Notes: generated by a model not told the origin, from the letters alone. A stretch of DNA of 64,000 nucleotides from an uncultured Chthonomonadaceae bacterium (GCA_963817895.1 CAWFQB010000007.1:96001-160000); one strand, 5' to 3'. Positions 1 through 64,000 are shown, counted from the first letter of the stretch. Numbers and translations: made by a program.

Positions 1-755
1 GTCGTCGTAAAGGCTTTGCAAACCCCATTACAACCTTCGTCAACATCGAGCAGATTTGCGGGTATCTGGCGCGACATGCCGGGCGGCAGGGCGAGAAGAC
101 CGAACCCACGATGGCCGACGCGCATTTGTGGACGTATGAACTCGGAACCAACAGCGATTGCGCGGCGGACGCGCTTGTGTCCGACAACATCAAAGATTTA
201 GTCGCCCTGTTCCGAACGCTGCCCAACGCCAAAGCCACGTTTGCCACCAAATACGTCAACCGCGAACTGCTGGACTACGATCCGCAGGGCAAAACCCGCC
301 TGCGCTTCAGCCTGATGCCGCCCGCATGTCGCCAAAGTGGTGGATGTTCGCACATCGAAAGTGGCGGACCGTATCGCGGCTATCAATGATTTTGTCGAGG
401 CCGGGTATGAAGTGAATGTCAACTTCGCGCCCGTGATCGTTTATGACGGCTGGCTGGAAGATTATGCGGAATTGTTTACCCTGCTGGATGACAGCCTCAG
501 CCCGCGCGCCAAACAGCAGATGGCGGCGGAAGTGGCGTTTCTGACGCACAACGAGGAACTGCACGAAGTGAATCTGGGCTGGCACCCAAAGGCGAGGAGT
601 GGCTGTGGATGCCGGAAATCCAGGAGACGAAAATATCCGGCACGGGCGGCGAAAACCTGCGCTACAAAGTGAAACTGAAACGGCGTTGGGTCGAGCAGTT
701 CTGCGCGCTGCTGCGCGAAAAACTGCCCTACTGCCCCATCCGCTACGCCTTCTGA
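1..755 (+). CDS. Spore photoproduct lyase (SplB-like radical SAM) family protein, 5'-partial, frameshifted
   Basis: Pieces in different frames join as ...ATKYVNRELLDYDPQGKTRLRFSLMP / DVRTSKVADRIAAINDFVEAGYEVNVNFAPVI / ...GGENLRYK...YCPIRYAF* (TGA 753-755), resembling SPL-family C-terminal regions. Confidence 0.75.
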
Positions 756-767
756 AACGAAATTAAA

Positions 768-865
768 CCACGGAGAACACGGAGGACACGGAGGTGGAGA
801 AGAGAGAAACAAGCCTTTGCTTCTCGCTTTCCTTTTCTCTCCGTGTTACGTCCTTATTCTCCGTG
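768..865. repeat. Inverted pair of 9-nt tandem repeats (ACACGGAGA-like / CTCCGTG..) between convergent genes
   Basis: accacggagaacacggaggacacggag at 768-794; ctccgtgttacgtccttattctccgtg at 839-865. Confidence 0.6.
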
Positions 866-2162
866 TGTTTTTCATTCTCTGGAATTTGGCTTCGATGGCG
901 TTGCAGGCGGCCTCGACGCCGTTTTCGGCCTGTACCTGCTTCCCGACTTCTGCGGCTTTTTGGGCGTAGGATGGGGTTTCGAGCAGGGCGCGGAGTTCGT
1001 GGGTGGCGGTTTCCACCGTGTAGCGGTCACGGGAGATGGTTCTGCCGATGCCCATACGCGCAATGCGGGCGGCGTGATCGGGCTGGTCGTGGCTGTAGGG
1101 CATAATCAGCATGGGTTTGCCCGCCCGCATCGCCTGCCCCGTCGTGCCCACGCCGCCCTGATGCACAATGATGGGGGCGTAGGGGAACAGTTCGCGAATA
1201 GGGCGCGTATTCGGCGGCCAGAATGGTGTCCGGCAGAGGCGTTGCGGGACGATTGCGCGGGTCGCGGCCAATCAGCAGAATCGGCGCGCTTGCCGAGAGC
1301 CGTTGCCGCCTGCGCGCTGTGGGCGTAGAAAGCGCCCGCATCCATGACCGCAGAGGAGCCGAGCGTGAATACAATCGGGGGCGGGCCGGCTTTCCAGAAA
1401 CGCGGCCAGTTCCGGCGGCATGTCCTGTCCGGCTTCCAGACGGTCGTAAAAGGGAAAGCCGGTTTGTACCGTATGAGGCGGCCAGTCCGGTTGTGGCGCG
1501 GCAAGCAGGGGCGAAAACAGCGCCAGAACTAATTGCGGCGAGTGCTGCCCGTCCAGCAACGGGTCGCCTTCGGTGGGCGGCAGGCCCAATTCCGCGCGAA
1601 ATTCCCGTATCGGCGCGCTCCAGGACGCGAGTTTCGCGCTCATCAGGCGTTTCAAGGCGCGATGGAACCCCGGCCCTAATTTGCGCAGGCGCGGCAACAG
1701 AGCCACAATCGGGTCAACGGGCGGAAACACGGGCGGGTCATACGCGGAGATGAAGCCAAGCGGCTGCAAGACCGTGGAACACCAGTTTACGCCCAGTTTG
1801 GCGGCGACAAGCGGCCCGGCATAGACTGCGCCCTGCGTAACCAGCAAATCCGCGCCCTTCACCGCTTCCGTCAAATCCGCGTAACTTTCGCGCAGATACG
1901 GCGTAGCGATCTCCTTGACAAAGTATTCCGTGCCCGTCTTCAAATCCATCGCTTTGCGTATCACGTCTTCCGGGTCGCCAAAGTCCAGCAAGTCGGGGCG
2001 CATGGTATGAAAGCGCAGCCCTTCCGACTCGATCTTTCGTCTTTATAAACATGGCTTGTCGCCAGAACCACGTCATGCCCCCGCGCCTGCAAGCCCAGGC
2101 CAATGCGCGATATACGGGTGCAAATCGCCCAAACTGCCAAATGTTGTGAGAACAATCTTCAT
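846..2162 (-). CDS. Glycosyltransferase family 1 (RhlB/UDP-glycosyltransferase-like), frameshifted
   Basis: N-terminus MKIVLTTFGSLGDLHPY; PIVFTLGSSAV; C-terminal IVHQGGVGTTGQAMRAGKPMLIMPYSHDQPDHA sugar-nucleotide-binding signature; split over several frames. Confidence 0.85.
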
Positions 2163-2175
2163 AAGGACAAGCTTT

Positions 2176-3162
2176 CTATTTCGGCGGGCAGGGCAGAAAC
2201 GTGGTTCCCACATCGCGCCCGTGTACCACATCGTCAATGACGCGCTCACGCCGCCCCCGCGCAATCACAGTACGAATACCGTCCTGCGTCGCGATACGCG
2301 CCGCTTCGATCTTGGTACGCATCCCGCCCGTTCCCACGCCGCTCGTCGTTTCCCCGCCCAATGCGGCAATCGCGGCGTCAATACGCTCCACAACAGGAAT
2401 GAGGGTGTTGAGGTGTTGGGTGTTGGGTGTTCGGGTAATCCTGCGGCTCCTCTTCTCCTTTTCTCCTTTTCTCCTTTTCTTCCCCCGGCGGCTGCGCGTA
2501 TAAGCCTTCTACATCCGAAAAATCAGCAGCAAATCCGCATTCACAAAGGTGGCAACGCGGGCGGCCAAGGTGTCGTTGTCGCCGAATTTGATTTCTTCGA
2601 CGGCTACGGTGTCATTTTCGTTGATGATAGGGACGACGCCCATATCCAGCAGGGCGCGGAGAGTGTTTTGCGCATTGGCGAAACGGGAAGCGTCGCTCAA
2701 ATCGTCGCGTGTCAGCAGCACCTGCGCGACGGTCACATCCCGCCACGCGAACGCTTCGGTATAGGTGTGCATGAGCAAGCCCTGCCCGATGGCAGCCGCG
2801 GCTTGCTTATAAGGAAGGGTGTTGGGAAAGGATGAAGGATGAAGGATGAAGGATGAATTTTCTTCTTCTTGTATCTCGTATCTCGTATCTCGTATCTTCT
2901 CCTCTTCTCCTCTTCTCCTTTTCTCCTTTTCTTCCCCCGGTATTCGCGTATCTTCCCCAACACCTAACACCGAATACCCAACACCCATGGCCTCCCTGCC
3001 CGCCCGTATCGCGCCGGACGTGACCAAAATCACATCATGGCCTTGCAGACGCAGAGCGGCAAGCTGCGCGGTCAGGTCGGCGATAAAGGCGCGGTCAATG
3101 CGTCCCTGCGCGTTGGTAAGCGTACTGGTTCCCACTTTGACGACAATGCGTTGCGGCGGCAT
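2176..3162 (-). CDS. proB: Glutamate 5-kinase (no PUA domain) with two low-complexity insertions and compensating indels
   Basis: IVVKVGTSTLT, LVTSGAI, KQAAAAIGQGLLM, PIINENDTVAVEEIKFGDNDTLAA, GTGGMRTKIEAARIA; ORFs 2509-3162 and 2176-2391 are in the same frame. Confidence 0.95.
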
Positions 3163-3171
3163 AACGGTATT

Positions 3172-4467
3172 TTAGTCCTTGCGGGCGATGGTGTTCCGCC
3201 ATACCAATTTAGCGACGATGGGCCAGTACAAAGCGCTGCGCAGGAACCATCCCAGCAGCGTATAGTGCCAGCCCAGATAGGTAAAGACAGGGATATAGGC
3301 AAGCGCCATGATTGCCCACGCCGCAAGCGATGGTTCTTGCCTGCGGTATTTCCATAAGAGGTATAGGGTGTACAGAACACTCATCATACCCAATAACTCT
3401 GATAAGCGCTGTGTTTTCGTGGCGCCGCCATCGAAAATATAGAGAATGGCTTCGGACAGGGATGCAAAGGCGACATTGCAATAAATCCAGAGGACGCCAA
3501 CTACAATTAAGCCGGTAAGGAGTTTGGAATAAGGGCGCGCGAACCAGATGGCCCCTGCCCCTTGCCGCAGTTTGACTATGCCGCCAATCAGCAGAACCAG
3601 CAGCAGGGCAAGGCCGGGGTACCAGTAAGTGGCCGTCAGAAGGTAGCCATAGAAGCTGAAAAACCAGTATAAAAACGGTTTCCTGAGAATGTGTACCCAC
3701 TTCAGCGGCGGGGGATTGTACGGAGCCACAATGACCAGCCAGCGGTACAAATAAAACAGCAATGCCGCGCCGAGCATCCCTCCGATTTGCGCCAGAAACG
3801 CGCCCCGCTTCACGATTACGTAGTTGGGCTTGCTCCAGGCCAGCGTGAGCGCCATTGCCGGAAATATATAGCCCGTTTCTTTGGTCAACAGGCTCAACAG
3901 GAAACACAGCCAGAACAGAGCCAGAGGCTTTGGGCGCGTGGTTTCCAGCCAGACATCCAGGCCGTAAAGCGCGCCAAGCAGAAAGCCGGCCAGCATCAGG
4001 TCTTGATGCGCGGGATACCAGGCGAGCCAGTCCTTCGGAGTGGCCCCTCCCCAGTTGAAGCGGGGCAAAGCCGAACCGAGCGCTCCGGCCAGCAGGGTAC
4101 AGGCTTGCGAACGGGTAAAACGCCAGGCCAGAGCGCAGCATAGCAGGCAATCCACAACAAACAGGCCAAAACCCATCCAACCAACCCACAGAAAGCCCCA
4201 ATGCAGCCCGATCCACGTTTCAACCCAGAGCAAATAAGAGGAGAGCGGGCGAAAAACGTGAATGCCGTCTTCGATCCACGGGCCATGCCACCAGCGCAGG
4301 CTATCTGCCAACAGATGCGGCGTTTGTTTGTAGCCGGCGAGAATGGGCGCTACGTCGTTCATAGCGAGAACGGAAGGCAAGCCGCACCCGGTCACGAACG
4401 CCCAATTCCAGAACAGCGCCAGTCCAATCACCACAGCCACAAGGCCATATATTGTTCGTTGTGGCAT
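3172..4467 (-). CDS. Multi-pass membrane protein, possibly a GT-C-fold glycosyltransferase
   Basis: 431 aa with many hydrophobic segments; FRPLS and LLTKETG motifs as in GT-C/TMTC-like membrane proteins. Confidence 0.55.
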   Translation of the reverse strand: MPQRTIYGLVAVVIGLALFWNWAFVTGCGLPSVLAMNDVAPILAGYKQTPHLLADSLRWWHGPWIEDGIHVFRPLSSYLLWVETWIGLHWGFLWVGWMGFGLFVVDCLLCCALAWRFTRSQACTLLAGALGSALPRFNWGGATPKDWLAWYPAHQDLMLAGFLLGALYGLDVWLETTRPKPLALFWLCFLLSLLTKETGYIFPAMALTLAWSKPNYVIVKRGAFLAQIGGMLGAALLFYLYRWLVIVAPYNPPPLKWVHILRKPFLYWFFSFYGYLLTATYWYPGLALLLVLLIGGIVKLRQGAGAIWFARPYSKLLTGLIVVGVLWIYCNVAFASLSEAILYIFDGGATKTQRLSELLGMMSVLYTLYLLWKYRRQEPSLAAWAIMALAYIPVFTYLGWHYTLLGWFLRSALYWPIVAKLVWRNTIARKD

Positions 4468-4572
4468 CTTCGATTTCTCTGCCGACCGGGAACACCATTT
4501 TGCCTGAACTCAGGAGGGGTGGGCAACGGCAAAATAGACAGCAGCAAAATAGACGCTGTTTCAGAAGCCGCC

Positions 4573-5925
4573 TCACAGCGCGTTTTTGCGCTTGCCGCCG
4601 GCCCGCGCCTCGTACTCCTCATCGGGCTTGTCTTCGTCCTCGAAATTGAATTCGATGTCGCGGATTTTTACCGTATCGCCGTCCTTCGCGCCCAGACTGC
4701 GCAGGCGTTTGGTGACGCCGATTTTATCCAGCGACTTTTGCAGGCGGCGCAGGGCGAACTCATTTTCCAGATCGGTCATCGCCACCATCCGCTCCAGACC
4801 TTTGCCCACCACCTGGTACTGCCCCGCGCCGACCTGCCGCGCCTCCCAGTGGTTGTCGTCCACTTCCGGCAGGGCGCGAAACACCATTTCCGCCGGTTCC
4901 GCTTCCAATCGCGCCTGCTCTTCCGCGCGCAGGGCTTCCAGCCGATCCATTACGGTATAAATCAGCGGCGTCAGGCCGTTCCGGGTGGCAGCGGAGATGC
5001 GATACACGGTATAGCCCCGGTTTTGCAGTTCCAGTTGCAGGGCGTCCACGCTTGCCATATCCTGAATGGCGTCGGTTTTGTTGAGCGCGACGATCTGCGG
5101 CAGTTCGGCCAGATGCGCGTCGTACAATTCCAGCTCGCGGTTCAGAATCTCGAAATCTTGCAGTGGGTCGCGCCCCGTCATGCCGCTCACATCCAGAATA
5201 TGAATCAGCAGGCGCGAACGCGATACATGGCGCAGGAATTGATGCCCCAACCCGATACCCTCGGACGCGCCCTCGATGATGCCCGGAATGTCCGCCATCA
5301 CGAAATTGCGCTCGGACTCGACGCGCACCACGCCGAGATTGGGCGTCAGTGTGGTGAACGGGTAGTCCGCGATTTTCGGTTTGGCGGCGGAAACGGCGGA
5401 AATCAGCGTGGATTTGCCGACATTGGGGAATCCAAGCAGGCCGACATCCGCCAGCAGACGCAGTTCCATTTTCAGCCGCTTCACTTCGCCGGGTTCGCCT
5501 CGTTCCGCGAACTTGGGAGCCTGATGTATCGAGGTGGCAAAATGCGCGTTGCCCCGCCCGCCGATGCCGCCCTTCGCGATGATGACGCGGGCGTCCGGCG
5601 TGTTCAGGTCGGCGATAACCTCGCCCGTGTCCATGTCCGTGACAACGGTTCCCAACGGCACTTTCAGTTCCAGATCGCCGCCGTCCTTGCCGAACATATC
5701 TTTAGCGCCGCCGTCGCCGCCCCGGTCCGCTTTATATTTATGCCGGTAGCGAAAATCCAGCAGGGTGGTCACATTAGAGTCCACCTGAAAGATCACGCTG
5801 CCGCCATGCCCGCCGTCGCCCCCGTTCGGGCCGCCGTTCGGCACGTATTTTTCCTTGCGAAAGGTTGCCATACCGTTGCCGCCATTGCCGGCCAACACTT
5901 CAATCTCTACTTCATCCACGAACAT
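4573..5925 (-). CDS. obg: GTPase ObgE/CgtA
   Basis: MFVDE..., glycine-rich Obg fold, GFPNVGKST, DYPFTTL, DIPG, NKTD, C-terminal OCT domain. Confidence 0.98.
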   Translation of the reverse strand: MFVDEVEIEVLAGNGGNGMATFRKEKYVPNGGPNGGDGGHGGSVIFQVDSNVTTLLDFRYRHKYKADRGGDGGAKDMFGKDGGDLELKVPLGTVVTDMDTGEVIADLNTPDARVIIAKGGIGGRGNAHFATSIHQAPKFAERGEPGEVKRLKMELRLLADVGLLGFPNVGKSTLISAVSAAKPKIADYPFTTLTPNLGVVRVESERNFVMADIPGIIEGASEGIGLGHQFLRHVSRSRLLIHILDVSGMTGRDPLQDFEILNRELELYDAHLAELPQIVALNKTDAIQDMASVDALQLELQNRGYTVYRISAATRNGLTPLIYTVMDRLEALRAEEQARLEAEPAEMVFRALPEVDDNHWEARQVGAGQYQVVGKGLERMVAMTDLENEFALRRLQKSLDKIGVTKRLRSLGAKDGDTVKIRDIEFNFEDEDKPDEEYEARAGGKRKNAL

Positions 5926-6178
5926 CGAACTACGCTCACTTTCTATCCGCGCTTTTGCCTGCGCTTCTTCAATCCTGACGCCTCATGCGTCCCAATCCTG
6001 CTCACCGCAATACTCCTCCTATTGTATCAGAGTTTCTCCCAAATAGGGTGAACTGAATAAATTCAGCGCTATGGAGGATTTCGGCGGGAAATGTTGAACA
6101 TTGTACTTTGAAATTCTATTATGCAGATGAAGAAGTCTGCAAGCCGTCCGTGCGTAAGGGCGGCATCCGGGAGGCCTT

Positions 6179-6775
6179 ATGTCCATGCTGAAGATTTTTG
6201 TGGTTATTGCCGTCCTCGCCCTGATTGGCGTTGGAGGCTATTTTATGGTACAGAAACACAAAGCGCAGTCGGCGATTCAGCAGGAAGTCGCGCTGCAGCA
6301 GTCGGAAAAACAGGAGTGTGAGCGGCGACTGGGGCTTTTTTATCAGGCATGGAAGCGCTACAAAGCAGACCATAAGGGCGAGGAACCGCCCAATGTCGCC
6401 GTTCTGATACCCAAATACATTCCTGATCCGAAACTGCTGGTTTGCCCGACTGCCCAGCGCTGGCTCAACAATCATAAAGCCGTATCGCGGGGCAGTCTTA
6501 CCATCAACAAGCAGCAGTACACCGAAACCTACGGGTTTCAATGGGTCAATCCCAATGCGGCGCACAGCATCAAGAAGCAGGGCGACAAAGCGCCCCTCAT
6601 TCTCTGCACGGCCCACGAGGAGGGAATATATATCTCCATTTTCCACAAACAACCACAGTTGGGCGCGTTCGATCCCGACAAGCGCGGAAACTATATCTCC
6701 GAACTGCAAAACGCGCGCCCTCTCGTCGCGCGGCGCAATGGAACCGTCGAAGAATTAAGCGCAGACGAAGAGTGA
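6179..6775 (+). CDS. Single-TM exported protein with pseudopilin-like globular domain
   Basis: N-terminal TM helix, then C..RL...YQAWKRYKADHKG...LIPKYIPDPKLLVCP resembling DUF1559/pseudopilin bodies. Confidence 0.5.
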   Translation: MSMLKIFVVIAVLALIGVGGYFMVQKHKAQSAIQQEVALQQSEKQECERRLGLFYQAWKRYKADHKGEEPPNVAVLIPKYIPDPKLLVCPTAQRWLNNHKAVSRGSLTINKQQYTETYGFQWVNPNAAHSIKKQGDKAPLILCTAHEEGIYISIFHKQPQLGAFDPDKRGNYISELQNARPLVARRNGTVEELSADEE

Positions 6776-6830
6776 GGGGCGCGTTCCGCGCCTTTATCGG
6801 GTAGGGTTCGGACAGGTATGGGAGAACAGT

Positions 6831-8579
6831 TCAGCGCGACTGCGCGACGATACTGCCGCCCTGCCGGATTGTCACGGTTGTATTGATGGCGGCAACATCC
6901 GCGCGTTGTGTTTTGCCGTCGGGCCAGCGTATCTCCAGCGTCACCGGCCCGGTATGCGAGCCAAGTCCGAAATGCGCGACAGGCAGCAGGGCGGACATGG
7001 CGCTGCCCGACGCGCGTATTTCGCGCAGTTGTTTTTGCCCCCCGACATTCAGCGTCACGCGCGCGCCCAATCCAAAGCGATTTGGCCCGGAAGATTGTAA
7101 TTGGACGTCCAGCCAGTTCTGCGGCGCAGATTGGTTGTGCAGCAAAACCGCGTCGCCTTCCAGATTGCAAATCAACACATCCACGCGGCCATCCCGGTCA
7201 TAGTCGGCAAATGCCAGTCCCCTGCCGACGAGGGACATGTTCTCCGCGCCGCCCGACGTCGCCGTCACTTCGGTAAAATGCCCCTGATGATTTTGAAATA
7301 TCTGAATAGGCTGCGCGTAGGTTTGGGAAGCATCGAAGTCATGGACATTGTCGCGCACATGCCCGCTTGTCACTACCAGATCGAGCCAGCCGTCATTATT
7401 CAGGTCCGCGAATCCCACGCCAAACTTCACGTAGGGCATGGTGGCCGGCCCAAGCCCGGTCGTGCTGCTGGCGTAAGTAAACAGTCCCTCGCCATCGTTA
7501 TGATACAGACTGATGGATTGCGCAAAATAGGTCGTTACCACCATATCCAATCGGCCATCGTTATCGTAGTCGCCCGAATCCACGCCCATGCCGCCCTGCA
7601 CATGCCCCTGTCCATCATACGCCGTGCCGCTTTTCGTTCCCACATCCTGCCATGTCCTGCCGGAGCGCGTCCATAAATCCCCCGGCATCTGATCATTGGC
7701 GAGATAAAGCGCCGGATGCCCCTGATCCAGCAGATCGGAGGCCAGAACGCCCCAGGTCTTACCCGTGTCTTTCCATGCCATCGCGCGGAAATGCTTTCCA
7801 TCCACATTCTGAAACAATCTGCCGGACAGAGGCGCGTACATTTCCGGGCCGCAGGCGGAGCGGGCGGTGGCGACCAAGCATGTCTGAGGCGTGCTTGCAT
7901 CGAATTTAACAAACTGGCTGACGTATAAATCCAGCCGCCCTGTGCCTGTAAAGTCCGCAAACGCCGCGCTCATGGACCAATCCAGATTTCCAATACCGCT
8001 TTGCGCCGACACATCCTCAAAGCGGCCCCCACCCAGATTGTGGTAAAGCGCCCAGCAGTGATACCCCGTCAGAAAAATATCGGGACGGCCATCGCCATCG
8101 TAATCGCCTACCGCGCAGCCCATCCAATAACCATCGGTTTTCAGGCCGCTGCCCCGCGTGACATTGGTAAAGGTTCCATTCCGCTCATTGTGGAACAGTC
8201 CCACATTGTGCGGCCCGACAAGCAGCGCGTCCGGCCAGCCATCGCCGTCATAATCCAGCCACGCGCACCCGCCCCCCGCTGTTTGCAGCAGCGTGAACGG
8301 GGAATGGCCTTTGTTCTTGAGCGTAAAACGAAGTCCCACTTTTTCCGCCTCCGATACCAAGCGAATCGGGGCAGAAGCAGATTGGGGGGCAGCCGCCACG
8401 ACGGGCGAGGGGGAAGCAGGCAAGAACGCTGTAGGGCGGGGACGGACACAGCCACAAACGGCAAGGCAGGACAACAACAGCAGCAAGCGGATACGGCGCG
8501 TTTGTGCCGCTCCCACAGCAATTCGCGCTGAAGCAGAAGCTGAAAGGCATTGCCAATCCGTAGAAAGTGTCTGCCTCAT
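6831..8579 (-). CDS. CRTAC1-family FG-GAP repeat protein with C-terminal ASPIC/UnbV domain
   Basis: Repeated DYDGDGWPD/DYDNDGRLD motifs; GLGARVTL...HFGLG...IRWPDG C-terminus. Confidence 0.92.
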   Translation of the reverse strand: MRQTLSTDWQCLSASASARIAVGAAQTRRIRLLLLLSCLAVCGCVRPRPTAFLPASPSPVVAAAPQSASAPIRLVSEAEKVGLRFTLKNKGHSPFTLLQTAGGGCAWLDYDGDGWPDALLVGPHNVGLFHNERNGTFTNVTRGSGLKTDGYWMGCAVGDYDGDGRPDIFLTGYHCWALYHNLGGGRFEDVSAQSGIGNLDWSMSAAFADFTGTGRLDLYVSQFVKFDASTPQTCLVATARSACGPEMYAPLSGRLFQNVDGKHFRAMAWKDTGKTWGVLASDLLDQGHPALYLANDQMPGDLWTRSGRTWQDVGTKSGTAYDGQGHVQGGMGVDSGDYDNDGRLDMVVTTYFAQSISLYHNDGEGLFTYASSTTGLGPATMPYVKFGVGFADLNNDGWLDLVVTSGHVRDNVHDFDASQTYAQPIQIFQNHQGHFTEVTATSGGAENMSLVGRGLAFADYDRDGRVDVLICNLEGDAVLLHNQSAPQNWLDVQLQSSGPNRFGLGARVTLNVGGQKQLREIRASGSAMSALLPVAHFGLGSHTGPVTLEIRWPDGKTQRADVAAINTTVTIRQGGSIVAQSR

Positions 8580-9808
8580 GGCGTCCCCTGCGATGGGCCG
8601 CCGGTTTCACTTTGCAGCCGGGCAAGCCGCGCTTTCAGAACGCTTTGCGTCGGGTCTATGCCAATCGCGAGTTTCAGACTGTCCATCGCCCCGGCAACAT
8701 CGCCGGACTGCAACTGCAAATCGGCCAGGCGCGCGTACAAAGCAACATCATTCGGTCGCGCTTCCAGGGCGACTCGTATTTCGCCAATTTGTCGCTGCGC
8801 GTTCTCACGGGCGCGGAAGATCGCCAACATGCGGGCTGCGTCGCTGGCGCGTTTCAAGCGCAGGTAGACCTGACTGAGAGAATAGTACGTCTGATCATGC
8901 TGTGGGGCTGTTTGCAGGCCGCGTTCCAGAAAACGCGCCGCCTGCGGCCAGTGACCGCGCAGCCGTTCTAATTCGCCATGCTCGAACGGCAGAAGGGGAT
9001 TGTCCGGGCTGATCTGCTCAACGATGCCGATGACCTGCTCCGCGCTGTCCAAATCCTCTTTGTTGCGGTGATTCGTCAGCAAAATCGTCAGATAATTGCT
9101 CTGAATGTGAAGACTGGCGGGGGCAAGCTGCGCCGCCTGTCGCGTGGCGGCAATTCCGGCCTCCACATTGCCCAGCGCGACCTCGATACTGCCCTTCAAC
9201 GCCAGATAGTTCGGCTCCGAGGGAACCAGCCGCAACGCCTGCGCGATAGCCTCCTGCGCCTGCGCGATACGCTGCGTTTCCAGATAGCATACGGCCAGCT
9301 CATACCAGGCCTCCGGCACATTCCGATCCGCCTGAACGACGGCATTGAACGCTTCGGAGGCATGAAGGTACGACGCTTTTTTGCGATACAAACGTCCGAG
9401 AGACATCTGCGCGGGAACACTGCGGGGATTTTGCGCCACTGCCGTTTTCAGAAGCTGGAAGGCTTCCGGGTAGTGGTTTTGCGCCATCAAAATACCGGCA
9501 AGCCCCGTTGCCGCTTCCACGTCTTTCTCATTGAGCGCGTATGCCTGAATCAGCGCGGGTTCGGCCATCGCCCCATCTCCTTCGCGCGCCAGGCGCAGTC
9601 CCAGGGTTCGCCAGCCCAGCGCGTCTTTGGGATGCTCATCCAACAGACGGCGCAGGTTCACCATGCTCATGCGCTCATAGCGATACGCCGCGCTCCACGG
9701 GCCGAACCACCAGGCCGCCAAGCCGCCACAGCAGACGGCCAAAGTCAGCAGCAGAATTGTTTTCCAGCGCCCGCGCGGACGCGCAAATTTTTCGGGGATT
9801 GCTTCCAT
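8576..9808 (-). CDS. Tetratricopeptide repeat protein with N-terminal TM anchor
   Basis: Multiple TPR-like helical repeats (AWYELAVCY, SLGRLY); overlaps the start of the downstream gene. Confidence 0.85.
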   Translation of the reverse strand: MEAIPEKFARPRGRWKTILLLTLAVCCGGLAAWWFGPWSAAYRYERMSMVNLRRLLDEHPKDALGWRTLGLRLAREGDGAMAEPALIQAYALNEKDVEAATGLAGILMAQNHYPEAFQLLKTAVAQNPRSVPAQMSLGRLYRKKASYLHASEAFNAVVQADRNVPEAWYELAVCYLETQRIAQAQEAIAQALRLVPSEPNYLALKGSIEVALGNVEAGIAATRQAAQLAPASLHIQSNYLTILLTNHRNKEDLDSAEQVIGIVEQISPDNPLLPFEHGELERLRGHWPQAARFLERGLQTAPQHDQTYYSLSQVYLRLKRASDAARMLAIFRARENAQRQIGEIRVALEARPNDVALYARLADLQLQSGDVAGAMDSLKLAIGIDPTQSVLKARLARLQSETGGPSQGTP

Positions 9809-9838
9809 TAAAATTTCAGCTAAATTTCATATTGAACT

Positions 9839-11682
9839 TCAGGGTTCCGTGATTGTCACATCACCGGGAATTTTGGGTGACTGCGCCACGCTTTGCCGGC
9901 CATCCGGCCACTGCACTTCGATGCGGTCTACCCTGTTTACGTTGCCCAAACCGATATGCGTCCGCGAATCGCTCGCGGACAGATAGCTGCCGCCCGCAGT
10001 ACATTCGGCTTTCCAGGACTGCTTTCCTGCGACGACCGTTATTTTCGCGCCAATGCCCATGCGATTGCAATGCCTGCCCACCAGTCGTATTCGCAGCCAT
10101 TTGCCGGTTGTGGAAATCCGATTTAACAGCAGGCGGACATGGCCTTCCAGATCGGTGACGGCCAGGTCCAGCCTGCCATCCTCATCGAAATCGCCAATCG
10201 CAAGCGCCCGCCCCACGCAGGGCGTCGTAAATCCCGGCCCCGCCTCCTGTGAGCGATCCCGCAAGCCGCCCTTGCCGTCGTTCATAAACAATTGCAGGGG
10301 TTGGCGGTAGCGCGACATGGCATCTATTTTTTCCTCGTTATCATAGACATGCCCGTTGGCCTGCGCAATATCCAGCCAGCCATCGTTGTCAAAATCGGCC
10401 CATTTGATCCCGAAGCCCACATACGGGCGCGTCGCCTGCGCCAATCCCGTCGCGATTCCACGATTTTGATAAATCCCCTCGCCCGAATCCGTGTACAGGC
10501 TCGAGCCTTCAAATTGAAACGTGGAAACCAGCAGCGACAGCCTGCCGTCGCGCATGAAATCGCCCCAATCCACGCCCATTGCTCCCTGCGCTTTTCCGTC
10601 CTCTGTCAGCGCCACGCCACGCGGCAGGGCTTCCTCGACAAACCCCTTACCCTTCTGATTGATAAATAAATCGCCCGGCATCTCATCGTTGCCCAGGTAC
10701 AGGTCCGGCCAGCCATCGCCATTCACATCCGCGAACGCCACGCCCAGGCATTTGCCATGCGCCTTGTCCAGTCCCATCCGGCGCGTCACATCCTGAAAAT
10801 GTCCGTTGCCCAGATTGCGGTACAGGCTGCCGATTTGCGGGTCGTACATTTTGGGGCCGCAGGCAGTGGGCGATATTTTTCGGTCGCTGCAAAATTGCAT
10901 CGCGTGTTAATCGAATACCACATAGCGCCCGATATAGACATCCAGCTTGCCGTCGTGATCTATGTCCGCGAAGGCCGCGCTCGTGGCCCAACTGGTGGCG
11001 GCGGCGCTTCCAGTCCCGATCCGCGCGTAATGTCGGCGAACTTCCCCCCGCCGAAATTGCGATACAGGCGTACAACGCCGTAGCCCGTCAGGAGCAGGTC
11101 GGGGCGTCCATCGTTATCTATATCCCCCACCGCGCAGCCGGTGTAAAACCCCGGCGCGTCCAGGCCACTGCCCTTTGTCACATCTTCAAAGGTTCCATTG
11201 CCCCGTTGTTATGGTACAGCCGACACCGGCCCGTTTGTTCTGCGGGGGAGTGGTTCGATGGCTGCGCGGAGGGCTTTTCCCAGGGCAGTCCCATCGGCTG
11301 CCCGACCAAAAACAGATCGGCATGGCCGTCGCCATCATAATCCAATACGGCGCAGCCCGTGCCGATGGTTTCCAGCAGCGTCAGGGGCGATTTCCCGCCA
11401 TGTCCCATCTGGAAATCCACTCCGGCTGTTACGGCGCGATCTTCAAACCAGCCGGATGGGGGAGCGGCGGCAACAGGGGCAAACGGTGCGGCGGCACGGG
11501 AATTGCCTGTCGGCACGAGAGCGCGGACATCAGGCACAATTGTTGTCAGCAGGAGAGCAATGAGAACCCGGAGAATTGCCTCGATGCCGCGCGCTCATGG
11601 CTGTGGGTACCACGGCTGCGCTCCGATGGCAGCCGAAGGGGGCGCGGCAACGGATGTGAAGGCGCGGCGATGGACGCGGCAT
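9839..11682 (-). CDS. Second CRTAC1-family FG-GAP/ASPIC-UnbV protein, frameshifted
   Basis: Fragments 11178-11537 (GTGCAVLDYDGDGHADLF), 10960-11181 (GDIDNDGRPD) and 9839-10900 (UnbV C-terminus) join into one gene; start approximate. Confidence 0.85.
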
Positions 11683-11706
11683 GCGAACGGTTTTCCGCTT
11701 TTCGCT

Positions 11707-12932
11707 TCAATTCCGCTTTGTATTGTTCGATTTCCTGCCGACACCTTTGCATCTTCGGCTCCCAGCGCGCTGATAAATTTTGTACTCCGACACGGCCCCC
11801 TCATCATTCTCGTATTTGCGGAACAAACGCGCCAGTTGCAGGTGCAGAGGCCGATTTTGCGGGTCGAGCCGGATGCGGTTTTCCGTGTCTTCAATGTCAT
11901 GTTTGGCTTTTGCCAGTTCCTGCGCGGTGGCAAGATCGGCCTTGCCCTCGGCCACTTTGCCGATCTTTGTCAGGCTCAAGCCCAGTTGATAAAGCGCCTG
12001 GTCATCGGAAGTATTCAGGGAAGCGGCTTTGCGGAGATGCGTTACAGCTTCCTGCCAGTTGCCCCTCCGCTCGTTTAAACGGCCCAGTTCAAGCTGCGCA
12101 TCGCTCATTTGCGGATCGAGGGTGACGGCATTTTCCAGCTGCTGCTGCGCCTGCGCGCGGAGCGTATCGCTGTCGCCCATTTGCAGATACAACTGCCCGA
12201 GCCAGAAATGCGTGATGGGGTCTGCGGGGTTCAGCGCCAACGCTTTTTGCAGATGCTGTTCGGCCTCCTGATAACGAGAATAGTGGCGGGAAAGCTGCCC
12301 CAGGTCGCGCCAGCAAAGAGCCTGTTTCGGGTCCAGAGCCACCGCTTTTTTCAGCGCCTCATACGCCAGATCAGAGTCGTGCGAGTCGCCGTACATTTTC
12401 CCAAGCGTATACCACGCGTATACATTGTCCGGCTGAAGCGCGACAACTTTCTTGAGAGGGTCAATGGCGTTGCGCGCGCTGCCCATCGCATACGTGGCTT
12501 TTGCCAGCGCAAGCTGGGTCGCGGGGTTATTCGGTTCCAGGCGAACGGCTTCCTGAAACAGACTGCATCGCCGCCTGCATGTTGCCGGCGCGCATATAAG
12601 CATTGCCCAGGGAGAGATGGGCGTCCGCCACTTTGGGGTTCAAGTTTACGGCGCACTGTAGTGCGCAGCGGGCCTCGTCGGTTCGGCCTGAACCCAACAG
12701 CGCAACGCCATAATATACCCAGGTAAGCTGATCTTTGGGGCTGTCGTGAACGGCCAGCGCCAACTCTTCCAGGGAAAGCGTCCGCAGTTGGCGTTCCCGC
12801 GCCCAGGAACTGTTGCGAATACCCAGGCTGATGCCGATAGCGACCAACCCGAACAGGAGCAGGAAGCCAGCGTAGTGGCTTTCGAGGCGTGGAGGTACTG
12901 GCTGCCGTGGATGCGAATGAAATAGATTTCAT
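11707..12932 (-). CDS. Tetratricopeptide repeat protein, frameshifted
   Basis: TPR repeats across ORFs 12527-12847, 11707-12603 and 11546-11752; ends approximate. Confidence 0.8.
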
Positions 12933-12971
12933 GTCATTTCACAACTTGCTGATGAATTGAAATTGTAACTG

Positions 12972-13012
12972 CCGACGCGCCGGCTGTTGCTGGAGAGAGC
13001 AGCAGCCGACGC
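12972..13012 (-). terminator. Hairpin downstream of prepilin gene
   Basis: cgcgccggctgttgct...agcagcagccgacgcg imperfect inverted repeat. Confidence 0.4.
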
Positions 13013-13054
13013 GCTCGACAGTATTCAGGAAACACCGATAACAGATGCTACCGG

Positions 13055-13887
13055 TTAATTGCCCCACTGAGCTCCCGGATTGTCCTGACCGGGAATCATA
13101 TACTTGTTACAGGGGTAGTTGCTTTCAAACCACGTATTCGTTTCGTAAGCGGTGTTTCCTTGCGCCAGGGGAATCGGCTTGTCGTGCGTTGGGGACAAGT
13201 TGATAATACTTCACATGTCCATCCGAATGGCATACCTGGCCGCCGCCGTTGTGGCGGGGCAGCCCCCAGGTAAATCCCTGCCAGGAAAGCCAACCGGTCG
13301 ACGATCTGGGCATTGCAGCCGAACGTGGTGTCTTCCGTATCCCAGTTTGTGTATTGGCGTCCCATGCCAGTCGGAGCCGGTACAGCAGTTCCAATCCGAG
13401 TGGCCGTCCATCAGCATCCAGGTTCGTAGAGGACTCCATCACGGCCGCGAATTTAGACGGCTTGCGGCTGTTGGCAGCTGGTTGTTGTACATGTAGGTGA
13501 CGGGGTTGATGTTCCAGTCATGGTGCTGCGGGTTGGCCGGGTCTTCGTCCAGGTCAGTGGATTCCGGGACACGCATAAACGCCTTTGCTTTTGATGTAAG
13601 GCGCAATGGTGTTTTGCCATTCCCAGGTATTGTCCGTCATTTCCCGCTGCGGTGTTGGGCTGCCAGCCTCCAAAGGGGAACCTTTCATCATAGTCCTGAA
13701 CATACATCAGCATTCCCAGGCCAAGCTGCTTGAGGTTGCTGGCGCAGCTTGCCTGTCGCGCTTTGGCGCGCGCCTGCGCAAAGACGGGAAATAGGATTGC
13801 CGCAAGGATAGCGATAATGGCAATGACGACGAGCAGTTCGATCAGGGTAAAACCATTATGCCGGCGGCTGTTGTTGCTCCGTTGCAT
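13055..13887 (-). CDS. Prepilin-type N-terminal cleavage/methylation, DUF1559 / H-X9-DG protein, frameshifted
   Basis: [56 protein letters not shown]-terminal [16 protein letters not shown]. Confidence 0.92.
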
Positions 13888-14049
13888 ATAACTTTCCTTT
13901 CTTGTGTTACAATCCTTCACAAACGGGGACTGTCTCTCTCCCGGCGCATGAAAGATCACGTAAACGCCTTCCACTGACAATTCTGGAACATTGGACACCT
14001 GCGCGTGAAACAAAAGCAAGCGACGAGCGCAAGTTCACGTTGGCTGTTC

Positions 14050-14274
14050 CTACTGGCCGGGAACACTGGACTTGCCAGGTGCCGCAGTTCCCACCGGACC
14101 ACCGGAACTGCCGGGACCACCGGAGCCGGGCGGCTTAAATCCCTGGGGCGCATTTTTGTAGGGGTTTTCGCCTCCCCCGCCATTGCTAATGGTTCTGCGG
14201 GCATAGAAAAATATCACAATCAAAAGAACGACGACAGCCCCAATGATCATCGCAGGATTTACTTCTTGCTTCAA
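14050..14274 (-). CDS. Small single-TM Gly/Pro-rich protein upstream of the prepilin
   Basis: TTG start after GAAGGGGG RBS; KQEVNPAMIIGAVVVLLIVIFFY followed by a GGP-rich tail. Confidence 0.65.
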   Translation of the reverse strand: MKQEVNPAMIIGAVVVLLIVIFFYARRTISNGGGGENPYKNAPQGFKPPGSGGPGSSGGPVGTAAPGKSSVPGQ

Positions 14275-14581
14275 AGTTTCACCCCCTTCACAGCGTTGAA
14301 TTGCATCCACTCCTGTTGCTACGGGAGAACTCACCATCACAGGGATGCGCGTCTATGCGTTTATCATAGCACACCGCAACATACTTTTCAACACTGTATA
14401 CGCATGTTCCTGCATGTTGTTCATAAAGAACAAACATTTTCGCTTAAAATGCCCGATTATAAGGTTCCCGACGGAGAAGACTGCGCATATTACCGGGTAC
14501 ACAAAAACTCAGGCGGATTGTCATTCATAACAGCGCAAATGCTTTCACGGGCCGCGCCACCACCAGCAGGGTAAGAGGAAG

Positions 14582-14611
14582 TTGACATTTAACAGGACAG
14601 AGTGTTATCAT
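14582..14611 (+). promoter_or_regulatory. sigma70-type promoter upstream of multiheme cytochrome
   Basis: TTGACA-N18-TATCAT with extended -10 TG. Confidence 0.55.
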
Positions 14612-14706
14612 AAAGAAGTGGCAGAACCTTTTTGGAACGCCCATGCCTGGCGTCGCTTGCGCCACAGCTCTGATTATTTCGCTTTGAAGATGCGTGATGA
14701 TACTCC

Positions 14707-15891
14707 ATGCCACTTAGAAATTTCTTTCGCCGCAATGTCCTGTCTGTCCGCGCGTTAAGCGTCGGCCTCGCGGTTTCTTTCCTGCTGCTCCTTGTCCTTA
14801 CCGCCTGCCACCGCAATCCTGATCCTTCCACGCTTTCGGGTGTCGCGCCTGCGGCCATTACGGACCCTGACGGGTATGTTGGCAACAGCGCGTGCGCGAC
14901 CTGCCATCCCGGCGAATTTCAGCAGCATCGCGGAAGCCGTCATGCGCTTACCATGCATGCGGCTGATACCGCGTCCCTGGGGTCATTAGCGCCTGCTCCC
15001 GGCGCAATCCCCCTGGCAGGTTATGCCCTGAGCATAGAGGCAGGCCGCCTGGCGCTCACCCGCTCTATTGCCCCGGTTGGTCCCATGCCGCTTGACATTG
15101 CTCTTGGCTCCGGTAAAGTGGGCATCACTTTTATTTCCCTGCAAGGCAAAGACACGTTACTGGAAGCGCGCATGAGTTATTTTCCTGAAGGCAGGCAATG
15201 GGATTTTACGCCGGGGCAAGAGGTTAAAAACGGAGAGGATACCGTATTCGGGCGCATCCATCATGGCAATGAAGACGCGGGCCGGTGTCTGCGCTGTCAC
15301 TCCGTGACGCAGCCTCCTAATGACATCAAACCGAAGCCCGAATTTTATGGCGTCGGCTGCGAAGTCGTGTCATGGCGCGGGCAAAGCCCATGTTGACGCG
15401 ATGCGCAGGGGCGACCTGGCTCACATTTCCATGAAGCGCCTGAATCAATTGCCTTCCGGTCAACTCAACGACCTGTGCGGAAAATGCCATCGCTCCCTCA
15501 AAGATGTGGATTTGGATACTACCGCCGGTTCCCTCACGCATCGCTTTCAGCCCTATGCTCTTGTCCGCAGCCGCTGTCGCAACAGTGACAGCAGCGTCCT
15601 CTCGTGTCTGACGTGTCACTCCGCCCACACAAACGTCAGCACAGACATCAGGAAATATGAGCAGCAGTGCCTGCAATGCCATACGGCGGGACATCCCCTG
15701 CCCCACAGGGCAACCGCGCCTGTTGAAGTCGGCAAGGCGTGTCCTGTAAATCCGAAAACGGCTGCATCCCCTGCCACATGCGCGACAAACAATCCTTCCC
15801 CGGTCTGTTCTGGAAACCCATGGTAGACCATCTGATTTCTATCAATCGCAACAAACCATCCGCGAACCACACGACCGGCGCTATGCGCTAA
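14707..15891 (+). CDS. Multiheme c-type cytochrome lipoprotein (~7 CxxCH), frameshifted
   Basis: Lipobox-like LTAC; CATCH, CLRCH, CE(S)CH, CGKCH, CLTCH, CLQCH, CIPCH across frames; end approximate. Confidence 0.85.
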
Positions 15892-15954
15892 AACCGCGCA
15901 TGGACAATCCTGAATTCGCTCCCTACTCCTGTTTCGGAACCGTTGGGCTTGCAG

Positions 15955-16442
15955 TCACAGGTTATGCGTTTTGCGCAGGTCGGCAAGCAGCCCGGTTGTG
16001 GCCTGCTCGACAAGGGCGTACACTTCAGCGTATCTGCCGTCATAGTAAGGATCGGGAACTTCCGCGCGTTTCCCGCATCCGGCGCGTAATCCATCAGGCG
16101 CGGCGACATGCGGCGTGTTTGCCTTCGCCCAAACGCGCCAGACGAAGCAGCGTGTTGACGTCCGCGAAGTTGCTCTCGTCCATCGTCAGGATATAATCGA
16201 ACCCGCGAAAATCCGCGCCCTCGATCTGCCGCGCGCTGTGCGCGAAGGCGATACTGTTGAATTTCAGTATCTGCTGTGTGCCGCGATGCGGAGCCTGTCC
16301 CCGATGCCAGTCGCCCGTTCCCGCCGAGATCCGCTTCGATTTGGTCTTCCAGGCCAGCTTGCTTTACCTTGTGCAGAAACACGGCTTCCGCCATCGGCGA
16401 ACGGCAAATATTTCCCAGACATACAAACAACACTCGTATCAT
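15955..16442 (-). CDS. Low molecular weight protein-tyrosine phosphatase, frameshifted
   Basis: VLFVCLGNICRSPMAE P-loop; VPDPYY in another frame. Confidence 0.9.
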
Positions 16443-16541
16443 TCCCGCCTCCTGTAACGATTCCATACACTTCAGGATACCCCCACAACCTTCTGTCACA
16501 ACCTACAGTAAGGTACAATTGCCGGAATTATACTGTAACGC

Positions 16542-16583
16542 AACATCAGCCACAATCCCGCAATGGTGGGATGTGGCTGATGT
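16542..16583 (-). terminator. Hairpin after PEP-CTERM gene
   Basis: aacatcagccaca...tgtggctgatgtt inverted repeat. Confidence 0.55.
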
Positions 16584-16612
16584 TGAAGCCGGTTTCAGAC
16601 TATACGTGACGC

Positions 16613-17461
16613 TCAGGCGATTTGGCGCGATTGTTTGCGCCGCCACAGGAAAGCCGCGCCGCTCAACACGAAGCCGGACAGAAAGGCGACAGCAGAGGGT
16701 TCGGGGACAGCGGAAGGGGCGGTGGCGGAAAGCACAATCTGAGCATCGGGCAGTTGGTACGCGCCAACCTGCGTCCCGAAACCGCTAACAGTGTCCAGAA
16801 GAATAACATGTTCGGAATCGTCGAAACCGAACAGGGAACCGTTCGAGAAAGCAAGGCCGAAGATGCCAGTAAAAGCGGTATTCGCCCCTGCCCTGCCCAC
16901 AGCCGTTCCCACTCCGGTAGTCTGATCGAGGGTATTCAGCACGTCAAGATTATTGGCCCCATTAGCAGGATCATTATTGGTTTGAAACAGGTTGCCGCCG
17001 TCATCAAAAGCGATAGTTCCGACAGAAGCGTTGCCAATAGCGCCCACAAGCAGGGCCGCGCCTGTGCCGAGATTAAGAGTGTACAGGTTACTCACCTGAT
17101 CTGCCAGAAACAGCGTCCCGTCGGAGCGGAAAGCCAGCCCGTCTGCCTGTTCCGCATCCAGTCCCGTAGAGCCGATTGTGGTCAGCGCGCCTGTGTTGGC
17201 GTTCACGGTGAACAGCGTGGTTGCATCTGTGCTTATTCCGTACAAAACGCCCTCGGGAGAAAACGCGATACCGGATAACTGCGTACTTGTAGCGCCTATC
17301 TCGGTAAAAACACCTGTTGACGTTATGGTTCCAAGTATCCCGGTGTCCTGTCCAACGTGGCCCGCTGTAACCCATATAGTTTGGGCGGAAACGAAGCGCG
17401 GGCAGAAAAACGCGGCGGCAATGGTGAGCATAGCAACCAGATTGCGAATGTAAATCGGCAT
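16613..17461 (-). CDS. PEP-CTERM sorted surface protein (beta-propeller-like repeats)
   Basis: Signal peptide; C-terminal VPEPS + TM helix + WRRK. Confidence 0.9.
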   Translation of the reverse strand: MPIYIRNLVAMLTIAAAFFCPRFVSAQTIWVTAGHVGQDTGILGTITSTGVFTEIGATSTQLSGIAFSPEGVLYGISTDATTLFTVNANTGALTTIGSTGLDAEQADGLAFRSDGTLFLADQVSNLYTLNLGTGAALLVGAIGNASVGTIAFDDGGNLFQTNNDPANGANNLDVLNTLDQTTGVGTAVGRAGANTAFTGIFGLAFSNGSLFGFDDSEHVILLDTVSGFGTQVGAYQLPDAQIVLSATAPSAVPEPSAVAFLSGFVLSGAAFLWRRKQSRQIA

Positions 17462-17885
17462 AATCTTCTCCTTAAAAACTGCCAGAGAAAGTACGCGAAC
17501 AGGGTACAGAAAAAGTGAGTTCTACTCCTCACTGTGAATGATCGAAATATCCTGTTCAACCGATACACCCGTTGAAACCGAGGAGAAGTGATTGCAGAAA
17601 CAGAGGCATGCCCTGCAATATTGTCGGGTAAAGTCGGGTGAAAACGCAGGGCGCAATTAGAGATCGAACAGGAACCGGAATCGGCTTATAAGCGAAACGT
17701 TTCCTGTTGACTTTGAAATTTTTCGGCGTGTGGCGCGGAAGGGACCTGTGTTGAGAGCAGGCAGGAATCAGCGCAGATTATCGCGAATAGAAGTGGCATA
17801 CAGCAAAACGTATTTTCTCGCCCGGTATTACTGCCGGAAAGAATAAGCGCTGTGTCGTTGAGGTGTTGAGGAGGGATACGCGCGT

Positions 17886-18879
17886 ATGAAGTGGCCCAAT
17901 CCGACCGATTATCAGGACGCCGTTCAAAACCCCCGGCTGTGCTTTTCCGACCCGGAATTGCAAGGTGGCGTGGTGGCGACAAACGCGCTCGGCCTGCCCC
18001 GCGTGGCGTCGGGCAATTTCGCCAGCGTGTACGAGGTGCAGACGGGCAAGAAAGCGGTGGGCCGTGCGGTGCTTTTTGCGGCAGTGCGCCGACCAGCAGA
18101 AGCACTACGCGCATGTTACAAACCATCTAAAGAGTTTATGGCTGCCGTTTCTGGTGGATTTCGAGTATCAGCCGCAGGGATTCGCCTGTTCGGACAGCAG
18201 TACCCGATTGTCAAAATGCAGTGGGTGGATGGCGTTGCGCTGCATACGTTTGTGAAGAAGAAATTGCGACGCCCGCAGGATTTGCTGAAACTGGCGGCGC
18301 AGTGGCGGGGCATGGTGAACAGTCTGCACGGCAGTCGGTTGGCGCACGGGGATTTGCAGCACGGCAATGTTCTGGTTACATCGAAAGGCCTTGCGTGTCT
18401 GGTAGACTACGATGCGATGTACGTTCCCGCGCTGCACGGCACAAATTGCGCCGAACTCGGCCACGCCAATTACCAGCATCCGCAGCGGCAGGCCAACCAT
18501 TACGACCACAATCTGGACAATTTCGCCGCGCTCGTGATTTATGTCAGCCTCCGCGCCCTCGCCGTCGAGCCGGAACTATGGGACACAGTACCACACGGGC
18601 GAAAACCTGATTTTCTCGTCTTCGGATTTCAAAGCGCCCTCGCAATCCGCCCTGTTCGGTCAACTCCGGCGCAGTCAGGCCGCCGAAGTCCGCGCCTTTG
18701 CCATAAAACTCATTGAGTGGTGTTGCGGCCCCATAGAACAAACAGGGAACTTCGAGGCCGTTTTTTCAACGCCCCGACTTGCAACCGCGCCTGTACAAAC
18801 ATCTACGCCGTTAATTTCGCAGCCAACAACGCCTACACAGCAACCTGCTCAGGTAAACCGTTGGTGGTTAGACCATTAG
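17886..18879 (+). CDS. Ser/Thr protein kinase-like protein, frameshifted
   Basis: SGNFASVY, WAVRCF, HGDLQHGNVLV, LVDYDAM, ELGHANYQHP motifs; frame switches near 18055, 18180 and 18587. Confidence 0.8.
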
Positions 18880-18891
18880 GTGAAGTGTTCT

Positions 18892-19044
18892 TTGTCTTGA
18901 ACCATGATCAGGCATGATTTTGATGATGACCATGATTAAGGAGGCGCGTTCCTCATAGCCTTTCGCTAATCAGACAGGTGACACGTTAAACAGCGCATTA
19001 TCATGGTAATCATCAAAATCATGCCTGATCATGGTTCAAGACAA
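18892..19044. mobile_element. MITE/REP-like element with TTGTCTTGAACCATGAT terminal inverted repeats
   Basis: ttgtcttgaaccatgatcaggcatgattttgatgat...atcatcaaaatcatgcctgatcatggttcaagacaa; second copy at 56659-56763. Confidence 0.6.
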
Positions 19045-19058
19045 TCTAAAAAGAGGGC

Positions 19059-19670
19059 ATGATGACAGCAACAGCACTAAAACAACCGGATGCGCCGCAG
19101 AAATTAATTACCTACGAGGAATACCTCGAAGATTTTATGAGCAAGCGCCCGACCTTGCAACCCTATGAAATCATTGAAGGAGTGCGCCACTTTATGAACA
19201 CGCCTTTGCTCATTCATCAGCGCATTGTAATCCGGCTAATTCTGCTGTTGAGCGCGTATGAGGTGGCGCGGCGTACCGGCATCGTGATTGTTTCTCCGTT
19301 TGATGTGTTGATACGCCGTATTCCGCGCCTGCAAACCCGCCAGCCGGACGTTATGTTCATCACCAATGACCGGTTGGAACTGTCCGGCGGCATTATGATG
19401 GAAGGGCCGTTGGAGCAGCCGCCGCAACTCGTTATTGAAGTGCTATCGCCCAGCGAAACCCGGCGTATTGTTCAAGACAAAATCGAAGATTACCGCAGCA
19501 TCGGCGTGGAAGAAGCGTGGCTGGTCAGTTCACAGGCGGAAACGGTTCAAGTCTTGCGCCTCACGGCAGAGGGCGTAGAAAGCGTGGCGGTCTACGGCTT
19601 CGATGAAAGCGTTACGTCGTTAGTGTTTCCTGACCTGACGCTTTCGCTGGCAGATATATTCGCGTATTAA
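19059..19670 (+). CDS. Uma2 family (PD-(D/E)XK) endonuclease
   Basis: TYEEYL, YEIIEG, HQRI, RQPDV, PQLVIEVLSPS, KIEDYRSIGVEEAWLV. Confidence 0.92.
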   Translation: MMTATALKQPDAPQKLITYEEYLEDFMSKRPTLQPYEIIEGVRHFMNTPLLIHQRIVIRLILLLSAYEVARRTGIVIVSPFDVLIRRIPRLQTRQPDVMFITNDRLELSGGIMMEGPLEQPPQLVIEVLSPSETRRIVQDKIEDYRSIGVEEAWLVSSQAETVQVLRLTAEGVESVAVYGFDESVTSLVFPDLTLSLADIFAY

Positions 19671-19695
19671 AATCTAAGGAACCGAGAACATATCA

Positions 19696-21764
19696 ATGAC
19701 GATGGACTCCGAGGCGGGAAAGAACCCTGCACAATCTAATACATCCGATACGAACACGAAGAACACTGTTTCCGAGACGATGGTGGATGAGTTGCCGTCC
19801 CCATTGACGGGTACGGCGATGCAGCGCAGGGCGGTGACGTGGCGCTCCGTGCTGCTGTGCCTGCTGCTGCTGCCCATCAACTCCTACTGGGTCGTGCAGA
19901 TGGAGGTCGTGCGCTATTCGGCGCACCCGACGACGATCTCGCTGCTGTTCAATACCATTTTCATTCTGCTCTGCCTGACCCTGCTCAACCGCGTCGTGCA
20001 TGCGCTTCGCGCCGCGCGCCGCGCTGGAGCGGGGCGAACTGCTGCTCGTCTATTCCGTCCTGTGCATCGGCTCGTGCGTGTCCGGGCACGACATGCTGGA
20101 AGTCTTCGTTCCGATGCTGACCTGGTCGTTCAAGCACGCCGACAGCACCAACAACTGGGGCACGCTCATCAATCCGCATCTGCCCGCACATGGCTGTTCA
20201 TCACCGACCCGGCCATTTACAAAAGTTACTATCTGGGCAACGACAGCATCTGGCACTGGAAATATATTCGCGCCTGGCTGCCGGTCGTGACCATCTGGAC
20301 GCTGTTTGTCTCCACGCTGCTGTTCGTCATGCTGTGCATCAACGCGCATTCTGCGCAAGCAGTGGACGGACAACGAGCGCCTCGACCTATCCCATCGTGC
20401 AGTTGCCGCTGCAAATCACGAGCGAACAGGCGTTTCAGCCGCAGGGCATGTTCCGCAACCGCCTGTTCTGGATCGGGTTTATCCTCGCGGGCGCGATTGA
20501 CATGATCAACAGCCTGAACTACTACTATCCCGGCATTCCGACGGTGCTGACGCCCGGTTTCGGCCAGAGTTTCCTCGATCATCGCGCCCTTCTTTCGCGG
20601 CCAAGCCCTGGAACGCGATTGGGCTGGACGCCGCTCTCCTTTTATCCGTTCATGATCGGCTTGGGCATGTTCATGCCGCTCGACTTTCTGTTCTCCTGCG
20701 TCTTTTTCTACTGGTTCTGGAAGTTTGAGAAGGTGTCTTCGGTCGCGATGGCCTACGATCAGGACCCGCGCTTCCCCTACACGGAGAATCAGGCGTTCGG
20801 CGCGTAATCTGTCGTTCTGTCTGTACTCCGTCTGGATCAGCCGGGGCTATCTGCAACAGGTGTTGCGCCGCGCTCTGGGCAGGCCGTCCACCCTGGACGA
20901 CAGCCGCGAGCCGATGCGTTACCGCAACGGCGGTTCTTGGGATTCTCGGCGGCGTGGGCGTGTCTGGTGCGTTTTTCCGCCTATCTCGGCATGCACGTGG
21001 TGGATCGGCCATCCTCTTCTTCCTGATGTATTTCGCGCTCGCCCTTGCCATCACGCGCATGCGCGCGGAACTGGGCACGCCCATTCACGACCTGCACTTC
21101 ACCGGCCCGGAGACGATTATGACGCGCGTGGCGGGCAGCCGCGCCTTCAACGCCGACAACCTGACGGTCTTCGCCCTCTTCTTCTGGTTCAACCGCGCGT
21201 ACCGCTCGCACCCCATGCCGCACCAGTTGGAAGCGTACAAGCTGGCGGAGCAGTCGCGCACGCAATTACCGCAAGTGGAACGGCGCGATTTTCTGGTCTG
21301 GGCACGGTGGCCGTTTTCGTCGCGTTCTGGGCCATTCTGCACCTGATGTACAGTTACGGCGCGGAAGGCAAATCGCGCATGACGTTCGGCGCCGGAGCCG
21401 TTCAACAAGCTGGACGGCTGGCTGAAGACCCCGCAGCTCGGCAAGTTCCAGGAGTTTCTGGCGATCTGCGGTCGGGTTCGGGATCGCGTTTCTGCTGCAA
21501 TGGCTGCGCGTTCGCCTTCCCTGGTGGCCGCTGCATCCGCTGGCCTTCGCCGTGACGTCGTCCTGGGAAATCAATCTGGTCTGGGGGCCGCTGTTTCTGG
21601 CCTGGATGTTCAAATCCCTGATCCTGCGCTATGGCGGGCGGGGCGGCTTCCATCGGTCGCTGCCGTTCTTCCTGGGCCTGATGCTCGGCCAGTTCGTCGT
21701 CGGCAGCCTGTGGAACATGTACGGCATTTTCCGCGACCTGCCCACCTATCAGTTCTGGCAATGA
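19696..21764 (+). CDS. OPT-superfamily-like membrane protein (DUF6785/DUF6784-like), multiply frameshifted
   Basis: RKQWTDNERL.YPIVQLP, TRMRAELGTP, WWPLHPLAF, KSLILRYGG across frames. Confidence 0.75.
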
Positions 21765-21808
21765 TCGCGTAAGTTCACTGTGGAAACAATGTTGTTTCGG
21801 AGGCTGCT

Positions 21809-23692
21809 ATGCTGCTCAAACGTCGCGATTTGCTGTTGGCTGCGCCCCTGCTGCTGGCCGGGGAACATTTGGATGCGCAGACATTTTCCGGTTTTGAGCG
21901 CATTTCGCTGCCGGACGACGAAAGCATTGCCGCGCATGTCGGCGTGTTTGCGCGTTTTGAGCAGTTCCGCCCACTGCGCGGACAGCGCGAAATGCGCCTG
22001 ACCGCCAACGTTCTGGCGTTTCCCGCGAACCTGTCCAATCCCTTTACGCCGGAAACCTTTACGACGCGCCTGCTTTCCCAGTTTGAGGTTCCTAATGAAG
22101 CGGGATGGGGGCAGTTCGGGCCAACGGGGGATACGTTCCGGCTGACGTTTGATATTACGGATGCGCGGATGCGGCTGGGCAGCGTGGTGGTTCGGGAATG
22201 GGAAAGCGGGCGCGTGGTGGGTTCGGTTCGGGCGCGGGGAGATGGGGCGCAGGTTCGAGGCGAAGTTGGCTGCGATTGGGACGCGAGTTTTTTCCTGCTG
22301 GAAGGCAAGGCTAAAACGGGCAAGCCTTTGTTCGCGCTGGGTGTTCAGCGCGGTTTTCCCGATTATGTTGTTTCCGTGTCGCTCGAAGGCGAGTTTCAGC
22401 CCCGGCGTCCTGCGTCCGTTCTGCTTCCCGGCATGAACGAATGTCCCGACGTTTCCGGGCTGGTGGGCCATGCTTATAATGACGACGCAAACGTCGCGCT
22501 GGCCGAAATGGGAGCCGGGGTCAGCCGCGCCTGCGCGGTTGCCGAACTGATCAATGACACCTTTCAAACGCAGCCATTCATGCCGCCCGCTTCTTTCCAG
22601 AATTTGCGCAGGTATCAGGCTGTCCGGCAGATTGCCGGGGCGGGACTGAATACCACGCGCCATCCGCCGGGTTTGCCGCCCGCGCTGACTGCCGCCGCCA
22701 CGAGCGCGAAACTGTTGGCGTTTGGGCGCGGAGATTTTGAGGCCGGGGTTCGCAATGCCGAATTGCCGCCCTTTTCGCGCGTAGTCATGCGCTGGTCGCC
22801 CGAACTGCATGGCCGCGTCCTCGGTGTGCTGCTGGTTCCTTACGAGCGCATCAAGCATACGCTCGACTTTTGGGATTTGCTGCGCCCAACGCTTTCAGAA
22901 GCGTTGGCGGCCCAAACCGGGCAATTCTCGCATTTGGCGGCCTTTACCGCGAACCGCCTGTTGCAAGAGCGCGTATGGCAGCAGCGTACCGGATTGATGC
23001 CGGGAGACGTGAGCGCGGGCGGCGAAAACTACGCGGTACAGGTTGTGGATCGTCAGGCCATTGTTCAGGCCGCGCCTATTTTGGAGGACGTACATTTTCA
23101 AGTGATGTCATACTTCGCGCCGCCGGGTGACGATTGGGAGGCCGAAGTGGTTGTCGAGAACGCGGGCGCGTATACCACGCCGCCTCCGCCAGGCAAAGCG
23201 GAGGGCGGCACAATCAAAATCGGGCCGAAGGGCGGGGTACTGGCGCTTGCCAAAGGGTACTCGTGGAGGGTCACAGGCCGAATCACGCATCCCGCTGGCT
23301 ATGGCAGCGAAACGCGCGTGATACGGACTCCCCCGGAAAACACAGTCATGCTTCCCGTGCCTCTTGAAGCTTTGTGGCATTTGAAAGTGGTTACAAACGG
23401 GCCACAGGGTTCTATCGCCGCCCGCGTTCTGCTGCGAACGCGGGATGGCAAGCCGGTTGCGGAACAAAACAGCGTTCTTGATACGAAAATGGGCATTTAC
23501 AGCGCGACATTTAACCTTGTGCCGCCAGGAATATACGCGCTGCAAGCGTTCGCGCCCGGCCTTCAGTCGCCGGAGTATATCAATACCGCTTCCATTGACA
23601 AAGAGAGCGTCGTTTCTCTCCCGCTTGTTCCCGCCCCGCCGCCAGAAAAAGCGCGAAAACCCAAAGCAGGAAATCGGCAGCCAAAACCTTAA
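21809..23692 (+). CDS. Hypothetical exported protein with C-terminal Ig/carboxypeptidase-regulatory-like folds
   Basis: 627-aa ORF, GGAGG RBS, KRRDLL Tat-like N-terminus, VPPGIYALQAFAPG. Confidence 0.6.
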   Translation: MLLKRRDLLLAAPLLLAGEHLDAQTFSGFERISLPDDESIAAHVGVFARFEQFRPLRGQREMRLTANVLAFPANLSNPFTPETFTTRLLSQFEVPNEAGWGQFGPTGDTFRLTFDITDARMRLGSVVVREWESGRVVGSVRARGDGAQVRGEVGCDWDASFFLLEGKAKTGKPLFALGVQRGFPDYVVSVSLEGEFQPRRPASVLLPGMNECPDVSGLVGHAYNDDANVALAEMGAGVSRACAVAELINDTFQTQPFMPPASFQNLRRYQAVRQIAGAGLNTTRHPPGLPPALTAAATSAKLLAFGRGDFEAGVRNAELPPFSRVVMRWSPELHGRVLGVLLVPYERIKHTLDFWDLLRPTLSEALAAQTGQFSHLAAFTANRLLQERVWQQRTGLMPGDVSAGGENYAVQVVDRQAIVQAAPILEDVHFQVMSYFAPPGDDWEAEVVVENAGAYTTPPPPGKAEGGTIKIGPKGGVLALAKGYSWRVTGRITHPAGYGSETRVIRTPPENTVMLPVPLEALWHLKVVTNGPQGSIAARVLLRTRDGKPVAEQNSVLDTKMGIYSATFNLVPPGIYALQAFAPGLQSPEYINTASIDKESVVSLPLVPAPPPEKARKPKAGNRQPKP

Positions 23693-23744
23693 ACAGCGCG
23701 TAACAGAATGCGCTTCTCAATTTCGCTGTTGACAGGAGAAAATT

Positions 23745-25877
23745 ATGCTGTTGCCCGTTTGTCTGTCCCTGATGCTGCTTGCGCAACCCGCCGGGACGCG
23801 CGACGCGCTGCTCAATCAAGCGACGGCGCATTGGAAACTGAACAATGCCGTTCCTTCCGACAAATACCCATTGCGAACGCAGGGGCAGATTGAACGCGAC
23901 GTGCCTACAGCAGAAACCGGCGTGAATGTCGGCGGCAAAGCGGTTCGCCTGACAAACGCCTATTTCGATGCGGGCAACGCCTTCAACCTCAATCCTGCCG
24001 CGCTGACCGTGTATCTGCGCGCCCGTGACCCGCGCGGACTGTGGAGTTACGGGCTGTTCAACAAGCGCGGCAGCCACGAGGTTGTGACGTTCAACCTGTT
24101 CAGCATAGACCTGCCGCCCACGCCCGGACCCGACATCGGCTTTGAACTGCATACCGAAGCGGGATTGGGCGCGGCCTTTTTTCCGGTTTCGCGTATCGCG
24201 CCCACCGCGTGGCACGATTTTGTCGGCAGCTACGACGGGCATTTCATCTCACTGTACTGCGACGGCAAACTCATGTCGCGCCGCGCCTGGTATGGCAAAC
24301 TCGCGCGTAACAACGAACCCATTATCATTGGCGCGGAAACCGATCACGGCCAGATCGTCCGGCCTTTTACGGGCGAAATGGAAGAGGCCGCGCTGTGGCC
24401 GTGCGCCCTTGATGCCAACGAACTCGCCACCCTGATGAAAAAGGAGAAAATCATGCCCGATGCCGAGTATGTCGCTCCCGTTGCGCCCCCGCCCTCGCCC
24501 GTGCATTACCGGCCCTCATTCGCCCGCCTTGCCGACACCATTCCGTTCTTCTGGAAGGGCGAGTACCACATCTTTTATCTTCGCGCCGTCGAGCATGTCC
24601 CCTGGGAACACATTGTTTCCAAAGATTTGATCCACTGGAAAGACCTGCCGACCGCCCTTGTCGCGGATGGCGCTTCCGACAGCCCGGACGGTTTTCACAT
24701 GTTTACGGGCAGCGTGATCGAGCATGACGGCACATTCCACATCTACTATACCGGCTGGAACCCCAATAATCCGCAGGGGCAGGAAACCATGATGCACGCG
24801 ACCAGTCCCGATTTAATCCATTGGACGAAGCGACCGGGGGACATGCTCAGACCGGATGGAACGCACTACGCCAACACCCGTTATGCTGATTTCCGCGACC
24901 CGTATTTGTTCCACAACCCAGATACGAACGATTTCATGATGTTCTTCTGTTCCGGGGCAAATACGGGAGTTGCTAGTTCGCCCGACCTGGTTCACTGGAC
25001 GCAGCAGCCGCCCATCGTTTCGGATTACACGGGATTGGGAACGCCGGAGTGTCCCGACACGTTTCAAATCGGCAAAACGCATTACCTCATTACCTCGCCG
25101 ACAAAGACAAACAGCACCATTGCCCGCCACTCGGCCAATTTGCTTGGCCCCTACCATGACCCCGTTTCACGCGAAATTGACACGCCGATTCTGTATGCCG
25201 CCAAACGCATGTACGACGGCAAGCGCCACATTCTGACCGGCTGGCTGCGCGATCTGGACGGCGGCACGGACACAGGCAGTTTCATGTGGGGCGGAACGCA
25301 GTCCATTCCCCGCGAAATTACCGCAGGCCCCGATGGACAACTGTTTTTCCACCCCATTCCGGCAGCGATTGCCGCCTACAAGCATCTTGATTGGAATTTA
25401 GACAAAACCTCTCCGCTCCTTCACGCGAACACCGGATGGCGGTATATTGACCAAAAATTGGAAGGTCTAGGCGGTATTGAAGTAGGGAGTTGCCAGATGA
25501 AAACGCCGCCCGATTATCTGCTGCAATGTAAGGTGAAACTGGATGCGGACAGCGTTTTCTCGCTCGGCTTTCGTGAAAAAGAGGAGGCCGGGACAGGCTA
25601 CCGCCTCACATTGCGCCCCGACAAGCAGGAAGCGGAAATCAGCAGCGCGAACTTCCACTACCCGCGCCGCATCCTGCTCGACGCTTCCAAACCTGTCACC
25701 ATCCAAGCGTTCGTGCAGGGCGACATCATTGAGTGCTTTATCAACAACGCCTTCGCCTTCAGTTGCCGCGCCTACAACACCCGTTCCGGCAGATTGGGGC
25801 TGCACATTTCTGGCGGCAAAGCGCAGGTGCAGGATTTGAGCGTGAAACTGTCCGATGTGAAACCGACTGCCCAATAA
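23745..25877 (+). CDS. Glycoside hydrolase family 32-like protein with N-terminal LamG domain
   Basis: LADTIPF...YHIFYL, SKDLIHW, FTGSVI, FRDPY, PECPD, C-terminal beta-sandwich (IIECFIN). Confidence 0.85.
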   Translation: MLLPVCLSLMLLAQPAGTRDALLNQATAHWKLNNAVPSDKYPLRTQGQIERDVPTAETGVNVGGKAVRLTNAYFDAGNAFNLNPAALTVYLRARDPRGLWSYGLFNKRGSHEVVTFNLFSIDLPPTPGPDIGFELHTEAGLGAAFFPVSRIAPTAWHDFVGSYDGHFISLYCDGKLMSRRAWYGKLARNNEPIIIGAETDHGQIVRPFTGEMEEAALWPCALDANELATLMKKEKIMPDAEYVAPVAPPPSPVHYRPSFARLADTIPFFWKGEYHIFYLRAVEHVPWEHIVSKDLIHWKDLPTALVADGASDSPDGFHMFTGSVIEHDGTFHIYYTGWNPNNPQGQETMMHATSPDLIHWTKRPGDMLRPDGTHYANTRYADFRDPYLFHNPDTNDFMMFFCSGANTGVASSPDLVHWTQQPPIVSDYTGLGTPECPDTFQIGKTHYLITSPTKTNSTIARHSANLLGPYHDPVSREIDTPILYAAKRMYDGKRHILTGWLRDLDGGTDTGSFMWGGTQSIPREITAGPDGQLFFHPIPAAIAAYKHLDWNLDKTSPLLHANTGWRYIDQKLEGLGGIEVGSCQMKTPPDYLLQCKVKLDADSVFSLGFREKEEAGTGYRLTLRPDKQEAEISSANFHYPRRILLDASKPVTIQAFVQGDIIECFINNAFAFSCRAYNTRSGRLGLHISGGKAQVQDLSVKLSDVKPTAQ

Positions 25878-25885
25878 CCTGTAAG

Positions 25886-25917
25886 TGCGCAAATGCTGCA
25901 TTTGCAGCAATTGCGCA
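25886..25917 (+). terminator. 32-bp near-perfect palindrome followed by T-rich run
   Basis: TGCGCAAATGCTGCA-TT-TGCAGCAATTGCGCA then tttt. Confidence 0.45.
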
Positions 25918-25957
25918 TTTTGTCTCCAACTATTTTGCTGTTTTGGAGAGGATAACC

Positions 25958-27645
25958 ATGAAGTTTTCAACCATACGAATGCGATACAGGCATGTTGTTC
26001 TGGCAGCCGGCAGTCTGCTATGCCTGTCGCTTTCGCAGGCCAAAGGCCAGAACAATATCTCCGCGCAGTCTCCTGTCTTACCTACTGTCGCCGTAACCTT
26101 CCAGGCGAAAAAGATGCCGATGGAAGAGATGCTGCGCGACCTGTCCGCCAGATACAACTTCAACTTCGTCATGTGCGAAGCGCCGCTGGCGCCAGGCGCA
26201 GACGCAGATATTACTTCTCGCTCGCTCTCGGAAAGTCTGGATGCTGTCTGCAAACCCTTTGACTTTCGCTGGAGCATCGGGCCGGACAATGTTGTACTGT
26301 TCGAGTGCAAGTACACCAAACTGACTGCAATGCCACCACTGACGCGCGGGGAAGTATTGGCGGTATTGGAAGATTTTCGGAATATCGCGAGTCCATTCCG
26401 CGCCGCGCAAGGGGATGATATCCAACTCGTCGAGCGGCATTTGACAGATTCACTGACACTGGAGCAGTGGCGCACACTTCGCGCCCGGTATGCCAGCAAG
26501 AACGGACTTGCATTTGAGGAACTGACCCCGGAGCAGCAGCACGACCTGATAGCCTACGTTACCAGCCAGGAGTTTGATTTCTTTGTCACTGATCCACAGC
26601 GCCTGACCTATCTGCAATGCCTGAAGGTGGAGGAGAGCGCGTTTGAGGTTCATGTTATAGCGCCCGGGGAAAAGAACCTGCTCGGTCGTGTGCGGAACGT
26701 GGATTTTATTGAGACGCGCTTCCATTATCGCGGGTCGGTAATGCAAGGCTTCGGCTGCGCAATCAACAAGCCTGATTTTATGACCAATGTGTAGACCTGC
26801 CCTCTTACCAGAGCGGCAGCGCGAAGGTAACGCTTCCGACAGCCATTGACCATGCGCCGCCCCTGGAAGCCTCTCGCGTTCATTTGTTCGCTGTCAATGC
26901 GTCGCTTCGCTCCATTACAACGAAACTGGCCGAGCAAACCGGCCAGAAGGTACAGGCCGACGATGCCATTGCCGACGCGCACGTCAGCCTTCGCCTGGAC
27001 GACGTTGCCCTGCCAACGGCTCTGGACGCGATTGCCAGGCCGCATGACTGGCGCTTCTTCAAGCAGGAAGATGGCGTTTGGAAGGTTGCCCGTAAGCGCC
27101 CCGGCGCGGTTCTTAATGTGATGGGTACGATAGCGGCGATGTCGCAGGCCTTGCCGCCCGCCGTGCGCCGCTACATGAAAATGGACAACATTCCACAGGA
27201 CCTCAGCCCGGACACGCAGGAACTGTTACAGCGTAACGGAAGGTGGAACTGGAAGCTGGCAGCGGCCATGTCCTCATCCCTGCGCCGCCTGTACGCTGGC
27301 AACCTCAAGCAGTACAGCAAAACGGATGTTCTGACCTGGAACGATCTGCCACGCGCCGCACAGACAGATTTGCTGAACTGCTTGTTATACGACACGCTTA
27401 AGGAATCGCGTCCACTATCGAAGGGAATGCCGGGCTATGTCGTCACGCCCGGAGCTGACATCATCATGTTCGGCAACAGCAGAATGGATTTGCTGAACCT
27501 TGAGGTTCGGGGACGCAACATGAACGGCACATTCAACAGCGGCATCACTCTGAACAACAAACTGTCTGAGGAGAAACTGACTGCGTTGCGCGCGGCGGGA
27601 CTCCTCAAAGACAAAGAGCCGAAAATTAACACCGGCGTACCCTAA
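25958..27645 (+). CDS. Secreted hypothetical protein with two STN/secretin-N-like segments, probably one gene with a frameshift at ~26778
   Basis: Signal peptide; VTFQAKKMPMEEMLRDL...SLDAVCKPFDFRW and NASLRSITTKL...ALDAIARPHDWRF; adding one T to the T4 run at ~26776-26779 fuses the two ORFs. Confidence 0.55.
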
Positions 27646-27774
27646 TATGAGCCGCGATGCAGATACTTTTCAGCTCGGCTTAATTACCATCCAACTTTTT
27701 ACAAGCCGGGTACAATGCCTCCCGCCTGCTGTGCCTCTTGCGCCGCAGGCGGGTTTTGCGTGTATACTAAAAAC

Positions 27775-29311
27775 ATGGGAAAATCGCGCCTGCTTTCACG
27801 CCAATTCTATACACAAATCTCATTACCCCTGTTTGTAAAAACGTCGGGCCAATTCGCGTTCATTCGCGTTCATTCGCGGCTATTTTCAAGCCTAAAACCG
27901 CGCGGCCAATGGCCGCTGTGCCTGCTGCCATTATCGCTATGCCTGCTGACCGGCTGCAAGCCCTCGCGCTCCGAAGCGATAGCGCCGCCGCCCGCCAAAA
28001 TCGCCGTCAAAGCGCCTTCCAAAGTTTCCACGCCCCCACCGGGAAACCAGACGGACGCCACCGCCAATCCCCTGCGCGTCCGTCCCGACTGTCCGATTCG
28101 TCTTGGCGGCGTGTTTCTGCGCGGGTTGAGCGACAATCCCGACGCGCAGGAGGATTCCGCGTCCAACGGAACGAAACTAACGGACACGAACCGCGATTGG
28201 GTTGCCGCGAATTGCGATGTAGCCGCGTTCAGCGCGGCGAATGTGCAGCCCGATACGTTCCGGCAGATGACGCGGGCGCACAGCCTGTTCACGCCCCTGC
28301 TGTATTTGTACGCTTCGTCGCTGTACGAGATGCCCGGAACATCGAGGGAATGTGGGCGGATGGCAGCCTGCAACCATGAGCGCGTGGACGCTGCGCGACC
28401 CGAACGGGCAGGAGGTTCCTCCCCCCGATAAGGGCGGTCACTGGATGGATTTCGGCAATGTGGATTGGGCCAGACACTGGAAAGTTCAGGCCAGTCGGCT
28501 TGTCGGGCAGTACGGGGCGCAGGGCGTGGTGGCGGGGGAACTGCCGATTGGCAATACGTTCGTGCCGGACGCGCTGCAAAAATACAAATCCAGCGAGGAT
28601 CGCCTGAACGCTACAACCCAATGGCTGCAAACGGCCCGTTCGCCGCGCCAGTTTCTGCTCGTGCCGTCTGCCATCGGTTTCGACGCCCTTGCCGGACACC
28701 CCACCCTGCCCACGCCTGCCGGAACCGAAGAGCCGGAACTGAAAGGCCGCGTGTGGGACGAACTGCTGCCTTTTATTAATGGCGCGTGGGCGGAAGGCTG
28801 GCTTTGCCCCTATTGGTCGGGCGAACCTTTGCCGAATAATCAGTGGGAACTTCACATTGAGGCGGCGGACCGGGCGGGGCGCAACGATCAGGTATTCATC
28901 GCCTGCGCCGCGTACCACGACGACAGCGAACTGGAATATATACTCGCGTCGTTCCTGCTGTCTTATCACCGGCAGGGGCGCGCGTGTTTGCAGCCGATGC
29001 CCCTGCGCGCGGGACAGCCGCCCGACGCGGGCTTCAGCCTCGCCGTATTTCGCAAAGAGGTCACGGAAAAGGCCAATTTTTTCAACCCGCCGCTCGGCGT
29101 CGCCAAACAGGAGCGACACCCCCTGCGCGTGGAGGGCGGCGACGTATGGCGGCGGCAGTTTCAGGGCGGCGATGTGTATGTCAACTCGGACGACTCGCGG
29201 GGCAAAACCCTGCGCTTCAGCGGCAACATGCGCCGTTTGAACGGCCAAGTCGTCCGCGAAGTGGAAATGGCCCCGCATACGGGCGTTATTTTGCTGAATA
29301 TGAAGCAATAG
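27775..29311 (+). CDS. Putative glycoside-hydrolase-like lipoprotein (GHL15-like), frameshift ~28340
   Basis: LLTGC lipobox; MDFGNVDWARHW; C-terminal GDVWRRQFQGGDVYVN; start uncertain. Confidence 0.55.
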
Positions 29312-29329
29312 GTTAATCTCGTCACACTT

Positions 29330-30295
29330 ATGACCACACAGCGTTACAATCTCGGTATAGACGGCGGCGGAACCAAGACGGTCGCCGTGATTCTGGACGC
29401 GAATGGCGGGGAGCGGGGGCGCGGCTATGGCGGACCCGGCAACCTCGTCAACACGTCTTCCGACATGCTGCGTCAGGCGATAACAGAGTCGGTGGGCGAG
29501 GCTTGCCATCAGGCGCAATTGCCCGGCGATACCCACTTTGGCGGAGCCTGCGCGGGCATGGCGGGCTACTCGGCGGAAGCGAAGCGCGAGGCGTTTGCGG
29601 GTCTGTTCCGCGAGATGGTTTCCGCCGAGGTTCACCTGGTCGAGCCGGATTTCAGCATCGCGTACTGGGGAGCCACGCACGGCGAACCGGGCATTGTCGT
29701 GATTGCGGGTACGGGCGCGGTCGCGTATGGCCGTAACGAGGCCGGGGAAACGCAGCGCGAGGATGGGCTGGGATTTCTGCTTGGGGACCGGGGCAGCGGG
29801 TTCAACCTGGGCCTGCGCATCCTGAAATACACGCTGGAACAGTGGAAGCAGGGGAAAACGGATACGCTCACGAAAGCGGTCGTCAAGCATACGGAAGCGC
29901 GTTCGCAGGAGCAGATTGTTCAATGGCTGTATGGCGATTTCAGTCCCGCCCGAGTGGCCTCGCTTGCCCCGCTTGTCGGACAACTGGCTGAAGACGGGGA
30001 TGTCGCGGCGCGGTGGCATGTGGCGGAAATGGCGCGGCGATTGCGCCATTCCGTGCGGCAAATCCGGCACAGACTGTGGCTGCCGCGCGAAACGCCCGTG
30101 TACCCACTCGGGGGGCTTTGGAATCTGGGCGCGTTTTTTCGGGCCGAGTTTTCCGACCCGCAATGGCACGGCGAAGGCGCGTTCCTGCTGGAACCGGAAC
30201 CCTTATCGGGTGGGCGCTTCACGCTCGCGCAGCCCAAAAGCGACGCCGCGTATGGCGCGGGACTGCAAGCGCAGCAATCAATCATTGAAGATTGA
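29330..30295 (+). CDS. BadF/BadG/BcrA/BcrD-type ATPase, N-acetylglucosamine-kinase-like
   Basis: GIDGGGTKT, VVIAGTG, GLGFLLGDRGSG. Confidence 0.9.
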   Translation: MTTQRYNLGIDGGGTKTVAVILDANGGERGRGYGGPGNLVNTSSDMLRQAITESVGEACHQAQLPGDTHFGGACAGMAGYSAEAKREAFAGLFREMVSAEVHLVEPDFSIAYWGATHGEPGIVVIAGTGAVAYGRNEAGETQREDGLGFLLGDRGSGFNLGLRILKYTLEQWKQGKTDTLTKAVVKHTEARSQEQIVQWLYGDFSPARVASLAPLVGQLAEDGDVAARWHVAEMARRLRHSVRQIRHRLWLPRETPVYPLGGLWNLGAFFRAEFSDPQWHGEGAFLLEPEPLSGGRFTLAQPKSDAAYGAGLQAQQSIIED

Positions 30296-30321
30296 CGATT
30301 GGCAATTGATGGTAACAATTC

Positions 30322-30391
30322 AGCCTCTTACCCTAATTTTAGAATAGCCCCTCTCCCAGGCTTTTTTGGGAGAGGGGTTGGGGTGAGGGCT
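30322..30391. repeat. REP-like CCCCTCTCCC...GGGAGAGGGGTTGGGGTGAGGG palindrome
   Basis: cccctctcccaggcttttttgggagaggggttggggtgagggct. Confidence 0.6.
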
Positions 30392-30418
30392 TCCATCTGT
30401 TTCAAGAAATATCAAGCA

Positions 30419-31351
30419 ATGCAAACCCGGAACACTCTTCCAATGTTGATTGTCCTGCTGTTGACGCAGGCGCAGGGCGTTCGCGCCGACGCGCGTTACG
30501 ATTGGGAAAGCCTTCTCAATACGCGCCGTATCGCCATTGTCGCGCCATTCTTCTGCACCGTTCCCCCGCCCGATCCTGCGCCAGCAATGGCCCTGACGCG
30601 CAAACCTACCGCCCGCGTGATCTGGCCCAAAACCGCCCCAGATGCTTTCACAGGCGGCAACCAGGCGCGACAGTCGGGAAACAGAGTGAATCCCCGGACG
30701 GCAAGAACCGCCACGAAAGCCACGCTTCAGCCCGCGCCCGTTCAGATTGACCCCGCGCCGCCGCAACCCAAAGCCTCGGTACCCGTCACGGAAGCGGACA
30801 AATCTTTTCATGCCCGGACGCTGCAAACTCTGACCGCAACCCTGAAAACTGCGCTGCCGGAAAGCATTGCCGCCGGCAGAACCTATCAGGTGATACCGGA
30901 TGGGGATGTTCAGGCGGCGTTGCGCAAATTGCGCTGGCAATCGCGCGACCTGTTTGCGTTGCAGGGCAAACCAACACAGGGCAAATTCCCGCCCCCTGAC
31001 ACAAAGCACATTCAGAAACTCGCTCAACTGCTGCATGTAGACGGGGTTATCGTATCCGCGATGCGCGAACCGGCAAGCGTCGGGGACGGCCTTCGCCTGC
31101 CATACGAATTATGGATGGTCAATCCCTTTGATTTTGGTGTTCGGCGGCGAACCGCACATGTGCTGTCGCCCCGCGTACAGGCGTTTCTCATCACCGCCGA
31201 CGGCAAAACCGCCTGGCAGGACGAACAGGCCGCCGATCATCCCCGTACCACGCCACGCACTCTCAACACGCTGCTTGTAGACTGGCAGGAAGCGACGGAA
31301 CAGGTGGCGCAGCAACTTGCCGACAGTCTCAACCGCCTGCCGCCCGGCTAA
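30419..31351 (+). CDS. Secreted hypothetical protein (CsgG/LpoB-like alpha/beta fold possible)
   Basis: Signal peptide ending VRA; RRIAIVAPF; LAQLLHVDGVIV. Confidence 0.55.
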   Translation: MQTRNTLPMLIVLLLTQAQGVRADARYDWESLLNTRRIAIVAPFFCTVPPPDPAPAMALTRKPTARVIWPKTAPDAFTGGNQARQSGNRVNPRTARTATKATLQPAPVQIDPAPPQPKASVPVTEADKSFHARTLQTLTATLKTALPESIAAGRTYQVIPDGDVQAALRKLRWQSRDLFALQGKPTQGKFPPPDTKHIQKLAQLLHVDGVIVSAMREPASVGDGLRLPYELWMVNPFDFGVRRRTAHVLSPRVQAFLITADGKTAWQDEQAADHPRTTPRTLNTLLVDWQEATEQVAQQLADSLNRLPPG

Positions 31352-31429
31352 TTGCGCCTATCCATATTTGAGTTGGGCATAAGTCGGGTGATCTGTATTA
31401 GCCAACGGATATGGGGGAATCCTCGCGTT

Positions 31430-33352
31430 TCAGAACCGTCCGCAGGGCGGCGCGGCAGTGACAGTAATGTTTCCCCTGCCCCCGGACGCGGCCAGCGTGA
31501 CCTGATTGCGGCCATTCTGCTTGGACAGATACAATGCTTTATCCGCCTCCTCAATCATCAGCGCGGGATCGGGCGTGGAGAGTTGCAGCGACGCGACACC
31601 CACGCTCACGGTAATTGCCCGTTGCTTCCACTCATGCCCCGCAATGGCTTCGCGAATACGCTCGGCCAGAATCAGCGCGCCTTCAGTGTCGGTTTCCGGC
31701 AGAACAATGACAAACTCCTCCCCGCCATAGCGAGCGACAAAATCCGTCGCCCGGGCTTCTGCTTGAAGCGCGGCGGACACCTGTTTCAACACCTCATCTC
31801 CCGCCGGGTGGCCGAACGTGTCATTGAACTGCTTGAACTTGTCCACATCGAGCAACAGCAAGGCAAGCGGCTTGTGATAGCGGCGGCTGCGCTCGAATTC
31901 CGCGGCCAGTTTCTCCTGAAAACTGCGGTGGTTTTTCAGCCCCGTCAATCCATCCGTTGTCGCCAGCGCCTGTAATTGCGCGTTTGCGGCTTCCAGTCTG
32001 GCGTTGGCGCAGGCGAGTTTGGCGTTGGCGGATTCCAGTTGCTCCTGCTGGTGTTTCGCTTCCGTACGGTCGCGAATGGTTCCAAACAACCGAATGGCTT
32101 TGCCCCCGGCGTCACATTCCGCCTGCCCGATGGCGTGAAACCAGCGCAGCGAGCCGTCGTTCATAATCCCGCGCAGATCAAATTCGTAGGGCGTTCCGTC
32201 CTGAATACACTTTTGAATGTGGGCATTATGCGTCGGCACATCGTCGGGATGGTAGCGCCGCGTCAGTTCCTCGTAGGTGGGCGCGGGCTGCAGGGGATCG
32301 AAATCGAACAGGCGAAACGTTTCCGCCGACCAGATAATTTGCCTGGAAGCGATGTCGAATTCCCAACTGCCTACATGGGCGATGCGCTGCGCTTCGGCAT
32401 ACCGCGCCTGACTGCGCAGTAATTCCTGTTCGGCAATTACGCGCTGTGTAATATCTACGGCGACGCCGCCCACGCAGGGCTGCCCGGACGCATCGGCAAG
32501 GGGAAACCTATAGACGGTCCAGGTACGCGCCTGACCGTCGGCGGTGGGTACGGTTTCGGTTGTTTCGAGCGGTTCGTCCCACGCGCGCACAATGTCATCA
32601 TTGTGTCGAACTTGTTCAGCAATCTCGGCGGGAAACCAATCGGCGTCCGTTGTCCCCCATATATCTTCCAATTCCACGTTGAAGTGCCGCTCGAAAGGCT
32701 TGTTGATATAGAGATAGCGCCCGCCCGCATCTTTGAGGAACGCGATCAGGGGGCTTGTGTTGATAAAGGCTTCGAACCGGGCGTGGCTGTGGCGCAGTTC
32801 CAGTTCGCTGTGCAGTCGCGCGGCCATAAGGCGGGCCTGGTCGCTGATTTTCTGCCGCAGTTCCAGTTGCGCGACGATCTGGCGCGAAAGAACCTGCAAG
32901 GCGTCTTTTTGAAGCGGCGTTAGTTCGCGCGGGATGCGGTCAATCACGCACAGGGTTCCCAATGCGTGGCCGGAAGCGGTACACAGGGGCGCCCCGGCGT
33001 AAAAGCGGATGTGCGGATCGGCAGTGACAAGAGGATTGTTGACAAAGCGCAAATCTTCCAACGCATTGGGAACGACAAGCACATCGGGCTGCATGATGGC
33101 ATGGGAGCAGAACGCGAGGTCGCGGTGTGTTTCCGTCGCGTCAAGGCCGACGCGCGCTTTGAACCATTGCCGCAACTCGTCGAGCAGGCTGACCAAGCTG
33201 ATGGGCGTCCCGCAGATGGCGGAGGCGAGGCGCGCGATATCGTCAAAGGCGTCTTCGGCGGGCGTGTCGAGAATGTCATAGCCGCGCAAAACATTCAGAC
33301 GCGCGGCTTCGTTGTCGGGTAAAGGAAAAGTCAAGATGCAAACCTCTTTCAA
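31430..33352 (-). CDS. Diguanylate cyclase (GAF-PAS-PAS-GGDEF)
   Basis: GAF (IRFYAGAPL), two PAS domains, [19 protein letters not shown], RxxD I-site, RYGGEEF. Confidence 0.95.
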
Positions 33353-33658
33353 ATTTTTGTATGCGCGACATGGCTACAGTGCAGAGGCGCATCAGGGCAA
33401 ATCTCCCTATCATCCGGCACATATTTGTCACTTTCAGGGGATTTTCGGCGCATATACCGGGTAACTTGAGAATTCGGCGCAATGATTTTCCAAACCACGC
33501 ATTTCTATAATCTACAGATCAAGAAGAGTTCTGCCCATGAGGTAAACTGATAAAACCTGCGCGAATGTCCGGCTGTAAATGGAGTGGCGTGGTAGTTTCG
33601 CGGGGATGCCGCTGAAAGGAACAGCGGGAAAAGTACAAAACAAAGGAGATTTTTCACG

Positions 33659-34176
33659 ATGCCAACGGAACAGAGTTCGGAGGAACAGACCACGATTGCG
33701 CCCGGGTCCATTATCGTTACGCCGGATGAGGGCAAGATACTGGAAGCGTTTGGCGACACGGTACAGGTCAAAATCAGCGGGCAGCAGACGAATGGCGCAA
33801 TGGTCGTTCTTCTGGATACCACTCCGCCGGCAGCGGCCCGCCGCCTCACATTCATCACAATGAGGACGAATTGTTCCTTATTGTGGAGGGGAGTTACCGT
33901 TTTCTGGTGAACGGGGAGTGGTCCGAAATTGTGGGAGCGGGAACGGCTGTGTATACTCCGCGCGGGCTGCGCCACACCTTTCAGAACGTCGGCGCGACAC
34001 CGAGCCGGCACTGGATCATTGCCACGCCTAGCGGGTTTGAGCAGTTCTTCGCGCAATGCGCGGCTGTGTTTGCCACGCCGGGACCGCCGGACATGGCGCA
34101 AATCTTGAGTATCTCCGCGCAACACGGTCTTGAATTTGTGCCGCCGCTGGCAGGCCCGCCTTCTGAAGCGGCCTGA
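33659..34176 (+). CDS. Cupin-domain protein (quercetin dioxygenase-like), frameshift ~33835
   Basis: GPPPHIHHNEDELFLIVEG...TPRGLRHTFQN...TPSGFEQFF. Confidence 0.85.
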
Positions 34177-34177
34177 T

Positions 34178-34711
34178 TCAGCCAATCTGCAGGGATACGA
34201 ATTGCACCCGCATGTCGGCCCGCACTTCGGCCCTAAACGCGCTCACCTGCACGTCTTTGTTGGCCTTCAGCACGGTTCTGACGGCTTCCTGTAAATCCTC
34301 CTGCTGCTGTCGGTATATCTCCAGCGTGTTGGCCCCGTACATTTTGCGGCGGTAGTCGGCGCAGGTAGCTTCGAGTGGACCCTCGCGGTTCATCGGGCCG
34401 TGAAAGATGAAGATGATCTCTTCCAGTCCGTGCGCGTCCACCAGAAAGGCGGCCTCCTGTCGGAAGTGTTCACCGCGAAAGTAGGAGAGTGTGCTGGAAG
34501 CCAACGCGCCCGGTCCGCCGGGCGCGTACAGGCGGTCGTAGTGGGTTATGCCCAGATGGTCGTTGAGAAAATCATCCAGACTCTGCTGGTAGCGCCCATC
34601 GGAGCAGGCGACAATCAGGATACGCGGGCGGGCGGCCTGCCATAAGCGCGTACTGACAAACGGTTTTTCGGCTTCCGCATCGGGCGGATGTATCTGGTTA
34701 GTTTGTTCCAT
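34178..34711 (-). CDS. Putative beta-class carbonic-anhydrase-like protein
   Basis: CSDGR, PGG, later H...C (IFHG...TCADY) putative Zn ligands; real start MEQTNQ. Confidence 0.6.
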   Translation of the reverse strand: MEQTNQIHPPDAEAEKPFVSTRLWQAARPRILIVACSDGRYQQSLDDFLNDHLGITHYDRLYAPGGPGALASSTLSYFRGEHFRQEAAFLVDAHGLEEIIFIFHGPMNREGPLEATCADYRRKMYGANTLEIYRQQQEDLQEAVRTVLKANKDVQVSAFRAEVRADMRVQFVSLQIG

Positions 34712-34807
34712 ATCGCTAAATTCCGCGTCCGCTTTCAGGTATCCTTTATTCACTCGTACCCTCTTGCCCGTGTTCTGCTCTGAAAGTCTTTTCTGGAGTT
34801 TGCCCTT

Positions 34808-37800
34808 ATGCCGACACCCGCCAGTGTGCTTGAACTTGTGCAGCGCTTTACGGACAACATCGCCAACTACAAATCCGGCCAATACAACGAGACGCAGGCG
34901 CGCGTGGAGTTTATTGACCCGCTTTTTGTCGCGCTTGGGTGGGACGTACACAACGCGCAGGGCTACGCCGAAGCCTACAAAGATGTTATCCACGAGGATA
35001 AGGTGAAAGTTGGCGGCATTATGAAGGCTCCCGATTATAGTTTCCGTATCGGCATGACGCGCAAGTTTTTTGTGGAAGCGAAAAAGCCCGCGCTCGATCT
35101 CAAAAGCGATGTTGACCCCGCGTTTCAACTCCGGCGCTATGCGTGGAGCGCGAAACTCCCCCTGTCCATTCTGACCGACTTTGAGGAGTTCGCCGTGTAT
35201 GACGGGCGCATCCCGCCCAACGCCAACGATGGCGCGGGGGTGGCCCGCATCAAATATTATGCCTATACCGACTACCTGCACAAGTGGGACGAGATCGCCG
35301 CGCTGTTTTCCAAAGAGGCTGTGCTGAAAGGCGCGTTCGACCGCTTTGCCGACGACAAAAAGGCCAAGCGCGGCACGACGGAAGTGGACGCGGCTTTTCT
35401 CGCGGAAATCGAAGGCTGGCGCAGCGCCCTTGCCCTCAATCTTGCCGCTAAAAACCCTGCCCTCTCCATTCGGCAACTGAACTTTGCCGTGCAGAAAACG
35501 ATTGACCGCATCATTTTTCTGCGAATTTGCGAGGACAGGGGCATTGAGGAGATGGGCCGGCTGCTGTCCCTCCTGAACGGCAAGAACGTTTACGAGCGTC
35601 TCATGGTTCAGTTCCGCGAGGCTGATGAGCGCTATAATTCCGGGCTGTTCCATTTCCAGACGGAGAAGGGGCGCGATGAGGGCGAGCGCGATACTCTTTC
35701 CCTGACGCTGAAAATTGAGGATGGCGTTCTCAAAGACATCCTCAAAAGCCTCTACTACCCCTCGCCCTACGCTTTCGAGGTCTTTCCCGCCGACATTCTG
35801 GGACAGGTGTATGAGCAGTTTCTCGGCAAAGTGATCGTTCTGGACAGCAAACACCGCGCCACTGTGGAGGAGAAGCCGGAGGTCCGCAAGGCGGGCGGCG
35901 TTTATTACACGCCTACCTACATCGTGGATTATATCGTGGGGCAGACGGTGGGCAAACTGCTGGAAAACAAAACGCCGAAACAGGTGGAACCGCTCAAAAT
36001 CCTCGATCCGGCCTGCGGTTCCGGTTCTTTTCTCATCGGGGCGTACCAGAAACTGCTGGATTGGCATCTGCACTGGTACGAGACGGAGGGCGCGGAAAAA
36101 CACGCGAAGGGCAAGGAGCCGAAAGTGTATCAGACATCAGGCGGCGGCTATCGCCTGACCACGACGGAGCGGCGGCGCATCCTGCTCAACAATATCTACG
36201 GCGTGGACATTGACCCGCAGGCTGTAGAGGTGACGAAACTTTCGCTGCTGTTGAAAATGCTGGAGGGCGAAACGCGGCAGACGGTACGGACGCAGACAAG
36301 CCTCTCGTTGGGGCGCGTCCTGCCCGACCTTGCCGGAAACATTCAGTGCGGCAACTCCCTCATCGGTTCCGACTTTTACGACAACCGGCAGATGACGATG
36401 CTGGACGAGGAGGAGATGTACCGCGTGAATGCCTTCGACTGGCACAAAGCGTTTTCAACTGTTTATAGCAATAAAACGGGGGGGGGTATTAGCGGCTTTG
36501 ACGCAATTATTGGCAACCCTCCCTATGTGCGGCAGGAATCGCTCGGAGAACAAAAGGCGTATCTTGCGCAACGTTACAAGACAGCGCATGGGGCTGCCGA
36601 CCTCTACGTTTACTTTATTGAAAAGGGCGTCAGCCTGCTCAAACCGGAAGGCCGCTTTGCTTACATTGTTGCCAACAAATGGCTACGAGCCAATTATGCC
36701 GAACCGATGCGAAAATGGCTGAAAACCCAGCGCGTCACCGAGATTGTAGACTTTGGCGATCTGCCAGTCTTTCAGAACGCGACGACCTACCCTTGTATCC
36801 TGCAAATAGAAAAAAATCACGCTGTAACGTCGTTCCGCGTTGCGCAGATAAAGTCCCTTGATTTCACCGATTTAAGCGAAACAGTAGAATCCGCGCAATT
36901 TCCCGTAAGCGTGGAGGGATTGGAAGATAAAGGCTGGACGCTGACACATGGGAGTGGGCAAACTCTTCTCAAAAAACTGCGTGAGGTGGGCGTTCCACTT
37001 GAGAAGTATGTCAACAAACAAGTTTATTATGGAATCAAGACGGGTCTAAATGAGGCGTTCGTGATTGACGCAGCGACGCGAACGCAATTGCTTGCGGAAG
37101 ACCCGAAAAGCGCCGACGTTGTCAAGCCCTTCCTCATTGGGCGTGAGGTAAAGCGGTTCACTGCGCCTGTCGCCCGTCAGTTTCTCATTCTGATGCCGCG
37201 TGGCTGGACGCGCCAACACAGCGCAAATGCAAAAGATGCCTGGGTGTGGTTACGCGAAAACTATGCCGCCGTCGCAAACTACTTACAGCCTTTTGCGGAC
37301 GCTGCCGAAAAGCGTTGCGACAAGGGTGAATACTGGTGGGAACTCCGCGCCTGCGATTACTATGACCGCTTCGAAGAGGCTAAAATCATCTATCCCAATA
37401 TTTGCAAACGCCCTGAATTCACTTTTGATACGAGCGGTTTGTACACGAACCAGAAATGTTTTATCATTCCGGTTGCGGATAAGTACCTTCTCGGCGTTCT
37501 TAATTCGTCGTTGTGTTTCTATCTGTTGCGGCACATTTTGCCTAAGTTGCGCGGCGATTTCTACGAACCAAGTTACGTCTATTTCAAGGATTTCCCCATA
37601 CGCCATATTGACTTCAACAACGCCGCCGATGTAGAACGCCATACGAAGATGGTTAGCCTTGTGGAGCAAATGCTCAGTCTCCACGCGAAACTTGCCGTCG
37701 CCGACTCGACCTCACGGACGGTTTTGCAGCGCCAGGTCGAAACGACCGACGCGCAGATTGACCGCCTTGTGTACGCCCTGTATGGTTTATCCGCCGAGGA

Positions 37801-37828
37801 GATTGCCATTGTGGAATCGGTTGGCTGA
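34808..37828 (+). CDS. Fused restriction-modification enzyme, type IIG-like (Eco57I/TaqI-C type N6-adenine MTase)
   Basis: N-terminal PD...VEAKK nuclease motif, GVYYTP, LDPACGSGSF (motif I), GNPPY (motif IV), C-terminal target-recognition domain. Confidence 0.93.
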   Translation: MPTPASVLELVQRFTDNIANYKSGQYNETQARVEFIDPLFVALGWDVHNAQGYAEAYKDVIHEDKVKVGGIMKAPDYSFRIGMTRKFFVEAKKPALDLKSDVDPAFQLRRYAWSAKLPLSILTDFEEFAVYDGRIPPNANDGAGVARIKYYAYTDYLHKWDEIAALFSKEAVLKGAFDRFADDKKAKRGTTEVDAAFLAEIEGWRSALALNLAAKNPALSIRQLNFAVQKTIDRIIFLRICEDRGIEEMGRLLSLLNGKNVYERLMVQFREADERYNSGLFHFQTEKGRDEGERDTLSLTLKIEDGVLKDILKSLYYPSPYAFEVFPADILGQVYEQFLGKVIVLDSKHRATVEEKPEVRKAGGVYYTPTYIVDYIVGQTVGKLLENKTPKQVEPLKILDPACGSGSFLIGAYQKLLDWHLHWYETEGAEKHAKGKEPKVYQTSGGGYRLTTTERRRILLNNIYGVDIDPQAVEVTKLSLLLKMLEGETRQTVRTQTSLSLGRVLPDLAGNIQCGNSLIGSDFYDNRQMTMLDEEEMYRVNAFDWHKAFSTVYSNKTGGGISGFDAIIGNPPYVRQESLGEQKAYLAQRYKTAHGAADLYVYFIEKGVSLLKPEGRFAYIVANKWLRANYAEPMRKWLKTQRVTEIVDFGDLPVFQNATTYPCILQIEKNHAVTSFRVAQIKSLDFTDLSETVESAQFPVSVEGLEDKGWTLTHGSGQTLLKKLREVGVPLEKYVNKQVYYGIKTGLNEAFVIDAATRTQLLAEDPKSADVVKPFLIGREVKRFTAPVARQFLILMPRGWTRQHSANAKDAWVWLRENYAAVANYLQPFADAAEKRCDKGEYWWELRACDYYDRFEEAKIIYPNICKRPEFTFDTSGLYTNQKCFIIPVADKYLLGVLNSSLCFYLLRHILPKLRGDFYEPSYVYFKDFPIRHIDFNNAADVERHTKMVSLVEQMLSLHAKLAVADSTSRTVLQRQVETTDAQIDRLVYALYGLSAEEIAIVESVG

Positions 37829-37856
37829 CGGTTTTTGCCTTTTCAGGCATTGCCTG

Positions 37857-37976
37857 TGCCGGGTATTGAAAATACCCGGCAGGAAAGTGCAAGCGTCTTT
37901 CAGACGCGGGAGTTCTGGTAGAGAGTTGCGTCCGAAGGACGATTGTTTTGTTGAGGCGGGGATTTTCAATCCCCGG
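37857..37976. repeat. REPIN-like nested inverted repeats
   Basis: gccgggtattgaaaatacccggc...gcgtctttcagacgc // gcgtccgaaggacg...gcggggattttcaatccccgg. Confidence 0.6.
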
Positions 37977-38023
37977 TAAGCCCCGAACCACGTAAGCGCC
38001 TTGAATTTGAAACGCATCCGTAA

Positions 38024-39556
38024 TCAGGAGAGTGGCAGATCAGGGCGGGCGGTGTAGGTCAGGCAGCCGAGGGTTTCGGGGCGGCGCAGGACGCGATGCG
38101 CGAGGAAACGTCCCCAACGGGCGCGGGGCTGCATGAGGAGCCTGCCCGTAAAATGCAGTTCCTCCCCGCCGTCTTCCGCCACGCCAACCCCGCTCTCAAA
38201 TTCAACGCGCAGGCCCAGCATCGGCAGGCGCAGGCTACACCAGTATACGGCGCGCGAATGTACCAGTAATCCGCCTTCAGGAAGCGGCGTCACGTTGAAT
38301 GCCATGACGACATGCAGGCGCGGGAAAACTTCGCATAGAGTGAGCTGTCCCCCTATCCGGCGTATGACAAAGTCGGCGTCGAAAACGCGCAGGTGGCTGC
38401 CGCAGTAGAGTTCCCGCAGAAAGCGCATGGAGCCGTCGGGACGGCGAAACACGCGGAAGCGGGCGGCAATATCGCTTTGTCCCTGCTCGTACAACCCTTG
38501 TCCGGTCACAAAGGTAGCAAGGCGCGACAGCAGACGAATGGGGCCGGTGCGCAGATCGAGCGAGGCGGTCACGTCGTAATGCGAGGGGTTCTGATAAAAG
38601 CGGTCAATGGCAGGATGCACTTCGTGGACTCGTTCGCGCAACACCTGCGTTAGAAGCGGCCAGCGAATCTCATCGGTCAGCCGCCCCCGCTCTTTTTGCC
38701 GCATCCCCTGCCGGTACACGCGGGCCGCCATCCACGCCAGAACGGTATAGCGCAGCAACTCCCACGCGCAGGCGCGGTAGCCGACAGCCCCACTCTCCAC
38801 TTTGAGCGCGGGCGTGACAAAGGCGCGGGCGGTTTCGCGGGCAAAGCGGCCCATCAGCGGCCACCCGGCTTTGAGTAAATGCGGCACACTGCGCAGCATG
38901 GTTTCGGCCATCGCGGTTTCGTAGGGAACGCGGCCTGCCAGCGCGTCAGCGTCGTAAGCGCGCGCCCCAAGCGTGACTTCCAGATGCAGGCGCAGGGCTT
39001 GCCAGGTCGGATCGTCGGGATGCAGGGCGGCGTCACGAACAAAGGATTCGAGTTCACCTGCCGCGCGCGCCTGTTCCAGGTCCGCGATATGGGCCGCAAC
39101 CCACAACTCCTCTATCACTTCCCAGGGACGCCCAAGTTCGCAGGCGTGGGCATACTGTTCCCACGCGGGCGTTCGGGGCTTGCCGTCTGGTCCGGCGGGA
39201 TTAACCACTTCGCCGATGCGGTCGAACGTGGGGGAATAGCCGCAAAAGCGACCGAGCGTGAGGGCGCAGGCGGCAAGCAGGTGAGTGCGGGCCATGAGGC
39301 TGGGATAGGCGCGATAAAAGCGCGATATCCGCGCCTGCCGCTGTCGCGCCCGCAACTGCCTGCGCGCGAACGCTTCCCGTTCTTCCGGCGTAGCGTGCGG
39401 CAAAAACCGCCCGACTTCGCGCAGGCACTCTGCCCATGCCGCCGTATCAACAGGGGCGGAACTTTCCTGTCTGTTTTCAGAAAAAGCCTTTTCCATGCAA
39501 TCACGTCTTCGCGCCGACCACTTTCCGACAGTATTGCGGTTTGAAGTGGCGGACAC
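38024..39556 (-). CDS. Hypothetical protein; C-terminus resembles YndH/DUF4166-like domains
   Basis: 510-aa ORF; VHPAIDRFYQNPSHYD segment; start uncertain. Confidence 0.5.
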   Translation of the reverse strand: MSATSNRNTVGKWSARRRDCMEKAFSENRQESSAPVDTAAWAECLREVGRFLPHATPEEREAFARRQLRARQRQARISRFYRAYPSLMARTHLLAACALTLGRFCGYSPTFDRIGEVVNPAGPDGKPRTPAWEQYAHACELGRPWEVIEELWVAAHIADLEQARAAGELESFVRDAALHPDDPTWQALRLHLEVTLGARAYDADALAGRVPYETAMAETMLRSVPHLLKAGWPLMGRFARETARAFVTPALKVESGAVGYRACAWELLRYTVLAWMAARVYRQGMRQKERGRLTDEIRWPLLTQVLRERVHEVHPAIDRFYQNPSHYDVTASLDLRTGPIRLLSRLATFVTGQGLYEQGQSDIAARFRVFRRPDGSMRFLRELYCGSHLRVFDADFVIRRIGGQLTLCEVFPRLHVVMAFNVTPLPEGGLLVHSRAVYWCSLRLPMLGLRVEFESGVGVAEDGGEELHFTGRLLMQPRARWGRFLAHRVLRRPETLGCLTYTARPDLPLS

Positions 39557-39604
39557 ATCCTATGTTATAATAGTACCAGCAAATACAGAACGCGCGCCTA
39601 TCGC

Positions 39605-40063
39605 GTGACGGATGAGGAGGCAAACGGTATGGAAGTGGAGATAGAAGTAAAAGCGGAGACGCGACGTTTTTTGAAGAAGGGTGAGCGCGGGTTAAAAAGT
39701 AAGAAGCCCTCGCCGTCAATACCCGTTCCAACGGCTTCCCCTGTCAAAAGCGGGGATACCATTGTACCGACAACCCCCGCGCCTGCGCAAGTGGAGTCGC
39801 AAACGCAAATTGCCAACCGCATTTTCCGGCAACGGGCAGAAAAGATTGCCGACGCGACGGTGACGGTACGCCCCGGCGAAAACGAATGGGAACCAATTCA
39901 CCGCGTCGAAATACCTGAATTGCGAAGCGAGGCGTTTGATAAAATCGTCAAACTGCGCAGCAATCTGTATCGCAAGTACCCGGACGCAACCATCAATATA
40001 GAGTTTCGCGGCAGGCGTGAACTGGACGAAGCCAATAACACCTCACGCTACGCCAATCTTTAG
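39605..40063 (+). CDS. Hypothetical protein, candidate antitoxin partner of the downstream HEPN-like gene
   Basis: 152-aa ORF immediately upstream of and co-oriented with the HEPN-like gene. Confidence 0.5.
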   Translation: MTDEEANGMEVEIEVKAETRRFLKKGERGLKSKKPSPSIPVPTASPVKSGDTIVPTTPAPAQVESQTQIANRIFRQRAEKIADATVTVRPGENEWEPIHRVEIPELRSEAFDKIVKLRSNLYRKYPDATINIEFRGRRELDEANNTSRYANL

Positions 40064-40078
40064 AGAAAGCAGGCGTTC

Positions 40079-40493
40079 ATGCCTTCCAGACAACCGCCGA
40101 GACTACAGTCGGGAAAGCAAGCGCGCAAGCATATTGACGGGGCGCAGGAGAACTATCAACGGTACGAACGCTTGCTGCAAACGCCGGAAGATGCGGCATG
40201 GTCAATTGTAGCCCTGTTCTATACCGCGTTGCATCTCGTGCAGGCTCATGCGGTAGCAAAAAGCGGGTTGCTAACAGGAGCCGGTTCCCGATAACCACAA
40301 TGAGCGAATCAAGTATATAACAAAGCATTTGGGCCGTATCGAACGGGATTACATCAGGCTCGAAGAAGCAAGTAAATATGTTCGGTACGATCTCTGGCGG
40401 GCAACGCCAGAAGAGGCGACAGAGTATCACGAACTGGAATTTTCGCGCATTCGAACGCACCTTGCCGCGCAAAACATAGCATGGAGCGAGTGA
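40079..40493 (+). CDS. HEPN-like protein, frameshift ~40260-40285
   Basis: WSIVALFYTALHLV, then in another frame PDNHNERIKY...LEEASKYVRYD...WSE*. Confidence 0.65.
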
Positions 40494-40899
40494 GGTTCGG
40501 CGCCCGATTGGTTTCTTGTTTGTCAGCAACGTTCAACATAACACCATACGCTTAACGCCTTGCAAGGAGAAGCTATGCGACTGAACTTGAGCGAAGAATG
40601 GTATGCGCGGGAGTTTCGCAAAGATGCCGGGGAACCCGCCGTCTCGGTAGCCGCAGGACGCGCCAATGCGCAAGCTCCGTTAGTAGAAGAGCCGACAGCG
40701 CAAGCGGATAACAAACACGTCCAAGAAACAGTCCCTCAATCAACACAATTACCACCTAATAACATATAACATTCAAAAATATTATTTGAATATGGATTGC
40801 AGAATATATTCTACACTACCATAAATTCTTTAGGTTGCCAAATTATTACAATCCGTAGTTGTTGATGCCATCTGTTTATGACGTTCTTCAATGTCATAG

Positions 40900-41319
40900 T
40901 CAGGGTCTTCCACTCTTTTTGGGGAGATGCGTACTTACTTCATTGGATACGCACCAGTCATTGCCAACCTTTAGCAATAACCTTTCCGTCAGTTCAGGAA
41001 CAAAGTCCTTGATTTTTGCCGGACCGAGGCCATTCTTATCCTTATTGGCATCAGAATGAATCATCGGAAAGGTTTTCAACATGTATCCTTCCTCTTCAAT
41101 CAGGCGAATATGCTCTCTGGATTGCTTGTAGCCTGCTCTCCTTTTACCAGAATCGTCCGTCTGCCAACTTTCACGGAGTATAACTGTTGTGTTGCCTTCT
41201 GTTTCTTTATCCCAAGCCCCAAAGATGACTACCTTTTCTTGTGAGTTGATAAATGACCAACTCCAAATCCAATTATCACAAGTGGCTCCTTGTGCTTGGA
41301 TAAATCTTTTTCTGTTCAT
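40900..41319 (-). pseudogene. N-terminal domain of an HNH-endonuclease family, nuclease domain missing or eroded
   Basis: MNRKRFIQAQGATCDNWIWSWSFIN...VIFGAW recalled as the N-terminus of HNH proteins; AT-rich; downstream VEDP-like linker decays into stops. Confidence 0.55.
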
Positions 41320-41340
41320 TTGATATCCTCTTGTAGCAAG

Positions 41341-42816
41341 CTACTTGCCGCCGAGCAGTTCGCGCAGGCGGCGCAGTCCGGCTCCGTTTCCGGCTCCCTG
41401 TCCGTTGCCAGTACCGGCTCTCCGGCGGTTGCCGAATTCGGGCAGGTTTTCTACGGTTTTGCCCTGCGTCAGATGTTCGGCGTCTATGGTGTAGCTGACG
41501 AAGGCGAGACACATCTCATCCGTTGTCTGTTCGCCCCAATGCACCAGTTTAGGCGGGCTGCTCGGATTGCGCGGGTTGCCGGTGGAATTGTCGTAACGGG
41601 CCAGCAGGTTGATGTCGGAACCTTTCGGCAATTGAATCGGCTGCTTGAACTGGTAGGTGGTCTGCCAGTTGAAATCCCAATCCGGCACGTTGACGAGGGT
41701 TTGCTTTGCCCCGTCCGGGCGGGTCGCGGTCACTTCCATCGCCCGTCCGATGAGGTGCATGTGCGGCATCACGTCCAGAACGGTAATGTCCTGATTGATT
41801 TTCAGCGGGCGAATGGCGGGAATGGCGTAATCGGCCTTTCCCGGCGGAATGTACAGCAGGGGATTGATGACCATGCTGACGCGCAGGCGCTTGTCTACGG
41901 GCGTTTTGCAGAAGTGCAGGCCGATTTTGGTTTTGTCCTGCTCCGGCTTGCCGTCCTTGTGGTAGTGAACCTGAAGCACCACGTCCGCGCCTTTGGGCAG
42001 CAGGATTCCCACGCCCTCGGGCAGGCGGCGCGGCATGTTTCCGGGCGCCCATCCGCCGAGCGACCCGGACGGGGTAATTCCCACGCCGCCGTGTGAGGTG
42101 TAGCCGGGGCCGGGATCGGCGGCGTCCAGTTCGCGCGCTTTGCCGCTGGTGTCCAGAAACGCGATGACATGATGGACGACTTTGCTGTTGCCGGGACGCA
42201 CTTCCACAGCAGACACATAGCGGTCTTCATTATAATTGGCGGGAAGCACGAAGCAGCGGTACACGTCGCTGCCCTCCGCCGCAAGCGTATACGGTTCGTC
42301 GGAGCCTAACACAACGTCCGGCTGTCCGAGCGTCCAGCCCTCCGTGAACTTCGGCGGCGCGGGAGCCTGCTTCAGATTGCCCGGTTTCGCGCCTTCGTCC
42401 GCCCACTGTGACAGCAATCCGATTTGTTCCGGCGTCAAATGCCGCGCGTCGTAAAAGGCGGAGGGGGCGGGTTCGGTGGCTTTCCAGGGCGGCATGAAGT
42501 GGGATTGCGTCACGGTGGCGATCTGTTTGGCCCGTTTTTTCACGTCGTCGTATGTGAGCAGAGAAAACGGGGCCACTTCGCCGGGGCGGTGGCAGCTTGC
42601 GCAATTGGCGTTGATGAGCGGCGCGATGTCATGCGAAAACGTGAGAGCGCCTTTAGGCCGGGGTACATACGCCGGTTCTTTGAGTGTACTCGCGTCTTTC
42701 GGCGCATCCGGGTTGATTCCGGCATGAGCGGCGGGAACGCTGCTCCTCCACAATCCGCCCGCCAGTCCGGCGAGGCTCAACAGCGTCAACAGCAATGCAG
42801 GTTTGCGAAGGGACAT
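41341..42816 (-). CDS. Cytochrome c / copper type II ascorbate-dependent monooxygenase-like protein
   Basis: Signal peptide, CASCH heme motif, VHHVI, PHMH, WDFNWQ, DEMC. Confidence 0.85.
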   Translation of the reverse strand: MSLRKPALLLTLLSLAGLAGGLWRSSVPAAHAGINPDAPKDASTLKEPAYVPRPKGALTFSHDIAPLINANCASCHRPGEVAPFSLLTYDDVKKRAKQIATVTQSHFMPPWKATEPAPSAFYDARHLTPEQIGLLSQWADEGAKPGNLKQAPAPPKFTEGWTLGQPDVVLGSDEPYTLAAEGSDVYRCFVLPANYNEDRYVSAVEVRPGNSKVVHHVIAFLDTSGKARELDAADPGPGYTSHGGVGITPSGSLGGWAPGNMPRRLPEGVGILLPKGADVVLQVHYHKDGKPEQDKTKIGLHFCKTPVDKRLRVSMVINPLLYIPPGKADYAIPAIRPLKINQDITVLDVMPHMHLIGRAMEVTATRPDGAKQTLVNVPDWDFNWQTTYQFKQPIQLPKGSDINLLARYDNSTGNPRNPSSPPKLVHWGEQTTDEMCLAFVSYTIDAEHLTQGKTVENLPEFGNRRRAGTGNGQGAGNGAGLRRLRELLGGK

Positions 42817-42835
42817 TGGGAACTCCAGGAGGAAG

Positions 42836-42934
42836 GGATGAGATACGAGATACGAGTATTCATTATCAATGAACTGTTTATTTAACACAAGGGTATATAG
42901 GAATGACTCATATCTCGTATCTCGTATCTCATCC
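42836..42934. repeat. Inverted (GATACGA)n heptamer pair
   Basis: gggatgagatacgagatacgag ... tcatatctcgtatctcgtatctcatccc. Confidence 0.8.
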
Positions 42935-43549
42935 CTTCCCCATCGGTGGCAGAAAACAGCCGATAGCGCGCCCAGAAGCGGGCGGAACAGGTTTGCCCTG
43001 CGCGATGGCGTCCAGAGCGGCGCGTAAATCGCGCGTGGTCGGTTGGGAACGGGCTTTGCCGAAATCCACATAACGGTCGTCAATGCGGCCCCGGTACAGC
43101 ACTTTGCCGTTCGCGCCCACAATCGCGGCTTCGGGCGTTACGGTTGCGCCTGTGAACTTTGCCAGAATCTGGGTTCGGTCTAGCAGAGCAGGAAATGTGT
43201 AGCCGTAATTGCGCGCATGTTGTTTCGCCGCTTTCGGAGTGAGGGACGGGTCTACATACACGAGATAAAAGTCGAATTTCGCCCCGGCATACGCTTTCTG
43301 GATACGCTGGATTTCCGGCGCGTAGCTGTTGGCGATGGGGCAGTCGTTGGTGACAAAAAGCAGCACGGCGGCGCGATTGGCGGCAGTCCCTAAGGGCGTC
43401 CGGTCATGCCCCTCCACATCTCGCACATGAATGGCAGTCGCAATAACAGGGCGGGAATGAGGCGTGTTGCTTTTGCTCCCCTCGCCCACACATGGCGAGA
43501 TAAGGCTGCAAGCCAGAACTACAGAAAAACCGGCAATCATTGTTCTCAT
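42929..43549 (-). CDS. Redoxin (thioredoxin-fold) family exported protein
   Basis: FVTNDCPIANSYAP, GATVTPEA, YRGRIDD, AIGC. Confidence 0.88.
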   Translation of the reverse strand: MRTMIAGFSVVLACSLISPCVGEGSKSNTPHSRPVIATAIHVRDVEGHDRTPLGTAANRAAVLLFVTNDCPIANSYAPEIQRIQKAYAGAKFDFYLVYVDPSLTPKAAKQHARNYGYTFPALLDRTQILAKFTGATVTPEAAIVGANGKVLYRGRIDDRYVDFGKARSQPTTRDLRAALDAIAQGKPVPPASGRAIGCFLPPMGKG

Positions 43550-43684
43550 ACTGTGTCCCCGCGCGTTTACTGTTTCTCCCTACCTCTAAATAATAGATTT
43601 TTTATTGTACCGTAAAACGCGCGCTTTCGCAGACACGAATTCAATCATGCGCCATTGGTACAGCAATTCTTTTCAAGAGCAACC

Positions 43685-43794
43685 CCGTAGGGACACAACT
43701 TGTTGTGTCCGCGCTCGCTAATGGCAGGTTGCCCTCCCAATTGGCAGATTGCGGACATAAAAGGTTGCGGACACAACTTGTTGTGTCCCTACGG
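43685..43794. repeat. GTAG-type REP doublet (REPIN)
   Basis: ccgtagggacacaacttgttgtgtccgc ... gcggacacaacttgttgtgtccctacgg. Confidence 0.8.
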
Positions 43795-43835
43795 AGATTT
43801 ATTTGAATGGTAGTGGGTTCAGGCGGGTACGGAAC

Positions 43836-44387
43836 CTACGCGAGATCGGCGAGGTCGTCATCGTCGTCATCGTCATCCGTTTTCTTGCTCCCGGTGGCGA
43901 CAGAGCCGTTACCCGGAGATGTAGCCGCCCCGGTTTTGGGGGAGGCGGGCGTGACGGGAGAGGCAGTACCCGGAGTCGCTGCCGTACCGCTTCCAGTTTT
44001 CGCCGCTTTGCGTTGCGCGATCAACTGCTTCAGTTGCTGTTTCTGCGCGGGCGTCAGGACGGCCACAATCTGCTTGCGGGTCTCTTTGCCCAGCGCCTTT
44101 TCCTGCGTCTTCTTATCGGCTGCGGACAGCGAGGCGTTCTGCTTGATGCTCATGCTCTGTTTTTTCGCGCCCTGCACAATAACGCCGATCTGTTTCTTCT
44201 GATCCGGCGTCAGGTTCAGCTGCGCCAGCATCTTCGCCATCGCGCCCTCGTGTTTCACGCCCGTTTGTTTGAGCGCGCCGCCTCGCAAGGCTCCGCGCTT
44301 GCCCTGCGCGTGCGTCGCGCCCGTACCTGCCAGAATCAAACCACAAACCACTGCCGCCATGCCGATGTTCGTCAATTTCATTGTCAT
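43836..44387 (-). CDS. Secreted Spy/CpxP (LTXXQ)-like protein with acidic tail
   Basis: Signal peptide, LNLTPDQKKQI and VLTPAQKQQL motifs, poly-D C-terminus. Confidence 0.75.
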   Translation of the reverse strand: MTMKLTNIGMAAVVCGLILAGTGATHAQGKRGALRGGALKQTGVKHEGAMAKMLAQLNLTPDQKKQIGVIVQGAKKQSMSIKQNASLSAADKKTQEKALGKETRKQIVAVLTPAQKQQLKQLIAQRKAAKTGSGTAATPGTASPVTPASPKTGAATSPGNGSVATGSKKTDDDDDDDDLADLA

Positions 44388-44470
44388 TGCTCCTGCTCAA
44401 GTGGAAAGAAAATACGCTTAAAGCGTTGTCGGCTTTCAGACGCAGGCGCAGGATAATAGTTCACTTCGCG

Positions 44471-45643
44471 CTATTTATCTTGTTTGGGTGGGTCAGCCTG
44501 CTTTTTCTGGTCGTCCTTTTTCGTAGCATCCGGTTTAGGGTTGGCATTGTCGGCGGGCTTGCTTTTGTCTTCGGGGACTGTGGCGTCGCCGCCCTTGAGT
44601 TTGCCTGCCAGCCACTCTACAGCGCGGGCGCGGATGGCGTCCGGCACATCATGGCCGCCGTTGTACCAGACAATCTCTTTGGATTGCGGCGCGGCCACTT
44701 GCAGCAGTTTCGCGGCAGGCGGCACAACAACCACGTCCGTCAGGCCGTTGAACATAATGATGGGCCTGTTGCTGATATGCCCGATGTACAGGCTTGGACA
44801 CACCTGCAATTCGGCCTGCCGTATCTTATCGTCGGGCGTGGCGTGGGCTATAGGCAGAAACGGGTCGCCGCCCACGCACAGCGCGAACGCTCCGATGCGC
44901 TCATCTACCGCGCCCAGAATGGAACCTGTGATGGAACCTAAACTGTAACCAAGCAGGCCGATATGCTGCATATCCACATCGGTACGGGTGGCGAGATAGT
45001 CTAAGGCGCGACGATAATTGCGCCCGCCCTCATGCACGGCAACCGTAATCACCTGCTGATTCCAGTAACTCTTATTGGGTGATTGGCCCTGTCCGTGTTC
45101 GGGCGCGTCCAGCGCGAGAATGGCGATGCCTTTGGCGACAAGCGCGTTCCCGAACATCCTGATGGCGATCTCTTTGTTGTTGGTCAAGCCATGCGGCACA
45201 AGGGCGCAGGGGTACGTTCCATCGGCTTTGGGACGTATAAACGTGCCGGCGACCGGCTTTCCGCCCGGCCCCGTAAACGACAATTTGATGAGGATCGTGT
45301 CGCCCTTGTAAAACGTCTCTTCTTTCACATTCGGCGCACTTGCATCATAATCGTAGGCCGAGCGCAGTTTTTCCCATTCGGGGGTTGCCAGCATTTTACC
45401 GGCGGCGGCAGTGGTGACGCGGACCGCTCTGCCCGCTGTCGCCGTCACTTTGCGCGCGGTACGCCGGCCCGTATTCGTGGCTTTGGCGACGGCTTTGCTG
45501 ATGGTTTTGCTCGCCGTATTGGCGGCTTTCTTAGCCTGCGTCTGGACGGATTGCGCGTGTGACGTTGTAATGGTCAAAGCGGACAGGCAGGCGCAGAAAG
45601 TAACCAAACGAAAACTGGTATTGCGAGAGGATGAGGGTTTCAT
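44471..45643 (-). CDS. Secreted alpha/beta hydrolase
   Basis: GYSLG nucleophile motif, D-x-V-V-P, GGH; start uncertain. Confidence 0.85.
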   Translation of the reverse strand: MKPSSSRNTSFRLVTFCACLSALTITTSHAQSVQTQAKKAANTASKTISKAVAKATNTGRRTARKVTATAGRAVRVTTAAAGKMLATPEWEKLRSAYDYDASAPNVKEETFYKGDTILIKLSFTGPGGKPVAGTFIRPKADGTYPCALVPHGLTNNKEIAIRMFGNALVAKGIAILALDAPEHGQGQSPNKSYWNQQVITVAVHEGGRNYRRALDYLATRTDVDMQHIGLLGYSLGSITGSILGAVDERIGAFALCVGGDPFLPIAHATPDDKIRQAELQVCPSLYIGHISNRPIIMFNGLTDVVVVPPAAKLLQVAAPQSKEIVWYNGGHDVPDAIRARAVEWLAGKLKGGDATVPEDKSKPADNANPKPDATKKDDQKKQADPPKQDK

Positions 45644-45753
45644 AGTTCTATATTCCATAAACATCGGCAGGACTTCTGCCGGGGAGTTCTTGCGGCGGTT
45701 TAGAACCAGACTTTTGCGCTCGCTCGTTTGTTCCTGAAAGTGGGAAGCATCAA

Positions 45754-45796
45754 CATACAAACAGCCTTGCAATTAGATTGCAAGGCTGTTTGTATG
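45754..45796 (-). terminator. Perfect 20-bp-stem hairpin downstream of helicase
   Basis: catacaaacagccttgcaat-tag-attgcaaggctgtttgtatg. Confidence 0.7.
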
Positions 45797-45845
45797 AGGG
45801 TACTCTTTTGCCTGAACCAGTTTAGACAAACCTATTTAGACAAAC

Positions 45846-47267
45846 CTACGCATTATCGTCATAGCGCGGGCGGGCCGGACGCTGGACATTGCGCGGGGTT
45901 TGCGGGCCTCCCATATAAGTACGGTTGGGTCGGTTTCCCGTCGCGCCGGAGCCATTCGGCCCGGAAGCAACGTCACGCGGAGCCTGGCGCGGAGCGGACG
46001 CGCCGTAAGCAGGCGCGGGGCGGTTGCTGGAACGGGGCGCAAAGGACGGATTTGATTGCGGACGGGAAGGCCGCGCGCCCTGTGGCTGCCGCATGGGGCG
46101 CTCTGCGGGTTCGTCGGCGCGAGCGGGAGCCGCCACAAAACCAACCGCGTCCCGACGCAAAATCCGCTTCTTCATCAGCCGTTCGATGCTTGCCAGATAC
46201 GCCTGCTCGTCCGAACTGACAAGCGAAATGGCGTTGCCGGTCACGCCCGCGCGTCCTGTACGCCCGATGCGATGGACATAATCTTCCGGCACATTCGGCA
46301 GTTCGTAGTTGATGACATACGGCAACTGATCAATGTCCAATCCGCGCGCCGCGATGTCGGTGGCTACCAGAATCCGCGTTTTGCCGTCCTTGAAGTCGGC
46401 AAGGGCGCGGGTTCGCTGCGGCTGGCTGCGGTTGCCGTGAATCGGAACGGCGGAAATGCCGTCGCGCTCCAACTGCTTCACAAGCCGATCCGCGCCGTGC
46501 TTGGTGCGCGTGAAGACGAGGGCTTGCTCGATCTTCTCTTCCACCAGCAGATGCACCAGCAGGTCGCGCTTGCTGTCCTTTGTAGCCGGGTAGTACGCCT
46601 GCGTGACAAGCGCGCTTTCCATGTTCTGACGCGCCACTTCTACCCGCGTCGGGGCATTGAGAAGGTCGTCGGCAAGCGTTTTGATTTCATCGGAAAACGT
46701 CGCGGAAAACAGCAGATTCTGACGGCGCGGCGGAAGCAAATCGAGAATTCTGCGTATATCGCGAATAAAGCCCATGTCCAGCATCCGGTCGGCCTCATCC
46801 AGAACCAGTATCTCGACATGGCGCAAATCCAGGGTGCGCTGCTGAATATGATCCAGCAAACGCCCCGGCGTGGCAACAAGAATATCCACGCCCCTTCTCA
46901 GGGCGGCGATTTGCGGGTTGATATTGACGCCGCCGAAAACAACAGTGGAAGTCAGCGGCATATATTTGCCATAAGTACGGACACTCTCTTCCACCTGCGC
47001 GGCGAGTTCGCGGGTGGGCGTCAAAATCAGGGCGCGAACCTTGCGTTGCCCGAAGGGCTTGGGCGCGGTCTGCGTCCGCAACCGCTGCAACAGCGGCAGG
47101 GTAAAGCCCGCTGTTTTGCCGGTTCCAGTTTGTGCCGCTGCCAGCACATCGCGGCCCTGCAAAATCACGGGAATGGCCTGCGCCTGAATGGGCGTGGGAA
47201 TCTCGTAGCCCTCTTCGGCAAGGGCGCGTAAAAGTTCGGGACAGAGTCCCAGTGTGGTGAACGACAT
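45846..47267 (-). CDS. rhlE: DEAD-box ATP-dependent RNA helicase (RhlE-like)
   Basis: Q motif [34 protein letters not shown]. Confidence 0.93.
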
Positions 47268-47491
47268 GAAAATACAAACTCCTGAATATCGGCCTGTTTT
47301 CGCGTAGCGCGAAGAACCGGTTCAGGCAGATGAATGGGCGGGTGCAAACGTCGGGGTTAAATCTGTAAGATACCGCGAACAAGTGGCAAAGCCTACCGGA
47401 GGGCGAAACAACCACAATGCACATAATTATAAGAAACTTTTCCAATTTAGTGTACCACATTTGACGCGCGTATGCCGGGGAGTTATCTAGC

Positions 47492-48220
47492 ATGACAATA
47501 CATATCGGCACATCGGGGTGGAGCTATGACCACTGGCAGGGGATTTTGTATCCCGAAAAAACGCCGGTGGGCAAGCGGCTGCCCTACTATCTTGCCCAAT
47601 ACGATACGGTCGAGGTCAACAACACGTACTACCGCTGGCCTGCTGACAGCGTGTTTGCGGGCTGGCATGACAAATTGCCGCCGGGGTTCGTGATGAGCGT
47701 TAAAGCGGCGCGAGGTTTGTCGCACTACGCCCGCCTGAACAATCCGCAGGAGTGGATGGATCGGATCGCGCAGGGAATGTCCGGGCTGCGCGAGCATTTA
47801 GGCGTGTTTCTGGTGCAGTTGCCGCCGCAATTCGCCTGCCATTACGAGCGGTTGGAGGGGTTTCTGCGCGTGATTCCTCCCGGTTTGAAAGTGACGCTTG
47901 AATTTCGGCATCCGAGCTGGGACGTGGAGGAGATTTATGCGCTTCTGGAGCGGTACGGGGCGGCGTACTGCGTGATGAGCGGCGCGAACCTGCCCTGCGT
48001 CCTCCGCGCCACGGCCCCGTTTGTATATGTCCGCTTTCATGGCCCCGACACCAACTGGCTGTACGCCGGGTCGTATTCCGACGACGATCTGCGCTGGTGG
48101 GCCGACCGTTTCCGCGACTGGCAGGCGCAGGGCCGCGACATCTACGCCTACTTCAACAACGACGGCGGCGGCAACGCCCTGCGCAACGCCAACACGCTGA
48201 AACATCTGCTTTCAACGTGA
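47492..48220 (+). CDS. DUF72 (UPF0759) family protein
   Basis: IGTSGWSY, VEVNNTYY, QLPP, EFRHPSW, YVRFHG, YFNND. Confidence 0.93.
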   Translation: MTIHIGTSGWSYDHWQGILYPEKTPVGKRLPYYLAQYDTVEVNNTYYRWPADSVFAGWHDKLPPGFVMSVKAARGLSHYARLNNPQEWMDRIAQGMSGLREHLGVFLVQLPPQFACHYERLEGFLRVIPPGLKVTLEFRHPSWDVEEIYALLERYGAAYCVMSGANLPCVLRATAPFVYVRFHGPDTNWLYAGSYSDDDLRWWADRFRDWQAQGRDIYAYFNNDGGGNALRNANTLKHLLST

Positions 48221-48402
48221 TGCCCGTTCCTATGCCTTGCCACAATTTTCTCATTTCGGCTGTTTTCATAGCAGGCGCGGGTATGCCTGCCTCCCCTCTT
48301 CTAAACTGCTGTTGTCGTCGGATGCAATCTGTGACAATTTGCACACTCTAATTGTGTGAAATATCACATTCATCTTTTAACCTGGGGAGCTGTTACAGCA
48401 AC

Positions 48403-48438
48403 AAGCCACTTGAACGGGGGTACGTGTTCAAGTGGCTT
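48403..48438 (-). terminator. 13-bp-stem hairpin closing the candidate ncRNA
   Basis: aagccacttgaac-N10-gttcaagtggctt; only a weak U-tract on the minus strand. Confidence 0.6.
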
Positions 48439-48884
48439 AAAGGTGTTGCGTGATTTGAAATCTATTTCGGCGCGTGAGGTTAGCGCGTCGGACACACGGC
48501 GGCGCATTGACAAGACTTGACTGTGTTAGCGCGCTGTTTTGTAGCGCGGACATTGTGTACAGGGCGCGGAACAGGCTTTGATTTCTCAATTGCCTGTGGC
48601 GGGTTGTTGTACTTCACGCTTGTCTTGTGTCTGAACCTTGCCTCAATTGCTGCGATCCGGTGGCGTCATCGTGTCTCATCCTTCCAGGTAATGGGCCGTC
48701 CACAGCATCATGCGATGCCATCCTCTCGGTTTCGTGGTCCGTACCTCCCCTTGTTTGGATTTCGTAATCGGCGCGTTAAATCGCGAACCTTTCGGCTTGC
48801 CCTCGCGTCATGCCATACGCGGGTTTGTCGCGCCTGCCGGAAGAGTATGAAAGCCTTGCGACTTCAGCCTCTCCCTTATTACAA
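48403..48884 (-). ncRNA. Candidate large structured ncRNA (~480 nt), family not recognised
   Basis: Own promoter and terminal hairpin, no convincing ORF, many nested helices with GCAA/GAAA/GAGA tetraloops. Confidence 0.6.
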
Positions 48885-48888
48885 TTCC

Positions 48889-48917
48889 ATGATACACCTC
48901 TATTTGCCGGATGTCAA
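48889..48917 (-). promoter_or_regulatory. Near-consensus sigma70 promoter
   Basis: Minus strand TTGACA (48917-48912) - 17 nt - TATCAT (48894-48889). Confidence 0.75.
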
Positions 48918-49057
48918 GGGCATTTGCGACATTTTTCCAAAATATTTGCAACGTGTTGTGGAATATATGCAGCGTCCTTATCATTCTCTGGCATGCGCTT
49001 TCGCGGCAATAGCATCGCGCCTGCTTTATCGCGTTGTCAACTCTTTCCCAAATAGCC

Positions 49058-50704
49058 TTACTGAACCTGATAGATCGTCAACAAAGGGCCGGGCCTGCGA
49101 ACCGCGCTGACATTCGAGAACGGCAGAAACCAGGCGTCCTGAAACTCTACAATCAGGGGCGGGTGGGGAGAATCGTCCGCGAACGGCGTAAATACAGCCA
49201 TTCGGCGGCACTGTGGATCGGTTTGCAACTCTCGCAGCAGGGTCGGCGGCGTCACCATCGGCATTTGCGGCGCGTACTCGACCGTCATCACGTAGGCCGC
49301 GCCGTTGTGGCGTATCGTCTTCAAGTCCAACTGATTCAACGTTGTAACCTGAGCCGCTTGCAGCGGCAGACTATCCGGGTAGCCCAGGAACAGGCCGCAA
49401 ACGGCTGTCTGCTTCCCCGGCGGCGCGTTTTGCTTGAGCCAGCGCAGAGCGAGAACGCGGGTATCCTCCTGCGGCAGAACGCGCAGCAGTTCAAGGGAGT
49501 TTTTCAGGTTCCATCCCAAACAGAGCAGGGCCAGTCCCCCGGCCACAAGCATCGCGCCGTTTGCCTTCCATCGGCTCTCCACAGCGCGATAGACCGCGCT
49601 GACGCCAAAGGCCGACAGCAGGCATACGCCCGGCAGAATGGGGTTGAGGTGACGCGAAAAGATGCCGTGCTGTCCCCCCGCGAACAGATAGTACAGGCCG
49701 CATAAGCACAGGGCCAGTTGCAGCGGGCGGTGGCGCTGCCGAATGGCCGCAATGCCCCCGAGGAGGGCGGCGAGCATCACGGGCAGACCCATGCCATAAC
49801 GCAGGGAGAACTGAAAAAAGTAAATCCAGCCTATGGGAAGCAGGCCCGTATACGTCCGGTTCCAGACGCGTTGCGCGCCTAATACGTGCAGAAACGCCCA
49901 GGGACGGAAGGCAAATTCCGGCGTCAACACCACTATCGCGGCGACACACGCAAGAAGCAGCATACGCGCCATGCGCCCCCAACGCTGTTCCGGTGGGCAG
50001 TTCCAGAAGTGCGCCACCAGCATCAGCAAACCGCAGGCAAACACGTATTTGGACGCAATCGCCCAGCCCACGCAAATCCCGGCCAAAATTGCCGCAGAAG
50101 CGGCACGTTTCTGATGATACTCGATGCAGGCCAGCAGCGCCCATGTTGCCGATAGCGCGGCCATCTGATCCACGACCCCAAAATGGGCGTCGCGCACCGG
50201 TATGTAAGCGACTGCCCAAAGCGCTACAGCCAACAGCGCGGTACGCCGGCCCCGCGCCATCATTCCCAGCCGGAACAGCGGAAAGGCGACCAGAACGCCG
50301 CAGGCGGCGGAAAGCAGGCGTTCGCTGAGATGAACGGCAGGCTGTATCGCGTCGCCGGTGAGGAACCCGAAGTAGGTCAAACCGGGAAGCGCGGCTTTCG
50401 CGAGCAGATAGCGCGGAAACCAGTAAAGGCCGAGTATATGCGCGAAGTGGGTGGGATAATACAGGAAAAACGTAAAAGTCAGTCCGGCGCGGGGCGCGTA
50501 CCATAGGCTTGCCACTTGCGCCAGAACCGCCTCTTCATCCGGGCGCGTGTAGCAAGGCAGTCCGAAATCAAGGGCATAAAAACGCAGCCCCGCCGCCAGC
50601 AACAGCAGCAGCCAGAACGCCGCGCCATACGATACAATCCAGCGTTGGCTACTGTTTTTCCAATCCCTCAAGGAGTAATTCAAGCGCATAGCGTTGTTCC
50701 ACAA
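49058..50704 (-). CDS. ArnT/PMT-2 (GT39/GT83-like) membrane glycosyltransferase
   Basis: LRFYALDFGLP..RPDE, many TM helices, AIASKY. Confidence 0.8.
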   Translation of the reverse strand: MWNNAMRLNYSLRDWKNSSQRWIVSYGAAFWLLLLLAAGLRFYALDFGLPCYTRPDEEAVLAQVASLWYAPRAGLTFTFFLYYPTHFAHILGLYWFPRYLLAKAALPGLTYFGFLTGDAIQPAVHLSERLLSAACGVLVAFPLFRLGMMARGRRTALLAVALWAVAYIPVRDAHFGVVDQMAALSATWALLACIEYHQKRAASAAILAGICVGWAIASKYVFACGLLMLVAHFWNCPPEQRWGRMARMLLLACVAAIVVLTPEFAFRPWAFLHVLGAQRVWNRTYTGLLPIGWIYFFQFSLRYGMGLPVMLAALLGGIAAIRQRHRPLQLALCLCGLYYLFAGGQHGIFSRHLNPILPGVCLLSAFGVSAVYRAVESRWKANGAMLVAGGLALLCLGWNLKNSLELLRVLPQEDTRVLALRWLKQNAPPGKQTAVCGLFLGYPDSLPLQAAQVTTLNQLDLKTIRHNGAAYVMTVEYAPQMPMVTPPTLLRELQTDPQCRRMAVFTPFADDSPHPPLIVEFQDAWFLPFSNVSAVRRPGPLLTIYQVQ

Positions 50705-50736
50705 TCAAATTTAGTTGCAACAAACATAAACTTCGA

Positions 50737-53700
50737 TTAGTTTTTTGTAATGGTTTCGTCCAGATTGAGAACGGTGCTGGCGATTATGGCCCAGGCGGCG
50801 AGTTCGGGCGCGTTCAATTTATCATTGCGCTTTGCTTCGCCAATGGCAAGCAGTTGTTCCGCGCCTTTGGGATTGCCGCGATACACGGCAAGCTGATCGT
50901 TAAGCAGGCCGGTTAAAATTTTCTGCTCCCCAACTGTGGCGGAACGGGACACGCACAAATGGTACGCGAAATTGATGCGGTCATTGACACTGTTGCCGCC
51001 TTCGGTCAATATCCGCTCGGCCAGTTTGCGGCTGGCTTCCACATACGTCGGATCGTTCATCAGGACAAGCGCCTGTAGCGGCGTGTTCGTGACCGAACGG
51101 CGCACCATGCAGAACTCCCGTTCGGGCGCGTCGAAGGTTTGCAGCGAGGGCGGCGGAACCGTGCGCTTCCAGAAGGTGTACATGCTGCGGCGATATAAAT
51201 TCTCGCCGTGATCCTGCTCATAATACTGCGCGGAAAAACTACCCTTGAAAGAAATCTCTTCCCACAACCCGGCCGGCTGATACGGCTTCACGCTTGGCCC
51301 GCCGATTTTCGGCACAAGCAACCCCGCCACGTCCAGCGCCTGATCCCGAATGAACTCCGCCGGCAGCCGAAAACGCGGGCCACGCGCCAGTAATCGGTTT
51401 TCCGGGTCTTTCACCATCAATCGTGGCGTCACCCGCGAAGATTGCCGATACGCCGCCGAAGTAACGAGCAGGCGCAGCAGGGCCTTGACATCCCATGGAA
51501 GGGATGAGGGTTGAGGGTTGAGGGAGGCAAGTTCTTCTTTTCCCTTTTCCCTTTTTCCTTTTCCCTCCACGAAGTTGCAGGCAAGCCAATCCAGCAGTTC
51601 GGGATGGGAGGGGCGTTCGCCCTGTGTACCGAAATCTTCCGCCGTTTTCACCAGCCCGGTTCCGAACAGCATTTGCCAGTAGCGGTTCACGGCCACGCGG
51701 CTTGTCAGCGGTTGCGTGGGGCTGACGAGCCATTGCGCCAGTCCCAAACGGTTGGGCGCGTATTCGCCCTGCACGGGCAGGAATTCGGGTATACCGGGCA
51801 TCACTTTCTCGCCCTGTTTGTCATACTGGCCGCGCAGGAGAATAAAGGTATCGCGCGGCTTCGCCATTTCTGACATGACCATTGTGGTGGGAATGGCTTT
51901 GTCCAGATCGGCCTGCTTCTGCTTCCACGTATTGAGTTCCGCCGTAATCGTTTTGTTGGGCATGTCAATGTTGTCGAAGTAGTAGGCGGCGAGTTGAACT
52001 TTCTGCGCTTCTGAACGCTTATTTTCGGTTGTCGCCAGCAGTTGCTTGAGGTTATCCGAATTGGCAAGCGCGGCAACGTCATTCGCGCTGAGTTCGCGGT
52101 CGTAGGCGCGAACATCATCAATCAAGCCCTTGAACGGCGCTCCGGGCGTACGGCGCCCAATCGTGAACGGCGCGGTTGACGTTTGAATGGTATCGGTCAG
52201 TTTGTCGTGTGTAACATCTAAATCGGCGGGCTTGCCGTCTACGTAGATATGAACACCTTTCGCTTTGCTCGAACCGTCGTAGGTGACGAACAGGTGGTGC
52301 CACTTGCCCGCTTCCATGACCATTTTCGTGTTGACGCGAATGGCGTTGTCGTCCCACTTGTGGATGAGATGGACGAAAGCTCGCCCGCCCATCAAATACA
52401 GATCGTAGCCCCGGAAGCCATCTGTCTCGTTCATGCGCGATAACACGGTCATGCTGTCCATGCCGCTCGGATTGATCCACGCGCCATACGAAAATTTGTC
52501 GGTTCGCTCCCATCGCAGCGTTTTGTCACTCGCGTTTCCGATTTCGACATAATTGCCGCCGTCGAAACTGAGCGCGTTGCCGATTTTGCCCGGTTTCCAA
52601 ACCACATTCCCTCTGATGGTTCCACCCGGCTGTTTGCCCACTGTATCCTGAACCTGCGCGCCTGTGTTTTCATCCAGCGCGTAGTTGGCGACAAGCCCTT
52701 CCATCGCGACGGGCGTTTTATCCGCATTGGCGGACGCGGTTTTGATCCAGTCCGTCATGGCCTGCTTCGCTTCCGCCTGCCGATTCTTGCGCGCGTTTTC
52801 CAGTCCGGCGACTTTGCTGGCGTACTCGATGGTCTGCGCCTCCTGTTCGGGCGAGGGCGCTTTCAGGTACGGCATCGCGTTGCCGACTGTTCCGTCCAAC
52901 CCGGCTTCGGGAACGTTGTGGAACAGGGCATAGAAACGGTAATAGTCTTTTTGGGTAATCGGGTCGTACTTGTGGTCGTGGCACTGGGCGCAGCGAACGG
53001 TCAAGCCTAAGAACGCGGTTGCTGTCGTATCAATGCGGTCAAAAATGTAGGCGGCGGCGTACTCTTCGGGAATCGCGCCGCCCTCAAAATTGATGGGGTG
53101 GTTGCGATTGAAGCCGGACGCGATTTTCTGGTCAAGCGTGGCGTTGGGAAGCATGTCGCCCGCGAGTTGCTGAATGACGAACTGATCGTAGGGCAGGTTG
53201 GCATTGAAGGCGTTGATGACCCATTCGCGCCACCGCCACATATCGCGCTGGCTGTCAATGTGGTAGCCGTGCGTGTCGGCAAATCGGGCCAGATCGAGCC
53301 ACGCCAGCGCCATGCGCTCGCCATAATGCGGATTGGCAAGCAGGCGGTCTACGGTTTTCTCATAAGCGTCTTTGCTGTTGTCGGCAAGAAACGCGGACAC
53401 ATCGGCGGGCGTGGGCGGCAGTCCGGTCAAATCCAGCGTAACGCGGCGCAACAGGGTAATTTTGTCGGCTTCGGGCGAGGGCGTCAGTCCCTCTTTTTCC
53501 AGCCGTGACAGGATAAAGCGGTCAATGGGATTGCGTACCCATGCCGTATTCTTCACGGGCGGAAGGGCGGGAGAAACAGGCGGCACAAACGCCCAGTGTT
53601 TCGCATACTTTCCGCCCTGCGCGATCCAGCGTTTCAGGGTTGCCATTTGTGCGCCGGACAGTTTTTTGCCACTGGCGGGCGGCGGCATTTGTCCCGGCCC

Positions 53701-54129
53701 GGTCACATACACGCGCGCAACCAGTTCGCTGTCTTTGACATTTCCCGGCAGCACGGCAAACCGCCCCGAATCCAACTTCTTCAGCGCGCCTGCTTCCTGA
53801 TCCAGCCGCAGCCCCGCCGCCCGCTTGTTGGCATCGAAGCCGTGACACGCGAAACAGTTTTCGGACAGGATAGGCCGAACGTCGTGGTCGAAGTCAATGG
53901 TGGTTGGTGGTTGGTGGCTGGTGGTTGAGGACGCAGGCGTTGAGCGTTGAGCATTGAGCGTTGAGGTCTGCTCTTTTCCCTTTTCCCTTTTCCCTTTTCC
54001 CTCTATTCCCTGCGCATGGGCGGACGTGCCGGACGAAAGCGCGGCAAGGCAGGCAATCAGCAAAATGGAAACAGTCAATCGGCTACAAAGCGGGCGGCGA
54101 AAGTTGAATGGGTGAATAATTGCGTTCAT
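50737..54129 (-). CDS. PSD1/planctomycete cytochrome C protein (DUF1549 + LamG + DUF1553)
   Basis: CFACHG, NPIDRF, LDLTGLPPT, CAQCHDHKYDP, LamG insert, PSHPELLDWLA, TNTPLQAL, NLDE. Confidence 0.95.
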   Translation of the reverse strand: MNAIIHPFNFRRPLCSRLTVSILLIACLAALSSGTSAHAQGIEGKGKREKGKEQTSTLNAQRSTPASSTTSHQPPTTIDFDHDVRPILSENCFACHGFDANKRAAGLRLDQEAGALKKLDSGRFAVLPGNVKDSELVARVYVTGPGQMPPPASGKKLSGAQMATLKRWIAQGGKYAKHWAFVPPVSPALPPVKNTAWVRNPIDRFILSRLEKEGLTPSPEADKITLLRRVTLDLTGLPPTPADVSAFLADNSKDAYEKTVDRLLANPHYGERMALAWLDLARFADTHGYHIDSQRDMWRWREWVINAFNANLPYDQFVIQQLAGDMLPNATLDQKIASGFNRNHPINFEGGAIPEEYAAAYIFDRIDTTATAFLGLTVRCAQCHDHKYDPITQKDYYRFYALFHNVPEAGLDGTVGNAMPYLKAPSPEQEAQTIEYASKVAGLENARKNRQAEAKQAMTDWIKTASANADKTPVAMEGLVANYALDENTGAQVQDTVGKQPGGTIRGNVVWKPGKIGNALSFDGGNYVEIGNASDKTLRWERTDKFSYGAWINPSGMDSMTVLSRMNETDGFRGYDLYLMGGRAFVHLIHKWDDNAIRVNTKMVMEAGKWHHLFVTYDGSSKAKGVHIYVDGKPADLDVTHDKLTDTIQTSTAPFTIGRRTPGAPFKGLIDDVRAYDRELSANDVAALANSDNLKQLLATTENKRSEAQKVQLAAYYFDNIDMPNKTITAELNTWKQKQADLDKAIPTTMVMSEMAKPRDTFILLRGQYDKQGEKVMPGIPEFLPVQGEYAPNRLGLAQWLVSPTQPLTSRVAVNRYWQMLFGTGLVKTAEDFGTQGERPSHPELLDWLACNFVEGKGKREKGKEELASLNPQPSSLPWDVKALLRLLVTSAAYRQSSRVTPRLMVKDPENRLLARGPRFRLPAEFIRDQALDVAGLLVPKIGGPSVKPYQPAGLWEEISFKGSFSAQYYEQDHGENLYRRSMYTFWKRTVPPPSLQTFDAPEREFCMVRRSVTNTPLQALVLMNDPTYVEASRKLAERILTEGGNSVNDRINFAYHLCVSRSATVGEQKILTGLLNDQLAVYRGNPKGAEQLLAIGEAKRNDKLNAPELAAWAIIASTVLNLDETITKN

Positions 54130-54252
54130 AAGCGTTTTAGAAGCGGCGCGGGTTGGAAGGTGACAGCAAATGCGTTGCTTTTGTCTTGAACCAAGAAGTA
54201 AACTACACCAAAAGTATACAACACAAACGCGCCGAACGCGCAAAATAGAGTT

Positions 54253-56634
54253 TCAGCGTTTTGCGCCTGCGGCAAGCAGAATATCAATGACGTGCTGTGC
54301 CTGCTTGCGATGTTCGTCCGTTTCGCATTTGGCAAGGATGAGTTTTGCCCAATCCAGCGCGGTAGTATTCTGTTTGTCCTGCGCGTTGATGTTGGTTCCC
54401 TTACGCAGCAGCAGGCGCAGGCAGTCCTCGCGGGGCGGTGTAAAAGAAGGGGGTTTCTGTTCGCCTTCATTATCCCGATAGCTGTGAATATAGTGGGAAG
54501 AAGCATCCCACAGCAGATGTATCAAGGGAGTGCGGCCTCCGTTGTCGCGGGCATTGACGGACGCGCCCTTTGCCAGCAGCAGTTGCAGCAGGGCGACATC
54601 AGGATTGGTGACGTTGGCGGCAAGCATGAGCGGCGTTCCGCCCCATTTGTTTCGCACATCGGGGTCGGCTCCAATGGAAAGCAGGAGGCGCGTCATAGGC
54701 ATAAGGTCATTATCAACAGCAAGGTGCAGTGCCGATTGGTTTTCACTGTTAAGCGTATTTATGTCGGCCCCATGTCGAACCAAAAACCGCATACGGTCAG
54801 GCTCGAGCATGTTGTAGCGCGTTAGCAGCATCAGGGGCGTATCGCCAACGCGGTTGCGGACATTCATGCTCAATCCTGCCGCCAGCAAAGTACGCATGAT
54901 GGAATAAGAGCCGCCGATTGCGGCATAGTGCAACGCCGTTGTACCATCTGGCGCGCGAATATAAATATTCGCATGATGGTCAAGAAGAGAGTGGAAGGTT
55001 TTGGGCGCGCGAGAACTCGCCGCCAGCATCAGTGGCGTCCGGTCGTAATCGGGCAGCAATTTGTTGAGCGGAATGCCTTGCTGTAATCCTTTGCGAACGC
55101 CTGCAATATCGTCTTTTTCAATCGCCTGATAAAAATTCCAGAGGATATTACGAGAGATCGGTTTCGGATTTGTGGCGGCAGGCTTTGAGGCGGTTGGAAC
55201 GCGCGTCAAAATGGAGTGAGCGCGTGGCGCAGGTACAGGAACGGGCGGGTTCAGGTGGGGCATGTCGTAAGCCGCTATCGCGCCGTCGCTATGAACAGTA
55301 AACAGGTCTTTGCCTGCAACAAGAAAATTTTCGCAGGCGGGCAATTTCCCACAGGATTGCTTCTGCCCGGTTTGCGCGTCTATGTACAGTAATTGCCCGG
55401 ACTCCATCAGCGCGAAACAGCCCCGCTCGTAAGCCCGCAGAAAACGTATCGCGCCTGAGGGGTTGCGCCATAGGACGCGGCCATCTGTCGCTCGCAACCC
55501 GGTTATTTTGCGTTGCTGCGCCTGATAAGGTGTGCCGCTGACGACAATCGCCATCTTGGAAGCCGCAACGACCTGCGCCTGCAACACATCCTCAAAGTCG
55601 CGCCCGCTCTGTCCCTGTGCGCTGTTGAAAACTTTGCCGGTTGCCATGTCGAAGTCCGCGCCGGGAAGCAGGCTGAACGTGGGAAACCGCCAAACCGATT
55701 TACCCATTTCATCCACGCTATACACATAATGCGGCCACACGGAATGACCGGCGTAATCGTCGTCCATGTTGACGAGAATCACGCCCCGGTTTGCCGTCAT
55801 GCCGACCAGATTTGCATAGCCACGCAGCGTTTGCAGGTTTTGCGCCATTCCCGTATCCAGATGCAGCAGGCGGGGCTGGTCGGGGTAGGGAAAAGACATC
55901 GCAAGAGATGTGCCATATTGCTCTCCGGCCTGTTTTATGGCGGCTTTTCCCTCCGGCGTGGATAGGAGTACCGGTTGTCCGGTGAGCGCGTCCAGAAAAT
56001 TCGCGTGACCGTCATTCATGAGCGCGATGACACTGCCGTATACGCCGATTGGCGCTCGATTCTCTAAATTAAAACGCCATATTTCGCGCCCTGAATCCGC
56101 TTCTATACAATGCAGCGCGTACTCCAGCGTGGTTCGCTTCCCCGGCTGTGTGTCATCATAGAAAGCGAATACCAGAACAACAACGCTTCTGCCATCCTGC
56201 CGTGACGCCGTTCCCAAAAGTTGTAAGTACACATTCGTCTGCTTCGTCTGCGCGTTGCGGGGCATTATTTCCGCGCCGGAAGCGTCGTTGCCGAACAATT
56301 CGTTTGCTTCTGAGTTTGCCGGCCTTGCCTTCCGCCACAGTTGCCGCCCTGTATCTCTGTCAAATGCCACGAGTGCCACCGACTGGTCACCGTGACCATG
56401 CGAGACAACTATAATCTCGCGCGGCGTGACGGCTATGTTCCAATTTCGCGTTTCTTGCTCAGAAATGCTTTGATTTCGCGTGTCTAATTTGTCCTGCGCT
56501 TCCATACGGTAGGTTTGCCGGGGAACGAGAACGGCTTTTGCGGCGGGCGGTTTCTGGCGCGGGGCGGCAAAACCTGCCCTTAACGCGCCGAACAGGAGAA
56601 TTGGCAATACAACAAGGACAAACAGCGGTTTCAT
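54253..56634 (-). CDS. Secreted PQQ-like beta-propeller + ankyrin repeat protein
   Basis: Signal peptide; DRDTGRQLW / DSGREIW propeller blades; several TPLMLA/TALHYA ankyrin repeats. Confidence 0.85.
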   Translation of the reverse strand: MKPLFVLVVLPILLFGALRAGFAAPRQKPPAAKAVLVPRQTYRMEAQDKLDTRNQSISEQETRNWNIAVTPREIIVVSHGHGDQSVALVAFDRDTGRQLWRKARPANSEANELFGNDASGAEIMPRNAQTKQTNVYLQLLGTASRQDGRSVVVLVFAFYDDTQPGKRTTLEYALHCIEADSGREIWRFNLENRAPIGVYGSVIALMNDGHANFLDALTGQPVLLSTPEGKAAIKQAGEQYGTSLAMSFPYPDQPRLLHLDTGMAQNLQTLRGYANLVGMTANRGVILVNMDDDYAGHSVWPHYVYSVDEMGKSVWRFPTFSLLPGADFDMATGKVFNSAQGQSGRDFEDVLQAQVVAASKMAIVVSGTPYQAQQRKITGLRATDGRVLWRNPSGAIRFLRAYERGCFALMESGQLLYIDAQTGQKQSCGKLPACENFLVAGKDLFTVHSDGAIAAYDMPHLNPPVPVPAPRAHSILTRVPTASKPAATNPKPISRNILWNFYQAIEKDDIAGVRKGLQQGIPLNKLLPDYDRTPLMLAASSRAPKTFHSLLDHHANIYIRAPDGTTALHYAAIGGSYSIMRTLLAAGLSMNVRNRVGDTPLMLLTRYNMLEPDRMRFLVRHGADINTLNSENQSALHLAVDNDLMPMTRLLLSIGADPDVRNKWGGTPLMLAANVTNPDVALLQLLLAKGASVNARDNGGRTPLIHLLWDASSHYIHSYRDNEGEQKPPSFTPPREDCLRLLLRKGTNINAQDKQNTTALDWAKLILAKCETDEHRKQAQHVIDILLAAGAKR

Positions 56635-56658
56635 AAGGGTTTCCTTTACAGGCGCATT

Positions 56659-56763
56659 TTGTCTTGAACCATGATTTTTCATGATTACGATGATTACCAT
56701 GATGAACGCGCCTTTTCAATCATGCCAATCACATAAATCATGCAAAATCATGGTTCAAGACAA
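56659..56763. mobile_element. Second copy of the TTGTCTTGAACCATGAT-ended MITE/REP-like element
   Basis: ttgtcttgaaccatgat...atcatggttcaagacaa. Confidence 0.6.
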
Positions 56764-56765
56764 GT

Positions 56766-57440
56766 TTAGCCATTTTCCTGCGATAACGTTGTGTCCGGTT
56801 CCGGTGTGACAGGAACTTTCAACGCTTCCTCGTTGCGCCAGTAGATGCTGTTGGCGCGAGTCATTAATTTGTTGTCTACGAGGTAGCGGCGCAATGTGGC
56901 GAAATCCGGGTGGAAGCCTTTTAGAATTTCGTTCACCTCTTTTTCCGTGTAGTGGCGGGCTGTCTCGAACTCCTGCGCCAATCGCCGCAAAACAATAACC
57001 TGCTTCTTGCGCTGTGTCGGAATCTCTTTCAAGCGGTGATGAACCACTTCAAACGTTCCTTCCGGCAATTTCACCTGTTCCACGCTTGCCCGCTGAAAGA
57101 ATGTATTGAGTATATGCTTCTCGTACTCGTCTTCTGTTTCTTGCGCTTCTTCTGCCCCGGCTTTGGTTTTCAATTCTTTCAGGAGGGCGTGTACCCCCTC
57201 CTGCGCCAGTCGGTAGTAGTGCGACGTGCCCTCCTGCCGCATCTCCACCATGTTGTTGTTGCGCAACATGGTGAGATGCCACGAAACCGTCGGCTCTTTC
57301 AACTCCAGAACTTCCGCCAGTTCCTTGACCGCGTATTCTCGTTCCGACAGCAATGCCAGCAGGCGAAACCGACTTTTATCCGCCAGCACTTTCAAAAACT
57401 GCAAAATCCGATCCAGTTCCTTCGCATCAATTTGCACCAT
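56766..57440 (-). CDS. ArsR/SmtB HTH regulator fused to DUF2087
   Basis: KVLADKSRFRLL, TVSWHL; YTEKEVNEILKGFHPDFATLRRYLVD. Confidence 0.9.
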   Translation of the reverse strand: MVQIDAKELDRILQFLKVLADKSRFRLLALLSEREYAVKELAEVLELKEPTVSWHLTMLRNNNMVEMRQEGTSHYYRLAQEGVHALLKELKTKAGAEEAQETEDEYEKHILNTFFQRASVEQVKLPEGTFEVVHHRLKEIPTQRKKQVIVLRRLAQEFETARHYTEKEVNEILKGFHPDFATLRRYLVDNKLMTRANSIYWRNEEALKVPVTPEPDTTLSQENG

Positions 57441-57452
57441 ATTCTTGTTCCC

Positions 57453-57512
57453 ATCTAATTAGATAATTGTCTAATTAGATGGGATTCTAACATAACGCTT
57501 GCCCTTTGTCAA
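57453..57512 (-). promoter_or_regulatory. Promoter plus tandem palindromic operator of the ArsR-DUF2087 gene
   Basis: TTGACA-17-TAGAAT with extended TG (57512-57484); two TCTAATTAGA palindromes at 57453-57480. Confidence 0.7.
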
Positions 57513-57527
57513 GAGGACGCTGATGAA

Positions 57528-57568
57528 AATCCTGTGTAATCCTGAAAATCCTGTTAATCCTGTCTATT
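57528..57568. repeat. AATCCTG-core ~9-nt repeat array, inverted partner at 61441-61481
   Basis: aatcctgtgtaatcctgaaaatcctgttaatcctgtctatt. Confidence 0.75.
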
Positions 57569-57683
57569 TCCTCCTCTTCTCCCTATCTCCATGTCTCCTG
57601 TTCTTGTATCAGCGAGAAGGAAAGCAGGCAGAAAGCGGCGAACAAAGCGGTATACCGCATTGAAATCTGTTATGGAGGCCATT

Positions 57684-58586
57684 ATGCCTTTAGCCGCTTT
57701 TCCCAAGTGTTTTCTGGATGCTCTTAGTGTGGAACACAGCATGAGCGCGGAAGAATGGATTGATCTTGCCGCGAACGAGTTGGATATTGACGGGCTGGAA
57801 TTTTACTGGGGCTTTACTCCCGCCGGGGATGCCGAGCATTTACAGCGATTGCGCAAGCGCGTTGCAGGACATGGCCTGCAAATTCCCATGATGTGCTACT
57901 CGCCCGACTTTACCAAACCAGACGAGGAAGCGCGTCAGGAAGAGATCGCCAAACAGCAAAAGGCCATTGAGGTGACGGCGGCATTGGGCGGGAAATATTG
58001 CCGCGTGTTGTCGGGACAGCGAAGGCCGGATGTGTCTGTCGAAGACGGCGTTCGTTACGCGGCGGAGTGCATTACAGCGTGTTTGCCATGCGCCGAACGA
58101 AACAACATTGTCCTTATTCTCGAAAACCACTACAAGGACGGCTACTGGCAATACCCCGAACTGGCGCAAAAGCGGGATGTGTTCCTGCAACTGCTTAATG
58201 CCATTCCCCAATCCCCCTTCTTCGGCGTCAATTACGACCCTTCCAACGCCATTATTGCCGGTGATGACCCGATTGAACTGCTGGAAGCCGTGAAATCGCG
58301 CGTCGTGACCATGCATGCCAGTGACCGGTATCTGGAGGGCGCGACGCTCGACGACCTGCGCAAACTGGAAGCCCACCCGACGCAGGGCTACGCTTCCATT
58401 CTCAAACACGGGGTCATCGGGCAGGGCTTCAACGACTACGACCAAATCTTTTCCATCCTCAAAAACGCGGGTTTCAACGGCTGGATCAGCATCGAAGACG
58501 GACAGGACCCGACCGTTGGCATGGAACATCTCAAACAATCCGCTGAATTTCTGCGAACCAAAATGGCGCAGCACGGACTCCAGTAA
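57684..58586 (+). CDS. Sugar phosphate isomerase/epimerase (xylose-isomerase-like TIM barrel)
   Basis: LENHYKD, VNYDPSN, MHASDR, GWISIED. Confidence 0.88.
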   Translation: MPLAAFPKCFLDALSVEHSMSAEEWIDLAANELDIDGLEFYWGFTPAGDAEHLQRLRKRVAGHGLQIPMMCYSPDFTKPDEEARQEEIAKQQKAIEVTAALGGKYCRVLSGQRRPDVSVEDGVRYAAECITACLPCAERNNIVLILENHYKDGYWQYPELAQKRDVFLQLLNAIPQSPFFGVNYDPSNAIIAGDDPIELLEAVKSRVVTMHASDRYLEGATLDDLRKLEAHPTQGYASILKHGVIGQGFNDYDQIFSILKNAGFNGWISIEDGQDPTVGMEHLKQSAEFLRTKMAQHGLQ

Positions 58587-58639
58587 GCAAAGCGGGGTAT
58601 GCCCTGCGGTACAATGATTGTAGAAAGGAAGGAACCTCT

Positions 58640-59320
58640 ATGTCTGCGGAAACCATACCCTTTGCGCCTGCGCCTTCACGGTTTGCGCCGCCCTACCTGC
58701 CGCCGGGGGCAATTGTTATGTCGGTGGAGGAGTACCTCGAATTTGAGCGCGAATCGGAAATCAAATACGAGTACGTAGACTTTTACGCCATTCCCAGAGA
58801 AGGCGTTGAGATACTGGAAAACGGCGAGATACGCGCCATGTCGGGTGTTGCGCCTCCGCATAACCGCATAACCCTGAACATTACTACGAAGATGGATAAC
58901 ACGATTGGTGAGCGCCCCTGCGACGTGTACACCTCCGACATTAAGGTGCGCGTTTCAAATGTGAAATACCGTTATCCTGATGTTGCAGCCTTGTGCGGAG
59001 AGGCGCAGTTTGATGATGCCGACCCGCCTTGCCTGCTGAACCCTTCCGTGCTGATGGAAGTGCTGTCGCCGTCTACACAAAACATAGATATGGGCCAGAA
59101 ATTCAAGGAGTACAAGCAAATTCCCACGCTAAGAGACTATGTTCTCATCGCGCAGGATCGCATGGAAGTCACTCACTATTCCCGCCGCGATGTGCTGGCA
59201 TGGGTAATTGAGGACTACACGCAGCCGACGGATGTATTAACGCTTGCAACGCTTGACGTGTCCATGTCTCTTGCGGAGATATACCGCAAAATCGTATTCC
59301 CATCCCCTGTAGTCTCGTAG
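58640..59320 (+). CDS. Uma2 family endonuclease
   Basis: SVEEYLEFE, KYEY, HNRI, YPDV, EVLSPST, EYKQIPTLRDYVLIAQD. Confidence 0.92.
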   Translation: MSAETIPFAPAPSRFAPPYLPPGAIVMSVEEYLEFERESEIKYEYVDFYAIPREGVEILENGEIRAMSGVAPPHNRITLNITTKMDNTIGERPCDVYTSDIKVRVSNVKYRYPDVAALCGEAQFDDADPPCLLNPSVLMEVLSPSTQNIDMGQKFKEYKQIPTLRDYVLIAQDRMEVTHYSRRDVLAWVIEDYTQPTDVLTLATLDVSMSLAEIYRKIVFPSPVVS

Positions 59321-59370
59321 CGGCTTGTCTGCGTCAATCTCTGCGCCTCTCCATTTTGACAGGAACCTTT

Positions 59371-60087
59371 ATGAAAACCATTGTGCAGATATCGCTGGAT
59401 ATAACCAACATTCCCGAAGCGCTGGAAACGGCGCGTATGGCGTTGCGGGCGGGCGTGGACTGGCTGGAAGCAGGGACACCGCTGATTATCGCGGAGGGCG
59501 TGAACGGCATCCGCGCTCTGCGTTCCGAATTCGGGCCGGAGGTTCCCATTGTCGCCGATCTGAAAATCATGGACGGCGGCTGGCTGGAAGCGCAGCTTAT
59601 GGCGGAAGCGGGCGCGAATTACGTAGTTGTCATGGAACGCGCCCATGCGGAAACTATCAAGGTTGTCGTCAAGGCGGGGCGCGATTTTGGCGTACAAATC
59701 ATGGGCGACAATCTGGCCGCGCCGGATATGGTGGCATCGGCGAAACGTCTGGAAGATCTGGGCTGTGATTTCGTCATACACCATATCGGCTTCGATGAGC
59801 GGCGGGGCATTGCCGCTATGGGCCAACCCATGCCTAGCCCGCTGGACCAACTCCGAAAGATTGTGCAGGCTGTGTCCATTCCCGTGCAGGCGGTTGGCGG
59901 GCTGACAGTGGAACAGGCGGTTCGGACGCCGGAATATGGCGCTCCGCTTGTCGTCCTCGGCGCTCCGCTGACCATTGACGCCGACGCCTTCAAAACCGCG
60001 TCGGGCGACGTGGAAAGCAAACTGCGCCTCATCTGCGACAAAGTTCACGCTTACGGCGATGTTGGCCCGAATACGAAGACAGGTTAG
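59371..60087 (+). CDS. 3-hexulose-6-phosphate synthase / KGPDC (OMP-decarboxylase superfamily) protein
   Basis: VQISLD, WLEAGTPLI..EG, IVADLKIMDGG..EA. Confidence 0.85.
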   Translation: MKTIVQISLDITNIPEALETARMALRAGVDWLEAGTPLIIAEGVNGIRALRSEFGPEVPIVADLKIMDGGWLEAQLMAEAGANYVVVMERAHAETIKVVVKAGRDFGVQIMGDNLAAPDMVASAKRLEDLGCDFVIHHIGFDERRGIAAMGQPMPSPLDQLRKIVQAVSIPVQAVGGLTVEQAVRTPEYGAPLVVLGAPLTIDADAFKTASGDVESKLRLICDKVHAYGDVGPNTKTG

Positions 60088-60198
60088 CCGCGAATGAACG
60101 CGAATACACGCGAATGAGAACAAGGAAATCTCACCACAGAGGCACAGAGACACAGAGGGGCCACAGAGAAAACCAAGAGGGAAACAAGAGAAAGCGCT

Positions 60199-61413
60199 AT
60201 GGCGGATTTATCGAAAGGCAATAGCCCGTTTTATCCGGGGCATCCCGTGCCGCCGGAGTTTTTTGTCGGCAGGCAGGCGCAAATTGACCGCATTTTACAG
60301 CGCGGCGTGGGGCAGGTGGCGGCAGGCAAGCCTGTTTCGATGTTTATTCAGGGCGAGTACGGCATTGGCAAGAGTTCGATTGCCAATCTGGTGCAGCGGA
60401 TTGCGGCAAAACAGCACAGTCTCTACCCAATTTATGTCACGCTTGGTGGGGCGCATACGGTTCAGGAAATGGCGGCTTCGCTTCTGGAAGCGACGGTCCG
60501 CTCGGAAGGCTACGAAACCACCAACACCGAAAAGGTGCGCGGCTGGCTGGCGAAATACATCGGCAAGCAGAGTTTGTTTGGAGTTTCGCTGAACCTGAAA
60601 GCCTTGCAGCAGGACGCGCCCAATCTGGCGACGCCGCTTGCCCTGCTGGAATTTCTGGCGCAGTTGATTGAACGCTTGAAAGATACGGGCGTCAAGGGCG
60701 TGTTTTTGGTGCTGGATGAAATCAACGGTATTGCCGCCGATCCGCAGTTCGCGCAGTTCATTAAGGGACTGGTGGACGCGAACATGCTGGCGCGCAGCCC
60801 CGTACCCCTGTTGCTGATGCTGTGCGGCGTGGAACAGCGGCGGCGCGACATGATTCAGAAGCATCCGCCCGTAGACCGCATTTTCGACATTCTGGACATC
60901 GAGCCGATGAGCAAGCCGGAAATGGAGGAGTTCTTTCAATCCGCGTTTGCCGCCGTAGACGTGGCGATGACAAAGGAAGCGCTGGATTTATTTACGTTTG
61001 TGTCGGCGGGTTTTCCCAAAATCATGCACGTTGTTGGGGACGCGGGTTTTTGGACAAATCAGGATGCCACGCTGGATTTGCAGGACGCGCAGCAGGCTGT
61101 CACGCAGGCGGCAGATGAGGTCGGCAAGAAGTTCGTGGAAGCGCAGGTTTACGCGGCTCTGCGCAGCAGCGATTATCGAACTCTGCTCGGCAAAATCGCC
61201 ACTGCGGGCGATACGTTTACCCGCGCCGCCGTTGCCGCCAATCTTGCGGACAGCGAAAAGAAGAAACTGGACAACTTTCTGCGCAAAATGGTCAGCCTGA
61301 ACGTCATTCGACGGGGCGAGTCATCCGGGGAATACGTGTTCAACGTTCGCATGGTGTAGCTATACATTCTTCTGCAAAGCCTCAAAGACCAATCGGGGAT
61401 GCAGGCAATTTAG
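60199..61413 (+). CDS. P-loop (STAND/AAA-type) ATPase with C-terminal wHTH; internal TAG at 61357-61359
   Basis: SPFYPG..V.PEFFVGR, GEYGIGKSS, LVLDE; frame continues LYILL... to TAG 61411-61413. Confidence 0.8.
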
Positions 61414-61535
61414 CCGCGAATACACGCGAATACACTCCAGAATAGACAGGATTAACAGGATTTCTCAGGATTGACAGGATTATGGGGTAAAGTAAGGCGG
61501 CAGACAGTTACTTTTTGCGAGGAGAAGATAGCGGT

Positions 61536-62696
61536 ATGAAGATACATGAGTATCAGGCGAAGGAAGTGCTGGCGAAATACGGCGTGGCCGTACCGAAGAA
61601 CGCCGGGGTTGCGAGTACGCCGGAAGAGGTCAAGGCGAAAGTGGCCGAATTAGGCGGGCGGGGCGTGGTGAAAGCGCAGGTGCATACGGGCGGGCGCGGC
61701 AAGGCGGGCGGCATCAAGGTCGCCAACTCGCCCGAAGAGGCCGAAACCATCGCCCAAACCATGCTCGGTATGCTGCTCAAAACCCACCAGAACCCGGACG
61801 GCCTGACGGTTGAGAAAGTTCTCATTGAAGAACCCATCAAGATTGTGCAGGAATACTATTTGGGCATCGTGCCGGACCGTGACACGCAGCGCGATATTCT
61901 GATTGTCAGCGCGAAGGGCGGCATGGACATTGAAGCGGTTGCGGAAGAGGACCCGGACGCGATTGCGCGTTTGCCCGTTGACCCGCTCGGTGGTCTGCGC
62001 GACTATGAACTGCGGCAAGTCTGCTACGACGCCAAACTCGATCCGAAAGTGATTAACAAGGCCGTCGTGTTTCTGCGCCAGTTATACAACGCATACGTCG
62101 GCTCGGATGGCTCGCTGGCGGAAATCAACCCGCTTGCCGTGACCGAAGACGGGCGCGTACTGGCGGCAGACGCCAAATTTCAGATTGACGACAGCGCGAT
62201 GTTCCGGCATCCCGAATTCGCCGGGTACGTCGAAGGCAGCGAAGAGGATGAAATCGAAGCCGAAGCGCACAAACTGGACATCGCGTATGTGCGGTTGGGC
62301 GGTGATGTTGGTATTATCTGCAACGGCGCGGGCCTGACCATGACCACGATGGACGAGGTGCAACGCGCGGGCGGCCATCCTGCCGACTTTCTGGACGTGG
62401 GCGGCGGGGCGCAAGCCGAGCGGGTGAAAGCCTGTCTTGGCATTGTCCTGTCCGACCCGAACGTGAAGGGCGTCCTCATCAATATCTTCGGCGGCATCAC
62501 CCGCTGCGACGAGGTTGCCAAAGGCGTGATTTCCGCAACCGAAAGCATGGAAATCAAAGTTCCTATCGTGGTTCGTCTCGCCGGTACGCGGGCGGAGGAG
62601 GGAATAGAAATCCTCTCCCAATCCAACCTCATTCCCGCCGGCACGATGCAGGAAGCGGCGGCGAAAATCGTTTCGCTTGTGAACAAAGCCGCGTAA
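61536..62696 (+). CDS. sucC: Succinyl-CoA synthetase beta subunit
   Basis: MKIHEYQAKE, KAQVHTGGRGKAGG, AEINPL, NGAGL, FLDVGGG, NIFGGITRCD. Confidence 0.97.
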   Translation: MKIHEYQAKEVLAKYGVAVPKNAGVASTPEEVKAKVAELGGRGVVKAQVHTGGRGKAGGIKVANSPEEAETIAQTMLGMLLKTHQNPDGLTVEKVLIEEPIKIVQEYYLGIVPDRDTQRDILIVSAKGGMDIEAVAEEDPDAIARLPVDPLGGLRDYELRQVCYDAKLDPKVINKAVVFLRQLYNAYVGSDGSLAEINPLAVTEDGRVLAADAKFQIDDSAMFRHPEFAGYVEGSEEDEIEAEAHKLDIAYVRLGGDVGIICNGAGLTMTTMDEVQRAGGHPADFLDVGGGAQAERVKACLGIVLSDPNVKGVLINIFGGITRCDEVAKGVISATESMEIKVPIVVRLAGTRAEEGIEILSQSNLIPAGTMQEAAAKIVSLVNKAA

Positions 62697-62697
62697 A

Positions 62698-62818
62698 GAG
62701 ATACGAGATACAAGATACGAGATACGAGTAAGGATGCTTCCTTACGGCACTTATCTTTGTTGTAGAGGATAAAGTGATCGTTACAAGACTCGTATCTCGT
62801 ATCTTGTATCTCGTATCT
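62698..62818. repeat. Inverted (GATACGA)n heptamer pair
   Basis: gagatacgagatacaagatacgagatacgagt ... actcgtatctcgtatcttgtatctcgtatct. Confidence 0.8.
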
Positions 62819-62833
62819 TCCCCGGAGGGCATC

Positions 62834-63460
62834 ATGGACGAACTGGACCCCATACATAAAGTGGAACTCGCCATGCTGCGCGCCGAGCATCAGAAGAGGT
62901 TCCAGACGCTGATTACCTATCTCAAAGACAAGGTGGGGCCGGGGATCGAGTACCGCAACGCCGTCGCCCGCGTGGTGGTTTCGGAACAGGGCGCGTATTA
63001 CGAACTCAACGACCTGCCCGAAGAGTTTTCCGGGGCGGTGGGGCCGGATGTGGAACAGCGGTATGTGACGCCGAATGAGGCGGTTGGACTGCTGGCGCGG
63101 GCGGTGGAAGCGGTCAAACAGGCGAATCGGGACAATGCGCGGCAGTGTTCCATTTTGGCGCTTTACTCGCGCCGGGGCATTATTGATCGCAAGAACTGCT
63201 ATGTTTACGAGTACCGCAGCGTGGGCGAACAGGCCGCCTCAGAGCCGCTTGTTATCGGGCAGTTTCAATCCGGCGTCATGCCCCTGTTCTTCAAAATTAA
63301 AATGGATGCGGATTTCAGTCCCGATGTTCTGGATATGCCGCGCGGCATCGTGTTTTGCATCGCCAACCCCGGCGACCGGCATCTGCTCATCCGCCTGCCC
63401 TTCACCGGCGATCAGGTGACAAATCTCACGGAAGCGACTTCGGCGGAGAGGGTTCAGTGA
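62834..63460 (+). CDS. Hypothetical protein
   Basis: ATG after GGAGGG RBS; ~208 aa with coding-like codon usage. Confidence 0.65.
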   Translation: MDELDPIHKVELAMLRAEHQKRFQTLITYLKDKVGPGIEYRNAVARVVVSEQGAYYELNDLPEEFSGAVGPDVEQRYVTPNEAVGLLARAVEAVKQANRDNARQCSILALYSRRGIIDRKNCYVYEYRSVGEQAASEPLVIGQFQSGVMPLFFKIKMDADFSPDVLDMPRGIVFCIANPGDRHLLIRLPFTGDQVTNLTEATSAERVQ

Positions 63461-63548
63461 GATACGAGATACGAGATACGAGATACCAGGCATGGCTCTG
63501 TTCAACTCGCGCATTGTCCTAATATCTCGTATCTCGTATCTCATATCT
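63458..63548. repeat. Inverted (GATACGA)n heptamer pair overlapping the stop codon
   Basis: tgagatacgagatacgagatacgagata ... tatctcgtatctcgtatctcatatct. Confidence 0.8.
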
Positions 63549-63650
63549 TCCTTGCTTTTTCGCGCAGTACAGGATATAATAAGTTAGGACGTAGCCGTAC
63601 TAGACTGTAATTTAGATTGAGAATAGCGCGGCAAAAAGGATGTGGATCGC

Positions 63651-64000
63651 ATGGCGACCCCACGCAGCAAAGAGAAAATATTGCGGTGCGCCCGCGAGAT
63701 GTTTTATCATCTGGGCTATCATGCGACCAGCGTAGATGACATCATCTTTCGGACGGGGGTTGCCAAAAGCAATTTCTACTACCATTTCAAGACCAAAGAG
63801 CAGCTTGCGCTTGCGGTTCTGGAAACGCAGATAGACGAGTACGAACTGTGGATCGGGCAGTCGTTGCGTAATCCGATGCTTCGGCCTACAGATCGCCTGC
63901 AAAGTTTTTTCGCGCAGTTGTGTTCGGCGCAGCAGGAGATGCAGAAGATGGCGGGCTGCCCGTTCGGCAATTTCGCCGCCACTCTGCCCGGTGAAGATGA
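63651..64000 (+). CDS. TetR/AcrR family regulator, 3'-partial
   Basis: KEKILRCAREMFYHLGYHATSVDDIIFRTGVAKSNFYYHFKTKEQL...GCPFGN (runs off the window, so absent from the ORF track). Confidence 0.92.
   Translation, partial: MATPRSKEKILRCAREMFYHLGYHATSVDDIIFRTGVAKSNFYYHFKTKEQLALAVLETQIDEYELWIGQSLRNPMLRPTDRLQSFFAQLCSAQQEMQKMAGCPFGNFAATLPGED

Follow-up and report, generated by a model that had tools for sequence, protein, structure and literature searches.

The locus considered here raises a simple question: what is made from the gap between a DUF72 gene and an ArnT-like glycosyltransferase gene in an uncultured Chthonomonadaceae bacterium, and is it a purely non-coding RNA? The gap lies in a 64,000-nucleotide stretch of DNA (the whole stretch that was analysed, referred to as the window), and the initial annotation placed in it an independently transcribed, highly structured and possibly undescribed RNA of about 480 nt that contained no convincing ORF. 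The first part of this proposal has been borne out by a conserved promoter, a covarying 3′ domain and RNA-library contigs of relatives that omit the promoter side, and the element is almost certainly a real conserved RNA. The second part had to be given up: two micro-ORFs led by Shine-Dalgarno (SD) sequences (48735–48676 and 48669–48643) are the most conserved part of the unit. A conserved small ORF, which had been named beforehand as an argument against a non-coding RNA, is thus present at the level of sequence conservation.

The locus and its transcript

The gap between the two genes was confirmed, with a measured length of 837 bp, and the ArnT-like gene was identified as PMT_2 (Table 1). 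The minus-strand promoter proposed for the RNA, TTGACA and TATCAT with a 17-nt spacer, is present, matches the consensus at 11 of 12 positions and predicts a transcription start at about 48883. Taken alone, the window promoter is a weak signal (2 promoter-like sites vs 1.0 ± 1.0 in shuffles), and 128 sites of equal strength occur across the genome. Among the 50 long-form homologues with enough upstream DNA, 40 have a promoter with at least 9 of 12 matches, and long-form promoters lie 129–219 nt 5′ of the core start codon. Upstream of the promoter, 21 of these 50 long forms (e.g., L182, L198, L055, and L056) match a GGTACCAAAG-type motif, which in 15 of the 21 ends 26–27 nt 5′ of the −35 box and, judged from its sequence, looks like an operator or activator site; no match to it was found in the window. 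At the other end, between the terminal hairpin and DUF72 (48320–48380), the window holds, in an A+T-rich stretch, several inverted repeats of the TGTG...CACA type, which we take to resemble regulator binding sites.

Table 1. Positions of the RNA, its parts and its neighbours, counted from the first letter of the window.
Feature	Position	Strand	Remarks
DUF72 gene	47492..48220	+	convergent neighbour, outside the system
Whole transcript, long form	48398..48884	-	about 485 nt; relatives' RNA-library contigs span 48398–48867
Terminal hairpin, 13 bp	48403..48438	-	z −5.6; C-rich loop genus-conserved and complementary to SD1
3′ multibranch domain	48475..48645	-	closing stem UGAGG 48645–48641 / CCUCA 48479–48475
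Inner stem of 3′ domain	48628–48622 / 48516–48510	-	ACAAGAC / GUCUUGU
GCGC hairpin of 3′ domain	48548–48530	-	
ORF2, MTPPDRSN*	48643..48669	-	start-X-Pro-Pro-Asp/Gly core of the whole family
SD2, AAGGA	48679..48683	-	9 nt 5′ of the ORF2 AUG
ORF1, 19 codons	48676..48735	-	ACG start in CCACG/UGUGG helix; stop 9 nt before ORF2
SD1, GGGGAGG	48744..48750	-	5′ arm of the ORF1 hairpin
5′ structured domain	48762..48884	-	hairpin and multiloop; length and sequence vary by lineage; z −3.5
Sigma-70-type promoter	48889..48917	-	−35 TTGACA 48917–48912; −10 TATCAT 48894–48889
PMT_2/ArnT-like glycosyltransferase gene	49058..50704	-	upstream neighbour, outside the system

As regards the 3′ end, the strands of the 13-bp terminal hairpin are present, but its proposed role as a terminator is poorly matched by a weak U-tail and by its absence from the intrinsic-terminator listing. 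Of 53 long-form homologues, 49 have a hairpin of at least 9 bp located 180–300 nt past the start of ORF2, a raw count uncorrected for chance. The gene most commonly found upstream of long forms is DUF4985/GHL10 (10 loci); the downstream genes vary and are often convergent (purH, GH3, M16 peptidase, sulfatase, AhpC, and MFS), and across the loci examined no co-oriented downstream gene is common to the lineages.

RNA-library contigs from four of 24 runs listed, belonging to four studies, carry relatives' sequences that cover 48398–48867, with nothing across 48869–49400 (the promoter and the upstream gene side), where missing coverage does not prove silence. One contig runs, just past 48398 and beside the terminal hairpin, into what is presumably library adapter, and one run has loosely matching pieces on DUF72 too. 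In a 10-million-letter contig set, 24 contigs fall on the unit, with a summed depth of up to 466, reached at the core. Since these contigs are unstranded and without a DNA control, they are a hint, not proof, that the unit is a discrete and abundant RNA in the relatives.

The 483-nt unit folds with a z-score of −2.39, which 1 of 100 shuffles equalled, in agreement with the structure that had been proposed (by domain, +0.7 for the ORF core and −1.7 for the 3′ domain, the other values being given in Table 1, so that most of the signal stems from the 5′ domain and the terminal hairpin). Helices that had been drawn by eye, namely those of the first domain, AGGUA/UACCU, ACAAGAC/GUCUUGU, CGCGCU/AGCGCG and the terminal hairpin, have all their looked-up strands within the proposed interval. 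The long-range pair ACACGAUGACGC/GCGCCGCCGUGU, in turn, is not favoured: its 5′ strand pairs locally (ensemble p 0.8–0.9), and the homologue-based fold shuts the 3′ domain with UGAGG/CCUCA in place of ACACGAUGACGC/GCGCCGCCGUGU. The inner multiloop of the 5′ domain is common to the genus (3 sequences only).

None of the known RNAs with which it was compared accounts for the unit. OLE, ROOL, GOLLD, raiA and CsrB are Rfam families, and the search of the window against Rfam 15 gave nothing at the gathering score, its one match (E = 3.5) being due to chance; in 10 homologue loci there was no match at E ≤ 1. The lack of tmRNA, SRP, RNase P and 6S hallmarks had been pointed out from the start, and the four RNAs were followed in the genomes. 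ARAGORN found no tmRNA in the window, and the genome's own tmRNA lies on contig C14. SRP RNA (RF00169) was found in four of five genomes, in the host assembly (G000) on contig C4. RNase P RNA (RF00010) was not found in that assembly, which is 81% complete; five of five relatives hold it elsewhere, and four of them also carry the RNA described here. Finally, 6S RNA (RF00013, a rod of about 190 nt) lies in the relative G023 on a contig separate from the RNA; it gave no match in the other five of six genomes tested (G000, G001, G002, G005, and G013), possibly since 6S of Chthonomonadaceae diverges too far for the model to recognise it. No description of the RNA was found in the literature, a search in which subscription papers were mostly outside coverage; the main text of a 50-genome screen (PMC11109978) does not mention the phylum, and its supplementary genome and motif list could hold the motif.

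Distribution in the order and conservation of the core

BLAST with the window unit returned pieces in 8 of 60 relatives, with one common core. Pattern scans of genomes and metagenomes then yielded 160 distinct matches, 56 of which were retained as long-form members, 47 scoring above 42 bits and nine at 16–30 bits with SD1 at the correct distance; three truncated high scorers were removed and the remainder was regarded as chance. Since RNAalifold returned no structure on a plain MAFFT alignment of 53 core sequences, model R1 was made sequence-only. The core sequence model matches 37 of 42 Chthonomonadaceae genomes at E < 1e-4, in single copy except in G002 and G034. A shorter form, estimated at about 240–260 nt from promoter to closing helix, occurs in two sister families, in which a short-form covariance model matches 20 of 24 and one of two genomes; the same model also matches G011 and G019 of Chthonomonadaceae. 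Applied to 47 long-form loci, it mostly finds the same core, with weak scores (best E 1e-4), and the four alignments shown extend through the 3′ domain. Much of the extra length of the window unit is genus-specific. In all, 59 of the order's 68 genomes carry some form of the RNA, mostly in single copy.

The RNA was not found in the other nine genomes of the order. Three of these belong to one genus, g4 (G005, G027, and G036; 87–99% complete), where neither form was detected and where the absence is likely a loss that provides a natural control; one of the three is 99% complete, and G005 has both efp and csrA. Pattern matches in g4 were rejected, as they lie inside a long ORF, without promoter or 3′ domain; so were matches in G328, G195, G131, G347 and G275 and second ones in G030 and G014. 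Outside the order, in a sample of 150 genomes of the phylum, model R1 gave nothing better than E 0.0016, and model R2, in a sample of the same size, gave three weak matches and one strong one, in G070, a bin with 9% contamination in which the match is possibly due to misbinning. Scans of viral contigs (0, 8, 7, and 9 loci) gave only pattern-length matches and no member.

Several loci depart from the single-copy rule. The host genome holds a partial second copy (L002 1501–1686; G000:C5:776862-777047), 81% identical, which comprises the later 3′ domain and the terminal hairpin without SD2 or ORF2 and is probably a relic; from a reading of the translations, its neighbours are a small helix-turn-helix-like ORF and a gene whose product has a sorting-signal-like tail at the C-terminus. 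L012 (G002:C56:2323-4803) holds a tandem duplication that adjoins a serine recombinase gene; its two copies are nearly identical and lie about 2.1 kb apart, and one of them stops within the terminal hairpin. G034 has two long copies (L056 and L070), G042 two short ones (L378 and L385), and G019 one long and one short form (L051 and L412). A weak model match at L382 (G117:C348:5087-5137; E 5e-4) reads GUG-Ile-Pro-Pro-Asp and is directly followed by a T-loop-like, tRNA-end-like sequence; it is probably either chance or a tRNA/tmRNA remnant.

The core itself, in terms of sequence, is composed of an SD sequence, a start codon, X-Pro-Pro-Asp/Gly and an early stop, followed by the covarying multibranch domain. 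In the window, ORF2 begins AUG ACG CCA CCG GAU. The patterns used for the 56 long forms impose MTPP(D/G), so that their codon table is not independent evidence, and an unbiased set was therefore sought by a BLAST search whose query was confined to the 3′ domain of a single short form. This search gave 26 places, 20 of which were read and 14 were members (the query included). In each of the 14, the matched region is preceded by an SD, a start codon (AUG, GUG, UUG or CUG) and X-Pro-Pro, in which the second residue varies and Pro-Pro is constant. The codons of the short forms were tabulated for 25 of 26 loci, the missing one being a partial second copy. The start is UUG in 13, AUG in eight, GUG in two and CUG in two; the second residue is T in 14, I in four, E in four, and V, N and A in the others; codon 3 (CCG 18, CCA 7) and codon 4 (CCG 20, CCA 2, CCU 2, CCC 1) differ at the wobble base only; and codon 5 is Asp in 23, Gly in one and Ser in one. 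Four long forms found by profile start with AUG, AUG, GUG and AUA, and all keep TPP-D/G; AUA and CUG initiate at 1–2% of AUG in E. coli (10.1101/063800). Beyond residue 5 neither the sequence nor the length of the peptide (8–34 aa) is conserved, and the groups of 8 and 12 codons read the conserved GAGG of the following helix in different frames. The retention of start-X-Pro-Pro beside an unconserved tail and a shifting frame bears the signature of selection for initiation and for Pro-Pro translation rather than for the peptide, and ORF2 is very probably translated. A constraint at the RNA level contributes as well, since a local hairpin that covers the SD and the start can take up some bases of the core, and since 54 of 56 long forms use CCA as codon 3, this being the rarest Pro codon here (about 11% of the Pro codons in the genome's long ORFs). 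The short forms carry the PPX element of EF-P-dependent pauses (X being D, G, N, W or P) with D in 23 and G in one of 25, and efp was found in five of five genomes tested.

ORF1 and the 3′ domain

The long form carries a second reading frame. In the 56 long-form homologues a GGAGG-type SD1 site lies 67–89 nt 5′ of the ORF2 start, and the anti-SD of the host is canonical. A frame-blind start rule assigns to ORF1 the start ACG in 31, AUG in 24 and CUG in one; in E. coli, ACG gave an N-terminal methionine at low efficiency, and such starts are gated by IF3 (10.1101/063800). In 50 of 56 members ORF1 ends between −12 and +1 relative to the start of ORF2 (control frames 9/56 and 3/56), 29 by an AUGA overlap and 21 just upstream; among the other members, four are fused and two have an early stop. 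After dereplication at 80% the figure is 36 of 42 (9/42 and 2/42 in the other frames). Of 23 members with a 9-nt spacer in frame, 19 have a stop as the triplet that follows SD2, as compared to one of 24 with an 8-nt spacer, and in six members with a 1-nt deletion a longer spacer compensates for it, so that the AUGA end is retained. The helix around the ORF1 start is 91% paired across homologues; covariation in the ORF1 hairpin, itself conserved, is not significant (12–52 of 500 shuffles reach it). ORF1 is absent from the short forms that were read and is therefore regarded as an add-on.

The covarying helices that had been sought among homologues are present in the 3′ domain. In both forms this domain is closed by a long stem that encloses an inner helix, a purine-rich linker and a GCGC hairpin, and two-sided changes occur in 19 of 29 pairs of the short form and in 14 of 19 of the long form, levels that 0 of 500 shuffles reach, in structures derived from the very alignments used to test them, which favours these structures; slid controls are 25–51% paired. 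The 5′ arm of the closing stem begins at ORF nt 25–26 in 35 of 56 long forms, and no long-form stop codon begins before nt 25. The closing stem of the short form begins about two to three codons further downstream.

A link between the two ends of the RNA may exist in some lineages. In the genus of the window (the window, L003, L004, and L007) the loop of the terminal hairpin is conserved and its stem diverges; the loop (48416–48425) is complementary to the SD1 region (48740–48750) over 9 bp with one bulge, and L007 has a different match between SD1 and the tail, of 11 bp. A lineage-specific fold-back of the 3′ tail on SD1 is possible. As a trait of the whole family the fold-back was rejected as weak, with −15.0 kcal/mol for cognate vs −14.2 kcal/mol for non-cognate pairs, and the p of 0.009 obtained in one of four regions tested may be confounded by G+C content.

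Possible modes of action

The best explanation for these features, whose probability we regard as evenly balanced, is a stand-alone, translation-gated RNA switch in which ribosomes would pause at PP-D/G and EF-P-dependent read-through would open the 3′ domain; that the diproline pause is the working element of the RNA appears rather probable. A near-consensus sigma-70 promoter would produce an RNA of 240–490 nt with no downstream cargo gene, transcription being supported in relatives only. The 30S subunit would bind SD2, initiate and make fMet-X-Pro-Pro, as the conservation of codon type strongly implies. By analogy with E. coli, the ribosome would then pause with Pro-Pro-tRNA in the P site and the Asp/Gly codon in the A site until relieved by EF-P; for that bacterium, PPD and PPG are ranked by strength within the top five PPX pauses (PMC13602936), and in the PPG pause the P site is occupied by peptidyl-tRNA(Pro) (PMC4140641). 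By geometry, the closing stem of the long form would start 13–14 nt past the P-site codon for Pro4, at the edge of the 12–15 nt or so that a ribosome covers past its P site (PMC8012679), and the 5′ arm of that stem begins no later than the stop codon; from this position, a paused ribosome would leave the domain folded, and read-through followed by termination would open it. The folded or opened domain would be the output, either through a change in RNA stability or through an exposed site for a protein or a target RNA, and it would report on the availability of EF-P, Pro-tRNA or ribosomes. ORF1 of the long form, whose start is buried and often ACG, would deliver a second ribosome to ORF2 by termination-reinitiation or by queuing and would add an input sensitive to the stringency of initiation. 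In all these steps the act of translation would matter, not the peptide.

Some considerations speak against the switch. Many PPX motifs do not pause in vivo and the upstream context matters (PMC4140641), a nascent chain of four residues may drop off rather than hold, the homologues compared are related, and the geometry is not fixed, since the stem of the short form lies two to three codons further on. The likeness to the proline-codon leader peptides mgtL and mgtP and to intergenic sORFs such as mgtQ consists in a tiny ORF that remodels RNA by being translated rather than through its product; mgtQ, likewise of eight codons, acts via problematic residues near its start (PMC8092293). Those ORFs regulate an adjacent gene in cis, unlike the RNA described here, which has its own promoter and end and whose multibranch domain is the sole cargo.

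A broader reading, doubtful and yet worth stating, is that of a housekeeping-like RNA of the rank of tmRNA or 6S that stores or senses ribosomes, the PP-D pause being its lock and EF-P its release key. This would tentatively be an abundant RNA with its own SD, on which the ACG-started ORF of the long form would bring about a queued ribosome pair, and its conserved 3′ domain might either store ribosomes or signal their state. As in tmRNA, a stand-alone, single-copy and structured RNA of 300–480 nt contains a short internal reading frame; unlike in tmRNA, there is no tRNA-like domain or resume codon, and ribosomes would enter by SD and start codon. In a narrower version, which we consider unlikely, SD2 would load ribosomes and PP-D/G would park them, with the 3′ domain docking on the ribosome or recruiting a factor, so that ribosomes (two in the long form) would be stored or throttled until EF-P or growth returns. 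Such ribosome holding shares the core evidence of the switch, and it is consistent with the near-consensus promoter and the mostly single copy across the order, with the termination of ORF1 where a trailing ribosome would queue, and with the high abundance at which the 24 contigs and their depth at the core hint, although expression is poorly measured by the depth of contigs, and these contigs were obtained without a DNA control. It is weakened by the tendency of tetrapeptidyl-tRNA to drop off (PMC8934632) and by the complementarity of the core to the h23a region of 16S rRNA, which has one mismatch in the host 16S and was rejected.

Drop-off is itself the basis of another explanation, in which the RNA would be a minigene-type sink where release of fMet-X-Pro-Pro-tRNA(Pro) drains tRNA-Pro and tunes proline-rich translation via Pth and EF-P. 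Consecutive prolines cause drop-off that is relieved by EF-P (PMC8934632), drop-off can be triggered by minigenes and early codons (PMC8012679), and conservation is confined to the first five codons. However, neither the covarying 3′ domain nor ORF1 would be explained in this way and the weak starts (UUG in 13 and CUG in two of 25) would restrict the flux, which makes the sink improbable.

It is quite improbable that the product is a short peptide, fMet-X-PP-D..., made from a dual-function sRNA or structured mRNA whose folds would serve stability and translational control. In favour of a peptide are its conserved N-terminus, the PPDT(L) common to short forms and the E(A/V)R(H/R) at the end of many long forms; nevertheless, its length and the frame of GAGG vary as described above, the tail residues in common coincide with paired bases, and no hydrophobic, toxin-like peptide is encoded. 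Dual-function or attenuator-derived trans-acting sRNAs, such as SgrS, SR1, RNAIII and rnTrpL, likewise join a small ORF and a non-coding part in a transcript of sRNA size; their peptide is conserved and functional, or they are released operon leaders, whereas the RNA described here retains nothing but start-X-PP-D/G, and an examination of its pairing to 16S and to its own 3′ tail revealed no base-pairing seed. The type I toxin mRNAs of the hok/sok type have a coupled leader ORF and a 3′ fold-back, and the RNA resembles them in its two coupled ORFs, its buried SD and, in the genus, a 3′-terminal loop complementary to SD1. It differs from them in its chromosomal, order-wide inheritance and in the weakness of the fold-back family-wide; type I toxins are hydrophobic, conserved and usually of at least 18 aa, and the ORF1 and ORF2 peptides are polar and of unconserved length.

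A purely non-coding RNA, either a CsrB-like sponge or an ornate scaffold, with the ORFs as by-products of RNA motifs, is decidedly improbable. GGA motifs, the presence of csrA in four of five genomes tested and the structured 3′ domain could be taken to favour it. Yet the first triplet of ORF2 shifts only among usable start codons and wobble bases vary, the frame of ORF1 is conserved with its indels compensated, and the ORF core is no more stable than shuffles. The role of a CsrB-like sponge, which had initially been left open, has lost its ground: the two GGA motifs with the best conservation are SD sequences, each spaced from a start codon as an SD would be (the 485-nt unit has seven GGA, and those conserved lie in SD1, SD2 and codons 4–5), unlike CsrB and RsmZ, which repeat GGA in hairpin loops. 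Nor does the distribution of the RNA follow CsrA in the five genomes, of which two are discordant, G041 (100% complete), with the RNA and no CsrA match, and G005, with CsrA where no RNA was found. The comparison with OLE, ROOL and GOLLD, likewise large structured bacterial RNAs of poorly understood function, does not extend to an ornate RNA of their kind, in view of the micro-ORF core, the lack of an Rfam match, the chromosomal location and the size of 240–490 nt. ROOL and GOLLD, of 659 nt and more than 800 nt, are reported from phages and prophages near tRNA islands (PMC12286853), and ARAGORN found no tRNA in the window, nor did the scans of viral contigs yield a member. Lastly, a cis-acting leader-peptide attenuator of the downstream gene is hardly credible and largely refuted by context: a short ORF with regulatory codons is found, as in the proline-sensing leaders mgtL and mgtP, and the short form lacks a clear intrinsic terminator and has C/U-rich tails, but no conserved co-oriented downstream gene common to lineages exists, the next gene being convergent in the window and at many loci.

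We rate the architecture as categorically new and the mechanism as a proposal. To our knowledge, few bacterial RNAs engage the ribosome directly. Proline-pause leaders, such as the mgtL and mgtP leader peptides of Salmonella, have been described as cis-regulators of one operon; here, a free-standing RNA occurs across an order, and what it conserves best is a start site that bears a diproline pause motif. ORF1 provides a natural example in which a conserved ACG start exchanges with AUG. The finding is also a warning that RNAs classified as large orphan non-coding RNAs may conceal ORFs of eight codons. If the model of the translation-gated switch is true, a micro-ORF can act as the sensor of a trans-acting structured RNA; alternatively, if ribosome holding is true, cells can park ribosomes on a dedicated RNA.
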